Shown here: in pieces, positions 1-64,000 of the stretch
Layout of the letters: each line of letters starts with the position of its first letter
Position numbering within the stretch: the stretch's first letter is position 1
Assembly (NCBI GenBank): GCA_022823765.1
Contig: JAJEHK010000206.1
Coordinates: 3,984 to 67,983, forward strand
Reading direction: 5' to 3'
DNA: 64,000 bases
DNA from: Alphaproteobacteria bacterium
GTDB lineage: Bacteria; Pseudomonadota; Alphaproteobacteria; SP197
The notes under the pieces: model-generated
What the model was told of the DNA's origin: nothing
Seen by the model: the letters and a program-made list of their open reading frames with translations, nothing else
The model's database searches: none
Position numbers and translations under genes: made by a program

Positions 1-1078
1 CGACTTCAAGGTGCGAACCGACAGCGGGGTGTCGGGCCGAGGGATTGCTGCGAGTCTTCATCGTCAGGACATGGCGTGTCTGAGGATGCCTGAGCTCGGT
101 GATTGTCTCCGAGCCGACGAAGGACACCGAGACCACCTCGCACCCGATCCGGTTGCAGGCATCACCGGACGCCGGAACGAGAGCTTCGGGACGCACCGCA
201 AGCGCGAGCCCTTCCCGGACCTGCGGCAGAGGACCATCGACGCTCATCGTACCGAAGGGGGTCGAGACCATTGTCACGGCCTCACCGGTGCTTTCGATAC
301 GGCACGGCTCGAGGATGTTGCTCGCTCCGAAGAACGCGGCAACGAAACGGCTGCGCGGCCGATAGTAGAGGTCCCTGGGGGTGCCGATCTGCTCGATGCG
401 CCCGGACCGCATCACGCAGATGCGGTCAGACACCGTGATGGCTTCGGATTGATCGTGAGTGACGAAGACGAAGGTGATACCGCTCTGCCGTTGCACGACT
501 TTGAGGAACTTCTGCATCTGGCGTCGCAAGGTCGCATCGAGCGCGGCGAGCGGTTCGTCGAGCAGGATGAGACGCGGCTCGCAGATCATGGCGCGTGCGA
601 GCGCGGTCCTCTGCTGCTGTCCGCCACTCAGTTGCGTCGGATAGCGATTGCCGAGGTCTTCGAGTTCGACAATTCCGAGCGCATCCTCGACGCGCGCGTC
701 ACGCGTCGCACGGGCAATGCCCCGCACCCGCAGGCCGAACGCGACATTTTCCCGCACCGTCATGTGGGGGAAGAGCGCATAGTCCTGAAAGACGGTGTTG
801 AAGGGGCGGCGGTTGATCGGCAGGTCGGCGATGTCACGACCGTCAAACTCGATGCGTCCGGCCGTGGGCTGCTGAAATCCGGCAATCGTGCGCAGCAGCG
901 TGGTCTTCCCCGACCCCGAGGGGCCGAGTACGGTCAGGAACTCGCCATTGAGGACGTCAAGGTCGAGGGGACGGATGGCCTCGAAGTCCTGGAAGCGGAC
1001 GCCCAGCCCGCGAATTCGCAGAAGCGGCGTCCTGTCGCCTGCCACCTCGTGCCTGCTGTCGGCGTCAGGGGCGGCCAT
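1..1078 (-). CDS. ABC transporter ATP-binding protein, PotA/FbpC-like (spermidine/putrescine-type); C-terminus runs off the window start
   Basis: Minus-strand translation from ATG at 1078 gives GPSGSGKTTLL (Walker A), FQDYALFPHMTV, LSGGQQQRTALARAM (ABC signature) and ILLDEPL (Walker B). It is absent from the supplied ORF track because there is no stop codon inside the window. The start overlaps the upstream enolase stop by 14 nt. Confidence 0.85.
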   Translation of the reverse strand, partial: MAAPDADSRHEVAGDRTPLLRIRGLGVRFQDFEAIRPLDLDVLNGEFLTVLGPSGSGKTTLLRTIAGFQQPTAGRIEFDGRDIADLPINRRPFNTVFQDYALFPHMTVRENVAFGLRVRGIARATRDARVEDALGIVELEDLGNRYPTQLSGGQQQRTALARAMICEPRLILLDEPLAALDATLRRQMQKFLKVVQRQSGITFVFVTHDQSEAITVSDRICVMRSGRIEQIGTPRDLYYRPRSRFVAAFFGASNILEPCRIESTGEAVTMVSTPFGTMSVDGPLPQVREGLALAVRPEALVPASGDACNRIGCEVVSVSFVGSETITELRHPQTRHVLTMKTRSNPSARHPAVGSHLEV

Positions 1079-2234
1079 AGGCGCGCACGGCGTCCCAGTT
1101 GATCTCCACCCCGAGGCCCGGCCTCGTGGGGGGGAGAATCTCGCCGTTTTCCAGAACCAGATCTTCCGTGGCGAGTTCGCGGCGAAGCTTCTCGATACAC
1201 AACTGCGGGGGAAGGAACTCGACAAAGGCAATCCCGGGAGTTGCGAAGGCAAGATGGGCGGTGGCGGACAGTGACACACCCGTTTTCCAGCAGTGGGGGA
1301 CCACAGGCAGGTTCCTTTCGGCCGCCATCTCGCATACCGCACGCGCCTCGCCCACACCGCCAACGCGCCCGACATCAGGCTGGACGACGCCGATCCGGCC
1401 GCGCTCGATCAGATCCTCGAATTCCCAGCGGGTCGAGAGCCACTCTCCCGAGGCGATCCGGAAGGGTGCCCAGGCCGCCAGCCTGGCATGCTCGTCGAGG
1501 AAGTCGGGCCAAAGCGGCGTCTCGACGAAGTAGAGGTCAAACTCTTCCCAGTCGCGCAGGACCGACCATGCCGTCTCGGCATCACGCCACAGGTACTGCA
1601 CATCCACCATCAGCGTCATGTCCGGTCCGAGCGTCCGGCGCACCGCCGCCACGACCTCCGTGTGGCGATCGTAGCTCTCGTTCATGCCGTCGTGGGCGTA
1701 GGGGCCTGCCATGGTGCACTCGGCCTTGACGGCCTTGAAACCGAGCTTCTTCGCGTTCTCGGCCGATTCGCAGAGCGCGTCACGATAGGCCTCGAAGCTG
1801 CTGCCAGCCGGCTGCAGGGAGGCATACGGAACAAGCGGCGTCGGGCGAGGCTCGCCGAGAAGCTTCCACAACGGCTCGCCAGCGATCTTTCCGGCGAGGT
1901 CCCGCAATGCCATCTCGACGGCACCGAGGGCGTGGATCAACGCACCGCGGCGCCCGTTCATCGCCGTCATGGTGTAGACATGGTCCCAGAGCGCCTCGAC
2001 GTTGCGGGGGTCCTTGCCCTTCAGCAGCTCAGCCATGCCGAGACCCATGGTGTGGGTGCCTGAAGCCTCGATGCAGGCACGCCCGATCCACGGGTTGAGA
2101 TCGCTTTCTCCGTAACCTTCAAGGCCCTCGTCCGTGGTAACGACGACGAGCAGGCTGTCCTGGGCCGAGGAAGTCAGACCCGGGTCGACATCGTCGGCGA
2201 CCAGGACATGACACGCGATATCGGTGATCTTCAC
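1065..2234 (-). CDS. Enolase-superfamily enzyme (mandelate racemase/muconate lactonizing enzyme family, acid-sugar dehydratase-like)
   Basis: The translation begins VKITDIACHVL and continues with an MR/MLE-type barrel. A GTG start at 2234 with an upstream G-run is preferred over the track ATG at 2282, but the start is uncertain. Confidence 0.8.
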   Translation of the reverse strand: MKITDIACHVLVADDVDPGLTSSAQDSLLVVVTTDEGLEGYGESDLNPWIGRACIEASGTHTMGLGMAELLKGKDPRNVEALWDHVYTMTAMNGRRGALIHALGAVEMALRDLAGKIAGEPLWKLLGEPRPTPLVPYASLQPAGSSFEAYRDALCESAENAKKLGFKAVKAECTMAGPYAHDGMNESYDRHTEVVAAVRRTLGPDMTLMVDVQYLWRDAETAWSVLRDWEEFDLYFVETPLWPDFLDEHARLAAWAPFRIASGEWLSTRWEFEDLIERGRIGVVQPDVGRVGGVGEARAVCEMAAERNLPVVPHCWKTGVSLSATAHLAFATPGIAFVEFLPPQLCIEKLRRELATEDLVLENGEILPPTRPGLGVEINWDAVRAYGRP

Positions 2235-2407
2235 TTGCAGCACCCCCCGCCCGTGCCGACATGCAGGTTGCCCGCACGGCAACCGGAATGCCGGTATCCG
2301 AGAGGGCCATGAACACGTTGTACGGTTGAGGCCGGACCCGAATCAACCGGTCCGGACACGAAGAAGGACGACGGGCATGCCGCGCTGCATGCCCGCCGTA
2401 TCGTCTG

Positions 2408-3412
2408 TTACTGAGCGGCCTTGACTTCGTTCCAGACGCTCACCCGGCGGTCGAAATCCTCGACAGGACGGAGCCACACCAGCTTGTCGGCGTAGTCCAG
2501 TCCGGGACTCTCGTTCGTCGTGTTCCCGTATCCGTTCTTTGCGGTCATGGCCGGGCCCGTCTCGCCGTCGAGATAATGATTGACCCACTGATGGGCGCAC
2601 TCGGAGTCCTCCACCCCCTTGGAGAGGGCCCACGTGTCGAGCCAGCCGATGCCGCCCTCATCCGGAATCGAGTACACCACATCGTAGCCGCGATTGGCGA
2701 GCTCGACCGTCTGGAATTCGCCCATCGAGAACATCAGCGTCGCCTCGCTCGAATCCCACATGTTCACGCCTTCCTCAAAGCCGGCGTAGTAGCTGATAAG
2801 ATATTGCTTCTGCTCGATCAGCTTCATCTTGACGGCATCGAAGTCGGCGTCACTGAGGTTGAACGGATCCTCGAGCCCGAGAACGATTGCCGCATTGGTC
2901 ACGTTGTTGTTGGCGTCATCGAGGGCGAGCACATGTCCCGCGTTCTCCGGGCTCCACAGGGCTTCCCAGGAATCGACCCCGTCCGGAAACGCTTCCTTGT
3001 CATAGATAAGACCAAGAGAGCCCCAGGCGATGGGAACTCCGTAGGTTTCTCCGCCGCTCATGACTTCCGCCACCGAGCTGAACGAGGGAAGCAGGTTCGA
3101 GGTGTTGGGTATCTGCGACATGTCGAAGGGAATGATCAGGCCCTGGTCGAGGTAGCGCTCGACGATCGAGGTGTCGATCGAGACAAGATCGTAGTCAGCG
3201 CCATCGCTTCCCACCATCTTGGCGAACATTTCGTCCACCGACCCGGTGTAGGCCACGCTCACCTCGCAGCCCGTGGCCTCGGTGAATGGCTCCACCCATT
3301 CCGGTTCGGAGTAGCCTTCGAAGCTGAAGAGCCGGACCTCCTGCGCCGAGGCCTGTGTGCCGGTGGCGAGGACAAGCGCCGCCGCCAGTTTCCATTCAAG
3401 CGATCGAAACAT
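2408..3412 (-). CDS. ABC transporter periplasmic substrate-binding protein, PotD/PotF (polyamine-type) family
   Basis: N-terminal signal peptide MFRSLEWKLAAALVLATGTQASA followed by a PotD-like fold. Confidence 0.8.
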   Translation of the reverse strand: MFRSLEWKLAAALVLATGTQASAQEVRLFSFEGYSEPEWVEPFTEATGCEVSVAYTGSVDEMFAKMVGSDGADYDLVSIDTSIVERYLDQGLIIPFDMSQIPNTSNLLPSFSSVAEVMSGGETYGVPIAWGSLGLIYDKEAFPDGVDSWEALWSPENAGHVLALDDANNNVTNAAIVLGLEDPFNLSDADFDAVKMKLIEQKQYLISYYAGFEEGVNMWDSSEATLMFSMGEFQTVELANRGYDVVYSIPDEGGIGWLDTWALSKGVEDSECAHQWVNHYLDGETGPAMTAKNGYGNTTNESPGLDYADKLVWLRPVEDFDRRVSVWNEVKAAQ

Positions 3413-4127
3413 GATTCATCTCCCAGTTATCTGATTCGTTGTGGTGCTCCGGCCGGTCTTCCGAGGACGACCACCAGCCGGCAATGTGTTCGCACAGCAC
3501 CGGCGCCAGATCCGAGGGGTCACCCACGGCCAGGAATCGGCGAAGTTCCTCGTGCTGCACGACGACGGCATCGAGGTCCGGATGGCTGCGGATCTCGAGT
3601 CCGAAGATGATGAGAACCTGGCGCGAGATACCTTCCCAGATGCCAAGGCCCAGTGAGTGTCCGGCCTCCGAGAGGGCGGCGCGGTGAAAGTCGACGTCGG
3701 CGCGCTGGACCTGCTCGACGTTTCCGTCCGCAGCACCCTTGCGTATCGCCTCCAGGGCCCTGTCGATCTCCGTGAAACGGGAGGGATCGGCGCGCAACCG
3801 GGGTATCGCCCTGGCGAGCAGCATCGCCTCAAGCGCAATACGCACGCCGCACACCTCACGAATCTGGCGATCATCGAAGGCAGCGACCTTCCAGCCTCGT
3901 CCCGGAGAGGAACTCAGGATCCCCTGCAGCCAGAGTTCGCGCATGGCCTCGCGGACCGGAACACGACTCACGCCAAACTCGGCGGCGAGACTCTCCTCGA
4001 CAAGACGGTGCCCGGGCGGAAACGCGCCGATGGCGATGGCGACGATGAGCCGGTCGATGACCTCGTCGGTAACCAGACGTCTGCGGATCGGCGTGATCGG
4101 AGCCAGCCCTTGGTCGCTCTGCTGCAT
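3396..4127 (-). CDS. GntR-family transcriptional regulator (FadR/FCD subfamily)
   Basis: N-terminal wHTH (LAAEFGVSRVPVREAMRELWLQG) plus a C-terminal FCD-like domain. It is divergent from the SMP-30 gene. Confidence 0.85.
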   Translation of the reverse strand: MQQSDQGLAPITPIRRRLVTDEVIDRLIVAIAIGAFPPGHRLVEESLAAEFGVSRVPVREAMRELWLQGILSSSPGRGWKVAAFDDRQIREVCGVRIALEAMLLARAIPRLRADPSRFTEIDRALEAIRKGAADGNVEQVQRADVDFHRAALSEAGHSLGLGIWEGISRQVLIIFGLEIRSHPDLDAVVVQHEELRRFLAVGDPSDLAPVLCEHIAGWWSSSEDRPEHHNESDNWEMNHVSIA

Positions 4128-4196
4128 ACTGTCATGCTATGAGACTGTATGCGGCGAGTAAAGCGCAACGGATGACGCGAGAGGAGGCTTCTGACA

Positions 4197-5096
4197 ATGC
4201 CGTTCGGAATCATCCGCCACATCGCTGCCGCGTCCCATCTGGGGGAGGCGCCGCTGTGGCTCCCGACGTCCGGCGTGTTCCTGTGGCTCGATCTTCACGG
4301 ACGCCAGGTGCACCGCTTCGATCCGCAAGGTGGAAACGACCGGGTGATTGCGAGCGGGTTCGCCGAGAACCTCGCGTGCCTTGTTCGTCTGAACGACGGG
4401 TTCGTGCTCCTTGTAACGGCGACGGGATTCCTGCGCCTCGACCCCGCAAGCGGCGACACCACACCACTGCCGGCACCCCTTCGGCCCCCTGCGGGCACCT
4501 GCTTCAACGACGGCAAGGTCGCTCCCGACGGATCTCTCTGGCTCGGGATTTCCGATGTCGACGAAGGCGAGCCGACCGGTTCGCTTCACCGCGTGAGCGC
4601 CGCGGGCGTCGAGTGCATTGACCGGGGCTTTGTCGTCGCCAACGGCCCGGCGTTCTCCCCGGATGGCAGGGATGCGTACTTCGCCGACACCGTCAGCGGC
4701 AACATTCTCCACTATGCGCTCGACGCCGGGGGACGGCCCGTCGGCCGCACGCTGTTCGCGTCGGTTCCGGCCGACGAGGGCATGCCCGACGGCATGACCA
4801 CCGACCGTGACGGGCTCCTATACAGCGCCCATTGGCAGGGCAGCTGCATCAGCGTCCGTGACCCCGGGGGGACGACGGTGGAGACGATCGCTCTTCCGGC
4901 CGGCAACGTCACCTCCTGCGCATTCGGAGGCGAGGACGGCTCGCTGCTCCTTGCGACCAGCGCGGCCCGGGACGAAGACGATGGCCCCAGGTCGCCCCAC
5001 GGCGATGCGTTCGTGCTCCGCGGCCAGTCCAGGGGAATGCCGGAGCCGGAGTTCGATCCTGCCTGGCTCGGAAGGGAAGGCCCCCCGGATCCGTGA
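4197..5096 (+). CDS. SMP-30/gluconolactonase/LRE family protein (sugar lactonase-like)
   Basis: Regucalcin-type beta-propeller motifs (EAPLW, LWLDL) and C-terminal acidic residues. Confidence 0.8.
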   Translation: MPFGIIRHIAAASHLGEAPLWLPTSGVFLWLDLHGRQVHRFDPQGGNDRVIASGFAENLACLVRLNDGFVLLVTATGFLRLDPASGDTTPLPAPLRPPAGTCFNDGKVAPDGSLWLGISDVDEGEPTGSLHRVSAAGVECIDRGFVVANGPAFSPDGRDAYFADTVSGNILHYALDAGGRPVGRTLFASVPADEGMPDGMTTDRDGLLYSAHWQGSCISVRDPGGTTVETIALPAGNVTSCAFGGEDGSLLLATSAARDEDDGPRSPHGDAFVLRGQSRGMPEPEFDPAWLGREGPPDP

Positions 5097-5128
5097 GGTC
5101 GCCTGCCTTGCGCAGCACGCGGTACCGG

Positions 5129-6259
5129 TTACCGGTCACGATGGACGTAGGCCCGGGCAAGGCGGTCTTTCAGGTCAGCGACGAAACCGGTCGTCAGGAC
5201 GGCGTCATGGGCTATGGAATGCCAGAGTCCGACCTGGTTGACATAGGACCGCATCGTCATCAGACCCTCCTCGAGCTGGTCCCACGTCAGGCCCATCGCT
5301 TCGGGACGAATGTCGAGGCCGATGCCGGAGATGGTATCGAGCATCTCCTCGGCTTCGACACCGTGCAGCATCGAGCCGACGATGACGCCGAGGCACACGG
5401 GCTGACCGTGGAGGAACTTCTTCCCTGTCAGCTTTTCCAGTGTGTAGAAGAGGAAATGGTCGGTTCCCTCGATGTGGCGGGGACACCACCCCGACCCGTG
5501 ATAGCTCGTGCCCCACTTCAGGCCGTCGGCCAGCGCGTCGATGCCGCTGTCGTTCATGGCACGGATGTTGTCGACGTTCTCGACGACCGTCCTGACCTTG
5601 GTCAGGGACTGCCTCGCCAGATTTCCGTCGAACCGCCACTTTTCTTCGATCTTGCCTTCCCTTTCGGCATAGCGCCAGTCCAGGACCCCGGTGTGAAAAC
5701 AGAGGATGTCGCCAATTCCAGACCAGTTCAGCGCCGGCGGACAGCCAGCCAGAACGTCATAGTCGATGTAGATGGCCTGCGGCACGGCCCAGCCGCGATA
5801 GACGACCCGCCCGTCGAGCCGGACACCCGAGCGCTGGCCGTAGACGGCATTCACCGACAGGGCGGTCGGCGCCTGGAAGAGCGGCAGGTTCAGGCGCCAC
5901 GAGAAGTATTTCGCGACGTCCAGCGCCTGGCCCCCACCAAGCCCGACGATGGCGCGAACCTCACCGAGATTCGCGGCCTCCCGGTCGAGGTCGGCCTGTT
6001 CGATCGACCCGCAGAAGTAGGGCCTGCAGTCGGCGCCGGCGAAATGACGGGAGAAGAGTGGCCAGAGGTCGTCCATCGTGACGACGAGGAATGGCGGATT
6101 GACGAAATGGCGGAACTCGTCCAGCAGACCGCGACCGAACACGGTCGGAAATCCGTAGGCGAGGTCCTGTTGGTGATCGTGAGGCAAATCGTTCTCTCCC
6201 GTGCTGAGCCACGCCGACCGGTCAGGCGTCACCGTGGGGTGTCCACCTGTGAGAATCAA
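5129..6259 (-). CDS. DHQS/iron-containing alcohol dehydrogenase superfamily protein, glycerol-1-phosphate dehydrogenase (AraM/EgsA)-like; paralog A
   Basis: GLGGGQALDVAKY glycine-rich NAD motif. About 55% identity to the protein at 9070..10113 (shared strings LVVTM-DLWP, WRLNLPLFQ, YHGSGW, PRHIEG). An alternative TTG start near 6187 with a GGGAGAG RBS is possible. Confidence 0.75.
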   Translation of the reverse strand: MILTGGHPTVTPDRSAWLSTGENDLPHDHQQDLAYGFPTVFGRGLLDEFRHFVNPPFLVVTMDDLWPLFSRHFAGADCRPYFCGSIEQADLDREAANLGEVRAIVGLGGGQALDVAKYFSWRLNLPLFQAPTALSVNAVYGQRSGVRLDGRVVYRGWAVPQAIYIDYDVLAGCPPALNWSGIGDILCFHTGVLDWRYAEREGKIEEKWRFDGNLARQSLTKVRTVVENVDNIRAMNDSGIDALADGLKWGTSYHGSGWCPRHIEGTDHFLFYTLEKLTGKKFLHGQPVCLGVIVGSMLHGVEAEEMLDTISGIGLDIRPEAMGLTWDQLEEGLMTMRSYVNQVGLWHSIAHDAVLTTGFVADLKDRLARAYVHRDR

Positions 6260-6309
6260 ACGACCGTCTCGATCGCCGGAACAGGCGGGCTTCGAAGCGT
6301 TTGTCCGTG

Positions 6310-7521
6310 TTACAGGGCGACATCACGGTTCCCCGACCAGCTCAGGATCGCCGCCTCGCGGGCGCGCTTGACATCGCTCCAGCCTTGGCGACAGCCATCG
6401 CCCCGTGCCTGGAAAAGGTCGACTTCTTCCCGGATGGCGACAGCGACTGCAGCGGCTTCCGCGTCGGTCAGATTGCAAGGGTCGAGGTAGAGTTCCTGCC
6501 GCTCGACGAGATCGTCGCGCACCACGATGCCGGGAGACCGGGCGGCAAGCCGGGCGGCCAGTTCCCAGGCATGGAAACCCGCTTCCCGGGGCGCGATGGT
6601 GATGCGGGTCCGCGTGATCGGGTTGCCGGTCCAGTCGGCATGGCTGGTGACGGAGACACCGGACATGTCCGCGAGTTCGCGCATCCAGAGGGCTGCGCGC
6701 GCCTCCTCGGCCCGCCGGGCGGCGCCGTGATCGCGTTTCTCCCATGACTCGAGCGCTGCCATGGCGCCGACGACGCTCTCCTTGCCTGCTTTCATCGTCC
6801 GTCCGATTCCGCGGTGCTGAAGATAGGTGGCACGAATGAGATCGGAGTTTCCCGCAACGACGGCGCTCGTGACTCCCGAGAGGAACTTGTGGCCGGAATG
6901 GATCGTGGCGGATGCACCGAGTTCGATGGGTCCGGTGAGATCGTATTCGGCGGCCATGTCGACGATCGCCGGTACGCCATGCTCGCGGCACAGGTTGATG
7001 AAGACATCCATGGGAAGTTCGTTTTCGCGCACCGTATGGTGCGAGACGACGTACATGGCCGCTACTGCGCCTGCGGCCAGGGCGTCGACGAGGTGCCAGG
7101 TTTCGCAAGCCGCAGCGGTTCCAACGGGAACGACCTCGGCTCCGGCGAGGCGGATTGCCTGATCGACCGGCGCGCCATAGTTCACCATGTGTCCCATGGG
7201 CAGCAGGACACGCCGCTCCCCAGCGACGGAAGGCAGCGCCTCGATCCTGGCAAGATCAGCGCCTGTGAGACATGCGGCGACCGTCTGCGTCATGGCGGCC
7301 GCAGAGCATGAGGCGATACACCCCGCCTCGGCACCGGTCACGCGCGCGACGACGGCGCCTGCGCGCGACTGCAGTTCGTCCATGTCGACGAAGGACGCAA
7401 GGATCCGGTCGACGCACGCACGCACGTCCTCGGGCACCCTCGATGCGCCGATGCGCGTCATCGTCCCGGAGACGTTGATGACCGGGGTGAGATTCCACCG
7501 GCCGAAGGGATCGTCCGTCAT
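6310..7521 (-). CDS. SelA-like PLP-dependent enzyme (L-seryl-tRNA selenium transferase family; DgaE-type ammonia-lyase-like)
   Basis: N-terminus TPVINVSGTMTRIG and a putative PLP-lysine in SGHKFLSG, with the overall SelA-like fold. A 4-nt ATGA overlap with the upstream ATPase gene. Confidence 0.7.
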   Translation of the reverse strand: MTDDPFGRWNLTPVINVSGTMTRIGASRVPEDVRACVDRILASFVDMDELQSRAGAVVARVTGAEAGCIASCSAAAMTQTVAACLTGADLARIEALPSVAGERRVLLPMGHMVNYGAPVDQAIRLAGAEVVPVGTAAACETWHLVDALAAGAVAAMYVVSHHTVRENELPMDVFINLCREHGVPAIVDMAAEYDLTGPIELGASATIHSGHKFLSGVTSAVVAGNSDLIRATYLQHRGIGRTMKAGKESVVGAMAALESWEKRDHGAARRAEEARAALWMRELADMSGVSVTSHADWTGNPITRTRITIAPREAGFHAWELAARLAARSPGIVVRDDLVERQELYLDPCNLTDAEAAAVAVAIREEVDLFQARGDGCRQGWSDVKRAREAAILSWSGNRDVAL

Positions 7522-8561
7522 GGCAGCCGTTCTCCGGTCGTGCTGTCGAAAAAGTGCAGCCGGTCCGGCCGGAGCGCGAGCGACAGCGTCTCGCCGGCAC
7601 GAACCGTACCGCGTATGTCACCGCTGGTCCGGACGGTCAGGTGCGCACCACGGGCATTGCTGAGATGAAGAAGCGCCTCATGGCCGAGGTCCTCGATCCT
7701 GTTGACGCGCGCCGCGCCGATCGGGACCCCGCCTTCGGTCAACCCGATCAGGAGGTGTTCGGGTCGGATTCCAAGCGTCGATCCGCGACCGTGGGCGACC
7801 GTCGCTGCGGCGTCGCCAAGGAGGTCCTTCGCGTCAAGCAGGTTCATGCGCGGACTGCCTATGAAACCTGCCACGAAGGTATTCGCGGGCTGTTCGTAGA
7901 GTTCGGTGGGGACACCGATCTGCATGATCCGGCCCTGGTTCATCACCGCGATCCGGTCACCCATCGTCATGGCCTCGACCTGGTCATGGGTCACGTAGAC
8001 CGTGGTCGTCGTCAGCTGGCGCTGCATCTCGGAGATCTCTCCACGCATCTGAACCCTGAGTTCCGCATCGAGATTGGACAGCGGTTCGTCGAAGAGGAAG
8101 GCATCCGGCCTGCGAATCATGGCACGTCCCAGGGCAACGCGCTGCGCCTGGCCACCCGAAAGCTGACGGGGCTTGCGGCCGAGAAGGTCGCCGAGACCCA
8201 GCGTGTCGGCGACGCGCACGACCTCGGACTTGACGGTGGCGGGATCGGTCTTCCTGATTCTCAGTCCGAAGGAGAGATTGTCGCGCACCGTCATGTTGGG
8301 GAACAGCGCGTAGGACTGGAACACCATCGAGATGTTGCGCTGGGCGGGCGACAGGTGGTTGGCGCGTTCGCCGCCGATCATCAGGTCGCCCGATGAGATG
8401 GTCTCGAGGCCCGCGATCATCCGAAGCGTGGTCGACTTGGCGCAACCCGAGGGACCCACCAGCACCATGAACTCTCCCTCGCGGACGTAGAGGTCGAGGC
8501 CGGAGATGACCTCGACATCGCCGTAGCTCTTCGCAACGTCCAGAAACCGGATGTCTCTCAT
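7518..8561 (-). CDS. ABC transporter ATP-binding protein, MalK/UgpC (carbohydrate) type
   Basis: GPSGCAKST (Walker A), LSGGQAQRVALGRA (signature), FLFDEPLSNLD (Walker B) and a C-terminal TOBE-like regulatory domain. Confidence 0.9.
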   Translation of the reverse strand: MRDIRFLDVAKSYGDVEVISGLDLYVREGEFMVLVGPSGCAKSTTLRMIAGLETISSGDLMIGGERANHLSPAQRNISMVFQSYALFPNMTVRDNLSFGLRIRKTDPATVKSEVVRVADTLGLGDLLGRKPRQLSGGQAQRVALGRAMIRRPDAFLFDEPLSNLDAELRVQMRGEISEMQRQLTTTTVYVTHDQVEAMTMGDRIAVMNQGRIMQIGVPTELYEQPANTFVAGFIGSPRMNLLDAKDLLGDAAATVAHGRGSTLGIRPEHLLIGLTEGGVPIGAARVNRIEDLGHEALLHLSNARGAHLTVRTSGDIRGTVRAGETLSLALRPDRLHFFDSTTGERLP

Positions 8562-9073
8562 CGCAATGCGTTCCAGTCCGGGGAAATCGAAACGATCGCG
8601 TCAATCTCGACGGTGATGTTGCCGGGCAGGGATCCCATGCCGACGGCCGTGCGCGCATGCCTGCCCCGTTCACCGAAGACGTCGCAGAACAGGTTGGAAC
8701 AACCGTCGATGACCGCCGGGTGATCAACGAAGTCGGGTCCGGCATTGACCATGCCGAAGACACGGCGGATCTGCGCGACATGCTCAAGCGAGCCAAGAAT
8801 TTCCCTTATTGCGGCGATCAGCACGAGACCGGTTCTTTGTGCGTGGTGGAACGCTTCATGGACAGGAACGTCAAGCCCGACCTTGCCGGTTGCCAGCCGG
8901 CCGCATTCCAGGACCGGCCCCTGGCCCGACAGATAGAGCGTCGTGCCGTCGATGGAGCCCAGGTCGAAGTTCCCGACAGGCGCGGGTGTCGGGGGAATGA
9001 CATGGCCGAGTTCGGCAAGCCGCCGGTCTGCGACACACTCCGGGCCAGCCGTTCCGCGTCGTTGTGTGTTCAT
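8558..9073 (-). CDS. RidA/YjgF/TdcF family protein (reactive enamine/imine deaminase)
   Basis: YjgF-type chorismate-mutase-like fold of about 170 aa. It is overlap-coupled to both neighbouring genes. Confidence 0.75.
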   Translation of the reverse strand: MNTQRRGTAGPECVADRRLAELGHVIPPTPAPVGNFDLGSIDGTTLYLSGQGPVLECGRLATGKVGLDVPVHEAFHHAQRTGLVLIAAIREILGSLEHVAQIRRVFGMVNAGPDFVDHPAVIDGCSNLFCDVFGERGRHARTAVGMGSLPGNITVEIDAIVSISPDWNALR

Positions 9074-10113
9074 GCGGCAAAGGCTCCTTCAATCCTGTTT
9101 CGGGCAGTGGTCAGGAACTCTCCCGTTACGTCGAAGTCGTTGGCGATACCGTAGGCGAGACCTTCACGCTCGACGAAGGCCCTCAATCCGCGCATGGCCT
9201 CGAAGACATCGTGCCACGTCACGTTCATGGCGGCGGGGCGAATGTCGAGGCCGAGACGGGTCACCGCACCGAGCAGTTCATCAACACGCTGACCATGCAT
9301 CATCGCGCCGAGCACGAGACCCAGACACACCGCCTGGCCATGCAGGAACGCTTTCCCTGTTCCCGCTTCGAGGGCATAGAAGATGTAGTGCTCGACTCCC
9401 TCGATGTGGCGCGGATTCCAGCCCGCACCGTGGTAGGAGGCACCACCCCATCTCAGGCCGTCGACCAGAATCCGGATGCCGCGCGGCGAAAGCGTCCTGA
9501 TTTCGTCAAGTTCGGCCAGCGCCGTCCCGGCCTTCGCCAGCGAGATGGCGGCGAGGCTCTCATCAAAGGGCCAGCGCGATTCGCACTTGCCCCGGGCCTC
9601 GGCGTGACGCCAGTCCATGACGCCGGTAACGAAGCACAGGACATCGCCCATGCCGGCGATGTTGAGTGCGCGGGGCGCGGATTCAATGATATCGAGGTCG
9701 ATGTAGACGGTTTGCGGGACGGCCCATCCGACATACCTGACGACGCTGTTTTCCCGGACCCCCGCACGATGTCCGAAGACGGCATCGACGGAAAGCGATG
9801 TCGGAAACTGGAAGAGCGGCAGGTTGAGACGCCAGGCGGCATACTTGGCGGCATCGATCGCCTGACCACCTCCCAGACCGACGATCGAGGCAACATTTCC
9901 GATCGTCTCGAGATCGGCTTCCAGCGCGTCACGTTCCATGGAACGCACCATGTAGGGCACGGCATCGTCCGGCAGGGAGTCGCGAAAGACGGGCCAGAGG
10001 TCTTCCATCGTCACGACCAGCATGGGCGGGCATACGAAGTTCGCCGCTTCGTGAAGAAGGTTGCGTCCGAAGACTGTCGTGAACTGCGGGATATCGGATT
10101 CCTTGAACGGCAT
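9070..10113 (-). CDS. DHQS/iron-ADH superfamily protein, glycerol-1-phosphate dehydrogenase-like; paralog B
   Basis: GLGGGQAIDAAKY motif. It is a paralog of the protein at 5129..6259. Confidence 0.75.
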   Translation of the reverse strand: MPFKESDIPQFTTVFGRNLLHEAANFVCPPMLVVTMEDLWPVFRDSLPDDAVPYMVRSMERDALEADLETIGNVASIVGLGGGQAIDAAKYAAWRLNLPLFQFPTSLSVDAVFGHRAGVRENSVVRYVGWAVPQTVYIDLDIIESAPRALNIAGMGDVLCFVTGVMDWRHAEARGKCESRWPFDESLAAISLAKAGTALAELDEIRTLSPRGIRILVDGLRWGGASYHGAGWNPRHIEGVEHYIFYALEAGTGKAFLHGQAVCLGLVLGAMMHGQRVDELLGAVTRLGLDIRPAAMNVTWHDVFEAMRGLRAFVEREGLAYGIANDFDVTGEFLTTARNRIEGAFAA

Positions 10114-10116
10114 GGT

Positions 10117-10974
10117 TCAGCCCTTGACTGCGCCAAGAGACAATCCCTTGACGATGTGTTTCTGTGCCGCGACAGCGAACAGCAGCATCGGCACGATGGC
10201 AACGATCGACGCGGCGGTCATCGCACCCCAGTCGAGCGACGCATAGCCGCGAAAGCTTGTTACCCCAAGCGTGACCGTCTGAGCCTTGGAGAACGTCAGG
10301 CCCAGTGCGATGGCAAGTTCGTTCCAGATCCAGATGGCGTTCAGGACGGCCGTGGCGGCCATCCCGGGCAGGGTACAGGGTACGTAGATCCTCGTCAGGA
10401 TTTGCCAGTTGGAGGCACCCTCGATGCGCGCGGCTTCGTCGATCGCCGGATTGATCTCGCGGAAGAACGAACTCAGGAGCCAGATCGACAGCGGCAGGAC
10501 GTGCACCTGGTACATGAGGGCAAGGCCGACATGGGTGTCATAGAGCCCTGTCCACTGGTAGAGCGAGAACATCGGAATGACGAAAAGAAACTCGGGGAGC
10601 ATGTAGGCAAGGATCAGCCAGACGCCGACGAGGTTCCTGCCCCTGATCTTCATCCGGACGATGGCATAGGCGGTCGGAATGGCGATGGCGAGCGACAGGG
10701 CCACGCCGATGGCCGTGATGATGACGGAGTTCAGGAACGTGTACTTGAACGTCTCATGGCTCCACAGCTTGAGATAGTTGGCCGTTGTCGGATCGAAGAT
10801 CCAGAGCGGAGGGCTGGCAAGGCCATCGCGCCTGGACTTGAGCGAGACCGTGAGCACCCAGTAGACCGGGAACAGGCTGAACAGGACCATGGCCCCGGTG
10901 AAGACATAGGCCCACGCCTGGGAAAGTCCTGTTCCCGGACCGCCGTGGAACTGCAGGACGGTGCGCATCTTCAT
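10117..10974 (-). CDS. ABC transporter permease, MalG/UgpE-like (CUT1 family)
   Basis: Six transmembrane helices and the EAA loop EAARIEGASNWQILTRIYVP. The track ORF 10117..11937 is an artificial fusion. The true start MKMRTV at 10974 overlaps the upstream permease stop (ATGA). Confidence 0.85.
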   Translation of the reverse strand: MKMRTVLQFHGGPGTGLSQAWAYVFTGAMVLFSLFPVYWVLTVSLKSRRDGLASPPLWIFDPTTANYLKLWSHETFKYTFLNSVIITAIGVALSLAIAIPTAYAIVRMKIRGRNLVGVWLILAYMLPEFLFVIPMFSLYQWTGLYDTHVGLALMYQVHVLPLSIWLLSSFFREINPAIDEAARIEGASNWQILTRIYVPCTLPGMAATAVLNAIWIWNELAIALGLTFSKAQTVTLGVTSFRGYASLDWGAMTAASIVAIVPMLLFAVAAQKHIVKGLSLGAVKG

Positions 10975-11852
10975 GCGTGGTGTTCGCCGCGCCGCTGCAA
11001 TGCCTGCAACGCCAGGGAAATGACGAGAATCAGGAGCGAGAACAGAATCATCGTCGCCATCGCCTTGCCGATCTGTTGATAGCTGTAGGCAGTGCGGTAG
11101 ACGAAGGTCTGCACGACTTCGGTTGCCAGGGCCGGTCCGCCACCGGTCGTGCCGAAGACGATGTCGAAGACCTTCAGGGTGTCGATGGCCCGGATGATGA
11201 TGACGGTGATCAGCAGCGAGCGCAGCATCGGCAATTTGATGGACCAGAAAATGGTGAACTCGCTCGCACCCTCGACACGGGCTGCCTCGACCGGTTCCGC
11301 CGGCAGGCTTCGCAATCCGGCAAGCATGATGATGAAGACGAAAGCCGTCTGCCACCAGACATCGACCGCGACGATGGAAGCCATCGCTGTTTCGACAGCG
11401 CCGTAGAAGGCCGAGGGACCAAGGCCGAACACACCGATCAGGTGGTTGATGATGCCGAGGAAGGGATCGAACATGACCTTTGACATCAGCGCAACGACGA
11501 TGCCGGAAACCATGAGCGGCAACATGATCACCGCGCGAATGAGATCCGTCCGGATGGCCAGCTTGTCGACTTGCACCGCGAGGTAGAACCCCAGCGCGAC
11601 CTCGATGGCCGTCGCCCACACGGCGAACACCACCGTGTTCTTCATGACGCTCCAGAACTCGGCGCCGGAGAGAAGGCTGGCATAGTTCGCCCAGCCGACA
11701 AACTCGAACTGGTTGCCCCAGTTCCAGTTGGTGAATGACACCGCCAGTCCGAACCCGACGGGATAGACCGACGTGAACGCGAGAATCAGGAGGCAGGGCA
11801 GAACGAACCACAGGGCCGAGGCCCTGCCGAGGAACCTGAGCGCAGACGTCAT
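10971..11852 (-). CDS. ABC transporter permease, MalF/UgpA-like (CUT1 family)
   Basis: EAA loop EAARVEGASEFTIFW. The start MTSALRF at 11852 is chosen over the long N-terminal extension given in the track. Confidence 0.85.
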   Translation of the reverse strand: MTSALRFLGRASALWFVLPCLLILAFTSVYPVGFGLAVSFTNWNWGNQFEFVGWANYASLLSGAEFWSVMKNTVVFAVWATAIEVALGFYLAVQVDKLAIRTDLIRAVIMLPLMVSGIVVALMSKVMFDPFLGIINHLIGVFGLGPSAFYGAVETAMASIVAVDVWWQTAFVFIIMLAGLRSLPAEPVEAARVEGASEFTIFWSIKLPMLRSLLITVIIIRAIDTLKVFDIVFGTTGGGPALATEVVQTFVYRTAYSYQQIGKAMATMILFSLLILVISLALQALQRRGEHHA

Positions 11853-11937
11853 GGCGCTCTCCGGACCGGAAAGCAGGATGAACTCTCCGGAAAGATGCCC
11901 CGGATGGCAGGAAATTGCCATCCGGGGCGAGGCACAT

Positions 11938-13305
11938 TCAGTTGGCGAGCATTGTCTCGAAGTCGGTCTGGGCCGCAGCGCCGGCCTCGGCAGGGTCTGC
12001 ACCGCCGTAGATATCCTGAATCACGTCAACGATGCGCAGCGCGAACTCGCTCCAGCCGGCACGTTGCACGACCGAGGTCTGCGAGTTGGGCATGGCGGCT
12101 GCCACGGCATCGACATAGGACTGCGGGAAGCTCGCCGCGTACTCGGGATCCTGCCACGTCGACAGACGCGGTGCGCCGCCGTGCAGCTTGCCGATGGTGG
12201 TCGCGTTGGCCGTGTTCGACATGTACTGGATGAAGAGCCAACCGGCCTCGGGTGAGGCGGCGTTCTGCGGGATTCCGAAACCCCACTGCCAGTGGGCCGT
12301 GTAGGGCTCGCCCTCGGCGTTGTCGACGGGGATGACCGAGTAGCCGATCTTGCCGGCAACGAGGCTCTCGTCCGGGTTCTCGAAGCCGGGAGCGAAGAGG
12401 CTTGCGTCGATGAAGAACGCCGCGCCACCCGCCATGAAGAACTGCGAGGCATCGGGCCAGTCCATGGCCTGGATGTTGACGGGACCGGCCTTCATCAGTT
12501 CCGCATAGTTCGCGAGGCCCCGCACGATATCGGGATCGTTCATCTTCGGCTTCGACCAGTCACCGTCGAACCAGACGTTTTGCGGAGCGGAGCGGTCTGC
12601 CGCACCGACCGAATTGTTCACGAAGCCGGTGACCGTGTCGATCAGCGTGTCCGACCGGATGCCACGCAGGACGGCACCCGCGATGGCGCCCCCGCTTTCC
12701 TCCTTCACCTCGCGCGCCGCGGCGATCAGTTCTGCCATCGTTGTCGGCATCTTGCCGTCAAGATACTGGTTCACGTGATCCATGTTGGCGAACAGGATGT
12801 AGGTCTCGAACGAAGCCGGGATACCGTGGTACTCCCAACGGCCGTCGATGTCGTACGTGGTTGCATCAAGGAAGCCTGCCGGGATGTCGTCCAGATTGTA
12901 GTCGCCAGCCGTGAGATCAGGGCTGTCGATGAAGTCCTGCAAGGAATGGACGAGGCCGTTGGTGTGCTGGGTGTAGGCCGTGGAATCCATCGGCAGGAAG
13001 TAGACGTCCATCTGCGAGTTGCCGCCCGAGCCGCGCAGCGCCACTTCCATGCGGTCGAAGTAGAGATCTTCGGCCATGGTCTGCAGGGTGACGTCGATCC
13101 CGGTGTCGGCCTCGAACTGGTCGAGCACCACACGCACGCCGTCGGTGACGGGATGTTCCGGCATCATGACGGTGATCGACTCTCCCGAGAGCTGGTCCCA
13201 CGAAAAGTCGGCCGTAGCGACCGTGGCGCTGACCGCAAGGGCTACCGACGATGCGGTGACCAGCTTGGCCGCTCTGACAAGGGCTCCTCGCCGCGATGTG
13301 TTCAT
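11938..13305 (-). CDS. ABC transporter substrate-binding protein (family 1, carbohydrate type) with a twin-arginine-like signal peptide
   Basis: Start MNTSRRGALVRAAKLVTASSVALA at 13305, preceded by a GGAGG RBS with a 5-nt spacer. SBP_bac_1-like fold. Confidence 0.85.
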   Translation of the reverse strand: MNTSRRGALVRAAKLVTASSVALAVSATVATADFSWDQLSGESITVMMPEHPVTDGVRVVLDQFEADTGIDVTLQTMAEDLYFDRMEVALRGSGGNSQMDVYFLPMDSTAYTQHTNGLVHSLQDFIDSPDLTAGDYNLDDIPAGFLDATTYDIDGRWEYHGIPASFETYILFANMDHVNQYLDGKMPTTMAELIAAAREVKEESGGAIAGAVLRGIRSDTLIDTVTGFVNNSVGAADRSAPQNVWFDGDWSKPKMNDPDIVRGLANYAELMKAGPVNIQAMDWPDASQFFMAGGAAFFIDASLFAPGFENPDESLVAGKIGYSVIPVDNAEGEPYTAHWQWGFGIPQNAASPEAGWLFIQYMSNTANATTIGKLHGGAPRLSTWQDPEYAASFPQSYVDAVAAAMPNSQTSVVQRAGWSEFALRIVDVIQDIYGGADPAEAGAAAQTDFETMLAN

Positions 13306-13507
13306 CGTTTCCTCCGTATGTTCTGACAGCCTGCTGATCAGGCATTGGTCGACCGGATTTTCCAGGAACGGAAATCGGTTGACCAATTGGCGCAGATGCA
13401 CAACCATTTGTCAAACCCCGTGTTCATCGCCACGTGAGCATGACGCTGCCATTTCCGGAGAGCGTTGAGGTTTGCGCGACCGGTGGACCCATTCGAAAGG
13501 AAACGTC

Positions 13508-14200
13508 ATGTCGATGGCCTTTGATGTGACCGACCGGGTTTATCGGGAGATCCGCGATCTCCTGCGCTCTGGCGACATCCTGCCCGGCCAGCGACTGCCC
13601 AACGAGCGCAAGCTGGCCGAGATGAGGGGGGCGTCGCGCACCCAGGTGCGGGATGCGCTTCTCATGTTGCAGAAGGAGGGGCTGGTCGAACGCAAGATCG
13701 GAAGTGGCACCTACCTGTCCGAGCGGGCGCCACAGATCATCGAGCTGGCTGACGCTGCGGTCCACATGTCGCCCGAGCGCTCCCATGGCTTCCACGAGAC
13801 CCTAGAGGCGCGGCTGCTTGTCGAGCCATCGGTCGCGGCGCGTGCGGCCGAGGCGCCCACACCACAGTTCTGCAAGGATCTCGAGGCAGCACTGGAACGC
13901 ATCCTGGCGGCGCCTACCTGGCTCCAGTTCAAGGAAGACATCTACGGATTCTCACGCCTCTATTACGTGGAGGCGGGCAACGACTTCCTGTGCTGGACCT
14001 TCGATCAGATCGTGGCTGCCCGTCGCGCGAACAAGTTTGACGGCGGAAGCGACCAGGCCCCGGTGGCCAATATTGTGCGCAGGCACTTCCATGACCGCCT
14101 GTCGAAGATTGCGGATGCCATCACCTCCGGGGACCCCCAACGGGCAAGGGCCGAGGTGGAGGGTTTCCTGGTTGCCATGGCCGCTTCGCTGGCGCTCTGA
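13508..14200 (+). CDS. GntR-family transcriptional regulator (FadR/FCD subfamily), divergent from the ABC operon
   Basis: wHTH (LPNERKLAEMRGASRTQVRDALLMLQKEGLV) plus an FCD domain. Start MSMAFDV is preceded by AAGGAAA. Confidence 0.85.
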   Translation: MSMAFDVTDRVYREIRDLLRSGDILPGQRLPNERKLAEMRGASRTQVRDALLMLQKEGLVERKIGSGTYLSERAPQIIELADAAVHMSPERSHGFHETLEARLLVEPSVAARAAEAPTPQFCKDLEAALERILAAPTWLQFKEDIYGFSRLYYVEAGNDFLCWTFDQIVAARRANKFDGGSDQAPVANIVRRHFHDRLSKIADAITSGDPQRARAEVEGFLVAMAASLAL

Positions 14201-14578
14201 TCAGGGGTCTCGTGACAGGCCTTCGGCTTCGAGGCGATCGAGGTAGGCCTGCCAGACACTGTCCCGGTTGCAGCCGAGTTCGTGAAGATAGTTCCACGAG
14301 TAGATGCCGGTATCGTGCAGATCGTCGAAAGTGATGCGTATGGCGTAGTTGCCGACGGGCTCCACCGACATGATGCCGACATGGCGACGGCCGGGAACGG
14401 TCTTCCTCTGGCCCGCGCCATGGCCCTGGACCTCGGCCGAGGGGCTTTCGACACGCAGCAGTTCGGCCGGCAACGTGACGGAGGTGCCGTCATCAAAGTC
14501 GATCTCGAGAGCCTTCTGCTGCGACTTAAGGCGGATCTCGACAGGCCGGTGGCGGCTGGCACGGGCCTCGCCCTTCAC
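14201..14578 (-). CDS. DUF971 (gamma-butyrobetaine hydroxylase-like N-terminal domain) protein
   Basis: [22 protein letters not shown] motif. Confidence 0.7.
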
Positions 14579-14766
14579 GTCTCCTCTCCATCGAGGCGGC
14601 GCGCCTCGTCGACCAGCATGATCGGGATGCCGTCCCGGATGGGATAGGCGAGGCCCGCTTCAGCGCTCACCAGTTCCTGGCGCTCGCGATCCAGGGTGAG
14701 CGGTCCCTTGGTCAGCGAACAGACCAGGATCTCGAGAAGCCGGGGATCGACGTCGGTTTCACTCAT
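14575..14766 (-). CDS. Trm112/YcaR (UPF0434) family small protein
   Basis: [23 protein letters not shown]...DGIPIML, typical Trm112-like protein of about 63 aa. Confidence 0.7.
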
Positions 14767-15107
14767 CGCGTTGGCCCCTCCCAAGTACGCCTCGTGATGT
14801 CCAACTTAGTCTCCATCACTCCTGACGTGCACCCCGCGAGACAGGTGGGCCTTGAACGAGCCCGACCGGTTGCGCGGTTTGCCTGTTTCCATCAGCCAGC
14901 CGTGGTCCGAAGATTTCTACTCGACTCGGCCGCCTTGCTGCAATGGCGAATGGAGGCCATGGCAATACCCTGCCACATCGAGTCGGGAATGAGTTCGACG
15001 CCCTCGCGGTGCGTCTGCATGAGAGGCGTGTCGCCAATGGCCGGCGGCGCAGCACGATGGAAACCGAACTGGTGGGCGGTCACTGTCTGGTCGCGTTGGT
15101 TGCGGGG

Positions 15108-15518
15108 TTACGGGTCCGTGCCGGAAAGAGTCCAGTCCTCGCAAACGAGTCCCTCGACGCGTTCGAACTCCCGGCTGTTGGCGGTGACCAGCACCAGTTT
15201 GCGAGCGCGGGCCTGCCCGGCGATCAACAAGTCATGAGGGCCAATCGGAAGCCCTTTCGCATCAAGCTCGCTGCGCACAGCGCCTGCTGCGCGTGCATCG
15301 CCAGCATCGAATGGAACGATCTCGAACTCCAGTCGGTCCAGCAACCCGAGATTGCGGTCTGCATGTTGGCTCTTGTGGGCGCCGTAGTAGAGCTCATAGG
15401 CGACCGGGGCAGGTAGTCCGATATCCGCAGGCCGGAGGCGGCGCAGGCGCATACGAAGCTGCGGCGATGTGTCGTTGAGCAAAGCAATGCAGGCGTTGGT
15501 ATCGAACAGGTAGCGCAT
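15108..15518 (-). CDS. vapC: PIN-domain toxin VapC
   Basis: N-terminal MRYLFDTNACIALL with conserved acidic PIN residues. ATGA overlap with the upstream antitoxin. Confidence 0.8.
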   Translation of the reverse strand: MRYLFDTNACIALLNDTSPQLRMRLRRLRPADIGLPAPVAYELYYGAHKSQHADRNLGLLDRLEFEIVPFDAGDARAAGAVRSELDAKGLPIGPHDLLIAGQARARKLVLVTANSREFERVEGLVCEDWTLSGTDP

Positions 15519-15766
15519 CAGTCGAAAACGCTGTCGAGATGCGTTCGCGATGGCAGTTCCGGCTGGTTGCGGCCTGCGGCGAAGAAATCACTTGAGAATT
15601 CGCCTGCCACGGCATCGAGCCACTCCCAGTCCGACGCAACGGGTTCAAGGATTACTGCTGCGCCCTGCCTGCGGATGCGGACTTCGGCGCCCTTCATCCG
15701 GAATTCCTTGGGAAGCCGCACCGCCTGAGAGCGGCCCGACCAGAAGAGTTTGGCCGTTCTGGACAT
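15518..15766 (-). CDS. vapB: Antitoxin VapB (AbrB/MazE/SpoVT family)
   Basis: MSRTAKLFWSGRSQAVRLPKEFRM swapped-hairpin motif. Start at 15766 is chosen rather than the longer track ORF. Confidence 0.75.
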   Translation of the reverse strand: MSRTAKLFWSGRSQAVRLPKEFRMKGAEVRIRRQGAAVILEPVASDWEWLDAVAGEFSSDFFAAGRNQPELPSRTHLDSVFD

Positions 15767-15923
15767 AAGCGCCTCCAACAGAGATATGACATTGGAATAT
15801 ACCAACTGGATGTCAGATAATCCAGATTCGGACGACAAGAGGTTGGCGACGCTCTACCTGCTCATCCGGGATTCTTCACACGAAGTCGGTCTCCCAAGGG
15901 CGCACCCGTCCCCGTTCCCTATG

Positions 15924-16595
15924 TCACTGGCGGACAGGACTGTCGTCGTCTTCCTGGCTGCCGATCTCGAGCAGGGTGGTGAGGATGCGGGCGCGTTCCA
16001 GAAAGTCCGCCGCTTCGAGCAGGGCCTGTTTCTCCAGGGGGCTGAAGGGGCAGACCATGGAAAGCGCCGTCACGAGGGTCTCGTCGTTCGCCTTGCCGAT
16101 GGCGTCCCAGTCCGCCTCGATCTGCTTTCTTTGAAAGAACTGCTTGAGGTGGGCAATGAGGGAGGTGCGTTCGATCAGGTCGGTGGCGGAAACGGGCTTC
16201 ATGTCCTCGGCGAAGTCGGAGTAGTCGGCTTCGACCAGACGGTAGGCACCGGCGGCAAGGGCGAGTTCGCGCGCCACACGATAGCGCGCCAGTCCGATCA
16301 GCGTGATCAGGTAGCGGCCGTCGTCGGTTTCGGTGAACTGGATGATTCGTCCGGCACATCCGATGGCAAAGCAATGGGCCGATCCGATGTCGTCGGCCTC
16401 CTCGTCGGGCTGGATCATGCCGATGATGCGGTCGTCGGACTTGAGCGCATCCTCGATCATGGAAACATAACGGGGTTCGAAGATGTTGAGCGGCAGGGTG
16501 CCTCGCGGCAACAGGAGGGCCCCGGGCAGGGGAAAGACAGGAATGGTCGACGGCAGTCCGTCGATGGTGCGGTAGTACGGCAGGCCCGCCATCAC
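15924..16595 (-). CDS. LON peptidase N-terminal (substrate-binding) domain protein
   Basis: PLFPLPGALLLPRGTLPLNIFEPRY motif of the Lon N-domain. This protein is commonly found next to the thioredoxin gene in alphaproteobacteria. Confidence 0.75.
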   Translation of the reverse strand: MMAGLPYYRTIDGLPSTIPVFPLPGALLLPRGTLPLNIFEPRYVSMIEDALKSDDRIIGMIQPDEEADDIGSAHCFAIGCAGRIIQFTETDDGRYLITLIGLARYRVARELALAAGAYRLVEADYSDFAEDMKPVSATDLIERTSLIAHLKQFFQRKQIEADWDAIGKANDETLVTALSMVCPFSPLEKQALLEAADFLERARILTTLLEIGSQEDDDSPVRQ

Positions 16596-16610
16596 GCCAC
16601 GACCGGCACC

Positions 16611-17522
16611 CTAGCTGAACCAGGCCGATGACAGCTTGCGGCGGCCGTCGATGGCCGCCTGATCGGTCGGTCCCCAGGCCTCGAAGAACTTCAGGAGCTC
16701 CTTGCGCGCCGCCTCGTCATTCCAGTCTCTCTTGAGGGCAATGATGGCGATGAGCTGATCGACCGCGTCGTCGCGCCGGTCAATGGCGGCGAGAGCCCGC
16801 GCCAGCTCGAGCCGTGCCTCGAAATCCTTGCCGTCGGCCGCAACCCTCGCCTCGAGGGCCGCCATGTCACCGGTTGCGCTGCCCAGGAGCTCCATCTGGG
16901 CCCTGACACCCTTGATGCGTTCGTCCTCGGCAATGGCCTCATCGAAGCTGTCAAGAAGGTCCGTCACCTCGCCTGTGCGTCCCAGGGCAATGAGCGAGCG
17001 GCACAGACCGGCGGCCGCATCGACATTGTCGCTCTCGCGCGTCAGGACCTGGCGGTAGAGGGCCGCTGCCTGCTCCGCGGAGCCCCCTTCCAGGGCTTCG
17101 TCCGCCTGGGCGAGGGCCTGCTCCACGGCACTCGGTCCGATGTCGCCGACCAGGCGTTCGACAAAGGCCTTGATCTGGCTCTCCGGCTGGACCCCGACGA
17201 AACCGTCCACCGGTTGTCCCTGATCGAAAGCGAACACCGCCGGAATCGACTGCACTCTCAGGGCCTGGGCGATCTGCGGCTCCTCGTCGATGTTGATCTT
17301 CACCAGGGTCACCTTGCCGCCGGCCGCCCGGACAACCTTCTCGAGAACGGGTGCGATCTGCTTGCACGGTCCGCACCAGGGCGCCCACAGATCGACGATG
17401 ACCGGTTTGTCGCGGGACGCCAGAAGGACATCCTGCTGGAACGTCGCCGTGGTCACGTCCTTGACCTCGCCGCCGGCCTCTGCCGCAGCCTGTGACTCTC
17501 CTCCCTGGATGATGAATGCCAT
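16611..17522 (-). CDS. Thioredoxin with a C-terminal TPR-like domain (YbbN/CnoX-like)
   Basis: WAPWCGPCK active site followed by a helical TPR-like extension of about 200 aa. Confidence 0.85.
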   Translation of the reverse strand: MAFIIQGGESQAAAEAGGEVKDVTTATFQQDVLLASRDKPVIVDLWAPWCGPCKQIAPVLEKVVRAAGGKVTLVKINIDEEPQIAQALRVQSIPAVFAFDQGQPVDGFVGVQPESQIKAFVERLVGDIGPSAVEQALAQADEALEGGSAEQAAALYRQVLTRESDNVDAAAGLCRSLIALGRTGEVTDLLDSFDEAIAEDERIKGVRAQMELLGSATGDMAALEARVAADGKDFEARLELARALAAIDRRDDAVDQLIAIIALKRDWNDEAARKELLKFFEAWGPTDQAAIDGRRKLSSAWFS

Positions 17523-17603
17523 GATCGCCGCCTTCCTGGTCTCTTGGTCTGGTGCTGGTCCGTTAGGTGGGCAAACTGCAGCCGAATCGCAAGGCCGGAT
17601 CTC

Positions 17604-18671
17604 CTATTCCGCTGCCTTCATGAAGGCGCGTGAATTCGGGAAGGCCGGCATCACTTCGTCGATGAACAGGCGCAACGAGGACTTCTGCAGTTCGAACGTC
17701 GGGCCGGTCACGCGATAGAGGAAATTGTCAACACCAAGGGCCTCGTAGCGGCGCAGCTTGGCGATCACCTCGTCGGGCGTGCCGAAGACGAGGTTGGTGC
17801 GCAGCATCTGGGGATCGTATTCGGCGACATTGTCGAGCGAGGCAAGATCGACCGCCTCGACAAAGCCATTCTTCACCTCGCCCAGTTGCTTGAACAGGTT
17901 CTCGAACTGCACACCGCTCCTTTGCACCGCCTCGACAAAGGGCTGCCAGCCGTGTTCGGAGTCCTGGTAAACGGCGGCATGGCGCATGGTCAGGAAGCGC
18001 GGCCTCGGGATCTCCGGAACCCGCGCCAGCGCATCCTCGAACTGTTGCCTGTACTTCTCGACCTCGCTGAAGGGACGGGTCAGCGCCCAGGACATGATGT
18101 TGCACCCCTGGGTGAGGGCCCAGTCGTAGGTCGAGGGATGGCGCGCCGCGACCCACAGGGGGGGATGGGGCTTCTGCAACGGCTTGGGACAGGCGGTCGC
18201 TGAAGGGAAGGACCAGAATTCGCCGCAGTGCTCATGATCGCCGGCCCACAGGCCCTTGAGCACCGGCAGCATCTCCTGCATGTAGGCGACCCCCTTGTGC
18301 TGGTCCATGCCTCCCATCATGCGGTCGAATTCACGCTGATAGGCGCCGCGACCGATACCGAACTCCACCCGTCCACCCGACATGAGATCGAGCAGGCCGA
18401 CTTCTCCGGCCACCTTGATAGGGTGCCAGTAGGGAGCCTGGACCACGGCGATTCCGAGGCGGATCTGGTCGGTGTTGGCGCCGAACCATGCGAGCAGCTG
18501 GAAGGGGTTGGGCGCAATCGTCATCTCGATCGCATGGTGTTCGGCAGCCCAGACGATCTCGAATCCCCCCGACTCGGCCATCTGCACCATGTCCATGGCG
18601 TGGCGGGCGACATCCCGCATGTCGATCGACGGGTTGTCGCGGGCAAGATCGATCGAAAGACTGAATTTCAT
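17604..18671 (-). CDS. LLM-class flavin-dependent oxidoreductase (luciferase-like monooxygenase)
   Basis: Luciferase-like TIM-barrel sequence features across 355 aa. Confidence 0.75.
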   Translation of the reverse strand: MKFSLSIDLARDNPSIDMRDVARHAMDMVQMAESGGFEIVWAAEHHAIEMTIAPNPFQLLAWFGANTDQIRLGIAVVQAPYWHPIKVAGEVGLLDLMSGGRVEFGIGRGAYQREFDRMMGGMDQHKGVAYMQEMLPVLKGLWAGDHEHCGEFWSFPSATACPKPLQKPHPPLWVAARHPSTYDWALTQGCNIMSWALTRPFSEVEKYRQQFEDALARVPEIPRPRFLTMRHAAVYQDSEHGWQPFVEAVQRSGVQFENLFKQLGEVKNGFVEAVDLASLDNVAEYDPQMLRTNLVFGTPDEVIAKLRRYEALGVDNFLYRVTGPTFELQKSSLRLFIDEVMPAFPNSRAFMKAAE

Positions 18672-18769
18672 GACGCCTACCCCTTGTCGTTGACACCGGA
18701 TTCTACGCGAGGATCGATCCCGGTGATATCGCGATGGCGAGGGACGCCCCGGCGCCCCTTGCCCGGACC

Positions 18770-19654
18770 TCAGGCCGCAGCGAGCCCGAGTTTCTGGCGC
18801 GCTTCGGCCGCGCCGACGACCCGCCCGCCCATCATCTCGATGATCCCGGCCGCCTTCTCGACCAGCTGGCCGTTGGTCGCCAGCACCCCGCGCTTCAGAT
18901 AGAGGTTGTCCTCGAGGCCGACCCGGACATTGCCACCCAGCAGCATGGCCTGGGCAACCATGGGCATCTGCATCCGGCTGATGCCGAAGCCCGCCCAGTT
19001 GGCTCCCTGGGGCAGGCAGTCCGCCATCGTCATCATGGAGCGCGTGTCCGCCCCCGCACCCCAGGGAATGCCGAGGCAGACCTGGAAGAGGGGCGGGTCC
19101 TCGATGAGTCCCTCGTCATACATGGCGCATGCGAGACGAACCTGGCCGAGATCGAACACCTCGATCTCCGGCTTGACCCCCATCTCGCGGATGTTCGACG
19201 CCATGGTGCGGCACCAGGACGCCGGGTTGACGTAGGTCTCGTTGCCGTCACCGAAGTTGATGGTGCCGCAATCGAGAGAGCAGATCTCCGGGCGCAGACG
19301 ATCGACATGGCGCAGCCGTTCGAGGGGGCCGACGATGTCACTTCCAGGACCGGGGCGGGACGGATTGTCGTCATCAAGGTTGAAGTCGCCGCCCATGCCC
19401 GCTGTCAGGTTGAGAATCACGTCGACGCCATCCTTGCGGACCAGGTTGACGGTCTCCTCGAACAGGTCGGGATCGCGCGAGCCCTTGCCGGTCTCGGGAT
19501 CACGCACGTGGATATGGGTGACCGCGGCGCCCGCATGGGCCGCCTCGATCGCCGCATCGGCGATCTGGCGCGGGGTCACCGGAACCTTGTCGCTCCGCGA
19601 AACCGTATCCCCGGCGCCGGTGACGGCGCAGGTGATGATGACGTCCGTGTTCAT
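18770..19654 (-). CDS. BKACE family enzyme (3-keto-5-aminohexanoate cleavage / dehydrocarnitine cleavage enzyme-like, DUF849)
   Basis: [18 protein letters not shown]-terminus and an overall TIM barrel typical of the BKACE family. Confidence 0.8.
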
Positions 19655-19689
19655 GAATGTTCCTCCAGGTCAATGAATGGGCTGAATGG

Positions 19690-20643
19690 TCAGAAACCGG
19701 CCTCGCGGCGGGCCTTCAGAACTCCGACAAGTCCCTCGTTCATCTTCGCCGACAGCGTCCGGAAGTCCTCTCCCGGGGCGGCCGCATCACAGCCGTCGAT
19801 GAGGCGGCGAGCAAGATCATCGGTGAGTTCAGGCGCATCAAGGCGACTCCACGGAAACTTCAGTGCCGGCCCGAACTGCTCCAGGCAATAGGCCATGCCA
19901 CCTTCGCCGCCGCCGACATGGAACACCATGCACGGTCCCATGAGGGCCCAGCGCGGTCCGGGACCATTGGTCACCGCCGTGTCGATCTGCTCCACCGTCG
20001 CCTCTCCGGCCGCGATCATGTGCAGGGCCTCGCGCCAGATCGCTTCCTGCAGCCGCGTGGCGATGAATCCGGGAACCTCGCGATCCATGACAAGGGGGGC
20101 CTTGCCGACGTGGCGAAAGAACTCTGCCGTCCAGGCCACCGCGTCCGGATCCGTCCGGCGGCCAGCGACGATCTCGACCAGAGGCATGAGATAGGGCGGA
20201 TTGAAGGGGTGGCCGGTGACCGTGCGCTCCGGCGACGGACAGAGCGCCTGGATGTCGCTCATGGAAAGACCCGAGGTCGAGGAACACAGGACGACGTCCG
20301 GTGGCGCCAGACGGCCGAGATCGGCGTAGACTGCCTGCTTCACCTCGAGGATTTCCGGAACGCTCTCCTGCACGAAGTCGGCCCCGGCTACTGCTGCCGC
20401 CAGATCGGTGGTGACATGCAACTGCCCGGGCGATGCGCCCTCTGTTGTTCCGAGCTGTTCCAGGGAGCTCCAGGCCGTCGCCACCAGGGAGCGGAGTTTC
20501 TCCTCTTCCTCCGCCTCGAGAACCCATGACGTCACGTCATGGCCCGTCGCCAGGAAGAACGCCGCCCACCCGGCGCCGATCGGCCCGGCGCCGAGGCAGG
20601 TGACGGCCGAGACGTCCTGTGGCTGTGGCCGGCCCATCGTCAT
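19690..20643 (-). CDS. 3-hydroxyacyl-CoA dehydrogenase family protein, L-carnitine dehydrogenase (LcdH)-like
   Basis: Rossmann motif CLGAGPIGAGWAAFF plus a C-terminal 3HCDH domain. BKACE partners are typically this type of dehydrogenase. Confidence 0.75.
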   Translation of the reverse strand: MTMGRPQPQDVSAVTCLGAGPIGAGWAAFFLATGHDVTSWVLEAEEEEKLRSLVATAWSSLEQLGTTEGASPGQLHVTTDLAAAVAGADFVQESVPEILEVKQAVYADLGRLAPPDVVLCSSTSGLSMSDIQALCPSPERTVTGHPFNPPYLMPLVEIVAGRRTDPDAVAWTAEFFRHVGKAPLVMDREVPGFIATRLQEAIWREALHMIAAGEATVEQIDTAVTNGPGPRWALMGPCMVFHVGGGEGGMAYCLEQFGPALKFPWSRLDAPELTDDLARRLIDGCDAAAPGEDFRTLSAKMNEGLVGVLKARREAGF

Positions 20644-21440
20644 CTGCCCAGGAAAACCGGCTGACGCCGTTCAACGAAGGCGCTGATGCCTTCCTGAGCG
20701 TCATCGGAGGCCAGCATCCGCCGGTAGAGGGGGAGGTCGGCCGAGCGCATGGTCCTGAAGGCGCCCTCGACGGTCTCGCCCTCGATGGCCCGAAGCACTT
20801 CCTTGACCGCGCCCAGTGCCAGTGGCGCGCCGGTGGCGAGGCGTTCGCCCCAGTGGCGGGCCTTCGCCATGAGCTGGGCGGCCGGGACGACAGCGTTCAC
20901 CAGTCCCAGCTGCCGTGCCTCGTCGGCCTTCATGCGGCGGCCGAGCAGCAGCATTTCCATGGCGACATTGGTTGGCAGGCGCCGTGGCAGGCGTTGCAGG
21001 GCTCCGGCATCCGGGACAATGCCAAGGGGGAGTTCGGGCAGGGCAAACTCCACGTGGTCGGCAGCTATGACGAGGTCGCAGGCGAGCGCAATCTCGAATC
21101 CGCCGCCGATGGCATGGCCGTTGAGGGCGGCGATCACCGGTTTGTCGAGATTCCACATCTCCGTGATGCCGGCGAATCCGCCAAGCGAGGCGTCTTCCGT
21201 TTCCCACCAGTTGTCCAACTGCTGATCGCCGCTCTCGAGAGCCTTGAGGTCCCAGCCAGCCGAAAACAGGCGGTCTCCGGACGCCGTGAGAATCGCCGCC
21301 CTGAGGTCGGGATCATCACGAAAGGCGACGAAGGCCTCCCCCATGAGGCGGCTCGTGGCGCGGTCGATGGCGTTGACCTTCGGCCGGTCGATCGTGATTT
21401 CCAGCAGCCTTCCGCGCCGCTCGACACCAATTCCTGCCAT
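20640..21440 (-). CDS. Enoyl-CoA hydratase/isomerase (crotonase) family protein
   Basis: Crotonase fold with the oxyanion region ALNGHAIGGGFEIALACD. Confidence 0.85.
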   Translation of the reverse strand: MAGIGVERRGRLLEITIDRPKVNAIDRATSRLMGEAFVAFRDDPDLRAAILTASGDRLFSAGWDLKALESGDQQLDNWWETEDASLGGFAGITEMWNLDKPVIAALNGHAIGGGFEIALACDLVIAADHVEFALPELPLGIVPDAGALQRLPRRLPTNVAMEMLLLGRRMKADEARQLGLVNAVVPAAQLMAKARHWGERLATGAPLALGAVKEVLRAIEGETVEGAFRTMRSADLPLYRRMLASDDAQEGISAFVERRQPVFLGR

Positions 21441-22183
21441 CAGATCAGCCGGGCCGGCGTATAGGAGGCACGGGCGGTGCCGATGGCCTCGGCAAGATCG
21501 AGGCGGCCCAGGAAAAGCGCCCTGCCGATGATGCAGCCGCCGATGTTCGGCAGGTACTTCAGCATCGAGACATCGTCGATGCTGGTGACCGTACCGCTCG
21601 AGATCACCGGCACATCGAGAACCTCACCCATGCGCATGGTCCGGGCAAGACTGTAGTCCCTTGGTTCCTTGTCGCGGTCGAGATCGACAAAGACGATTTC
21701 CGAGATACCGGCCTCCACCAGGCTCTTCGCCATTTCCGTCGCCGGAAAGGCGGTTTCCTCTCGCCACCCCTCGATGACCACCATGCCGTTGCGCGCCGCC
21801 ACGGTGGCAATGATACGGTCGGGGTAGGCCGTGCAGGCGTCGGTGACGAGGTGCCGGTCCTTGACCGCCGCCGTCCCCAGGCCCACGCGCCAGGCGCCAT
21901 GCTCGAACCACCAGTGCACGGACCCGATGGAGCGGATGCCGCCTGCAACCTGGACCGGAATGGCAACGCTGTCGATGATCCGGCAGATCTGCTCGGCGTT
22001 GTGTCGCCCGCCCTGGAGTGTCCCGTCGACATCCACCACGTGGAGACAGTCCGCTCCGGCGTCGGCGAACTTGCGGGCGGCATCCTCCGGGGAGAGATCG
22101 AAGGGTTCGGGAGTTTCGTGGCGGCCATCCACGCGATTGACCGCCTTGCCTCCCATGATTTCGATTGTGGGGTAGATTTTCAT
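21440..22183 (-). CDS. HisA/HisF-family (ProFAR isomerase-like) TIM-barrel protein, outside any his operon context
   Basis: MKIYPTIEIMGGKAV, VQVAGGIRS, SSGTVTSIDDV and GCIIGRALF align to the HisA motifs IPALDL.DG, VQVGGGVRS, SGGIG..DDV and GVIVGRAL. Confidence 0.7.
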   Translation of the reverse strand: MKIYPTIEIMGGKAVNRVDGRHETPEPFDLSPEDAARKFADAGADCLHVVDVDGTLQGGRHNAEQICRIIDSVAIPVQVAGGIRSIGSVHWWFEHGAWRVGLGTAAVKDRHLVTDACTAYPDRIIATVAARNGMVVIEGWREETAFPATEMAKSLVEAGISEIVFVDLDRDKEPRDYSLARTMRMGEVLDVPVISSGTVTSIDDVSMLKYLPNIGGCIIGRALFLGRLDLAEAIGTARASYTPARLI

Positions 22184-22241
22184 GGTCTCGAACCGCATCC
22201 GGCTGGCGCCATCATAGGCGAGAATCGCCTCCCGGCGCGAC

Positions 22242-22643
22242 TCAGGATGTCTCGTCGAGTGGCCTGAACGCGATGACCTCGATCTCGACGCGAACATCGA
22301 CCAGAAACTCGGAGATGAGCGCAGAGCGGGCCGGCGGTTCCTCGGGAAAGTACTCCGCATAGACGGCGTTGAATCCGGGAAAGTCTGCGCGATCCGACAG
22401 CCACACCATGGCCTTTACCACGTCGCCAAGAGTGCAGCCCGCTTCCGTCAGGGTCTCGCGGATCGCCTCGATGACGACCCGGGTCTGATCCTCGATGGTG
22501 CCATGGGTCATCGGCTTTCCGTCCTCAAGGGGGACCTGGCCGGTCAGGAACACGAAGTCCCCGGCCCGGATGGCGCGGGAAAGCGACAGGACCCGCCCGC
22601 CGATCGAGAGCGGCCCGCCGATCACCTGTTTCGTCGTCGTCAT
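22242..22643 (-). CDS. RidA/YjgF family protein
   Basis: Start MTTTKQVIGG, a typical RidA of about 133 aa. Confidence 0.75.
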   Translation of the reverse strand: MTTTKQVIGGPLSIGGRVLSLSRAIRAGDFVFLTGQVPLEDGKPMTHGTIEDQTRVVIEAIRETLTEAGCTLGDVVKAMVWLSDRADFPGFNAVYAEYFPEEPPARSALISEFLVDVRVEIEVIAFRPLDETS

Positions 22644-22746
22644 CTTCACAGGTCTCCCCTGGTGTGGTGCGTGACACTGTGGGGAGTTGCGTTCCATGTG
22701 CAAGCCTGTGTTGAATGACCGGCGTCAAGGAAGGGGACCGGGGACC

Positions 22747-24231
22747 ATGGAAGAACTCAGGCACTACCGCATGCTGATCGACGGCGCATGGGTCGATTCC
22801 GGGGACGGCGGCACCTTCGACAGCATCAATCCGGCGACCGGCAAGGCCTGGGCCACGGTCGCCGCCGCCACCGCGGACGATGTCGACCGGGCCGTAAGGG
22901 CGGCACATCGCGCCTTCACCAGTGGTCCCTGGGCAACCATGCTGCCGACCCAGCGGGGCCGCCTGTTGCGCAATCTTGCCGGCCTGCTGGCCGAGCGTTC
23001 GGAGGACCTGGGCCGGACCGAGTGCATCGACACCGGAAAGATGTTCAAGGAGACGCGCTGGCAGGCGCGCTACATCGCCGAGTTCTTTCATTTCTACGCG
23101 GGCCTTGCCGACAAGGTAACCGGCGAGACCCTGCCCATCGACCGCCATGACATGCTGACCATCACCACGCGCGAACCCCTGGGCGTCGTGGCCGCCGTCG
23201 TGCCGTGGAACAGCCAGCTCTTTCTCGTCGCGGTGAAGATCGGACCGGCGCTTGCAGCCGGCAACACCGTTGTCCTGAAGGCCAGCGAACACGCCTCGGC
23301 CGCCATGCTGGAGTTTGCCGAACTCGCCATGGAGGCCGGATTCCCGCCCGGCGTGGTCAACGTCGTCACCGGCCATGGCGAACCGTGCGGACGCACTCTG
23401 ACCACCCACCCCCTGGTGGCGCGCATCAGTTTCACGGGCGGACCGGCGACGGCCCGTCATGTCGTCAGGAATTCCGCCGACAATTTCGCCGAAGTCTCCC
23501 TCGAGCTGGGAGGCAAGTCTCCCGTCGTCGTGTTCGGCGATGCCGACATCGAGAGTGCTGTCAACGGTTCCCTTGCCGGCATCTTCGGCGCCAGCGGACA
23601 GAGCTGCGTCGCCGGCAGCCGGATCTATCTCCACGAGTCGATTCACGATGCCTTCATCGACCGCCTGGTGGAACGGACCGGTGACATCCGCATCGGCGAC
23701 CCCCTGGCCGAGGAGACCCAGATGGGGCCGCTCTGCACCATGGCCCAGCTCGAGGGGTGCGAGCGCCAGGTGGCCCGCGCCGTGGAGGAAGGGGGCGCCC
23801 TGCTCACCGGCGGCAAGCGTCCGGACCATCCCGATACCGGCTGGTACTTCGAACCGACCATCGTGTCCTGCCCGGACCAGTCCATGGAGATTGTCGATAC
23901 CGAGATGTTCGGGCCGGTGCTCTCGGTGCTGCGCTTCAGCGAGGAAGACGAGGTGGTCGCCATGGCAAACGACACGCGCTACGGGCTGGCGGCCGGAGTC
24001 TTCACGCGGGACCTTGCCCGTGCCTTGCGTGTCCAGAAACGGATTCGCGCCGGAATCGTGTGGGTCAACACCTACCGCGTGGTGTCGCCCATCGCCGAAT
24101 TCGGCGGCTTCAAGGACTCAGGCTACGGGCGCGAATCGGGCGCCCAGGCAATCTACGACTATACCCGGCCCAAGACCGTGTGGATCAACACGTCTGATGA
24201 GCCGATGGACAACCCCTTCATCATGCGATAG
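22747..24231 (+). CDS. NAD(P)-dependent aldehyde dehydrogenase
   Basis: ALDH motifs ELGGKSP and FGASGQSCVAGSR (catalytic Cys) over 494 aa. Confidence 0.9.
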   Translation: MEELRHYRMLIDGAWVDSGDGGTFDSINPATGKAWATVAAATADDVDRAVRAAHRAFTSGPWATMLPTQRGRLLRNLAGLLAERSEDLGRTECIDTGKMFKETRWQARYIAEFFHFYAGLADKVTGETLPIDRHDMLTITTREPLGVVAAVVPWNSQLFLVAVKIGPALAAGNTVVLKASEHASAAMLEFAELAMEAGFPPGVVNVVTGHGEPCGRTLTTHPLVARISFTGGPATARHVVRNSADNFAEVSLELGGKSPVVVFGDADIESAVNGSLAGIFGASGQSCVAGSRIYLHESIHDAFIDRLVERTGDIRIGDPLAEETQMGPLCTMAQLEGCERQVARAVEEGGALLTGGKRPDHPDTGWYFEPTIVSCPDQSMEIVDTEMFGPVLSVLRFSEEDEVVAMANDTRYGLAAGVFTRDLARALRVQKRIRAGIVWVNTYRVVSPIAEFGGFKDSGYGRESGAQAIYDYTRPKTVWINTSDEPMDNPFIMR

Positions 24232-24242
24232 GCGCGCGAACC

Positions 24243-25694
24243 ATGGCCATCGTCATCACCAGCCGCAACGACCTCACTCTGGAAAACGCCCGGCGTGTGG
24301 CCTGGGAACGGGAGGGCGTCGAGATCGGCGCCGAGGCCCTGGCCGCCATGGAAGCAGGCCGCGAGAGGCTGATGCGCATCCTCGAGCATGACCCCGACGT
24401 CACCATCTACGGGGTCACGACCGGTGCCGGCCAGATGGCCAGGCAGAAGATCAGGCCGGAGGATCGCAGCAGCCACGCCCGCATGTCACCGACCGGCGCT
24501 GCCGCATCGTGGGGCGATCCCCTGCCCGACCGGGTGGTGCGTCTCATCATCCTCGCGCGCCTCACCAATTTCATAGAGGGTCACGCGGCCGTCTCCCCCG
24601 AGATTGCCCAGGGCGTTGCGTCAATGCTCTCGCAGGAAAGCGTGCCCGTGATCCCGGCGCGGGGCCAGGGAGGCGCCGGCGAGATTCTCTCGCTCAGCCA
24701 TCTTTTCGCACCACTCGTCCAATCGGTCGGGGCCGATGTCAAGGATGTCATGTGCCTCGTCAATGGGTCGCCGTCGGCAACCGGCCTCGTCACCGATGCC
24801 GCACTGACGGCCGAAGCCCGCCTCGATCTCGCAGCCCGGGTCATCGCACTGTCGTTCGAGGCGTTCAACGCGCCCCTCGGCCACCTCGCCGGAGCTCTGG
24901 AGGACTACTGGAACAATCCCTGCGATGCCTGGGCCCTGAGGACCATGCGGACACTCATCGACGGTGGCCATGGTGGCAGCCGCCGACCCTATCAGGCCCC
25001 GGTGAGCTACCGTATCGCGCCACGCATGCTCGGTCAGGCCCGGCGTGCCGTCGACCTGGCACGTGACGTGGCCGGTGAATCTCTCCGGGCCGTGACCGAC
25101 AATCCGGTGTGGATCGATGAACGCGACGAGGACCATCCCTTCGGACAGTTCGTGTCGACCGGCGGATACCACAATCCCCACGCGGTTCTCGCCATGGATG
25201 CCTTGACGGCGACATGCGCCAATCTCTGCGTCCTTGCCGAACGTCACGGCGCCAAGTTGCTTGACGGTCATGTCTCCCTGCTGCCCGACCAGCTGATCGA
25301 CCCCGACCGGGAAGGCGGCATCCGCCGGGGATACATGGGATGCCTGCCCATGGCGCAGACCGGCTATGAGGAAGAGGCCCGATATCATGCCCAGGCCACC
25401 CTGCTTCCGGGCAGCGAGTCGGGAGGATTCGGACAGAATGACGTGGCGAGTCCGGTGTTTCTCGCCTGGACCAAGCTGCAGCGCGCCAGTGAATGCCTCG
25501 ATCTCGCGCTCGCCAGTCTCGCGCCCATTGCCGTGAGGGCCCTGGACGTTACCGGACGCCGGGTCCCCGGACCGCTGAGCGGGATTGAAGAAACCGTGCG
25601 CGACGCGTTCCCGAACCTGGAGGAACGGCGCGCCTTCGGCCCCCTGGTGGCCGACGTCGCCACGGCGTTCCGCACCACCATTCATCCTTCCTGA
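24243..25694 (+). CDS. Aromatic amino acid lyase (HAL/PAL) family protein with a non-canonical MIO region (Gly-Ala-Gly in place of Ala-Ser-Gly)
   Basis: Overall HAL fold. The segment QGGAGEILSLSHLFAPL aligns to the HAL motif GSVGASGDLAPLAHMA, so the MIO-forming Ser is replaced by Ala. Confidence 0.65.
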   Translation: MAIVITSRNDLTLENARRVAWEREGVEIGAEALAAMEAGRERLMRILEHDPDVTIYGVTTGAGQMARQKIRPEDRSSHARMSPTGAAASWGDPLPDRVVRLIILARLTNFIEGHAAVSPEIAQGVASMLSQESVPVIPARGQGGAGEILSLSHLFAPLVQSVGADVKDVMCLVNGSPSATGLVTDAALTAEARLDLAARVIALSFEAFNAPLGHLAGALEDYWNNPCDAWALRTMRTLIDGGHGGSRRPYQAPVSYRIAPRMLGQARRAVDLARDVAGESLRAVTDNPVWIDERDEDHPFGQFVSTGGYHNPHAVLAMDALTATCANLCVLAERHGAKLLDGHVSLLPDQLIDPDREGGIRRGYMGCLPMAQTGYEEEARYHAQATLLPGSESGGFGQNDVASPVFLAWTKLQRASECLDLALASLAPIAVRALDVTGRRVPGPLSGIEETVRDAFPNLEERRAFGPLVADVATAFRTTIHPS

Positions 25695-25754
25695 GCAGGC
25701 GGGGCGCCCGACGCCTCAAGTGGGCCGGCGCACGTCCCGAATGGCGTCGGCGGC

Positions 25755-25782
25755 CTTGAAGTGCGGGAATCGTGGCCTACAT
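25755..25782 (+). promoter_or_regulatory. Putative sigma-32 (RpoH)-type heat-shock promoter upstream of htpG
   Basis: CTTGAA, then a 15-nt spacer, then CCTACAT. This resembles the alphaproteobacterial RpoH consensus CTTG-N17-CYTATNT. It lies about 30 nt upstream of the htpG ATG. Confidence 0.4.
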
Positions 25783-25811
25783 CAGGCCAAGGCTAGAGCG
25801 AGGCATCCAAC

Positions 25812-27710
25812 ATGGCCGAAACGCAGACCGGCGCCCATCACGAGTTTCAGGCCGAGGTCAACCGTATCCTCGATATTGTCGTCAACTCTCTCTATTCGAA
25901 GCGCGAGGTATTCCTGCGGGAGCTGATCTCCAATGCGTCGGATGCCTGCGACAGACTGCGCTACGAGGCCCAGCTCGACGATTCGCTGATGCGGGACGAT
26001 CCCGACCTCTCCATCACCGTGTCGCTCGACGACAAGAACTCGCAGATCACGGTCACCGACAACGGCATCGGCATGAGCCGGGACGAGCTGGTCGCCAATC
26101 TCGGCACGATCGCCGGTTCTGGCACCGCGAAGTTCGCCCAGCAACTGGCCGAAGCCGAGAAGGAAAAGGCGAAGAAGGAACGTTCCGACATCAGCATGAT
26201 CGGCCAGTTCGGTGTCGGGTTCTATGCGGTCTTCATGGTTGCCGGCTCGGTGACCGTCACGTCCAGGAAGGCCGGATCCGGGGAAGCCTGGACCTGGACA
26301 TCGGACGGCCGGACGGGCTTCGACGTGGCGCAAGCTCCGGCCGACACGCCGCGCGGCACCGCCATCACCCTGGATTTGAAGAAGGACTCGAAGGAGTTTG
26401 CCGACAGGCATCGTCTCGAGACCATCATCAAGACCTACTCCGGTCATATCGGATTGCCGGTATGGGTCGCCGCCGGGGGCGAATCGCACCAGGTCAACGA
26501 GGCCGCGGCCCTGTGGACGCGGCCCAGGTCCGCCATCTCCGAGGATGAGTACACCGAGTTCTACCGTCATGTCAGCCATGGCTTCGACGAACCCTGGCTG
26601 ACGCTCCACAACAGGGCCGAAGGCGTCATCGCCTACACGAACCTGCTCTTCATTCCCACTTCGGCGCCCTACGACCTCTTCGATCCCAGGCGCCAGCACG
26701 GCGTCAAGCTCTATGTCCGCAAGGTCTTCATCACCGATGAATGCGAGGGGCTGATTCCGCCGTGGCTGCGATTCCTGCGGGGCATCGTCGATTCCGAGGA
26801 CCTGCCTCTCAACGTCAGCCGCGAAGTGCTGCAGAGAAACCCGGTGGTCGAGAGGATTTCGAGAGCTGTCGTCAAGCGGGTGCTGTCCGAACTCGGCAAG
26901 AAGGCAAAGAAGGATGCTGAGTCGTATCACACCTTCTGGGAGACCTTCGGCGCCGTCCTCAAGGAGGGTGTCTATGAGGACCACCAACGCCGCGACACTC
27001 TCCTCCCCCTGCTGCGCTTCCACTCGACGACACGCGACGGCTGGGTCAGCCTCGACGACTACATCGCCGCGATGAAGGAGGGCCAGGACTCCATCTATCT
27101 TCTGATCGGAGACAGGCTGGAGACCATGCGGTCCAATCCCATGCTCGAGGCCTTCCGGGCGAAGGGTGTCGAGGTGCTCCTGCTCGATCACCCGGTGGAC
27201 GAGTTCTGGACCATGTCGGTCGAAGGTTACGAGGAAAAGACGCTCGTCAATGTCGCGCGCGGCGACATCGATCTGGCGGCCATCGCCGGAGACGACGCCG
27301 GGACCGCCGACAAGGAGGAGGAGGCCGGCGACATCACGCCGCTCATCGCCATGATCAAGCTCGCTCTCGAGAACAAGGTCACGGACGTGCGCGAATCGAA
27401 GCGCCTCACCGACTCGGCCTGCTGCCTTGTGGTGGACGAAGGTGAAATGAGCATGCGTCTGCAGAAGATCCTGCAGTCCACCGGTCAGGACGCCATGGCC
27501 GGAAAGCGCATTCTCGAGATCAACCCGGGCCACGCCCTGATCCGCTCGCTCGTCGAGCGGACGCGAAGCGAGGGTTCGAGCCACCAGATCGAGGACATGG
27601 CCCACCTTCTTCTCGACCAGGCACTGATCCAGGAGGGCGAACTGCCACAGGATCCGGCCCGTTTCGCCAAGCGCATGAGCGACACGATGGCAAAGGCGGT
27701 CGCTCCCTGA
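25812..27710 (+). CDS. htpG: Molecular chaperone HtpG (Hsp90)
   Basis: The N-terminus HEFQAEVNRILDIVVNSLYSKREVFLRELISNASDACDRLRY is the hallmark Hsp90 ATPase signature. Length 632 aa. Confidence 0.95.
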   Translation: MAETQTGAHHEFQAEVNRILDIVVNSLYSKREVFLRELISNASDACDRLRYEAQLDDSLMRDDPDLSITVSLDDKNSQITVTDNGIGMSRDELVANLGTIAGSGTAKFAQQLAEAEKEKAKKERSDISMIGQFGVGFYAVFMVAGSVTVTSRKAGSGEAWTWTSDGRTGFDVAQAPADTPRGTAITLDLKKDSKEFADRHRLETIIKTYSGHIGLPVWVAAGGESHQVNEAAALWTRPRSAISEDEYTEFYRHVSHGFDEPWLTLHNRAEGVIAYTNLLFIPTSAPYDLFDPRRQHGVKLYVRKVFITDECEGLIPPWLRFLRGIVDSEDLPLNVSREVLQRNPVVERISRAVVKRVLSELGKKAKKDAESYHTFWETFGAVLKEGVYEDHQRRDTLLPLLRFHSTTRDGWVSLDDYIAAMKEGQDSIYLLIGDRLETMRSNPMLEAFRAKGVEVLLLDHPVDEFWTMSVEGYEEKTLVNVARGDIDLAAIAGDDAGTADKEEEAGDITPLIAMIKLALENKVTDVRESKRLTDSACCLVVDEGEMSMRLQKILQSTGQDAMAGKRILEINPGHALIRSLVERTRSEGSSHQIEDMAHLLLDQALIQEGELPQDPARFAKRMSDTMAKAVAP

Positions 27711-27944
27711 CCGGACCACAAGGGGCGTCGATGATGCTGTTCTCGAACGGTCAGATCAGGTCCTGGGTCCACGGCAGCACCCGGCCGGAGGGATGCCCCT
27801 GACCACGCTGTTCGGTGTCGGCGCGACGATCCCCAATCCCGCGCCACCGGCGCCTGGGGCAAGGTAGAGCACGTCGTCACGGGCGGCCGTGCATCACCTC
27901 GACAGAGCCGAAGCCCTTGGCGCCGATGCAATCCCCCGTCTGGA

Positions 27945-28661
27945 TCAGGCAGCCCGTTTGCGCACTCTGCGCGGGGCGCGCGCACCACCGGTCTCCGCGC
28001 GGCCGGCATCATCCTGGACGCCGTATCCTGCAAAGGCAGCAAGGGTCTCATCAATCTCGGCGTCGCTCAGCAATGTCGGCCCGCCGATCTGCAGGCTGAG
28101 ATAGTACTGCTTCGCGATCGTCTCGAGTTCGACCGCCCGCCACATCGCCTTGGCGAGCGTGTCGCCGATCGTGATCATGCCGTGGTTGGCCAGCAGACAG
28201 GCAGTGCGGTCCTTCAGGGCGGCGACAGCCAGCCGGGACAGCTCGTCGGTGCCGAACCGCACATAGTCTGCGCAGCGCACGTTGTTCCCGCCGAAGCTGG
28301 CGACCATGTAGTGGCAGGCCGGAATCTCCCTGTGCGCGATGGCAAGGGTCGTGCAGTAGGCCGGATGCGCATGCACAACGGCGTTGGCGTCGGGACGTTC
28401 GCGCAGGATCCTGTGGTGGAAGGGCCACTCCGTCGACGGCTTGAGCGGACCTTCCCAGGCGCCGCTCTCATTCTCCAGCGACACCGACGCGATCATCTCG
28501 GGCTCCATCGTGTCGTATGGAATCGCCGAAGGCGATATCAGCATGCGGGTGCCGTAGCGGACCGAAATGTTGCCGGACGTTCCCTGGTTGATGCCGCTCG
28601 AATTCAGCTCGCGACAGCGTTCGACCACGTCACGGCGCAGCCCTCTTTCTACCTTGTTCAT
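27945..28661 (-). CDS. Class II aldolase/adducin family protein (L-fuculose-phosphate aldolase-like)
   Basis: Class II aldolase fold with metal-binding His residues (HAHP, HREIPACHYM). Confidence 0.75.
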   Translation of the reverse strand: MNKVERGLRRDVVERCRELNSSGINQGTSGNISVRYGTRMLISPSAIPYDTMEPEMIASVSLENESGAWEGPLKPSTEWPFHHRILRERPDANAVVHAHPAYCTTLAIAHREIPACHYMVASFGGNNVRCADYVRFGTDELSRLAVAALKDRTACLLANHGMITIGDTLAKAMWRAVELETIAKQYYLSLQIGGPTLLSDAEIDETLAAFAGYGVQDDAGRAETGGARAPRRVRKRAA

Positions 28662-29004
28662 CGTGCTCTTTGCTCCGGAGATCCAAAGAGGCCGATTGTA
28701 TCACGCGCGCGCTAGCTCCCGGCTGTGCAGCGACATCAAGCGAGGACGCCGGGCTCCGGACCGATACTCCCGGCGAAGCACCGCACGTTCACGATGCCGG
28801 ACTCGGGGATGTGAGGGAGACGGTGCCACATGCATGCCGGACACGGACAGATTTCCTCACGCGCCATGCGAAGCTCAATCGCCCCATGTCCGGAGTTGTG
28901 CTCGTTCGTTCAGCGTTCATGAAACGAGGCGGATGCAGTTCCCCTTCAGTCGACGACCGACGCCTGTCCATGCACAATCTGCCTTTCACAGCGGACGCGA
29001 GACG

Positions 29005-29418
29005 TTGAACATCCGCCCCTCTACTCTTGAAGACCGCGCCGGGGTCGTGGCGTTGTGGGAACGCGTGTTCCGCGACAATGCGCCGCACAATGCGCCGGGG
29101 AAGGTGTTCGACTCAAAGCTCCGGGTGGCGGACGACCTGCTCTTCGTAGCCGAAGACGCGGAGTGCATCATCGGCACCGTCATGGCGGGATATGACGGTC
29201 ATCGGGGCTGGTTGTACACGGTCGCGGTCTCTCCGGAGTACCGGAGACGCGGCATCGGCACAAACCTTGTTCGCCATGCCGTCGAGGCATTGCGCGCCGC
29301 GGGCTGTATCAAGGTCAACCTCCAGATACGGGCGACGAACGCCGCGGTGCGAGGGTTCTACGAGTCGCTCGGATTCGAGGCGGAAGCGCTCCTGAGCATG
29401 GGGCTGCACATCCGCTGA
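29005..29418 (+). CDS. GNAT family N-acetyltransferase
   Basis: Acetyl-CoA binding motif RRRGIGTNLV. An in-frame TTG start at 29005 is proposed, since the track ORF begins far upstream in non-coding-like sequence. The start is uncertain. Confidence 0.65.
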   Translation: MNIRPSTLEDRAGVVALWERVFRDNAPHNAPGKVFDSKLRVADDLLFVAEDAECIIGTVMAGYDGHRGWLYTVAVSPEYRRRGIGTNLVRHAVEALRAAGCIKVNLQIRATNAAVRGFYESLGFEAEALLSMGLHIR

Positions 29419-29494
29419 CCCGCAGGTCTCATGTCCTCCATGTGGTTTGGGCCGCGAATGCGCCACGGCCGTTCCCTGTCCTGGGCCCGTCCTT

Positions 29495-30484
29495 TCAGCT
29501 GTCCTGATGATGCGATGCAAGCGTGGCGCACATTCTTGCGAGTCGCCGGCGGAGGCGCACGGGCTTCTCGATGGTGACCGTCTCGCCCCAGGTTACGAGA
29601 TGCCAGCAGATCTCGTCGAGACCGCCGGCCTCGAAGCGCACCGTGACCGTGCCGTCCCGGTTCTTCTCCACGGTCTGATCTGGATGGAAGAGAAACGCCA
29701 TTGCGTCGGGCGCGGCGGCGGCGTTGAAGTGGAGGACGACCCGGACGGGCCTTTCCTGGAAGGTGCCGAAGGAGCGCCGGGCATAGCGCTGCAGATCGAA
29801 CGCCGGGTCGCGTTCGAACCGTTCTTCGAGCAGCCTGGCATCGCTGATGCCGGTGAGGCGCCAGAGCCGCGGTTCTTGCGCGCGGTCTTTCCGGGCAACG
29901 AGGAACGCGCGGTTGCCGTAGATCAGGCCGCAGGGCTCCACGCGTTGAAGACTGGTCTCGCCGGTCGAGCGCGCCCGGTAGCTGTATCCGACCATGCGGC
30001 GTGTCAGGAGCGCCTCGCGCAGGAGCGCAAGAAGATCGGCATCGACCGGCTGCCTCGGGGCTGGCCGCATGGCCAGCCCCTCGACCTGCATCAGGGCTTC
30101 GAGATCGGCCTCTCGTCCCCCCGGGGCTGCATTGCCCCGGGCGGCGCGCAGCTTGGTGTCGATGTCCCTCAACCTGGCCGCCTGTTCCCGCAAGCCGGTC
30201 CGTTCAAGGGCCATGGCGGCGGTGCCGAGCGCCGACAGTTCCTCGGCGTTTACCCGCAGCAGGCGACGCAGATCTCCCGATTGCAGCCGCCAGTGCAACC
30301 TCGTGTCGTCCACAGGCACGGTCTCCAGAGGTCCGAAGGCCGATTCGACGGCATCGCGCAATCGCTCGGCGGTCCGGCGGCTGACCGACAGGTCCTGCTC
30401 GATCTCCTGGAGTGTCACGCCGGCACGCGACCCCTGAAGCCGGATGGCCAGGCGCATGATGTCCTTCAGGCGCTCGTATCTCAT
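29495..30484 (-). CDS. WYL-domain transcriptional regulator (N-terminal HTH plus WYL plus C-terminal WCX-like domain)
   Basis: HTH GVTLQEIEQDLSVSRRTAERLRDAV and a central WYL-like segment (MVGYSYRARSTGETSLQRVEPCGLIY). Confidence 0.75.
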   Translation of the reverse strand: MRYERLKDIMRLAIRLQGSRAGVTLQEIEQDLSVSRRTAERLRDAVESAFGPLETVPVDDTRLHWRLQSGDLRRLLRVNAEELSALGTAAMALERTGLREQAARLRDIDTKLRAARGNAAPGGREADLEALMQVEGLAMRPAPRQPVDADLLALLREALLTRRMVGYSYRARSTGETSLQRVEPCGLIYGNRAFLVARKDRAQEPRLWRLTGISDARLLEERFERDPAFDLQRYARRSFGTFQERPVRVVLHFNAAAAPDAMAFLFHPDQTVEKNRDGTVTVRFEAGGLDEICWHLVTWGETVTIEKPVRLRRRLARMCATLASHHQDS

Positions 30485-30544
30485 CCTTTCAACCTTCCAC
30501 CATTGCTGCAGACCCGTGCCCCGGCACCATAGGGGGCGACGACG

Positions 30545-32659
30545 TCAAGCAGAACTGCTACGGCCGAAACCGATGGGATACGGACGGTCCGGCTTGGCTG
30601 CGCACTCGGCGCGCAGCATCTCCACAAGGGCTTCCGCATCGTGCAGGACACCCAGGATCTCGGCCCGGTTGCGCACCACGGCAAAGTCGCCGGGCGTGAG
30701 GGCCGCGAGATCCGAGAGAGAAGGCGGCGGCGCCAGATCGAAAGAGCTGCGGAAGGCCACGTCGGCCATTTCGGGGGTGAGATAGTCGAGCTTCACCTTG
30801 AAGACGAAGCGGCGCAACGTCGCCGGATCGAGACGGTCTGCGAAATTGGTCGTGCAGGCAAAAGGCAGGGGATGGCTTTCCATCCAGGTCAGCATCTCGT
30901 TGACCTGACTCACCTCCCAGTTGCGGTTGGCGAAACGCCGGTCCGCAAGAAGGGAATCCGCCTCGTCGAAGACCAGGAACGCGCCAGCATCGCGCGCCTC
31001 GGCGAAGGCACGGGCGATCATCTTCTCGGTCCCGCCTACCCACATGGACACGAGATCGGAGGCCCGCTTCTGCACGACCTCGAGGCCGAGCCTCTCAGCG
31101 AGGTAGCGGACATAGGCGCTCTTGCCGGTCCCCGGAGGACCCTGAAGGCAGAGGGAAAACCGCCTGCGCTTCTCCGCCGCGAGACGCTCCGCGAGAACCG
31201 ACGGGTCGGTGTCGGCCCGGATGAGAGCAGGATCGAACCCGGCCGGGGCCCGCTGGGGCGGCCTGTCGCAGGAAAGCAGTCGGGCCAGGCTGCGAACCCC
31301 CGTGCGAACCGCGGCGATGTCGCTTCCGGCGAGGCAGGCGGCCGCGGTGGCGCCGGCCGCAATTCCCGGAGTGGCGTCGAACTCCGAGGCCAGGGCGGTC
31401 ACCTCTTCCGGTGCGGCAGCGATATCGTGACGGTCGAGCTGTCGTGCCCAGACCCGGGCCCGTACGGCCGTTGTCGGCGGACGCAGTTCGAGGGCAAACA
31501 TCATGCGGCGCAGGATGGCGCGACTGACCCCGTCCGTGTCGTTTATGGTCCACAACGTCGGAGCCGGAGCCTGCTCGAGCAACCGGTGCATGAAGACCTT
31601 CGAGGCGGCTCCCCGGGAACGGGAGGACCGCATCGATCCGAACAGTCCGAAGTTCCCGAAGGAGTCTTCGAGCAGGTCGTCCATCTCGTCGAACATGAGG
31701 AGTGAACGGCCGTCGTTGGCGATCAGGCGTTGCGCCAGCTTGAGTTCCTGGAGTCTCTCCAGGCGTGAGGGCTCGTCGCCGTCGTCGTCTGCCTCGCCGA
31801 CACTGTAGAGCGCAGCGCCGAGCCGGGCCGCGAGCGCCTTGCAGAATTCCGTCTTGCCGGTGCCCGGCGGCCCGTAGAGCAGCACGTTCACCCCCGCCGT
31901 GCCGCCGGCAAGTGCGCCGCGCAGGAGTTTCTCGACATGGTCACGGTCACGGGCGACATGGCTGAAGTCCGTCCATTCGAGTTCAGCCGGCGGTGCGACG
32001 CTGAGCAGCAGACCGGTGACATCGATGCGCCCAGAGCCGGGCACGGTGACAAGGCGGCGGAGACGGGGCGGGATGACAAGATCGCCGTCATCGTCGATCG
32101 AGACGAGGCCTGAACGAACCAGGGGTGCGCCGCTCTGCAGGCGGGACTGGATCGTTCGAGCGGTCATGCCGAGCATCAGGGACACCGTCCATCCACGCTG
32201 ATTGAGCGCGCTCATGCGCAATCCGGGAGTCTCGAAGATATCGTCGATCATGGACTCGAACACAGCATGGGTCTCATAACGCAGAATCAGTTCGAGAATG
32301 CCGAGATCCGTTCCATTCAATCCTGCCGTGGCCCCGAGCTGCCGCAGGCGCAAGCTGGTGCGATCCCGTCTCGCCCGGCTGTTCACACGTTCCGTTCGCA
32401 GGTCTTCCGCGATACCGCGCAACGTCCTCGTGGTGACGTTCGCCTCGTCAAGAACCTGCCCGCGGCGGCGTCTTCGACCCCGTCTTCCTGCTCCCGATCC
32501 GATGCGTTGTTCCCGGTCGCCGATCCAGTCGACCAGTGCCCGGGCCTCGGGGTCCCGGTCTGTCAGGCCCGAGGCGATGTTGGCGAGATACGTGGTGAGC
32601 AGTCTTGTCTCGTAGGCGGTCAGCATGTCTCCCTCCCCATTGGCATTTTGGAGAGACAC
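30545..32659 (-). CDS. Tandem AAA+ ATPase (two classic AAA domains, each with GPPGTGKT Walker A) with a ~230-aa N-terminal domain of unknown function
   Basis: D1 has VLLYGPPGTGKTEF and LLMFDEMDD. D2 has LCLQGPPGTGKSAY, SMWVGGTEKMIARAF and FLVFDEADSL. An alternative start at 32626 is possible. Confidence 0.75.
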   Translation of the reverse strand: MSLQNANGEGDMLTAYETRLLTTYLANIASGLTDRDPEARALVDWIGDREQRIGSGAGRRGRRRRRGQVLDEANVTTRTLRGIAEDLRTERVNSRARRDRTSLRLRQLGATAGLNGTDLGILELILRYETHAVFESMIDDIFETPGLRMSALNQRGWTVSLMLGMTARTIQSRLQSGAPLVRSGLVSIDDDGDLVIPPRLRRLVTVPGSGRIDVTGLLLSVAPPAELEWTDFSHVARDRDHVEKLLRGALAGGTAGVNVLLYGPPGTGKTEFCKALAARLGAALYSVGEADDDGDEPSRLERLQELKLAQRLIANDGRSLLMFDEMDDLLEDSFGNFGLFGSMRSSRSRGAASKVFMHRLLEQAPAPTLWTINDTDGVSRAILRRMMFALELRPPTTAVRARVWARQLDRHDIAAAPEEVTALASEFDATPGIAAGATAAACLAGSDIAAVRTGVRSLARLLSCDRPPQRAPAGFDPALIRADTDPSVLAERLAAEKRRRFSLCLQGPPGTGKSAYVRYLAERLGLEVVQKRASDLVSMWVGGTEKMIARAFAEARDAGAFLVFDEADSLLADRRFANRNWEVSQVNEMLTWMESHPLPFACTTNFADRLDPATLRRFVFKVKLDYLTPEMADVAFRSSFDLAPPPSLSDLAALTPGDFAVVRNRAEILGVLHDAEALVEMLRAECAAKPDRPYPIGFGRSSSA

Positions 32660-32967
32660 TGGCAGGCAGATACGTCATATTCGGTCGCATACGATCAAAC
32701 AAATTGGCACGCGATCGGAGGCGGAGCGACCGGCCTCCATGGATTGCGCCGGCTCCGAGGGTCACAGGACCCAGGGACCGGATACCGCGACAACGCCGGC
32801 GCGCCGGCGGATCGGGGAACCCGCGTTCCATCAAGGTGCGCGACGGCTACTGCCGCCCGGAGTTCCGCGGCTTGTTCTCCATCGAGGGTGGCCTCCTGCT
32901 TCACGCAGTTGAACGAAGGAACAGGCGCCTCCAGCGGCCGCTGCTCCCTTCCTGGAGTATCCAGGTC

Positions 32968-34185
32968 TCAGGGTCGCGCGGCCCTTCTCCCCTCGGCCCA
33001 TCGCATGGCGGCGAAGGATGCGGCGCCAAACACCGCGAAAGCGGCAATCTGGACGTGCACGCTGCCATCGAAGCTCTGGCCCACGAGCGTTCCGAGCGGG
33101 ACCGATATGAGGGTGGCGAGCGAGGCGACCACCGCCGCGCCCACTCCGGCGATGTGACCCAGCGGGCCCATGGCGAGCGCGTTGAGGTTGCCGAACAGGA
33201 GGCCGACACCGAGGAAAACGACGATCAGGTAGGCCATGAACAGCCACAGCGGCGGAAGCCCTCCGGTGGCGAAAACCAGTGGCCACGCGGCGACCGAAAC
33301 CAGGGTGACGGACGCCGCCGCCACCTTTGAGAGCCGGCGCATTCCGTGCTTCATCACGAGGCGGCCGTTGGCCAGAGAGGCGCTGCCGAAGGCCAACGCC
33401 AGCACCCCGAAATAGAGCGGGAACAGCGCGCCGGTCCCGTAGGCCTCCTGGAAGATCTGCTGGGCCGAACTCAGGTAGGCGATGAGCGGTGCGAAGGCGC
33501 ACCCGGTGGCCAGCGTGTATCCCAGCGCGGTCCGGATCCTGAGCACCTCCACGACTGCGGCGCCAACGTCGCGCGGCGAGAGCCGGCGCCGGCTCTCGAC
33601 GGGCAGGGTTTCCGGCTGGCGCAGCGCGAGCCACACGAAGGCGACCGCGGCAATGGTGAGGAAGACGGCGAAGATGGCGCGCCAGCTTCCCAGCCACAGG
33701 ATCGCCTGGCCCAGCGCCGGGGCGACGGTGGGAACGAGGATGAACACGGCCATCGCGAACGACATCAGCCGCGCCATCCGGCGTCCTTCGTACTGATCGC
33801 GCACCAGGGCCATGACCACGATGCGCGGTCCGGCAGCGCCGAAGCCCTGCAGCACGCGGCCCGCGATCATCATCTCGAAGGTGGGCGCGAAAATGCTCAT
33901 CAGACAACCGCCCATGAACAGGACAAGGCCGGCATGGATGGCGGGCTTGCGTCCGATGCGATCGGACAGCGGACCGAACACGATCTGGCCCGCTCCAAGG
34001 CCGAGGAACAGGGCGGTGACGACAAACTGCACGTCGTTGCGCCGCGTTGTGCCCAGGTCTTCGCCAATCGTGGGCAGCGCCGGCAGCATGGCGCTGGTTG
34101 CGAGCTGGACGACCGACATCAGAAGCGCGACCAGCACGATGAATTCACCGTGGCGCAGGGCGGGTTTCGCAGCCTTCCGGTTCAT
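32968..34185 (-). CDS. MFS transporter, Bcr/CflA (drug-resistance) family
   Basis: Twelve predicted transmembrane helices and the MFS motif GPLSDRIGRKP. Confidence 0.85.
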   Translation of the reverse strand: MNRKAAKPALRHGEFIVLVALLMSVVQLATSAMLPALPTIGEDLGTTRRNDVQFVVTALFLGLGAGQIVFGPLSDRIGRKPAIHAGLVLFMGGCLMSIFAPTFEMMIAGRVLQGFGAAGPRIVVMALVRDQYEGRRMARLMSFAMAVFILVPTVAPALGQAILWLGSWRAIFAVFLTIAAVAFVWLALRQPETLPVESRRRLSPRDVGAAVVEVLRIRTALGYTLATGCAFAPLIAYLSSAQQIFQEAYGTGALFPLYFGVLALAFGSASLANGRLVMKHGMRRLSKVAAASVTLVSVAAWPLVFATGGLPPLWLFMAYLIVVFLGVGLLFGNLNALAMGPLGHIAGVGAAVVASLATLISVPLGTLVGQSFDGSVHVQIAAFAVFGAASFAAMRWAEGRRAARP

Positions 34186-34965
34186 CGCCTCCTCGCTGCG
34201 CTGCGCCCATCAATGTGTGAGACATGGCGGAAGCCGCTACTCTGCGGCCCGGATGCCGAAGATTCCTTCTGGCCCCCTTGCAGGGGCCCTACGGTCGGCA
34301 GTGCCTGAAGTGGAAATTGGTCCTGAATTGGCGCTTATGGCCCGTAGCCGCCCGGGATGCAATGGCTCCGGCGCGCGGACCGTGAGCTCGAACCGGATGC
34401 CGGCGACGGTCTCCGCTGCCTGCGTCGCAGAAACACGACCGGCACGTTCGGCGTCTTGCCACCGTGAACTGGAGGCGATCACCGGAAAGCGTCGATCAGG
34501 GAGCGTTCTTGTGATCGTTGCCGTTACCGTCTATTGAGCCGCTTCCGGCGGCGATGGCCCCATCAGCAAGGTCAACTCGACAGATGCCTTCCCCGAGAAT
34601 TGAGGAAAACACTCCGGCCAGGGATGAGGCCGGCAATTCGAATGCCCTGCGCAAGTTCGCCGGCAATGAGACCGGCGAGCGGACGTTCGTCGACGCATGG
34701 CTTGGCATGCAGCCGAAGGCAGCACACGGAATGGATCGCCGAGACCCTCTGCCCCCGACCGGGCCGGATCGCCTGACGGTCCCACGCGGTGGCCGTCCGA
34801 TCAAATGTGGACGCGGCCGGACGGTGGTCGAGTCCGTCAGTCGGTCGTTCCTTCCCCACGACCGCCGCGTGCGGAATGTCGCGTCTCGTACCCCTGTCTA
34901 ATCGTGCTGCAGGATGGCCTGGGTGCTCCGCACCACCATCCGATCCGTCAAGGTGCAAGGACCTG

Positions 34966-36099
34966 ATGAATACTACAACCGGTGCACGTCCCTTCCGCTT
35001 CTTCGACAATCGGGAGAAGTACCTGCTTTTCGTGACCACATGCAGCGAAAAGTGGGCGATCGGCGAGCGCATCGGCGCAGAGCTTTCCGAACTCTCTCCC
35101 GAACCTCCGGCGCTGCGGGTGTTCGACGCCGGGACCGGCGACGGCACCGTGATGGCCAGTGTGCTCCGGCGGCTTCATGGCCGCTTCCCCACTGTGCCGT
35201 TTCTGGTTGTCGGAAAGGAGATCAGCCTCGAGGACGTGAGGCTCACGCTGGACAAGCTTCCCGATCGTTTTTCCGAGCATCCGCAGACCGTCGTGGCGCT
35301 CACCAACATGCACTATCGAGAGGCGCCATGGTTGTCCCCGACCGGGAGCGAGGCACGACAGAACCTCAACTGGCGTGAGGTCGCGCTCGACGGCCACACC
35401 GCGCACGAGTTCGACCGGCAGATCGCCGATCTCCACCCGGTCCTGGCCGACTGGTGGGAGGTGCGCACGAGTCCCAGGACCGGAAATCCGGTTTACGCCG
35501 AACCGTCCGTGATCGTTCTCTATCGCTCCGACCACAGATTCATGCTCGATGCGGTCATTCCGAGGCCGGACGAACCGCCCGGAGGTTACGACCTTGTCAT
35601 CGCGGCGCAGCCCTATCGCGCGCGCCACACTGCCCAATTCAAGGTGCGGTTCGTGCTTGAACCCCTCGCTGCTTCGCTTGCGAAGGGAGGGCGCATGATC
35701 GTCATCCAGTCGACGGGACAGGACCCGGGGATGGAGATCATCCGCAAGATCTGGCCTTCGGAGGAACCGTTCCAAACCCCGGGACCGGTGCTCACGCAGG
35801 AGTTGCGCTCCCGGCTCGAAGCCAACTTTCCGGAACGCGAATTCGGCATCGACGGCAAGTCGAGCAGCTTTTTCCGCTATTCCCTGCACGTCATGCCCAA
35901 CGAGGTCGCCGAGAACATCGGAACCTCGACGCGACTGGCTGCATGGAATGCCGCGGTGTACGTCGCCCAGATCGACGACGAGCGCATTACGCACGCCATG
36001 TCCGAAGGCGCCTATCTGAACGCGACGGCCGAAGTCGTCGCACGTCATGGCGGGCTCTGGTTCGTCGACGAATCGTTCGTGGTCGTGCGACGCAAGTAA
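34966..36099 (+). CDS. Hypothetical protein with class I SAM-dependent methyltransferase-like motifs
   Basis: Motif I VFDAGTGDG, a post-I acidic residue (VVGKE), motif II DLVIAAQPY and motif III GGRMIVI. No confident family assignment. The start MNTTT is at 34966. Confidence 0.45.
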   Translation: MNTTTGARPFRFFDNREKYLLFVTTCSEKWAIGERIGAELSELSPEPPALRVFDAGTGDGTVMASVLRRLHGRFPTVPFLVVGKEISLEDVRLTLDKLPDRFSEHPQTVVALTNMHYREAPWLSPTGSEARQNLNWREVALDGHTAHEFDRQIADLHPVLADWWEVRTSPRTGNPVYAEPSVIVLYRSDHRFMLDAVIPRPDEPPGGYDLVIAAQPYRARHTAQFKVRFVLEPLAASLAKGGRMIVIQSTGQDPGMEIIRKIWPSEEPFQTPGPVLTQELRSRLEANFPEREFGIDGKSSSFFRYSLHVMPNEVAENIGTSTRLAAWNAAVYVAQIDDERITHAMSEGAYLNATAEVVARHGGLWFVDESFVVVRRK

Positions 36100-36486
36100 C
36101 GTCAAACCGCAATCTGGATCCGGCCCCATCGTTCCAGACTGCGCAGGCATTCCGTCCGAGATCGAACCCGTTGGTGGCAGTCCATCCCGCTCGTGATGAC
36201 CGATATCGAGGCCCGTCCCGCACCGCGATGCAGGTGAGGCCCTCAATCGGAGCGACGATCTCTTCCTGTTCCGCCCAATCCCTGCCGACGAGCGCCCCGG
36301 GGGCTTGACACTCCGCGCTCGCTCCCTGCGGACTTGCCTTGATTCGTCACCTGGCCGGAGCGCAATTCGAAACAAACCATTGCGCCCGGCGCGTGAGAAC
36401 AGAGGGTAACGCTCCAACGGAGAGTATCATCCGGCGCGGCGCCAGGCGCATCAGAGGGCGTTCGATGGACGAACGCGTCGTGTCCT

Positions 36487-37464
36487 TCAGGCGGCTTCCC
36501 CGATCACTCCCAGAGCGGCGACCATGGCGCGAATGTGATCGATGCTCGTACCGCAGCAACCGCCGATGATCTGGACGCCTGAGTCAACCCAGCCACGGCA
36601 GGCGATCCCGAACTCCTCGGGGGTCGCCGTCTCGGTGCTTCGATCGATTGCCGGATCGAAGAGCAGTGTTTCGGGATAGGCCATGATGGGACCGTCCCAG
36701 AGTTCGCGCAGAACCTTGAGACCAGGTCCCGTCGCTTCCATCGAACTGTGCATGACGCCGTAGACATCGCCACCCATGGCGGTGAGTCCGGCGATAATTT
36801 CGGTGAGCGGCAGCCGGGTTCTGGGCTTGTGATCGTCCGCCAGCCGGCTGTGCTCCTCACGAGAGATGTCCCAGCCAATCAGGGAGCCGTCCGGCAAGAG
36901 GCTGCAGCTGATGCCAACCCACACCGGCAAGCCGGTCGCCAGCGCAGCCTCGAGGCACAGGCTGGCGTGATCGATGTCAGACATCATCTCCAGAAGCAGG
37001 ATATCAGCTCCCGCTTCGGCAAAGATGGTGGCCACCTCGCGGTAGTTGGCGGCTTCTTCGTCACGACTGGGCTGGTAGCGAGGGTCGGGGCTTACCGTGC
37101 CCTCGATCCAGGCAACCATGTTCGACATGGAGCCCGCCACCCAGACCGGTCGGCCGGGCGCCACGTTGACACGTGCCTCGCAGGCCAGTTCGATCGCGCG
37201 CTGGTTGATCGCCTCCGTCTGCTGGTCCAGACCTGCGCCAGCGAGAACATGGCGACAGGTCGCGAAGGTGTTGGCGGTGATCACGTCGGCTCCGGCGCGG
37301 ATGTACTCCTCGTGGACCGTGCGCACGATGTCGGGATGCGTCAAGTTCGCCTCCGCGCACCATGCCGCGTCGTTCATCCTGCCTCCCAGCCGCTCGATTT
37401 CCGTGCCTGTCGCACCGTCAAGCACGATGGTGGCGCCCGATGAAATCGTTTGGTTCAGTGACAC
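36487..37464 (-). CDS. Homocysteine S-methyltransferase (Hcy-binding domain; MmuM/BHMT-like)
   Basis: The IGGCCGT zinc-binding motif at the C-terminus and an N-terminal LDGATGTE. A GTG start at 37464 follows a GGGAGG RBS with a 7-nt spacer. Confidence 0.8.
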   Translation of the reverse strand: MSLNQTISSGATIVLDGATGTEIERLGGRMNDAAWCAEANLTHPDIVRTVHEEYIRAGADVITANTFATCRHVLAGAGLDQQTEAINQRAIELACEARVNVAPGRPVWVAGSMSNMVAWIEGTVSPDPRYQPSRDEEAANYREVATIFAEAGADILLLEMMSDIDHASLCLEAALATGLPVWVGISCSLLPDGSLIGWDISREEHSRLADDHKPRTRLPLTEIIAGLTAMGGDVYGVMHSSMEATGPGLKVLRELWDGPIMAYPETLLFDPAIDRSTETATPEEFGIACRGWVDSGVQIIGGCCGTSIDHIRAMVAALGVIGEAA

Positions 37465-37630
37465 GAGCCAGCCTCCCACATGCGATGCACAGCAGCCTAA
37501 AGGCACCAGGAGGGCATTTGAAGATGTCCGGCTGTGCGGAGATGACGCACCGGGGCTTGCAGGATGAACAACGCCGGTCTTGAGCCCGTGTTGATTGAGA
37601 CCCCTGCCTTCCTTCGCCTTCGGCGCCAAC

Positions 37631-38824
37631 TCAGACTTGTGCGTTGACCTTGCCCCGCGGGATGAGTTTCTCGGGATCGTAGAAAGGAAGGTCCAGGGTT
37701 TCGCCCGGCACCCGGTCGTCACCGCAGGTCACCTGGCGACCGATCCAGTCCCCGGCCTGCTCGAAGAGCGCGTAGGCGATATGGTGCCCCAGGTAGGGCG
37801 AGAAGGCCGTTGCGGTCAACCGGCCGGCCGGTCGACCGTCGATCTCGAACGTCATGCCGGCATGAATCTTGCCGTGGGCCTTCAGGCCCACCAGCCGGGG
37901 CCGCCGGTCGGCCGCCAGCAGGGCTTCACGGCCTATGAACCCTTCCTTTTCCAGATGGATGAACTGGCCCAGACCCGCCGCGTAGGGCGTCATGGCAGGC
38001 GACATGTCGGTGCCGTTGTTGAGGATGCCAGCCTCGATGCGACGGACATTCATGCACGCCATGGCGGCGAAGCGCATGCCGTGTCTGCCGCCCACGCCCG
38101 TCAGGTGGTTCCACAACGCACCGTGGTCGGCGTCCTCGGGCACGTAGATCTCGAACCCCACCTCGCTCGTCCAGCCGGTGCGGGTCACAAGCAGGGGCTC
38201 GCCCGCCATCGTGACCCGGGCCACGCCGAAATAGGGAAAGGGATCGGGCGCATCGCCGTCGCACAGGGCTGCCAGCACATCGAGGGAGCGGGGTCCCTGA
38301 ACCTGCAGCACCCAGTCCTTCGTGTCGACGATCTCGACGTCGAATCCCGGCTGGTGTGCCTTGAGCCAGGCGAAGATCTCGCCGTCCGCCAGCACGTAGC
38401 GGAAGTGGTCCTCGGCCAGGCGCACGAGCACGCCGTCCATGAGGATGCCGCCATCGGCGTAGCACATGAGGCCATAACAGCAACGCCCGACCTTCAGCGG
38501 CGCGATGCGGCGCACCATCAGGCGGTCGAGAAAGCGGGCGGCGTCCGGACCGACGAACTCGATGGCATGTTCGGGCACGTCGAACAACGTGGCCTGACGG
38601 CGCAGGTGCCAGTATTCGGCTTCCACATCCTCGTTCAGGTATCCCGGCGACATGTGACCGCTGTAGACTGAAAAGGAGGCATTGGGTCCGATGCGATCCG
38701 CGTAGAACGGGACGAAGGGCGAGGCCTGCAGCCCGCTGAACTCCCCGGGCCACACAGGCAGGCTGCGGCCACGGTGGCGCTGCGGTCGCATTGCCCAGCC
38801 ATCGGCGGAGGTGTTGTCACTCAT
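37631..38824 (-). CDS. Aminomethyltransferase (GcvT) family protein, DmdA / tetrahydrofolate-dependent demethylase-like
   Basis: GcvT N- and C-domain folds. The start MSDNTSADGW at 38824 is preceded by GGGAAG. Confidence 0.75.
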   Translation of the reverse strand: MSDNTSADGWAMRPQRHRGRSLPVWPGEFSGLQASPFVPFYADRIGPNASFSVYSGHMSPGYLNEDVEAEYWHLRRQATLFDVPEHAIEFVGPDAARFLDRLMVRRIAPLKVGRCCYGLMCYADGGILMDGVLVRLAEDHFRYVLADGEIFAWLKAHQPGFDVEIVDTKDWVLQVQGPRSLDVLAALCDGDAPDPFPYFGVARVTMAGEPLLVTRTGWTSEVGFEIYVPEDADHGALWNHLTGVGGRHGMRFAAMACMNVRRIEAGILNNGTDMSPAMTPYAAGLGQFIHLEKEGFIGREALLAADRRPRLVGLKAHGKIHAGMTFEIDGRPAGRLTATAFSPYLGHHIAYALFEQAGDWIGRQVTCGDDRVPGETLDLPFYDPEKLIPRGKVNAQV

Positions 38825-39333
38825 GGTCTTCCCTTGCTCCCGGATGCGTGCCGGCGCTCGTCTTGAACACCGATCAGGACAGTGATTGATACTCATGGGC
38901 GTACCGGGGTCAATCTCTGAAGCCGACCGTCGTTCATCCCGGCGAGACCGGTCCCGTGGCGACGGGTGCCAGGTTCAGCCGATCGCGAGACCGCAACAGC
39001 CATTTCCAACCGGACGCAGCAGGGGTCGGCCGGATGGCGTGTGGTCGGTGTCACGATGACGCTGAAGCGCTGATTGGACTTGTGAGGGGTCAGACATGAT
39101 GACCGATACAGCAAGAGAGCAAGGACACTCACCGGCAGAAGATCGGAATGGCGGCGGCTGCAGGTACGTTGCCATGGTCCGGTCTCCCGAGGAGCTGCCG
39201 ACCAGGCGGGCATGGAAGTCCTGCACTGCATCCGGTGGAGAATGCCGCTGCGACCGTGAGCCTCCTCGCCCGTCGAATGCCGGGGCGCGATTCGATCCGT
39301 CAAGATGAACCGCACGCCGCAAATTCGCGGTCA

Positions 39334-39347
39334 ATTCCGCGCGGAAT
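39334..39347. promoter_or_regulatory. Perfect 14-bp palindrome ATTCCGCGCGGAAT (candidate operator) inside a 735-bp non-coding gap
   Basis: The sequence equals its own reverse complement. The imperfect hairpin CCGCAAATTCGCGG lies immediately upstream at 39317..39330. It sits between the LysR 3' end and the GcvT-like/HMT operon start. Confidence 0.3.
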
Positions 39348-39559
39348 CAGCGTTTCTCCGGCCCGCGGATTGTCACCAGCCTGGGACGCTCTCTGTGCCT
39401 CCCGACGGCGGGGAGTGCGGAGGTGTTCGACCTGTGTGGTTCCGGAGAGGGCATGGCAGTGGAAGGCGGGACGGGAAGAGGTCCGCGGGCTGCGGTCGGG
39501 AGTTCTAACCGGGCGCTGTTTCTGCGGTTTCCCCGGTATCGGGGAGAGCGAGGGTGCGG

Positions 39560-40468
39560 TCAGGGGACGAAGAAGTCGAGGCAGCGCCGGGCGAGCGGGC
39601 GCTCGACGCCACGGTCCGTCAACCGAAGGTAGAAATCGGAGTTGATCTCGACGAAGCCTCCCGCGGGATTGACGAGCGCGCCGGTGTCCGTCAGGTGGTC
39701 CACCAGATGCCAATTGCCGACGCCGAGCCCATGCCCGGCGACGGCCGCATCGATCAGATAGGCGTAGTCGAAGTAGTTCCGATACCGAACCTTGAGCCTC
39801 GGATGACCGACGGCATCGAACCAGTCGTCCCAGGTCGCCCAGCCCCGGCTGGGCCGCGCAAAGGAGAGGAACGGCAACGAGCCCCACTCCGCGACGGGCC
39901 GGCTCAGGACGTCCGCATGGGCCGCGGCAAACTCGGGCGAGCAGATCGGCCCCACCAGTTCCCGGTAGATCTTCACCCGGTTCTCGGGCGCGCTGCCCCC
40001 GTCGCCGTAACCGAACACGAGATCGGCATCCTCCGGACCAAGCTGGCCCAGCATGTCGTAATCGCATGTCAGCACGCAGAGATAGACGTCCTGGCCCAGG
40101 GTCTGCTGGAGAGCGTCAAACCGCCGCTTCATGAACAGTTGCGAAAAGGCGTGGCCGCAGGCGATGACCAGCCTGTTGTCGCCCGCCAGGGTCGTTACCA
40201 TCGCGACAGCGTCTTCTATGTGTTCGAGAGCCCTGCGGACATGGGCATAGAAGGCCTCTCCGGCCTCGTTGACCTCGACCCTCTGCCGGTTGCGCTCGAA
40301 CAGCCGAACTGCCAGCCGGCGCTCGATATCGGCAATGTAGCGGCTGACCGAGGACTGCGAGATACTGAGGTCGTCGGCGGTCCGGCTGAAATTCCCATAC
40401 CGTGCGGCGCGTTCAAAAACGCGTAGCGCCGTCAATGAAAATGTCCTGCTGTTCGGGTAACGCGACAT
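39560..40468 (-). CDS. LysR-family transcriptional regulator
   Basis: N-terminal HTH FSLTALRVFERAARYGNFSRTADDLSISQSSVSRYIADIERRL plus a LysR substrate-binding domain. The start is MSRYPN at 40468. Confidence 0.85.
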   Translation of the reverse strand: MSRYPNSRTFSLTALRVFERAARYGNFSRTADDLSISQSSVSRYIADIERRLAVRLFERNRQRVEVNEAGEAFYAHVRRALEHIEDAVAMVTTLAGDNRLVIACGHAFSQLFMKRRFDALQQTLGQDVYLCVLTCDYDMLGQLGPEDADLVFGYGDGGSAPENRVKIYRELVGPICSPEFAAAHADVLSRPVAEWGSLPFLSFARPSRGWATWDDWFDAVGHPRLKVRYRNYFDYAYLIDAAVAGHGLGVGNWHLVDHLTDTGALVNPAGGFVEINSDFYLRLTDRGVERPLARRCLDFFVP

Positions 40469-41184
40469 GGTGAAGTTCGTCGTTCCTGGTTCGCAATCAC
40501 GAAGGTTCGATCTGAAGACGTTGCCTGGTCGTGCTGATGACATTTGATTGAAATCAAGGGCCGGAGATGTCGCCCCCTGATTCAATCGGCAGCCCGAGTT
40601 CAATTGTCATGGTCCGCGTCCCGCGAGCTGGCGGCAGGAAGATCACCAGTCGGAACTCGCTCAAGCGATCAGGATCCTCCAGGCGAGCGTGTTCACGCTG
40701 TTCCTCACTCTGCTCTGCGAACCCTGATCCATCGCGAACTCCAACCCTTGGTGTCTCCGAGGCCTGGAACGGCACTTGCGAAGGCAGACTACGCGAATGT
40801 GTATGCATATCGTACATTTATTGTTCTGATGAATGTATTGGTCAATTTCATGACTTTCGTGCGACTTTCCACGACACGGTTGCCAGGAGACGCTGGCGGT
40901 TCGCACGCTGGTCGAGGCGGAGTGCGGGGACGGCGATGTCGAGCTTGTCGAAGAGCGTGCCGACGGATCCGGCGATCCCATCCGGACGGCTGCCAACGAT
41001 TCGGCCGGCATCTTCCGCGGTGTACATCATGACCAGGGCGGTCTGGGCGGCCGCGACATCAAGACGAGTCTCATAACCTGTGAGTCCGAAGTTCGAAGTG
41101 TGCCTCGGGGACGGGGTTCATTGCCGGTGTGCCATTCCGTGCCGTCACGACGGCATCCGGAAAAGTCTTCCATGGCCGACAGGA

Positions 41185-41883
41185 TCAGTGCGCCGGCACC
41201 TCCAGGGCGCCGATGATCGCGCCCTGACCGGGCGTCTGGACGAGGATGGCGTGATTGCTGGTGACGGAGGCGGGAACGATGAAGACGGCGGGCGCGCCGT
41301 CCCAGGTTCCGACGGTCTGCCATGTCTCGACGATGTTGGCATGGCGCAGGGTATGCCCGGCATTCTCACCGGCGGTGACATCGGTTCTTGCTTCATCAGC
41401 AAAACGCACGACGTGAACCAGGTGGGGATCACTGGTCTCACCTTCGTCAAGGGTAATCTCCAGTAGATTCCCTTCCCTCCAGGAAGCGGCGAGGACGACC
41501 GCCGGTCCGGTGGTGGACCGTGCCTGGCGTATGGCGGTGTCGATCGCCTGTTTCGCCGATCCGATGGCCTGGTGCGTTCCGGAGACCACCAGTTGGGGCG
41601 TGTAGACGGGCGTGCCGAGACGCCGGGCATAGACGCGCTGGCGGGCGCTGAACTCGGGATCGGCGAACCTGTCGCGCCAGCCCAGCCAGTCCCAGTAGTC
41701 GACGTGCCAGCCAAGGGCGATGATGTCGTCGCGGCGGCGCAGTTCGAAGAGATGCTCATCGGCCGGCGGACATGAACTGCAGCCCTCGGACGTGAAGAGT
41801 TCGACGACGACCGGCGTCGTCGCTCCGGCGCATCCGCCGAAGGCGAGCGCCACGGCGAGGATGGCGGGAAACAGTCCCCTCAT
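41185..41883 (-). CDS. DUF1223 domain protein (secreted, thioredoxin-like CxxC)
   Basis: VELFTSEGCSSCPPAD motif after a signal peptide MRGLFPAILAVALAFGGCAG. The track ORF 41185..42720 is an over-extension. The start at 41883 overlaps the MFS stop (ATGA). Confidence 0.75.
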   Translation of the reverse strand: MRGLFPAILAVALAFGGCAGATTPVVVELFTSEGCSSCPPADEHLFELRRRDDIIALGWHVDYWDWLGWRDRFADPEFSARQRVYARRLGTPVYTPQLVVSGTHQAIGSAKQAIDTAIRQARSTTGPAVVLAASWREGNLLEITLDEGETSDPHLVHVVRFADEARTDVTAGENAGHTLRHANIVETWQTVGTWDGAPAVFIVPASVTSNHAILVQTPGQGAIIGALEVPAH

Positions 41884-43070
41884 GGTTCGCCGGAGGGAGA
41901 CGGCGTCCTGTGTCGCCACCACTCCCGGGTTGCGAAAGGCACGAAGACGGCACAGAACAGGACAAGAGCGACAACCAGACCCGATGGACCGAGGAATCCG
42001 TTGATGATGCCAACGACAGGCGGGCCGGCGAGACTCCCGAGACTCCACATCAGCGTGAAGATGGTGATCGCCGATGCCAGAGTAGTCCCGCGGTAGAAAC
42101 TGCCGATCATGTGCAGCGCCACGACATAGAGGCCGCTGGTCAGGCCTCCGATGACGAAGAAGAAGAGAAAGTCGATCCACGGCAGGCGCACGACCAGTTC
42201 GAAACAGGCGAAGCCGACAACGGCAACGAGCAGCAGGAGGAGACCGACGAGACGCCGGTCGCCCCGGTCGACCAGCCAGCCGATCGGCAACTGCAGGACG
42301 ACCGCCCCGGCAGCACAGAATGACAGCTGACGGTAGGCGTGCTCCACATCGTAGTGCGTGTCGACGGCATAGACCGGGAGAAAGGTCCACAGAGCCATGA
42401 AGGTGAGGGCGTAGGAGAGATTGAGCAGCATGGGCAACGGCGTCTGGCGCATAGGCTTCAGGAGGGCGCGAACCGAGGGGCGTGTGTGCTCTCCGGACAT
42501 GGCCGGCGCCAGGCGCCGGGCGAGAATGACAGGCACGGTTGCCGTCGCCATCAGCAGGGCCGCGAGGATGAACGGCAGATTTCCGGTATGTCCCGCCCAG
42601 GCGAGAATCATCGGACCGATTGCCACACCCAGACCGAAACAGGAATTGTAGATGGCGAGGATCCGTCCCCTGAAGGCGTCGGGTGCGGCAGAGGTGATCC
42701 ACACCTCGCCGGCGACCCATGACGCCAGGCCGACGGCTCCCATGATCAGGCGGATGGCGGTCCAGCCGGTGAACCCGGGAACCAGGATACAGGCAAGGTA
42801 AAGCAGACCCTCGAGGATACCGGCCACGATCATGGCCCGCGCCAGACCCCAGCGCATCAGGACGAGTGCGGCCATCGGCGCCATGAAGAAGGGGCCGACC
42901 GCGTTGGCGGCGGCATTGATGCCGATCAGCTCATCGCTGTATCCCATGGCATCGAGACGCGTGGAAAAGAGCGGCGAGTTGAATCCGGCGATCATGGCGA
43001 TGACGGTCATGCCGCTGATGATCGCGGTCAGGCTTGCCAGGGGGATGGCCTTGATGACGTCCCAACTCAT
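41880..43070 (-). CDS. MFS transporter
   Basis: Twelve predicted transmembrane helices. Confidence 0.8.
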   Translation of the reverse strand: MSWDVIKAIPLASLTAIISGMTVIAMIAGFNSPLFSTRLDAMGYSDELIGINAAANAVGPFFMAPMAALVLMRWGLARAMIVAGILEGLLYLACILVPGFTGWTAIRLIMGAVGLASWVAGEVWITSAAPDAFRGRILAIYNSCFGLGVAIGPMILAWAGHTGNLPFILAALLMATATVPVILARRLAPAMSGEHTRPSVRALLKPMRQTPLPMLLNLSYALTFMALWTFLPVYAVDTHYDVEHAYRQLSFCAAGAVVLQLPIGWLVDRGDRRLVGLLLLLVAVVGFACFELVVRLPWIDFLFFFVIGGLTSGLYVVALHMIGSFYRGTTLASAITIFTLMWSLGSLAGPPVVGIINGFLGPSGLVVALVLFCAVFVPFATREWWRHRTPSPSGEP

Positions 43071-43194
43071 CCTTCACCCCGGGCAGCCTGGTGGTGTGCA
43101 AACCCGCACACCTTTCGGGTACGGAGCATGCACCGTATACCCTTGGCCGACCATGGCTCCATAGCGCAGGAAGAATTAGCTGAAGGGGGATGCA

Positions 43195-44055
43195 GTGAGC
43201 GAACGCGCCAGGGGCCTGGCGATTACCACGCTGGCGATGCTGGTGATCACGCCCGACGTCCTGCTGATACGACTGATCGACACCGATCCCTGGACACTCG
43301 CCTTCTGGCGCGGGCTCCTGTCCGCCGCCGGACTCGTCATCGGGCTCCTTGCCATCTACCGTCGCCGGGCCCTGGAGGTCATGCTGGCGCCCGGCGTTCC
43401 AGGTCTCGTGATCGGCACCCTCTTCGGCATCGGCACCGTTGCCTTTGTCTGGGCCATCACCCATACCTCGGCCGCCAGCACGCTTCTGATCATCGCCACC
43501 GGCAGCATGTTCGGTGCGGCGTTTTCCTGGCTTCTCATGCGCGAAAGACTGCCGGTTTACACCATCGTCGCGATGATCGGGACATTCGCCGGGCTGCTGA
43601 TCATTGTCTCCGGGGAAGCCGGCACCGGCTCTTCCCTCGAGGGTGATCTTTCCGCCCTCGTCGTGGCAGTGCTCTCGGGTCTGACCTTCGCCCTCATCCG
43701 CAAACACAGGATGACGGACATGGTTCCGACCCTGGCCATCGGCGGTCTCGTCACGGCGGCCATCGCCATGGCCGTCTCCCTGCCGGTGGCGGTCGGCACC
43801 GGAGATGCCCGCCTGATTGCCGTCATGGGGCTCATCATGCTCCCTCTTGCCTTCTCCCTGCAGTTCATCGGCGCCCGCTATCTTCCGGCCCCGGAGGTCC
43901 TGCTGCTCTTCCTGCTGGAGGCGGTCCTGGCGCCCATCCTCGTTTGGGCGGTGATCGATGAAGAACCCGCCGGCACCACACTCGTCGGCGGACTGGTCAT
44001 TCTTGCCACACTTGCCTCACACGCCGTCTGGAGCCTGCGCCGACAGAAGGGGTAA
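43195..44055 (+). CDS. DMT-superfamily (EamA-like) transporter
   Basis: Ten predicted transmembrane helices in two EamA-like halves. Confidence 0.8.
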   Translation: MSERARGLAITTLAMLVITPDVLLIRLIDTDPWTLAFWRGLLSAAGLVIGLLAIYRRRALEVMLAPGVPGLVIGTLFGIGTVAFVWAITHTSAASTLLIIATGSMFGAAFSWLLMRERLPVYTIVAMIGTFAGLLIIVSGEAGTGSSLEGDLSALVVAVLSGLTFALIRKHRMTDMVPTLAIGGLVTAAIAMAVSLPVAVGTGDARLIAVMGLIMLPLAFSLQFIGARYLPAPEVLLLFLLEAVLAPILVWAVIDEEPAGTTLVGGLVILATLASHAVWSLRRQKG

Positions 44056-44078
44056 GGAGGCACGCGGCTCACTCAGGA

Positions 44079-45266
44079 TCAAAGCGGCACGGTCTCCGGT
44101 TCGAGGTGGAGGTGATCGTCGGTGTAGGGGTGGGCGCGCGCCACGTCCTCGTCGAGTTCGACGCCTATACCGGGTGCGTCCGGCGGAATGACATGACCTT
44201 CCTCCCAGCGCATCGGGGACTTGAGGATTCTGGCATGGAAACCGTCCCAGCGGCGGATGCTCTCGAGTATCAGGAAGTTGGGTGATGCGGCGGCAATCTG
44301 GACATTGGCCGCACCCTCGATCGGCCCGCAATAGAGATGGGGCGCGATCTGGGCGTGGTGCGCCTCTGCCATGCCGGCAATCTTCTTCGCTTCCAGGAGG
44401 CCCCCCACCCGGCCGAGCGCCATCTGCAGGATTGAGGCTGCACCGGTCGCCAGTACGCGGGCGAACTCGTACTTCGTCGCCAGCCGCTCCCCGGTGGCGA
44501 TCGGAATGGTCGTTGAGCGGGCGACACGGGCCATCTCCTCCGGCATTTCCGCAGCCACCGGCTCCTCGAACCAGAGCGGATCGTAGGCTTCGAGCCGCCG
44601 GGCGAGACGGATGGCCCCCGACGGGGTGAACTGTCCATGGGTGCCGAAGAGCAGGTCAGCCTTCGTGCCCACGGCCTCGCGCAGCGTCCTCACGAAGGCT
44701 TCCGAGAGCTCCATTCTCTCCAGGGAAGGCTGGCGCGGATCGAAGACGCTGTAAGGTCCGGCGGGATCGAACTTCACCGCCGTGAACCCCTCGCGCACAT
44801 AGGCGGCGGCCTGTTCGGCGGCAACATCCGGATCGGTGTAGACGGCCTCCTCTTCATCTCCGTCGGCCGGATAGAGGTAGGTGTAACTGCGCAACCGCTC
44901 GTGCACCCTGCCGCCAAGCAGCATATGGACCGGCTTCGACGTCGCCTTGCCGATGATGTCCCAGCAGGCGATCTCGAGACCCGACATGACCGCCAGCAGG
45001 GAGATCTCGGGGCGCATGCTGTAGCCGCCGCCATACATCCGACGCCACATGGTCTCGATGTTGAAGGGGTTCTCGCCGATGACATGGCGCACGGCGATGT
45101 CCTCCACCATGGCCGCCACGACATGGGGCGAGAAACTGGCCGCATAGACCTCCCCGTAGCCGACGATGCCGTCGTCGGTCACCAGCTTGACGAAGACGAA
45201 GAAGCGGCCACCGAAGTGCGGCGGTGGATTGCCCACAACGAACGTCTCGATCCCGGCGATCTTCAT
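44079..45266 (-). CDS. Enolase-superfamily enzyme (MR/MLE; D-galactonate/mannonate dehydratase-like)
   Basis: Start MKIAGIETFVVGNPPPHFGGRFFVFVKLVTDDGIVGYGEV (capping domain), plus barrel metal ligands. Confidence 0.8.
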   Translation of the reverse strand: MKIAGIETFVVGNPPPHFGGRFFVFVKLVTDDGIVGYGEVYAASFSPHVVAAMVEDIAVRHVIGENPFNIETMWRRMYGGGYSMRPEISLLAVMSGLEIACWDIIGKATSKPVHMLLGGRVHERLRSYTYLYPADGDEEEAVYTDPDVAAEQAAAYVREGFTAVKFDPAGPYSVFDPRQPSLERMELSEAFVRTLREAVGTKADLLFGTHGQFTPSGAIRLARRLEAYDPLWFEEPVAAEMPEEMARVARSTTIPIATGERLATKYEFARVLATGAASILQMALGRVGGLLEAKKIAGMAEAHHAQIAPHLYCGPIEGAANVQIAAASPNFLILESIRRWDGFHARILKSPMRWEEGHVIPPDAPGIGVELDEDVARAHPYTDDHLHLEPETVPL

Positions 45267-45339
45267 GGGTAACGTCCCTTCTTCAGGTGAGGCCGCCATG
45301 ATGCGGACACCGCTGGCCGACTCAAGGGAGGCAATCCTC

Positions 45340-46479
45340 ATGATGGGTCCCCAACCCGCGATCATCACCGATCTCCGGCGCGTGAAACCGCCTGCCAGCC
45401 GGTCGCCGACACTGCCTCCAGCGGTCTACACCGATCCGGATGTGCTGATGCTGGAACGCGACCGGCTGTTCCGCAGCGGATGGTTGGGTTGCGGCCGCAG
45501 CGACCGCTGGCCGTCTGCCGGTTCATGCGCCCCGGTCGATGTCGCCGGCGTACCGGTCCTGATCACCAGGGACGGGACGGGCACACTTCATGCCTTTGCC
45601 AATTCCTGCCGCCACCGCGGTACACAGCTCGTTGGCGAATCATGCCGTCTCGCCCGCATCGTCTGCCCGTTTCATGCCTGGGCCTATACCCTCGACGGCC
45701 GCCTGGTGGCGGCACCCCGCATGGAGTCGGCCTCCGGCTTCGACATGGCAGACCACGGCCTCCACGCCTACCACGTGGCGGAGCGAGCGGGATTCGTCTT
45801 CGTCAGCCTCGACGCGGCGTCCTGTTCGATCGACGACTGGCTTGGTGACTTCGAGGCGGTGCATGCGCCCTGGCCTCTCGATCGACTCGTCACCACGCGC
45901 CGCCTGGAACGCGACATCGACTGCAACTGGAAACTGTTCCTGGAGGTCTTCAACGAGTACTACCATCTGGGCAGCGTTCACCGGCAGACCTTCGGCGCCA
46001 TCTACGATGAGCCCGATCCGCCGGATGAGGTGGCGGGCAACTTCACATCCCAGTTTGGCACGACATCGGGAACCGGAGCCCTGAAATCCGGCGACCAGGA
46101 ATACGCCCTCGATCCGATGCCGGGGCTCGGCGGACGGCACCTCTCGGGCACGCGCTACACGTGGATCTATCCGAACATGACGTTTGCTGCCGGCAGGGAC
46201 GCGATGTGGATGCTGGAGGCCTGGCCCCGGGGAGCAGAATCATGCCGTGCCGTCATGTCCGTGTGCTTTCCCGAGGAGACGCGCGCGGCACCGGGGTTCA
46301 AGCGCGCATCCCGGCTTTACTATCAGCGCATGGATGAAGCCATGGATGAGGACGTTGATGTCCTCGAAAGGCAACAAGGCGGCATGGCGTCACCTGACGC
46401 CGTTCCGGGCCGATTCTCGGCACTGGAACCGTCGATGGCCAACTTTGCCTTCTGGTATGCAGCCCTGCTGGCTGCCTGA
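45340..46479 (+). CDS. Rieske [2Fe-2S] non-haem-iron oxygenase alpha subunit (GbcA/CntA/Stc2-like demethylase/monooxygenase)
   Basis: Rieske motif CRHRG...CPFHAW and a mononuclear-iron motif EVFNEYYHLGSVH. The start at 45340 is preceded by AGGGAGG. Confidence 0.8.
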   Translation: MMGPQPAIITDLRRVKPPASRSPTLPPAVYTDPDVLMLERDRLFRSGWLGCGRSDRWPSAGSCAPVDVAGVPVLITRDGTGTLHAFANSCRHRGTQLVGESCRLARIVCPFHAWAYTLDGRLVAAPRMESASGFDMADHGLHAYHVAERAGFVFVSLDAASCSIDDWLGDFEAVHAPWPLDRLVTTRRLERDIDCNWKLFLEVFNEYYHLGSVHRQTFGAIYDEPDPPDEVAGNFTSQFGTTSGTGALKSGDQEYALDPMPGLGGRHLSGTRYTWIYPNMTFAAGRDAMWMLEAWPRGAESCRAVMSVCFPEETRAAPGFKRASRLYYQRMDEAMDEDVDVLERQQGGMASPDAVPGRFSALEPSMANFAFWYAALLAA

Positions 46480-46483
46480 GCCG

Positions 46484-46768
46484 TCAGCGACGGCGATTGC
46501 GGGGGAACCTGCGGGGGTTGGCCCCGGGCACGCGTGCCGTACTGCTTTCGTCCTTGTGACGGAAATTGATGCGCGCCTTCGTGAGATCGTAGGGCGTCAT
46601 CTCGACCGTGACGCGGTCACCCGTCAACACACGGATCCTGGCCTTGCGCATGCGGCCTGACGTGTAGGCCATCACCTTGTGGCCGTTGTCGAGCTCCACC
46701 CGGAAATGGGCGTCGGGAAGAACCTCCGTCACGACGCCATCAGCTTCTATCAGATCCTCTTTCGACAT
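46484..46768 (-). CDS. infA: Translation initiation factor IF-1 with a ~20-aa basic C-terminal extension
   Basis: [73 protein letters not shown] aligns to IF-1 over its full 72 aa. An extra tail [21 protein letters not shown] follows. Confidence 0.85.
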
Positions 46769-47127
46769 GCAGGACTCCCCTGTTGTTGCCACGTTCCGCC
46801 CTTCCGGAGGCCCGGCTGGGCGGGTTTTCCTGCTCCATGTGGACCAAAGACCGGCGAAGTGCAAGCGCCGGGGTCACACGACGGGGCCTGCACCGGCCTC
46901 CACCCCGCGTCTCGACAAGGTGGTTGAGGGCACGGGCCAGCACGTGCGAACGCCGGCATGGCCAAACTTTTTGCTTGTCTGTTACAGAATTTGGTTCACC
47001 ATGGGGAAAGTCCGCGCCGACCGGAGATATTATGGCTTGCCTGACGGAAGCCTGTCCTGCCCGATGAGGAGTCCCGTGACCACCAAAGTAACGGGAGCGG
47101 ATACATTGCAACACTGGAACAATGCGC

Positions 47128-47658
47128 ATGTCTGACGAGTATGAATCGGAGTCCCCGGGCAGCCGTCTCAACGTCTCGGCCACGGTCAAGTGGTACAATT
47201 CGACAAAGGGATTCGGTTTCGTTCAGGTCAATCCCGACGAACCTGATGTGTTTATCCATGCCTCCGCCGTCACCCAGGCCGGCCTGAGCGATATCCCCAA
47301 CGGTGCCACCATCGAGTGTGACATCATCCGCACGGAGCGGGGATTCCAGGTGTCCAACCTTCACAAGGTGGACGTGTCGACGGCGGAACAGATGCCTCCG
47401 CGTGATCGAAGCAGGGGGCCTCGTGAATGGCAAGGCTCCTATGGTGACGAGCACGAAACCGACGGTACGGTGAAGTTCTTCGACAGCAACAGGGGTTTCG
47501 GCTTCATCGTTCCAGACGACAGTGACCGTGACATCTTCCTTCCCGGACGCATTCTCACGAGAGCCGGCATTCCGATGCTGGAATCCAACCAGCGGGTGCG
47601 GGTTCGCTGGCGCGAGGGTGACCGGGGGCCGCTGGCAACGTGGGTGGAGCCTGCCTGA
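47128..47658 (+). CDS. Cold-shock protein with two tandem cold-shock domains
   Basis: Two CSD cores: VKWYNSTKGFGFVQ and VKFFDSNRGFGFIVPD. Confidence 0.85.
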   Translation: MSDEYESESPGSRLNVSATVKWYNSTKGFGFVQVNPDEPDVFIHASAVTQAGLSDIPNGATIECDIIRTERGFQVSNLHKVDVSTAEQMPPRDRSRGPREWQGSYGDEHETDGTVKFFDSNRGFGFIVPDDSDRDIFLPGRILTRAGIPMLESNQRVRVRWREGDRGPLATWVEPA

Positions 47659-47697
47659 ACCGGCATTCCGGTCCTGGGTCGCACACTTCAAGGCGAT

Positions 47698-48753
47698 TCA
47701 GGGATCACCCATGGCGCTCAGCCATTTTGCCTGGAAATCATGCACCGCGTGCTCGCTGTACTGGCTGCGCTCGGGGTCGACGATGAACCGGCCCTGACGG
47801 TAGCCGAGCGAGTGCAGTCCCTGCTGCACGCTCTCGCACAGCGGGATGTCCTCGAGACGCACTTCGTGCACAAAGTCGATGACCTCCTGCTCTTCGGCGG
47901 TCGGTGTCGATTGCGGGAAGTACCACTCGCAGCGCTGCACTGTTTCCTCTGGCCCCAGGGGAACATGGTGGAACACGGTCAGGTTGCCCCCCGGATAGGC
48001 CTCACACACCCAGTTGGGCCACAACAACCAGCTGGCAAAGCTCTCCGGCTTCGCCGCGCCCTGCGTTACCGACCGGTAGCCCACGTTCTTCTCAACCGAG
48101 TAGTGGGCGTGATGATGATCATGGGTGGCGATGCGGTAACTCTCCCAGTCAATCGCTTCCTCGATCAGTGACCGGTGCTGGTTCGGGCAATGGAAGCACT
48201 CGTCGTAGTTCTCCACCGAGTTCTTCCAGTTGGCCTTGAGAGGGTACTCGCTGCGATCGGCGCACTTCAGCTGCGCCGCCATCGGGGAGAAGGACGCGAT
48301 CTCGGCTTCGAGCGCTGCCGTTACCTGGCCGAAGGGCGGTGCGGTGCCATCGAGGTTGACGAAGAGGAAGCCCAGCATCTCACCGACGGGGACCTCCTCA
48401 AGGTGGTACGCCGAGGCATCGAAGCCGGACATGCGTTCACTGCCCCGCGCCTTGCGCAGGGCGCCGCTCTGGTCATAGGCCCAGTTGTGATAGGGACAGG
48501 TGATGATCGGGCCAAGACGACCCTCTCCCTCGAGCAGGCGGTGGGCGCGGTGCTGGCAGACGTTGAAAAAGGCCTTGATCCCGCCCTGCGCGTCACGCAG
48601 CACGATCACGCTCTGATCGACGATGTCACGCACGATGTAACTGCCGTTGTCCGGCACCATCGAGACATGCCCGACATACTGCCAGGTGGCATGGAAGATC
48701 CGGCGTTTCTCACGCTCGTAGACCGCCGGATCGTGGTAGTAGGATGCCGACAT
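47698..48753 (-). CDS. Rieske [2Fe-2S] non-haem-iron oxygenase alpha subunit (CntA/GbcA-like)
   Basis: Rieske motif CQHRAH...CPYHNW and an iron motif ENYDECFHCPNQH. The start is MSASYYHDP at 48753. Confidence 0.8.
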   Translation of the reverse strand: MSASYYHDPAVYEREKRRIFHATWQYVGHVSMVPDNGSYIVRDIVDQSVIVLRDAQGGIKAFFNVCQHRAHRLLEGEGRLGPIITCPYHNWAYDQSGALRKARGSERMSGFDASAYHLEEVPVGEMLGFLFVNLDGTAPPFGQVTAALEAEIASFSPMAAQLKCADRSEYPLKANWKNSVENYDECFHCPNQHRSLIEEAIDWESYRIATHDHHHAHYSVEKNVGYRSVTQGAAKPESFASWLLWPNWVCEAYPGGNLTVFHHVPLGPEETVQRCEWYFPQSTPTAEEQEVIDFVHEVRLEDIPLCESVQQGLHSLGYRQGRFIVDPERSQYSEHAVHDFQAKWLSAMGDP

Positions 48754-48910
48754 CGTCTGGGATCGTTCCGGATCGTCCTGGAAGCCGGTGACCGGAAGAG
48801 AAGTTATCGCGACCATGACGTCTCTCGAGAAGGTGGCGTACGGTCCAGAGATATACAACAACGGTGTCGCTGTTCAATCTCCGGGCCTTGCCTGTAGACT
48901 TCGGCCCGCC

Positions 48911-49249
48911 ATGCACGACGACGCCGGAATCAAACGCCTTCTGACGGAACGGCTCACCCGGATCGATGAAGATCAGGCGGCCACGGCCAGCGAACGCGAG
49001 CCGGTGATGCTGGATCAGTCCCGGATCGGTCGGCTGTCGCGCATGGATGCCCTGCAGGTCCAGGCGATGGCCGAGGCACAGGAACGGCGGCGGCGCGCCG
49101 AGCGCCAGCGGATCGAGACTGCCCTCGAGCGCCTGGCCGACGGCACCTGGGGCCTGTGCACCGAGTGCGGCGAGGAGATTGCCGGGGCCCGCCTTGACTT
49201 CGACCCCACCGTCGCCCTGTGTATCCGTTGCGCCCGGGAGGCCGGATAA
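48911..49249 (+). CDS. DksA/TraR-family C4-type zinc-finger protein
   Basis: CTECGEEI...CIRC zinc finger and a coiled-coil N-terminus. Confidence 0.7.
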   Translation: MHDDAGIKRLLTERLTRIDEDQAATASEREPVMLDQSRIGRLSRMDALQVQAMAEAQERRRRAERQRIETALERLADGTWGLCTECGEEIAGARLDFDPTVALCIRCAREAG

Positions 49250-50586
49250 TGCCCATGCTGAGCCACCAAAGTCCCGTGACCTTCCGGGATTCGCTCCCGG
49301 AACGCGTCGATGTCGTTGTCATCGGCGGCGGCATCGCCGGCATTGCCAGTGCGTGGTTCCTCGCCGAACGCGGCGACAGGGTCCTCGTGGTCGAGAAAGG
49401 GAGGATCGCCGGAGAGCAGTCGAGCAGGAACTGGGGCTGGGTGCGCCAGCAGAGTCGCGACGCCGCGGAGCTCCCGATCATGATGGAATCGAACCGGATC
49501 TGGCGCGGCCTGGCGGCGGATACCGGCAGCGGGGACCTCGCGTTCACTCAATCTGCGTGCGTCAAGCTGGTGGAAAACGAAGAGGCGGTCGCCGGCATGG
49601 AAGCGTGGCATGCCATCGCCCGGGAACACCAGCTCGACACGGTTCTCCTGAGCGCCCGCGAGGTGGAGAGCCGGTTTGCCGCCATGGGCGGCAGCTTCGT
49701 CGGCGGCATGATGACAGAATCGGATGGCCGTGCCGAACCCGAGCGTGCGGTGCCTGCCTGGGCGCACGCCCTTCGGGACCGCGGTGTGACCATCATCGAG
49801 GAGTGCGCGGCACGGGTTCCCGACATCGAGGGTGGACGCATCACCGGCGTAGTCACGGAGAAGGGCCGCGTCGCCTGCGATCACCTGCTCCTTGCCGGTG
49901 GCGCGTGGTCATCCGGATTTGCCGCCAATTGCGGCATCGACCTGGCCCAGCTGGTGGTGCGCTCCACGGCGGCGCGGACCTCTCCGTCAGAGGATATCCT
50001 GCCGCTCAACATGTCGGTTCCCGGGCTGGCGACACGGCGACGTGCCGACGGGGGTTACACGGTCTCCACCGGCGATGCCGCCGAACACTACGTCGGACCG
50101 CCATCCTTCCGGCACGCCATGCGGTTTGTGCCCCTGCTCCGCAAATCCGCCCGCGACGTCAGGCTGCGCCCGTCCGCCCCCGCCGGCTACCCGGGAAGCT
50201 GGGGTCTCGCCCGACGCTGGTCGGCAGACGAGGAGTCTCCCTACGAACGCCAGCGTGTCCTCAATCCGCCACCATCGCCTCTCGTCATCCGGCGCCTCGA
50301 GGAACGCCTGCCCCTGCGGGCGCCTGCCCTTGCAAGGGCAGGACTGGCCGAGGCCTGGGCCGGCATGATCGATGTCACGCCCGACGCCGTTCCGATTCTC
50401 GGGGAACTTCCGATACCGGGACTCTTCGTGGCGACCGGATTCAGCGGTCACGGATTCGGCATTGGCCCCGCCATCGGACGCATCATGGCCGATCTCGTGA
50501 CCGGCCGCAGTCCTGGCCACGACCTGCATCGCTTCCGCCCGGGACGTTTTGCCGACGGAACAAGGATCGTGCCTGGACCCTACTGA
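49249..50586 (+). CDS. FAD-dependent oxidoreductase (DAO family; sarcosine/dimethylglycine oxidase-like or D-amino-acid dehydrogenase-like)
   Basis: N-terminal dinucleotide motif VVVIGGGIAGIASAWFLAERG. The start overlaps the dksA-like stop (TAATG). Confidence 0.8.
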   Translation: MPMLSHQSPVTFRDSLPERVDVVVIGGGIAGIASAWFLAERGDRVLVVEKGRIAGEQSSRNWGWVRQQSRDAAELPIMMESNRIWRGLAADTGSGDLAFTQSACVKLVENEEAVAGMEAWHAIAREHQLDTVLLSAREVESRFAAMGGSFVGGMMTESDGRAEPERAVPAWAHALRDRGVTIIEECAARVPDIEGGRITGVVTEKGRVACDHLLLAGGAWSSGFAANCGIDLAQLVVRSTAARTSPSEDILPLNMSVPGLATRRRADGGYTVSTGDAAEHYVGPPSFRHAMRFVPLLRKSARDVRLRPSAPAGYPGSWGLARRWSADEESPYERQRVLNPPPSPLVIRRLEERLPLRAPALARAGLAEAWAGMIDVTPDAVPILGELPIPGLFVATGFSGHGFGIGPAIGRIMADLVTGRSPGHDLHRFRPGRFADGTRIVPGPY

Positions 50587-50596
50587 GGCAGGACCG

Positions 50597-52096
50597 ATGC
50601 GTCCGAACGTTCTTTTGCTGTGCACCGACCAGCAGCGTGCCGACAGTCTGGGATGCTATGGCCAGAACGCCGCGTTCACCCCGCATCTCGATGCCCTGGC
50701 GGCGCGCGGACTGCGTTTCGACAACCACTTGACTCCCAACCAGATCTGCTGCCCCAGCCGCGGCACCATGATCACGGGACTCTATCCCCGGCGCCACGGC
50801 ATGACGACCAACGGACGCACTCTCGAGGAGGGGCTCCACTTTCTGCCCGCCCTTCTGGCGGGAGCCGGCTACGACACCCACGCCGTGGGCAAGCTTCACC
50901 TGCAGCCTATTCTTGCTCCAGAGGATCGTGGCTACCCGGAATCGGTCGCCTTCTGGACATCGGACCGGCACGCGGGCTGGACCGGACCCTACTTCGGCTA
51001 CGACACGGTGGACTTCGTGATCGGCGAATCCCTGCTCGTCACCGAAGGCGGACACTACGCAGCATGGCTGAAAGCGGAACACCCGCAGGCCGTGCCGCTC
51101 TTCCAGCCCGCCGCCGCCCTCGAGGGCCCGCTTGACGATCTTTCCGAGGCCTGGGTATCGGCGGTGCCGGATGCGCTTCACTACAACACGTGGATCGCCG
51201 ACAGGGCGATCGCGTTTCTCGAACGCGCCCGGCCGCCCTTCATGATGTTCGTCTCGACACCCGATCCCCATCATCCGTTCAGCCCGCCACGGCCATGGGC
51301 GGACCTCCATGGTCCCGGCCCCCTGCCCCGGCACGAACCGGGAGAACTCGAACGGATGCCGGACTACATCAGCCGGCACCTTGCGACCGACTGGATCGGC
51401 AATGCGGCCGCGGCCGTGGAACAGGGAGGCATGACCCTCACGTCGGACATGTCGGATGCCAGCCTCGGCCGGGCGATCGGTCTGACGCGGGGCATGGAGT
51501 CCCAGGTGGATCACGCCTTCGGCCGGGTCCTGGCCACGCTCGCCCGCCTCGGCCTCGCCGAGGACACGGTGGTCATCTTCACCTCGGACCACGGGGAGTT
51601 TCTCGGTCACCACGGATTGCTGCACAAGGGACCGCCGCCCTGGCGCGACCTCACACGGGTGAGTTTCATCATGGCGGGACCGGGAATTCCTGCAGGCACC
51701 ACCACCAAGGCGCCATCGAGCCATCTCGACATCACGCCGACACTGCTGGAGCTGGCCGGCATCGCCCTTCCGTCCCGTCTCGACGGTATGTCCCTGAAGC
51801 CCCTCTTCGAGGGCCGTTCCCTCGACCGCAAGGCGCGTTTCCTCGAGTTTCATCCACGAATCGATCAGCGTCTCTACAACCATTCCATCGTCACCGATGG
51901 CTGGCGACTGACTCTCTATCCTGAGGGTGAGGCAGACTGGGGCGAACTTTTCGACCTCGAGGCCGATCCGGACGAACACCGCAATCTCTTCCACGATCCG
52001 GCCCGCCGCCTCCGACGGGATTCTCTTGCCGAAGCCCTGACGGCATCCTTCCCGGCCGCTCCCGAAGCCGGAACCCGGCTCGTCGCCAAGTGGTAA
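50597..52096 (+). CDS. Sulfatase (formylglycine-dependent), choline-sulfatase (BetC)-like
   Basis: LLLCTDQQRAD and CCPSRGTMITG (the C-x-P-x-R FGly motif), with an alkaline-phosphatase-like fold. Confidence 0.8.
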   Translation: MRPNVLLLCTDQQRADSLGCYGQNAAFTPHLDALAARGLRFDNHLTPNQICCPSRGTMITGLYPRRHGMTTNGRTLEEGLHFLPALLAGAGYDTHAVGKLHLQPILAPEDRGYPESVAFWTSDRHAGWTGPYFGYDTVDFVIGESLLVTEGGHYAAWLKAEHPQAVPLFQPAAALEGPLDDLSEAWVSAVPDALHYNTWIADRAIAFLERARPPFMMFVSTPDPHHPFSPPRPWADLHGPGPLPRHEPGELERMPDYISRHLATDWIGNAAAAVEQGGMTLTSDMSDASLGRAIGLTRGMESQVDHAFGRVLATLARLGLAEDTVVIFTSDHGEFLGHHGLLHKGPPPWRDLTRVSFIMAGPGIPAGTTTKAPSSHLDITPTLLELAGIALPSRLDGMSLKPLFEGRSLDRKARFLEFHPRIDQRLYNHSIVTDGWRLTLYPEGEADWGELFDLEADPDEHRNLFHDPARRLRRDSLAEALTASFPAAPEAGTRLVAKW

Positions 52097-52205
52097 GAAC
52101 GACGCGGGACCGCCGGGAAAGCCGTCCCGGATATCTCCACCAGGAGAGGCGGCCACCGTTCTCCAGCCAGCGACACCCTGTCGACCAGACAGCACGGCTT
52201 ACCGG

Positions 52206-53381
52206 TCAGGCGTCCGGAGCGCCGGTTCTCGTGTCTGTGCGAAAGCCGAACGCGATGTCGGGAAGTCCGGTGATGGGCAGCACGGTGACCTTGTTGTCGA
52301 GCCGATAACCCTCCTGACCGGGGTAGACGATCCACAGGTGCCGAATCGGCAGGTCGCGCAACACCGCATGCATGCTCTTCGTCATTGCGGGCGCGTCCTG
52401 GTACTTGAACTCCATACCCCACAACGCTCCGCCGGCCTGCCAGACAAGGTCTAGTTCCGCGCCGGTGTGAGTGCGCCAGAAGTGTGGACGGGACACGTCC
52501 ATCAGGCGGATGGCCTGCTCCATGGCGAAACCCTCCCATGACGCACCGAACTTCGGGTGGGACTCCAGCTGCCGGGGTGTGGTGATGGTGTGCAGGGAGT
52601 GAAGCAGGCCGCTGTCGCGGACGTAGAGCTTCGGCGCCTTCACCAGCCGCTTGCCGACGTTCGCGTACCACGGGGGCACCAGCCTGATCATGTAGGTCCC
52701 GCTCAGAATCTCGAGGTAACGGCGGACCGTGTGATCGGAAACGCCGAATGACCGGCCAAGCTCGGAAAGGTTCAGCACCTGCCCATGATAGTGGCTTACC
52801 ATCTCCCAGAATCGCCGCAGGGTCTCCGCCGGGACGAAGACGCCGAGGGCTGGAATGTCACGCTCCAGGTGACTGCGTATAAGGTCGTCGCGCCACAGGG
52901 CGGACTCCGTGTCATCGTCGGCCAGATAGCTCCGGGGGAATCCTCCGCGGAGCCACAGCCGGCGCCATCCGGAAACACCGGTCTCGTCGACCGTCAACGG
53001 GCCAAGATCGTGATACGCGATCCGACCGGCGAGACTCTCGGAAACCTCCTTCACCAGGTTCGGCGAGGCACTGCCAAGCAGCAGGTATCGTGCAGCCTCG
53101 TGGTGACGGTCCGCGAGGACACGGAGCAGGGGAAAGAGATCCGGCTTGCGCTGCACCTCGTCGATCACGACTGTGCCTGTCAGTCCTTCCAGGGCGGTTT
53201 GCGGTTCGTCCAGCCGGACCAGGCTCCTCGGATCCTCAAGGTCGAAGTAGTGCTCCGCCTCCAGCTCCCGCGCCAAGGTGGTCTTGCCGCACTGGCGGGG
53301 TCCCAGAAGCGCCGTAACGGGCGCGCGGCGCAAACCGGCCCTGATGGCCTCCAGTTCCCGGGGACGAGGAAGGTAGTGCAT
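52206..53381 (-). CDS. ATP-binding protein (AAA_14 plus DUF4143 family)
   Basis: Walker A GPRQCGKTTLA, and a C-terminal DUF4143-like region. Confidence 0.7.
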   Translation of the reverse strand: MHYLPRPRELEAIRAGLRRAPVTALLGPRQCGKTTLARELEAEHYFDLEDPRSLVRLDEPQTALEGLTGTVVIDEVQRKPDLFPLLRVLADRHHEAARYLLLGSASPNLVKEVSESLAGRIAYHDLGPLTVDETGVSGWRRLWLRGGFPRSYLADDDTESALWRDDLIRSHLERDIPALGVFVPAETLRRFWEMVSHYHGQVLNLSELGRSFGVSDHTVRRYLEILSGTYMIRLVPPWYANVGKRLVKAPKLYVRDSGLLHSLHTITTPRQLESHPKFGASWEGFAMEQAIRLMDVSRPHFWRTHTGAELDLVWQAGGALWGMEFKYQDAPAMTKSMHAVLRDLPIRHLWIVYPGQEGYRLDNKVTVLPITGLPDIAFGFRTDTRTGAPDA

Positions 53382-53607
53382 GGAAGAACCATAGCACAAA
53401 AGCAGGAAAAGTCGAATATGGCATTCGAATTTTCAACCTTATGGCCGATGCCCGCGCGACCTCGTCCCGGAGAGTTTCATCATGACGAGGCGCCTCGCAC
53501 CTCGTCTCCCGCTTACCCGCTGCTCCAGACGCAGCGACCCGGCCGATCGCCAGGTGGCAATCGCCTGGCGGCCCCGGTTGACCGGGGCCGCCAGCGAGAA
53601 CAGTTGA

Positions 53608-55191
53608 TCAGGCCCAGCTAAAGTGCTGGGTCTGCCAGATGTACCCGTTGGGCGTGATGACAGGCTCCAGCCCCTTGCGGTACATGACGCCGTTGGGCGG
53701 GAACATGAGCCACACATAGCCGCCCGTGTCCTCCATGATCTCCTGCATGCGGACGTACATGTCGTGGCGCCTGGCCGGGTCCGTTTCGGAGAGACCATCC
53801 TGGAACAGCTGGTCGAACTCCTCGTCGCTCCAGCGCTCCCAGTTCCACACGCCGACCTGATCGGAGATGAACCACTGGGTCATCTGGCTGGGGTCAGGAG
53901 AATCGAGATAGGACATGATCCACAGTTCGAGATCCTTCCACTCGTCTCCCTCGACCTCGAGACCCAGGTTCCAGAAGGGCCCGGCATCCATCGGAATGAC
54001 ATCCACCTCGAGACCGATGTCCGCGAGGTTGGCCTGGATGATGGTGGCTGCCGCCATGCGGTCCTGCAGGTTGATCGTCTTGAGGGTGAGCTTGGTCCCC
54101 TCGGCGCCGGCTTCGGCGATGAGCGCACGGGCCGCCTCGAGATCGGGCTTGGCGAACTTGCCTTCGGTGCGGTGGCCGATGAGGCCCGGAGGCACGATGC
54201 CGTAGGCCCGGGTTCCCGCATTGGCCCATGCACCCTCGAGGATGGTGTCCACATCCACCGCGTGCTGGATGGCGCGGCGCACCCGGATGTCCTGGAGATT
54301 CGGGTGCTCGGTGTTGAGCCCCATCCAGTACCACTGTGTGCCCGAGAAGGCTCTCACGATGCCGTCTTCGGGCGGTGATTCCATGAGGCGCGGGATGGCA
54401 TCGACAGCGATGTGGGTGATGTCGATCTCGCCCGCTTCAAAGGCGATTTCGGCGGTTTTCTCGTCGTCGATGATGACGAACTTCACATCGGCGATTGCCG
54501 CAGGCGTCCCGGGCCAGTTCGGGTTCGGCTCCAGGGTGAAGCTCTGCTTCTGCAGCCATTCCGAGACCCGGTAGTAGCCGCAATAGAAGTTGAACATGCC
54601 GTCGTACTTGCCGCCGGCCGCTTCGACAGCCGTCTTCGAGAGAATGGCGCCGGTCCCGTCGCACAGCCACGTCAGCCAGATGGGTGCGAAGGGCTGGTTG
54701 AGGTGGATGATTCCCGAATGGCTGCCGGTGACCTCGACGTGATCGAGAGCCACCGCCTTGTCCTTCCACTCGGAAACCTTCATGCGCTCCAGCGAGTACT
54801 TGACGTCCTCGGCATCGAGTTCGCCGATCTCCTCGTGGCTGTTTGCGTCGTACCACATGATCCCCTTCTTCAACTCGAAGGTGATCGTTTGCGCATCGGG
54901 CTGGTCCAGGGATTCGACGAACTCGCTCGGCTCCCAGTCCCACGTGTCACCGCTGTTGGTGTACTTGGCCAGACGGGCAAGGCACGCATACTGCAGGACC
55001 ATCTCGAAACCACCGATCATGTAGCCGGGGTCCGTCGACAGGATGGCCCGGTTGGAACGCAGCCTGAGTGGTCTGCCGGACTGCGCCCAGGCGGTGCCTG
55101 GATCAAGCAGTCCGTCAACGAAAGCGGCCGCGGCAGCGGAACCGGCTGTTGCCTGGAGCATTCCGCGGCGTGTCATGGTGGGTAATGTCAT
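53608..55191 (-). CDS. ABC transporter substrate-binding protein, family 5 (peptide/opine/nickel type) with a Tat signal
   Basis: Tat motif MTRRGMLQATAGSAAAAAF and an SBP_bac_5 fold. Confidence 0.85.
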   Translation of the reverse strand: MTLPTMTRRGMLQATAGSAAAAAFVDGLLDPGTAWAQSGRPLRLRSNRAILSTDPGYMIGGFEMVLQYACLARLAKYTNSGDTWDWEPSEFVESLDQPDAQTITFELKKGIMWYDANSHEEIGELDAEDVKYSLERMKVSEWKDKAVALDHVEVTGSHSGIIHLNQPFAPIWLTWLCDGTGAILSKTAVEAAGGKYDGMFNFYCGYYRVSEWLQKQSFTLEPNPNWPGTPAAIADVKFVIIDDEKTAEIAFEAGEIDITHIAVDAIPRLMESPPEDGIVRAFSGTQWYWMGLNTEHPNLQDIRVRRAIQHAVDVDTILEGAWANAGTRAYGIVPPGLIGHRTEGKFAKPDLEAARALIAEAGAEGTKLTLKTINLQDRMAAATIIQANLADIGLEVDVIPMDAGPFWNLGLEVEGDEWKDLELWIMSYLDSPDPSQMTQWFISDQVGVWNWERWSDEEFDQLFQDGLSETDPARRHDMYVRMQEIMEDTGGYVWLMFPPNGVMYRKGLEPVITPNGYIWQTQHFSWA

Positions 55192-55258
55192 GGATCCTCC
55201 CTCGGGTTTTCCAATTTGATCCGTGGATCATTCCCCCAACGACGGGGACCGGTCAAGC

Positions 55259-57280
55259 TCACACGCCATCGCGCGGGATGGTGTCCTCCCAGCTCCTCGA
55301 CCAGATGCGTTCATCGCCGTCATGGGCTTCTGCGTGGGCCGAAAGAAGAAAGGCCTCCCGCGTGGCGGTGAGCACGAAGCGGGTATCGAGCCGGGTCTTC
55401 CAATCCGGTTCCCGTGCTAGCGTGATGACGTAGTCGACCCGGGCTCGCGCCGACAGCGGATCGCCGTCCCTGATGACATAGGTCTCGTGACCGCCACCGG
55501 AGTACTCGGTGCCGGTCTCCTCAATCCGGATATGGCCGCGATCCTTCACCATGTCGATGCGGGTCTCGCCGGTGACGTAGTCGCGTGCCATGGATCGGGA
55601 CCGGTGGTAGGGCTTCATCGTCGTTACCGCCATCGGCGTTGCGGTCGCGCCCCGGCCGAGGGAAGGCAACCTCCTGTCCGACGCCCGCCGACGCCTTGCC
55701 GGAAGCGTGAGTGTGCTGGCTCCGGTGACGATCGAGACCGCCGACGGTTCAGGCGACGGCCAGACGAGCGGCCACGAACCTGTCTGGATGGCAAGGCGGA
55801 TGCGATGTCCCGGGGCAAAGACGTGGCCACAGTCATTCAGCGTAACGCGGACCTTCGTCGTGGTGTCCGGCTCCAGTGGTTCGGGTCGTTCGTGACCGTT
55901 GCGGTGCGAGAGGTTGAGCACGCCGTAGGTCACGCGCGTCGAGGCTCCGTCGGGCGCGACATCGTTGAGACGCACGTAGAGCTGCGCCTGCGGTACGTCG
56001 CATGTGAGTTCCAGATCGACAACCGGCGCTCCGAGTATCTCCATGCGCCTCCCGAGGGCGGGGGTATCGAAGGCAAGACTGCGGCCGTCCTCTTCGCGCT
56101 GGTCGGACGGCATTTCCGCATCGAACCCGTAGGGACACCAGTCTCCATGGGTGATGCCCGCCAGCACTTCCGAGGCGCACACAAGCGTTTCCGGACGACC
56201 TGGTCGCGCTCCCAGGACACCCCTGGCGAGATGGAATGTCCGATCGGTGATTTCAGGATCCGGCCACATCGGCGCCGCCACCCAGCGGCCCGGACGATGA
56301 TCGTAGGACGTCCGCGGCGGCACGCCTTCCTGCATCCAGCAGCGCAGACGCGGTTCATCCATCATGCCGGTGTCGATACCCTTCAGCCAGTGATCCCACC
56401 AGCGGACAAGGTCTTTGAGACCGTCGATTTCCGGGCCGGGCTTTGCCTTCCAGGGGTAGGCGTGGGTCCATGGACCAACGAGGCCGCGGAACGGCGCCTT
56501 CAGGCCGGCCGCCACGCGAAAGATGGCGTTGGTGTAGCCGTCGGCCCAGCCGCCGACCATGTAGACGGCGGCCTTGATGGCGTCGTAGTTCTCGATGACG
56601 GAGCCGTGCTTCCACTGCCCGTCCCGTCGCTGATGGCTCAGCCACTTCGCCACCAGGTTCGGCGCATTGTCGAGGCGTTCCAGCCAGATGCGGCGCCAGT
56701 CCGCGCCAACGACCGCGGGGTCGGGCGGACGCATGGCGAAGGTCGTCATGGTCGTACCCCAGTTGAGGTTGTCGTTGAGCAGACAACCGCCCATGAAATG
56801 GATGTCGTCGGCGTAGCGATCATCCGTCGAGGCGGCGGAGTAGACGGCTTTCAGCGAAGGTGGTCTCAAGGCCGCCACCTGCAGGCAGTTGAAACCGCCC
56901 CAGCTGATTCCCATCATGCCCGTTGCGCCGGTGCACCAGGGTTGGGCCGCCAGCCAGGCGAGAACGTTGTATCCGTCATCGAGTTCCTGCGGCGAGTACT
57001 CGTCATCGAAGAGACCTTCCGAATCGCCGTTGCCCCGAAGGTCGCATCGCACCGCCGCGTAACCGTGACCGGCCAGCCAGGGATGGTGGAGCGAGTCTCC
57101 TGCAGCCGTGAAGTCACGCCGCCTGTAGGGAATGAACTCGAGGACGGCGGGAACCGGATGGTCTTCGGCGTCGTCCGGAAGCCAGATGGTGGCGGAGAGC
57201 CTGACGCCATCGGGCATGGGAATCCACACGGTGTCACGCTTCGTCACCCGTCTGGGAAATCGTGAAACGATCCGCGTCAT
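55259..57280 (-). CDS. CocE/NonD-family hydrolase (peptidase S15, X-Pro dipeptidyl-peptidase-like)
   Basis: Alpha/beta hydrolase nucleophile motif GISWGG and the C-terminal beta-sandwich domain typical of CocE/NonD. Confidence 0.8.
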   Translation of the reverse strand: MTRIVSRFPRRVTKRDTVWIPMPDGVRLSATIWLPDDAEDHPVPAVLEFIPYRRRDFTAAGDSLHHPWLAGHGYAAVRCDLRGNGDSEGLFDDEYSPQELDDGYNVLAWLAAQPWCTGATGMMGISWGGFNCLQVAALRPPSLKAVYSAASTDDRYADDIHFMGGCLLNDNLNWGTTMTTFAMRPPDPAVVGADWRRIWLERLDNAPNLVAKWLSHQRRDGQWKHGSVIENYDAIKAAVYMVGGWADGYTNAIFRVAAGLKAPFRGLVGPWTHAYPWKAKPGPEIDGLKDLVRWWDHWLKGIDTGMMDEPRLRCWMQEGVPPRTSYDHRPGRWVAAPMWPDPEITDRTFHLARGVLGARPGRPETLVCASEVLAGITHGDWCPYGFDAEMPSDQREEDGRSLAFDTPALGRRMEILGAPVVDLELTCDVPQAQLYVRLNDVAPDGASTRVTYGVLNLSHRNGHERPEPLEPDTTTKVRVTLNDCGHVFAPGHRIRLAIQTGSWPLVWPSPEPSAVSIVTGASTLTLPARRRRASDRRLPSLGRGATATPMAVTTMKPYHRSRSMARDYVTGETRIDMVKDRGHIRIEETGTEYSGGGHETYVIRDGDPLSARARVDYVITLAREPDWKTRLDTRFVLTATREAFLLSAHAEAHDGDERIWSRSWEDTIPRDGV

Positions 57281-58737
57281 GATCGTGATCCTCCATTCTT
57301 CCCGCGGCCAACGATGCGGCCGGGACGTCTACCGGTGTGGCCGCCACCATTCCACACCTCGACTCCATTGACGAAGACATGCCCGATCCCGGCGGAGGGC
57401 TTTTCGGGGTCCATGTAGGTCGCCCGGGAGGCGATGGCGGCCGGATCGAAGACCACGAGGTCTGCCCAGGAGCCGGCAGCCACGCGACCTCGCCCCTCGA
57501 GACCGAACCATTCGGCCGAGGCCCCGGTCATCCGGTGAATGGCGGCCTCGAGGCCGGTCAGGCCGAGTTCCCGGACATAGTGACCCAGGACATGCGGAAA
57601 GGTGCCCCACAAGCGTGGGTGGGGGTGTGGCGCCAGGGGAATGCCGTCCGAGCCGATGAGAATGTCGGGATGGGCCATGAGGCGTTCGACATTGCGCTCG
57701 TCACGTCCAAAGTAGATCGCTCCACCCGGTGCAAGACGGCGTGCAGCGGTCAGCGCATCGACATCCCAGTCGTCTGCAATCTCGTCGAGATAGCGTCCGC
57801 CCATGTCCGGGTGTGGCTTCGACCAGGTGACCAGCACCTTGGTGCGACGCTCGACGAAGTCCGGCAGGATGGACGTGCTCGATGCCTCGTAGGGGTAGGC
57901 ATCGGCGATGATCCGGACACCTTGCCTGCGGCTCCGCGCGAACCACGCGAGCGCTTCACCTGCCAGTTCCGGATTGTCGTGCTCGTGACAGTGAAAGTGC
58001 GAGATGATGACCGGGATGTCCGCCTTCCGGCCGATGTGAACGGCCTCGTCGTACGCCTCCCGCGCCTCGCCGGCATAGCTCCTCATGTGGGTTGCATAGA
58101 CACCGCCGGCAGCTGCGGCCCTGGACGCAAGTTCGACAACCTCCGCAGTTTCGCAACAACGCGCCGGCGGGTACTCAAGCCCCGTCGAGAGGCCGATGGC
58201 GCCAGCCGCCATCGCTTCGTCAAGCGCTCCCTTCATGGTCTCGATCTCAGGCCCGGTGGCGGGACGCAGGACATCATCCATGGCGGCAAGGCGCAGCGTC
58301 GCATGGCCCACCAGGAAGGCAGCGTTGCAGGCTGCAGGCGCACGGTCGAGTTCGTCGAACAGGGCCTGGTACGTGGGATAGCGGAAGTCACCCTCGAGGC
58401 CGATGAGATCAAAGGGCTCCATGGGTCGCTCGTCCGCCACCAGGGGAGCGAGCGAGATTCCGCAGTTGCCGGCCACCACCGTCGTCACGCCCTGGCTGAC
58501 CTTGGGGGTCATGTCGCCGGCATCACGCACCATGCGGTCGTCATGGGTATGAACATCGATGAACCCGGGAGCCACCACCTGTCCGGTGGCGTCGATGTCG
58601 GTGTCGGCCGTCATGCCGGAAAGGTCTCCGACAGCGGCAATCCGGTCATCGTCGATGGCGACGTCGGCGCGAAAGCCGCTGCGGCCGCTCCCGTCCATGA
58701 CCGTGCCGCCGCGAAGAATGAGACCGTGTCCGGTCAT
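57277..58737 (-). CDS. D-aminoacylase (N-acyl-D-amino-acid deacylase), amidohydrolase superfamily
   Basis: GFIDVHTHDD metal-binding motif and overall D-aminoacylase architecture. The start MTGHGLILRGGTV is at 58737. Confidence 0.8.
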   Translation of the reverse strand: MTGHGLILRGGTVMDGSGRSGFRADVAIDDDRIAAVGDLSGMTADTDIDATGQVVAPGFIDVHTHDDRMVRDAGDMTPKVSQGVTTVVAGNCGISLAPLVADERPMEPFDLIGLEGDFRYPTYQALFDELDRAPAACNAAFLVGHATLRLAAMDDVLRPATGPEIETMKGALDEAMAAGAIGLSTGLEYPPARCCETAEVVELASRAAAAGGVYATHMRSYAGEAREAYDEAVHIGRKADIPVIISHFHCHEHDNPELAGEALAWFARSRRQGVRIIADAYPYEASSTSILPDFVERRTKVLVTWSKPHPDMGGRYLDEIADDWDVDALTAARRLAPGGAIYFGRDERNVERLMAHPDILIGSDGIPLAPHPHPRLWGTFPHVLGHYVRELGLTGLEAAIHRMTGASAEWFGLEGRGRVAAGSWADLVVFDPAAIASRATYMDPEKPSAGIGHVFVNGVEVWNGGGHTGRRPGRIVGRGKNGGSRS

Positions 58738-58807
58738 GGTTCCCACTTCCTGTTTCTCGGACGCCAAGTTATCCTTTGTCATCCTGGCGCGCTATGTGGG
58801 ATGGACC

Positions 58808-61174
58808 ATGACACGCCATTCGATCGGCGCTTCCTGCCTGCGCAGGGAAGACAGGCGATTCCTGACCGGCCGGGGCCGCTACACCGGTGATCGTCCGCCT
58901 TCGGACGTTCTCACCGCCGTCTTCGTGCGCTCGCCCCTGGCCCATGCCGCGATGACCATCACCGACCGGGACGCTGCGCTGGCCCAGCCTGGCGTCGTCG
59001 CCGTGCTGACGGCGGCCGACATGATGGCCGACGGCGTCGCTCCCCTTTCGGCGTCCTGGAACCTCCGCAACGCCGACGGAAGCGCCTCCTTCTTTCCCGC
59101 CATGCTTGCGCTGGCCGACGGACGGGTCCGCTATGTCGGCCAGCCCTGTGCCATGGTGATCGCCACCAGTGAGGCTGCAGCCCGGGACGGCGCCGAGAAC
59201 CTCGCCATCGACTTCGACGACATGCCGGCAGCAGCCACCCTCGAAGACGCCACCGCCGCGGGGGCACCGGCAGTGTGGGACGCCTGTCCCTCGAATATCA
59301 GTCTTGACTGGACCAACGGCGATGCCTCGGCGGTGGCACGGGCCTTCGCCGGCGCCGCACACCAGGTGAGCCTCGACCTCGTCAACCAGCGCATCACGGC
59401 CATGCCCATGGAACCGCGACTTGCCATCGCGCGCTACGACGCCGGGGCCGACCGGCTGACCTGTCACGTCTCACACCAGCTTCCCCATGAACTGCAGCGG
59501 GCCATCGCGGCCGCCCTTTCCATGCCGGAAACCCGGGTCGATGTCGTGGCCGAGGATGTCGGCGGCGGATTCGGCATGAAGTCCTATTCCTATCCCGAAG
59601 ACATCGCCCTCGCCTGGGCGGCGCGCCGGCTGCAACGCGACATCGCCTGGACCTCGGAGAGGAACGAGGCCTTCCAGGCCGATGCCGGAGCCCGCGATCA
59701 TGTCGCCCGGGTCGCCATGGCCCTCGACGCGGACTTCAGGTTCCTCGCACTCGACATCGAGATCACGGCCAACATGGGGGCCTATCTCAGCCAGCATGCG
59801 CACGCGGTGCCGACCATCTACTGCACCTACTCCATTCCAGGCCCCTACCGCTTCGCCTCGGCCCACGTCAGGGTGCGTGCCGTGCTGACCCATTCGGCCC
59901 CCATCGACGCCTACCGCGGAGCGGGACGCTCGGAAGCCGTCTACATGACCGAGCGAATCATCGATCACGCGGCGCGCGCCCTCGGACTCGATGCCGCGGA
60001 CCTGCGTCGCCGCAACCTGATCGAGCCGCGGCACATGCCCTTCACCACGGCACTCGGCATGACGCTGCAGGATGCCGATGCCCCGCAGCTCCTGCAGCGC
60101 GCTCTCGAGGCGGCCGACCAGGCCGGATTCCGGGCGCGCCGTGACGAGGCAAGACACCGGGGGCATCTGAGGGGTTTCGGCATGGCGCTCCATGCGGCCG
60201 CCTGCGGCGGCTGCTCCTCGGCCGACAGCCTGGCGGCAGGCGCCATGGTCGGTAACTGGGAGAGTGCGCGCCTCCAGGTGCATCCTTCCGGGGCGGCAAC
60301 CCTTTACGTCGGGTCCCACAACCATGGCCAGGGCCACGAGACGGCCTTTGCGCAGCTGGTGGTCGAGCGCACCGGACTTTCCTTCGACGCCATCGAGGTG
60401 GTCTTCGGCGATACCCGCCGCGTGCAGCGCGGCATGGGCACCTTCGCCTCGCGCTCGGCGGTCGTCTGCGGCCCGGCGATCGCCCTTGCCTGCGACAGGG
60501 TCACTGCCAAGGCGCGTGAGATTGCCGCTTGGATGCTCGAGGCGTCGGCTGACGACATCGAACTCGAAGACGGCCGTTTCACCATTGCCGGAACCGACCG
60601 CTCCCTCGACTTCGGCGACGTCGCCCGCGCCGCCTACCAGGCGGCGGGTTTCGGCGAAAATGACCGGGAACCCGGCCTCGACGAGACGGCATTCCACGAT
60701 CCTCCGGACTTTACCTGGCCGTTCGGTGCCCACATCGCCGAAGTGGAGATCGATCCGGCGACGGGTGAGGTGACGCTCGAGCGCTATGTCGCCGTGGATG
60801 ATGTCGGCGTCGAGATCAATCCACTGATCGTCGAGGGACAGATTCACGGCGGGATCGTCCAGGGCGCCGGCCAGGCGCTGATGGAGGCCATCCGCTACGA
60901 CCCGGCCAGCGGCCAGTTGCTGACCGGCAGTTTCCTGGACTACGCGATGCCACGGGCGGACAGCGTCCCGTCGTTCGTCAGCGAACGCATCGCCTGCCGC
61001 GCAACGGTCAATTCCCTCGGTGCCAAGGGGGTTGGCGAGGTCGGCACGTTCGCCGCACCCGCCGCTGTCACCAACGCTGTCCTCGACGCGCTTTCAACAC
61101 GGGGAATCACGCGTTTCGACATGCCGGCAACCCCGTTGAGGGTCTGGCAGGCACTTCACCGCGCCGGCGGCTGA
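58808..61174 (+). CDS. Molybdopterin-dependent oxidoreductase large subunit (xanthine dehydrogenase/CoxL family); no small or medium subunit genes are adjacent
   Basis: An N-terminal a/b hammerhead (CLRREDRRFLTGRGRYTGD) and a MoCo-binding C-terminus (GVGEVGTFAAPAAVTNAV). The start is at 58808, and the track ORF includes 83 spurious upstream codons. Confidence 0.8.
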   Translation: MTRHSIGASCLRREDRRFLTGRGRYTGDRPPSDVLTAVFVRSPLAHAAMTITDRDAALAQPGVVAVLTAADMMADGVAPLSASWNLRNADGSASFFPAMLALADGRVRYVGQPCAMVIATSEAAARDGAENLAIDFDDMPAAATLEDATAAGAPAVWDACPSNISLDWTNGDASAVARAFAGAAHQVSLDLVNQRITAMPMEPRLAIARYDAGADRLTCHVSHQLPHELQRAIAAALSMPETRVDVVAEDVGGGFGMKSYSYPEDIALAWAARRLQRDIAWTSERNEAFQADAGARDHVARVAMALDADFRFLALDIEITANMGAYLSQHAHAVPTIYCTYSIPGPYRFASAHVRVRAVLTHSAPIDAYRGAGRSEAVYMTERIIDHAARALGLDAADLRRRNLIEPRHMPFTTALGMTLQDADAPQLLQRALEAADQAGFRARRDEARHRGHLRGFGMALHAAACGGCSSADSLAAGAMVGNWESARLQVHPSGAATLYVGSHNHGQGHETAFAQLVVERTGLSFDAIEVVFGDTRRVQRGMGTFASRSAVVCGPAIALACDRVTAKAREIAAWMLEASADDIELEDGRFTIAGTDRSLDFGDVARAAYQAAGFGENDREPGLDETAFHDPPDFTWPFGAHIAEVEIDPATGEVTLERYVAVDDVGVEINPLIVEGQIHGGIVQGAGQALMEAIRYDPASGQLLTGSFLDYAMPRADSVPSFVSERIACRATVNSLGAKGVGEVGTFAAPAAVTNAVLDALSTRGITRFDMPATPLRVWQALHRAGG

Positions 61175-61524
61175 TCGCCGACGAGATCGAGGACTCTTTC
61201 CGGCGGCCGTCCGAGAACCGCCCTGGCGCCTGCGAGCACGACTGGACGCTCGATCAGCACGGGATGCTCGTGCATGGCCCGGATCAGGGCGTCGTCGGAG
61301 AGATCCGCTTCGTCGAGTCCGAGGTCGCGCCAGGGCGCCTCGCGGGTCCGCATCAGGTCGCGTGGTCCCATGTCGAGCCGACGGAGCACGTCGCGCAGTT
61401 CTGCCGGCTGCGGCGGTGTCTTCAGATACTCCACGATCCTGGGCCTGAGGCCGTGGTCATTCAGGATCTCCAGTGCGCGCCGCGATTTGCTGCAGCGCGG
61501 ATTGTGCCAGATGGTGATCGTCAT
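61156..61524 (-). CDS. ArsC/Spx-family protein (arsenate reductase, glutaredoxin-coupled type)
   Basis: MTITIWHNPRCSKSRRALEIL active-site motif. Its 3' end overlaps the CoxL-like stop by 19 nt. Confidence 0.8.
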   Translation of the reverse strand: MTITIWHNPRCSKSRRALEILNDHGLRPRIVEYLKTPPQPAELRDVLRRLDMGPRDLMRTREAPWRDLGLDEADLSDDALIRAMHEHPVLIERPVVLAGARAVLGRPPERVLDLVGDQPPAR

Positions 61525-61706
61525 CGCCTGCTTCGTCTCCGTTCCTGACGCGGTCCAGGGGCGACAACGTGTGACGCCCTGACCGCCGGTTCGATCGTCA
61601 TCGTTTCCGGAACGACAGAAACGTCGTCCCCAGAAAATTCCTTTCCCTCGCCAACGCCGACCGCCGTGCCGGGCAGCGGAGCCGGCACGTTTGCATGAAG
61701 GACACC

Positions 61707-63671
61707 CTACCTTCCAGCAGGGACGGGATCGGACGGCGGAGCTGCGACCGTCACCAGAATGACGCCTTCCTCGACACGGTCGCCGGGTTGGACGGTGACC
61801 GTCCGAGCAGTGCCGGCGCCTTCGGCCCGGATGGCAATCTCCACCTTCATTGCCTCCAGAACAACAAGAACGTCACCGCGTCGGAACGTGTCACCCTGCG
61901 CAATGTTGACGGCGGCCACGGTCCCCGGCAATGGCGCCGTCACGTTGCCCGACGCCCCGGCGGCGGAGCCTGAGGTTGCCTGGTGTCGCCGTCGGCTGAC
62001 CACATGGCTGCATCCCTGCCAGGCGACGAGAACGTTCTCGCCCGCCACCACCAGGTCGAGATGCAGAATCCGGCATCCGGCCTCCAGGGTGAGGGCGGCG
62101 CCGGAGTGTTCGATGACCTCGACAACGTCATCGCCGATGCGACAGCGGCCCTTGCCAAGGACCGTAACGGCGACATCATGCAATCTCCCGTCGATAGCGA
62201 GTTCCATCACTCCGGTATCGTCGCCCCACAGGCGCCAGCCAGCCAGGGACTTCCAGGGATCGCCGAAGCCGCCCTGATCAAGGGCGCCGCTGAAGTGCAT
62301 GGCGGCAACGGCGATGACGGCTCGGGGAACGGCTTGAGGCTGTTGGGTGATCCGTTCGAGAAACCCGGTGTCGACCGCGCCCTCGCGGAACTCCGGATTC
62401 TCGAGGGCGTTCCTGAGAAACCCGGCGTTGGTGGCGACACCCAGAATGCTGACGGAACCCAGTGCCTCGCCCAAGCGGGAGACGGCCTCATCCCGGTCAT
62501 CGCCGCATGCAATGATCTTGGCCAGGAGGGAATCGTAGTGACGACTGACCGTGACGCCGTTGCGGATGCCTGAATCGACCCTCAGGCAGGCCGATTCCCC
62601 AGGCATGCGCAGATGGTGGATGCGGCCGGTCGAGGGCAGGAAGTCCCGCGACGGGTCTTCGGCATTGAGGCGCGCTTCGATGGCGTGACCATGAGAGCGG
62701 ATGGTGTCCTGGCGCAAGGTCAGCACCTCTCCGGCGGCAATTCTGAGCTGCCATTCGACGAGATCGATGCCTGTGATCATTTCGGTCACGGGGTGTTCCA
62801 CCTGCAGGCGGGTGTTCATCTCGATGAACGAGAACGCTCCGTCTGCGACGATGAACTCGACGGTTCCCGCACCCCGGTAGTCGACCGCACGAGCCGCGGC
62901 CACGGCCGCCTCGCCCATCTCTTCGCGCAACCGCTCAGAGAGACCCGGCGCAGGGGATTCCTCGATGAGCTTCTGCCAACGGCGCTGCACCGAGCAGTCA
63001 CGTTCAGGAAGATGGAGGACCGTGCCGTGGGAATCGGCCAGCACCTGGATCTCCACGTGGCGTGAAGAGGCCATGAAGCGCTCGATGAGCATCCGTCCGT
63101 CGCCAAAGGCAGCCTGGGCCTCGCGACGCGCCGAGCGCAGCGCTTCGGGAAAGTCCCCCTCGCTCTCCACCCGGCGCAGCCCCCGCCCGCCACCACCGGC
63201 TACCGCCTTGATGATCACCGGAAAGCCGATGTCGAGAGCCTGCTCGAGAAGACCGGCGTCGTCCGGCGACGCCTCCGCATGGCCCTTCGAAACGGGAACC
63301 CCGGCTGCCGCCATGGCGGACCTGGCGGAGTCCTTGAGGCCCATGATGCGGCTGGCCCTTGCGGGAGGGCCGACGAAAACGAGGCCTGCATCCACGCAGG
63401 CTTCGGCCAGCGCCGGATTCTCGGAAAGGAAGCCGTAGCCCGGATGCAGGGCCTCTGCGCCGGAATCGCGGGCAACGCCGATCAGTCGATCGATGTCGAG
63501 ATAGCCATCCGTCTCACCGATACTCCAGGCCTCGCCGGCTTCTGACACGTGTCGCTGGCCGCGGTCGGGATCTGTGTAGACGGCAATGGAATGAACGCCG
63601 AGACGCCGTGCCGTTTTCATGATGCGGCAGGCGATTTCACCGCGGTTGGCCACGAGAAGCCTGGTGAACAC
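61707..63671 (-). CDS. Acyl-CoA carboxylase alpha subunit (biotin carboxylase plus BCCP; methylcrotonyl-/geranyl-/propionyl-CoA carboxylase alpha-like)
   Basis: MFTRLLVANRGEIACRIMKTARRLG biotin-carboxylase N-terminus, an ATP-grasp domain and a C-terminal biotinyl domain EAMKVE. Confidence 0.9.
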   Translation of the reverse strand: MFTRLLVANRGEIACRIMKTARRLGVHSIAVYTDPDRGQRHVSEAGEAWSIGETDGYLDIDRLIGVARDSGAEALHPGYGFLSENPALAEACVDAGLVFVGPPARASRIMGLKDSARSAMAAAGVPVSKGHAEASPDDAGLLEQALDIGFPVIIKAVAGGGGRGLRRVESEGDFPEALRSARREAQAAFGDGRMLIERFMASSRHVEIQVLADSHGTVLHLPERDCSVQRRWQKLIEESPAPGLSERLREEMGEAAVAAARAVDYRGAGTVEFIVADGAFSFIEMNTRLQVEHPVTEMITGIDLVEWQLRIAAGEVLTLRQDTIRSHGHAIEARLNAEDPSRDFLPSTGRIHHLRMPGESACLRVDSGIRNGVTVSRHYDSLLAKIIACGDDRDEAVSRLGEALGSVSILGVATNAGFLRNALENPEFREGAVDTGFLERITQQPQAVPRAVIAVAAMHFSGALDQGGFGDPWKSLAGWRLWGDDTGVMELAIDGRLHDVAVTVLGKGRCRIGDDVVEVIEHSGAALTLEAGCRILHLDLVVAGENVLVAWQGCSHVVSRRRHQATSGSAAGASGNVTAPLPGTVAAVNIAQGDTFRRGDVLVVLEAMKVEIAIRAEGAGTARTVTVQPGDRVEEGVILVTVAAPPSDPVPAGR

Positions 63672-63682
63672 CCCCTGCCCCC

Positions 63683-64000
63683 TTACATGCGGAAGAGGCC
63701 GAACCGGGTCTCGCCGACCGGCGCGTTGAGAGCCGCCGAAAGAGACAGGGCGAGAACCTCGCGGCTCTTCCTGGGATCGATGATGCCGTCATCCCACAGG
63801 CGGGCGCTGGCGTGGAGCGGATGACCCTCCGCTTCGAAACGGTCAACGATGCTCTTCCTGTAGGCTTCTTCCTCCTCCGCCGACCAGTCCTCCCCGCGTC
63901 GCGTCATGGCCTCCCGGCGCACCGTGCCGAGAACGCTGGCCGCCTGCTCGCCCCCCATCACGGATATCCGTGCGTTCGGCCACATCCACAGGAACCTGGG
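63683..64000 (-). CDS. Acyl-CoA carboxylase carboxyltransferase (beta) subunit, C-terminal part; the N-terminus lies beyond the window end. MccB/LiuB-like
   Basis: [15 protein letters not shown]...[29 protein letters not shown] matches the conserved C-terminus of methylcrotonyl-CoA carboxylase beta. The reading frame is open to position 64000. Confidence 0.75.

Follow-up and report, generated by a model that had tools for sequence, protein, structure and literature searches.

A putative mobile cassette pairs a DriD-family WYL regulator with a predicted double-ring AAA+ ATPase in an alphaproteobacterial genome

Our analysis of a 64,000-nucleotide stretch of an Alphaproteobacteria contig (hereafter, the window) points to a self-contained mobile cassette composed of a DriD-type promoter, a gene for a double-ring AAA+ unfoldase and a gene for a DriD-family WYL regulator, which on balance probably operates as a switch thrown by single-stranded DNA (ssDNA). 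At the level of sequence and its comparison between loci, we established the anatomy of the cassette, the homology of its regulator to DriD, an operator (box) in a promoter of fixed geometry, the unit's conservation and co-transfer, and its linkage to nucleases and ADP-ribose hydrolases (Table 1). Both open reading frames were found on the minus strand, as the initial annotation had described them.

Table 1. Features of the predicted cassette (coordinates refer to the window; aa, residues of the 693-aa ATPase)
Feature	Position	Strand	Details
DriD-type operator (box)	32671..32690	minus	20 bp; ATGCGACCGAATATGACGTA; core CGAC-N7-GACG
-10 hexamer	32656..32661	minus	CAGTGT; exactly 9 nt 3' of the box; without -35 element
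Leader	32627..32655	minus	Shine-Dalgarno GGAGG at ~32632..32636
ATPase gene	30545..32626	minus	693-aa predicted double-ring classic AAA+; stop codon included
ATPase N-terminal domain	31922..32626	minus	aa 1-235; long helices, Arg-rich disordered linker, winged-helix module
Arg-rich disordered linker			aa ~46-60
Winged-helix module	~32042..32314	minus	aa ~105-195
D1 AAA module	31217..31921	minus	PF00004 (Pfam); invariant columns in 41 homologues
D1 Walker A	31850..31873	minus	aa 252-259; GPPGTGKT
Other D1 motifs			Walker B FDEMDD (D313/E314); sensor-1 N362; R373/R374; atypical pore loop [YF]-x-V-G
D2 AAA module	30548..31216	minus	Invariant columns in 41 homologues
D2 Walker A	31118..31141	minus	aa 496-503; GPPGTGKS
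Other D2 motifs			Walker B FDEADS (D554/E555); canonical pore loop W529-V530-G531; sensor-1 N594; R605/R606
ATPase-WYL intergenic spacer	30485..30544	minus	60 bp
-10-like spacer motif	30525..30532	minus	CTATGGTG; flanked by GC inverted repeat
DriD-family regulator gene	29495..30484	minus	329 aa; wHTH, three-helix bundle, WYL, WCX

The ATPase gene likely starts at the ATG at 32626, which is preceded by GGAGG 5 nt upstream and opens the peptide MLTAYE that begins all homologues, so that the protein comprises 693 aa and not the 704 aa first assigned to it; the gap to the WYL gene likewise measured 60 bp instead of 61 bp. Two stretches of the protein matched the Pfam AAA family PF00004 (115.8 bits against a cut-off of 21.2), the strongest of which was D2 (aa 503-625 in the 704-aa numbering). 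Both P-loops and both Walker B motifs of the tandem classic AAA protein originally proposed were recovered, the sensor-1/arginine segments read WTINDTDGVSRAILRRM and TTNFADRLDPATLRRF, and the catalytic residues of both modules were invariant across 41 homologues. D2 matched the D2 ring of VAT/Cdc48/p97 in a PDB sequence search (E 2e-21). An AF2 model was obtained with a pLDDT of 79.5, and the top PDB matches retrieved by Foldseek were Cdc48, NVL, p97 and Rix7, on which both rings superposed over ~540 columns (E ~1e-17). Judging from these models, the ATPase is a tandem classic-clade AAA+ protein with a predicted Cdc48/p97-like fold.

Like Cdc48, p97 and VAT, the ATPase has two stacked classic AAA modules with Walker A and B motifs, sensor-1, arginines and an aromatic D2 pore loop. 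However, it is only ~17% identical to them, its D1 pore loop is atypical, a disordered insertion follows the D1 Walker B, and its N-terminal domain differs. The ~230-aa domain noted ahead of the AAA modules from the outset is indeed present, but it is helical with a winged helix, and the double-psi barrel and beta-clam of the CDC48/p97 N-domain are absent. The winged helix need not bind DNA. Assignment to known families failed by wide margins: the ATPase scored 64.2 bits against a cut-off of 802.65 for the CDC48/p97 subfamily (TIGR01243) and 91.1 bits against 510 for IetA-type ATPases (NF042959, D2 only), and it fell far below the cut-offs of the curated NCBIfam families Cdc48, PAN, FtsH, EccA, CdvC and RFC. 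Among the 25 best matches listed from Pfam and NCBIfam, none was a CbbX/SpoVK-type or secretion ATPase except for a weak EccA match. These scores place the ATPase outside Cdc48, IetA and every curated family.

DriD-type WYL activators belong to a recently defined SOS-independent DNA-damage pathway, with a division inhibitor, nucleases and replication/repair enzymes as known targets. In agreement with the WYL-domain HTH regulator annotated on the same strand, the downstream gene product carries Pfam WYL and WCX domains together with a weak HTH_11 match. It aligned end to end with structures 9pfq and 8tp8 of DriD, the DNA-damage activator of Caulobacter crescentus that ssDNA switches on (E 6.5e-52; query 1-315 to DriD 5-317), and was ~37% identical to DriD over its full length. 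The PDB search returned five matches at E<=0.01, all named WYL domain-containing protein or DeoR-family regulator, two of which are known DriD entries and the remainder of which we take to be DriD constructs; no entry named BrxR, CapW or PafBC appeared among the matches at this threshold. The recognition helix RRTAERxRDAV is identical in both proteins, and the regulator keeps all three DNA base contacts of DriD (R37, E40 and R41) as well as 5/7 phosphate contacts. Five of the nine reported ssDNA-contact positions are also kept (Y168, S172, L193, R204, W206), whereas the other four are changed with respect to DriD (Y192F, K202E, R178Q, N191A), so the ligand of the regulator could be a different one. 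The regulator thus has the length (~330 aa), domain order, full-length similarity, recognition helix and base contacts of DriD, together with a box that replaces the -35 element at a fixed distance from the -10. We consider it, from its sequence, a DriD-family WYL protein and a predicted ssDNA-sensing activator, with DdaA of Acinetobacter named beside DriD as the closest known system.

The box upstream of the ATPase gene was the sole match within the window, and 100 shuffles produced 0 matches to the box, the 9 nt and the -10 hexamer combined. The box agrees with the DriD site in the didA promoter, ATACGTCCGTTTCTGGCGCA (PMC9186387), and with the DriD core CGxC(N7)GxCG (PMC10853764). The same 9-nt spacing between box and -10 is found in the didA and CCNA_03891 promoters printed in PMC13004042, in which cryo-EM of DriD-activated promoters shows the box where the -35 would lie, at a constant distance from the -10. 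Across related loci, the box lies at the same position upstream of the ATPase in ~61/80, and the hexamer 9 nt past it conforms to TAnnnT (n=46 loci; T in 41/46, A in 46/46 and T in 43/46). The -10 of the window begins with C instead of T, possibly at some cost to promoter strength. A search of 29300..33100 revealed no canonical sigma-70 promoter. The 16-bp GC palindrome CGCCGGCGCGCCGGCG (32794..32809) that the initial annotation had pointed out is present, but as an operator candidate it was rejected: it is mutated in loci L001 and L042, which are 88-89% identical overall, and we put its occurrence down to chance.

The ATPase promoter, as read from its sequence, thus has the DriD-type geometry of activation and not the BrxR/CapW type of repression. 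BrxR and CapW, found in BREX, CBASS and defence islands, resemble the regulator in their wHTH-WYL-WCX architecture, in a palindromic operator near the regulated promoter and in their association with mobile islands; nevertheless, they act as repressors and their genes precede the controlled systems, whereas here the WYL gene lies downstream of the ATPase, PADLOC matched no system, and the operator and promoter geometry are those of DriD. It is unlikely, in our judgement, that the WYL protein is such a repressor, keeping a potentially toxic ATPase silent until ssDNA releases it. ssDNA-responsive WYL repressors are known (PMC11662680), and since the box overlaps the core promoter (-41..-22) a bound protein could occlude RNA polymerase. 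Yet the spacing from box to -10 is identical to that of DriD-activated promoters, there is neither a -35 element nor a consensus promoter able to fire unaided, and the closest solved relatives of the regulator are DriD only.

The first bases of the leader, CTCTCC, are complementary to the Shine-Dalgarno region, and this complementarity is stronger within than between loci (-9.0 versus -7.7 kcal/mol; permutation p 2e-4, uncorrected for phylogeny), with a mean folding z of only -1.0. A leader hairpin sequestering the Shine-Dalgarno is uncertain, because transcription may begin at CTCTCC or only past it, leaving the 5' arm possibly untranscribed. Neither a terminator nor a sigma-70 consensus promoter was found in the spacer between the two genes (30485..30544), in which the -10-like motif recurs in many loci. 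A spacer hairpin was discarded, being no more stable than shuffled sequences (z +0.87).

Neighbourhood conservation bore out the link between the two genes that had been suspected from the start: a WYL homologue (54-89% identity) lies directly downstream of the ATPase, on the same strand, in ~55/80 related loci, and over 37 loci the pairwise identities of ATPase and regulator are correlated (Pearson 0.88). The pairing is therefore not due to chance. Box, ATPase and WYL gene occur together in ~55/80 loci, which have unrelated flanks and come from at least eight phyla. All-against-all ORF clustering of the 80 loci yielded the ATPase and WYL genes as the only conserved ones; it gave no third conserved gene (maximum 9 loci) and no conserved protease partner beside the ATPase. 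Similarity at the DNA level to loci L002 and L003 starts at the box and runs to the AAA stop codon or slightly beyond it, and in L003 a separate alignment block covers the first third of the WYL gene until the contig end. Paralogous copies of the cassette occur within single genomes, and the ATPase family, present in at least eight phyla, is small and patchy. The same arrangement was found on plasmids of the cultured Alphaproteobacteria Fuscovulum, Paracoccus, Azospirillum and Novosphingobium, and some of the carrier plasmids are conjugative or IS-flanked. These sequence comparisons indicate a conserved and mobile cassette that spreads horizontally. The ATPase-WYL pairing did not turn up in literature searches that combined WYL with Cdc48, AAA+ or sponge symbionts.

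That a housekeeping AAA+ chaperone merely sits beside an unrelated regulator is extremely improbable. The flanks of the window are housekeeping genes (HtpG, aldolase, GNAT and MFS), as this explanation would have it, but it is contradicted by conservation: pair and box are kept across phyla with unrelated flanks, the two proteins co-evolve, and the ATPase family has the small, patchy distribution described above. Since the ATPase lies below all housekeeping cut-offs and the WYL gene is kept beside most of its relatives, a known housekeeping ATPase with a non-conserved neighbour, the outcome that the initial annotation had named as decisive against its own reading, is not what we found.

Neither the usual-site box nor a DriD-like gene is present in 16/80 loci, and ATPase variants lacking them pair instead with an ADP-ribosylglycohydrolase. 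The Pfam census of immediate neighbours was heterogeneous. Recurrent neighbours are ADP-ribosylglycohydrolases, NADAR, PD-(D/E)XK and AddAB-like nucleases, and helicases, some of them under their own DriD boxes. Specifically, related loci place an ADP-ribosylglycohydrolase/AddAB-like operon, NADAR, a DUF1643/PD-(D/E)XK/DnaB operon, Nmad2 and Fic under further promoters of the DriD type. Genes of defence type (AbiEi, HSDR_N, HNH, PDC-S26-like, HEPN, SNF2-like) flank many loci; such flanks, some of which look like defence islands, are as compatible with defence as with repair.

The control of a stress or defence module by a WYL protein had been anticipated; this direction stands, in contrast to the BrxR/CapW type of control suggested with it, and phage defence found no support from PADLOC. 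A doubtful, though not negligible, reading is that the cassette is an anti-phage or anti-plasmid defence, in which invader ssDNA would trigger the WYL protein and the induced AAA+ unfoldase would disable a phage or host protein, possibly by abortive infection. On the one hand, the cassette is mobile, patchy, multi-copy and carried on conjugative or IS-flanked plasmids, and its neighbours include PDC-S26-like PD-(D/E)XK nucleases, HEPN, Mrr, HNH, HSDR_N, AbiEi, DUF4143, SNF2/ZacC-like helicases and toxin-antitoxin pairs. In addition, IetA/IteA are the nearest PADLOC and NCBIfam names for D2, and CapW-like WYL regulators sense ssDNA and control immune operons (PMC11662680). On the other hand, PADLOC gave only generic, partial matches (IetA, TRIP13 and MkoA) and no system model, the IetA-like one reaching 91 bits against 510 over D2 only. 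Of the named defence families, IetA/IteA from the IetAS anti-phage system scored highest for the D2 core; however, IetA has a single AAA module of ~370 aa and the protease IetS as a partner, whereas the ATPase has two modules and a different N-terminal domain. No IetS subtilisin-like protease was found beside it, its window neighbours being MFS and GNAT genes, nor as a conserved third gene. Furthermore, the regulator is DriD-like with activator geometry, the window flanks are housekeeping genes, and the co-regulated ARH, NADAR, AddAB-like proteins and DnaB fit DNA repair equally. Among phage records, the ATPase gave one partial generic match and no family member, and IMG/VR contained zero members of its family. 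If true, an anti-phage system made up of just the WYL and AAA genes, with an effector logic of a new kind, would be as novel as the p97-like role set out below.

We favour a role for the ATPase as a segregase, induced by ssDNA, through which proteins on damaged DNA are cleared or reset. The mechanism that we infer, from ssDNA sensing and activation as opposed to repression to hexamer formation, DNA docking and above all the choice of substrate, would run as follows. Genotoxic damage, a stall in replication, or replicating phages or plasmids would cause ssDNA to build up, and its binding to the WYL-WCX core of the regulator dimer would free the winged-HTH domains. Seated on the box (~-41..-22) of a promoter devoid of a -35 element, the dimer would recruit RNA polymerase, and the ATPase gene would be transcribed, probably together with the regulator gene by read-through, which would give positive feedback. 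The ATPase would then form a Cdc48-like stacked hexamer whose winged-helix, Arg-rich N-domain may dock on DNA or a DNA-bound partner, while the canonical W-V-G pore loops of D2 would thread and unfold the target protein. In a more specific form, which we put forward with even less assurance than the defence reading, the ATPase would be p97's counterpart in bacterial DNA-damage responses: an ssDNA-induced double-ring unfoldase that locates trapped, cross-linked or ADP-ribosylated proteins through its winged-helix N-domain and pulls them off DNA. ADP-ribose hydrolases and AddAB-like nucleases under the same control would act beside it, and the whole would be a plug-in DriD regulon spread horizontally among symbionts and plasmids.

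A WYL-type DNA-damage regulator is also genetically linked to an AAA+ unfoldase system in actinobacteria, namely PafBC with the Pup-proteasome/Mpa locus. PafBC, however, is a heterodimer that recognizes a different motif, and Mpa has a single AAA ring plus coiled-coil and OB domains and delivers substrates to a proteasome, whereas no protease is conserved here. By this analogy, the ATPase might act on its own circuit, unfolding or stripping the DriD-like protein or damage-response proteins and so resetting the response, a prospect that strikes us as quite remote. The regulator and the ATPase are tightly linked and co-evolving, of all box targets in the family only the ATPase is constant, and mycobacterial repair proteins are removed by the proteasome once repair is done (PMC9186387, discussion); but the variants that pair with an ADP-ribosylglycohydrolase have no DriD-like gene or box, and no protease partner is conserved.

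The driD gene of Caulobacter lies divergent to a small ORF and an operon for a TonB transporter, and its product controls didA, bapE, recJ and dnaG. Here, by contrast, the regulator gene lies downstream of its main target, the ATPase, probably in one operon, and the whole unit is mobile. Since Caulobacter driD does not adjoin an AAA gene, the coupling to the ATPase is not ancestral to DriD. Outside Caulobacter, the DriD box has one uncharacterised AAA+ family as its most constant target, an association that extends over sponge-symbiont genomes of eight phyla and reaches plasmids of culturable Alphaproteobacteria. The regulatory model is precise and testable in its operator, promoter geometry and inducer. 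It nominates a Cdc48-like unfoldase, genetically linked to enzymes that reverse ADP-ribosylation, as a candidate new effector of bacterial responses to genome stress or conflict (DNA damage or defence). The distribution of the cassette shows, in addition, that regulator, operator and target can cross phyla together as a single unit.

The regulator encoded downstream of the tandem AAA+ ATPase was compared with Pfam, which found HTH, WYL, and WCX domains in agreement with the initial annotation as a WYL-domain HTH regulator, and with the PDB, which placed it more specifically as DriD-like. The PDB sequence search retrieved five distinct sequences, all described as WYL domain-containing proteins or DeoR-family regulators, and the best two matches were full-length DriD of Caulobacter crescentus (9pfq/8tp8, E 6.5e-52, query 1-315). 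DriD is an activator that binds ssDNA arising from DNA damage and then a pseudo-palindromic box (PMC9186387, PMC10853764). Projection of the published DriD contact residues onto the regulator-DriD alignment revealed an identical recognition helix (RRTAERxRDAV), with all three base contacts (R37, E40, and R41) and five of the seven phosphate contacts retained. Five out of nine ssDNA-contact positions are kept, R204 and W206 among them, the changes being Y192F, K202E, R178Q, and N191A. By all sequence-level criteria the regulator is a member of the DriD family. Its setting differs from that of Caulobacter driD, whose neighbours are a small ORF and a TonB transporter operon.

When related loci were aligned upstream of the ATPase start, a 20-mer, ATACG(A/T)CCGnATnTGACG(T/C)A, proved to be conserved; it is hereafter called the box. 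It agrees with the DriD site in the didA promoter, ATACGTCCGTTTCTGGCGCA (PMC9186387), and with the DriD core CGxC(N7)GxCG (PMC10853764), to which the core of Acinetobacter DdaA is identical. Exactly 9 nt separate the box from a downstream hexamer TAnnnT in 46 loci (T in 41, A in 46, and T in 43 of them), and the start codon lies ~26-37 nt further on. The promoters in the DriD cryo-EM paper likewise have a 9-nt spacing, didA consisting of the box, TGGCTCGGC, and CAAGGT (PMC13004042). The window contains a single match to the composite pattern, and 100 shuffles gave none. A consensus scan of 29300..33100 detected no sigma-70 promoter, which is consistent with the predicted activator-dependent promoter. 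DriD-type control of the cassette (box, promoter, ATPase, and regulator) is likely; a variant of this control in which the regulator represses appears improbable.

The initial annotation had also pointed to a GC palindrome upstream of the gene pair. The palindrome is indeed present, but it is mutated in L001 and L042, two related loci 88-89% identical overall, although the box is perfect in both. It was rejected as a control element and, since it is not conserved in such close relatives, is probably a chance product of 65%-GC DNA. A stem-loop, GGAGGCCGGTCGCTCCGCCTCC, is kept in these two loci; it has no clear T-tract after it and may be the end of the upstream MFS transcript. In the ATPase leader, and in its equivalents in L001-L077, the sequence CTCTCC lies right after the -10 and is complementary to the Shine-Dalgarno (SD) region (GGAGAG/GGAGGG). 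Both segments co-vary between loci, with duplex energies of -9.0 kcal/mol for segments from one locus versus -7.7 kcal/mol for segments from different loci (permutation p 2e-4, phylogeny-uncorrected). CTCTCC may take part in a 5' hairpin that sequesters the SD or, should the transcript begin further downstream, be a conserved discriminator.

Coordinates of the features described, as positions in the window or, for numbered related loci, in the locus
Feature	Locus	Position	Strand	Remark
Regulator gene	window	29495..30484	(-)	329 aa; 60 bp downstream of ATPase
ATPase-regulator spacer	window	30485..30544		60 bp
-10-like CTATGGTG	window	30525..30532	(-)	short GC inverted repeat on both sides
ATPase gene	window	30545..32626	(-)	693 aa
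ATPase leader	window	32627..32655	(-)	CTCTCC
Box ATGCGACCGAATATGACGTA	window	32671..32690	(-)	sole match in 64 kb
Stem-loop	window	~32720..32745	(-)	directly upstream of box
Palindrome CGCCGGCGCGCCGGCG	window	32794..32809		16 bp, perfect
Overlapping ORFs	window	34789..36417	(-) and (+)	489 aa (-), 436 aa (+)
Extra DriD-type promoter	L006	5237..5846
Extra DriD-type promoter	L029	2992..5296
Extra DriD-type promoter	L047	4879..5630
Extra DriD-type promoter	L050	10104..10778
Glycohydrolase	L041, L072, L074, L076	~8110..9080
Glycohydrolase	L056	8083..9945
Glycohydrolase	L078	8796..10679
Glycohydrolase	L088	4115..5548
Glycohydrolase	L089	3628..5196
Tandem repeat unit	L058	766..10455		Latescibacterota
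Split ATPase homologue	L089	555..2558		Leisingera thetidis pBMJM1_5

Both ORFs lie in the same orientation on the minus strand and no terminator was found between them, so the regulator is probably co-transcribed with the ATPase. The -10-like motif in the spacer repeats in the ATPase-WYL spacers of many loci and could be an internal basal promoter of the regulator; the stability of the spacer hairpin is not unusual (z +0.87).

The ATPase ORF as listed begins at GTG 32659. Since an alternative ATG at 32626 has GGAGG upstream and MLTAYE forms the first residues in all homologues, the length was corrected from 704 to 693 aa. The two complete classic AAA modules described initially were recovered by Pfam (PF00004, 115.8 bits), and an alignment of 41 homologues (62-100% identity) showed their motifs to be invariant: the Walker A lysines (K258, K502), the Walker B pairs (D313/E314, D554/E555), the sensor-1 asparagines (N362, N594), and the arginine pairs (R373/R374, R605/R606). 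The pore loop of the second module is canonical and aromatic (W529-V530-G531); that of the first is atypical ([YF]-x-V-G), and this module carries a disordered insertion after Walker B. In the AlphaFold model (pLDDT 79.5), both rings superpose on Cdc48, p97, NVL, and Rix7 (Foldseek E ~1e-17, ~17% identity), and the PDB sequence matches fell in the same group. Nevertheless, the ATPase scored under every cut-off of the curated-family search (CDC48, 64 bits vs 803; IteA, 91 vs 510), with PAN, FtsH, EccA, and CdvC lower still, and the housekeeping identity that the initial annotation had envisaged as an alternative was not borne out among the matches listed. These scores, together with the superposition on the Cdc48 group, indicate from sequence and predicted structure a new type II family within the classic AAA+ proteins, with an N-domain of nucleic-acid-binding type, and no Cdc48 orthologue. 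By score and N-domain the ATPase falls outside Cdc48 itself, although the inferred working mode is similar; its score, its architecture, and its partner set it apart from IetA. Everything that a substrate-threading double-ring unfoldase would need appears to be present, which, with the winged-helix/Arg-rich N-domain, leads us to propose recruitment to DNA and protein extraction there. A role in damage tolerance or repair, or as a segregase, is our tentative reading. PADLOC, by which a defence system had been sought, returned partial IetA-like matches to the second module only. Defence against invading replicons is a somewhat less likely role.

With one genome scanned per species, more than 583 relatives were obtained, and the 80 best of these (53-89% identity) were analyzed. 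They belong to Alphaproteobacteria, Gammaproteobacteria, Nitrospirales, Binatia, Acidobacteriota, Latescibacterota, Gemmatimonadota, and Thermodesulfobacteriota, with two or three ATPase copies in some genomes. Among these 80, a DriD-like gene (54-89% identity) lies directly downstream of the ATPase in ~55, the AAA-WYL neighbourhood thus being conserved in most of them, and the box lies upstream in ~61; clustering of all ORFs of the 80 loci revealed no third conserved gene. The window shares 14 kb of synteny with its closest relative, L001. DNA similarity to L002 or L003 extends from the box to the AAA stop codon or just past it; L003 has a further block, over the first third of the WYL gene, up to the contig end. 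Pairwise identities of ATPase and regulator co-vary (Pearson 0.88, 666 pairs). Given this restricted conservation, the limits of the DNA blocks, and the co-variation, the box, the promoter, and the ATPase and regulator genes are inherited and transferred as one unit. The window DNA is metagenome scaffold KELL22-1_SAMN22237341, and we take nearly all relatives' MAGs, by their names (SB06xx_bin, RHO1/RHO3_bin, jk18x, p16x, CO36386bin, bin75, UUID isolates), to come from marine-sponge microbiome projects. These relatives reach across eight phyla at 53-89% identity, a single genome having as many as three copies, which suggests exchange inside one habitat.

The window neighbours are ordinary (HtpG, class II aldolase, GNAT, MFS transporter, and homocysteine S-methyltransferase). 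Between the last two genes lie overlapping opposite-strand ORFs, neither with a Pfam match. More distant ATPases (35-50% identity) reside on plasmids or chromids of cultured Alphaproteobacteria; culturable carriers include Azospirillum brasilense 2020WEIHUA_K (NZ_CP059450.1, ~192 kb), Paracoccus versutus DSM 17099 pBEN (~309 kb), and Fuscovulum blasticum pRsa. On the last of these, and likewise on a conjugative plasmid of Leisingera thetidis, the genes run ATPase, WYL, a DSP-phosphatase/ADP-ribosylglycohydrolase fusion, (HEPN), AddB-like PD-(D/E)XK nuclease, AddA-like UvrD helicase, two unknown proteins, and SNF2-like helicase, with DriD-type promoters of 9-nt geometry before the ATPase and before the glycohydrolase operon, so that plasmid glycohydrolases have their own. 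In Novosphingobium, Sphingobium, and Azospirillum the ATPase and WYL genes are divergent; a DriD-type box separates them in Azospirillum and Novosphingobium, and the short spacer of Sphingobium showed none. Paracoccus has ATPase then WYL, and the box-bearing ATPase of Croceicoccus has a WGR protein and a nuclease on its flanks. Several lineages have an ADP-ribosylglycohydrolase, standalone or as an IMPase-like or DSP-phosphatase fusion, after the ATPase or after the ATPase-WYL pair. In sponge-type loci without a DriD-like gene the glycohydrolase follows the ATPase, standalone in Latescibacterota and Gemmatimonadota and as an IMPase-like fusion in Binatia and Thermodesulfobacteriota. Extra DriD-type promoters (box, 9 nt, TAnnnT) adjoining the cassette drive NADAR, a DUF1643/PD-(D/E)XK(PDDEXK_4)/DnaB operon, Nmad2, and Fic, offering a glimpse of a larger mobile DriD regulon. 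L058 carries two tandem copies of a unit made up of DnaB-like helicase, small ORF, and ATPase. The L089 homologue is annotated as a 210-aa N-terminal ORF plus a 452-aa AAA ORF; its box is degenerate in the left half, IS66 and IS3 elements adjoin, and the copy is possibly decaying. The theme that recurs is one of DNA ends, ssDNA, and reversal of ADP-ribosylation. Phage records and IMG/VR yielded no family member.

We propose that an ssDNA-sensing DriD-family dimer would bind the box and switch on the -35-less promoter, and that transcription of the ATPase would carry on into the regulator gene, its co-transcription creating positive feedback. The ATPase would then go to DNA or DNA-bound complexes and unfold or extract a protein there. 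That it serves instead to reset the circuit is very improbable. The regulatory half of this mechanism is well supported; the effector half is inferred. In the literature searched, no paper connects a WYL/DriD regulator with a Cdc48-like ATPase or covers the ATPase family. What is new here is a DriD regulon that comes packed with a new effector in one mobile cassette, and one that is open to direct testing in culturable carriers.
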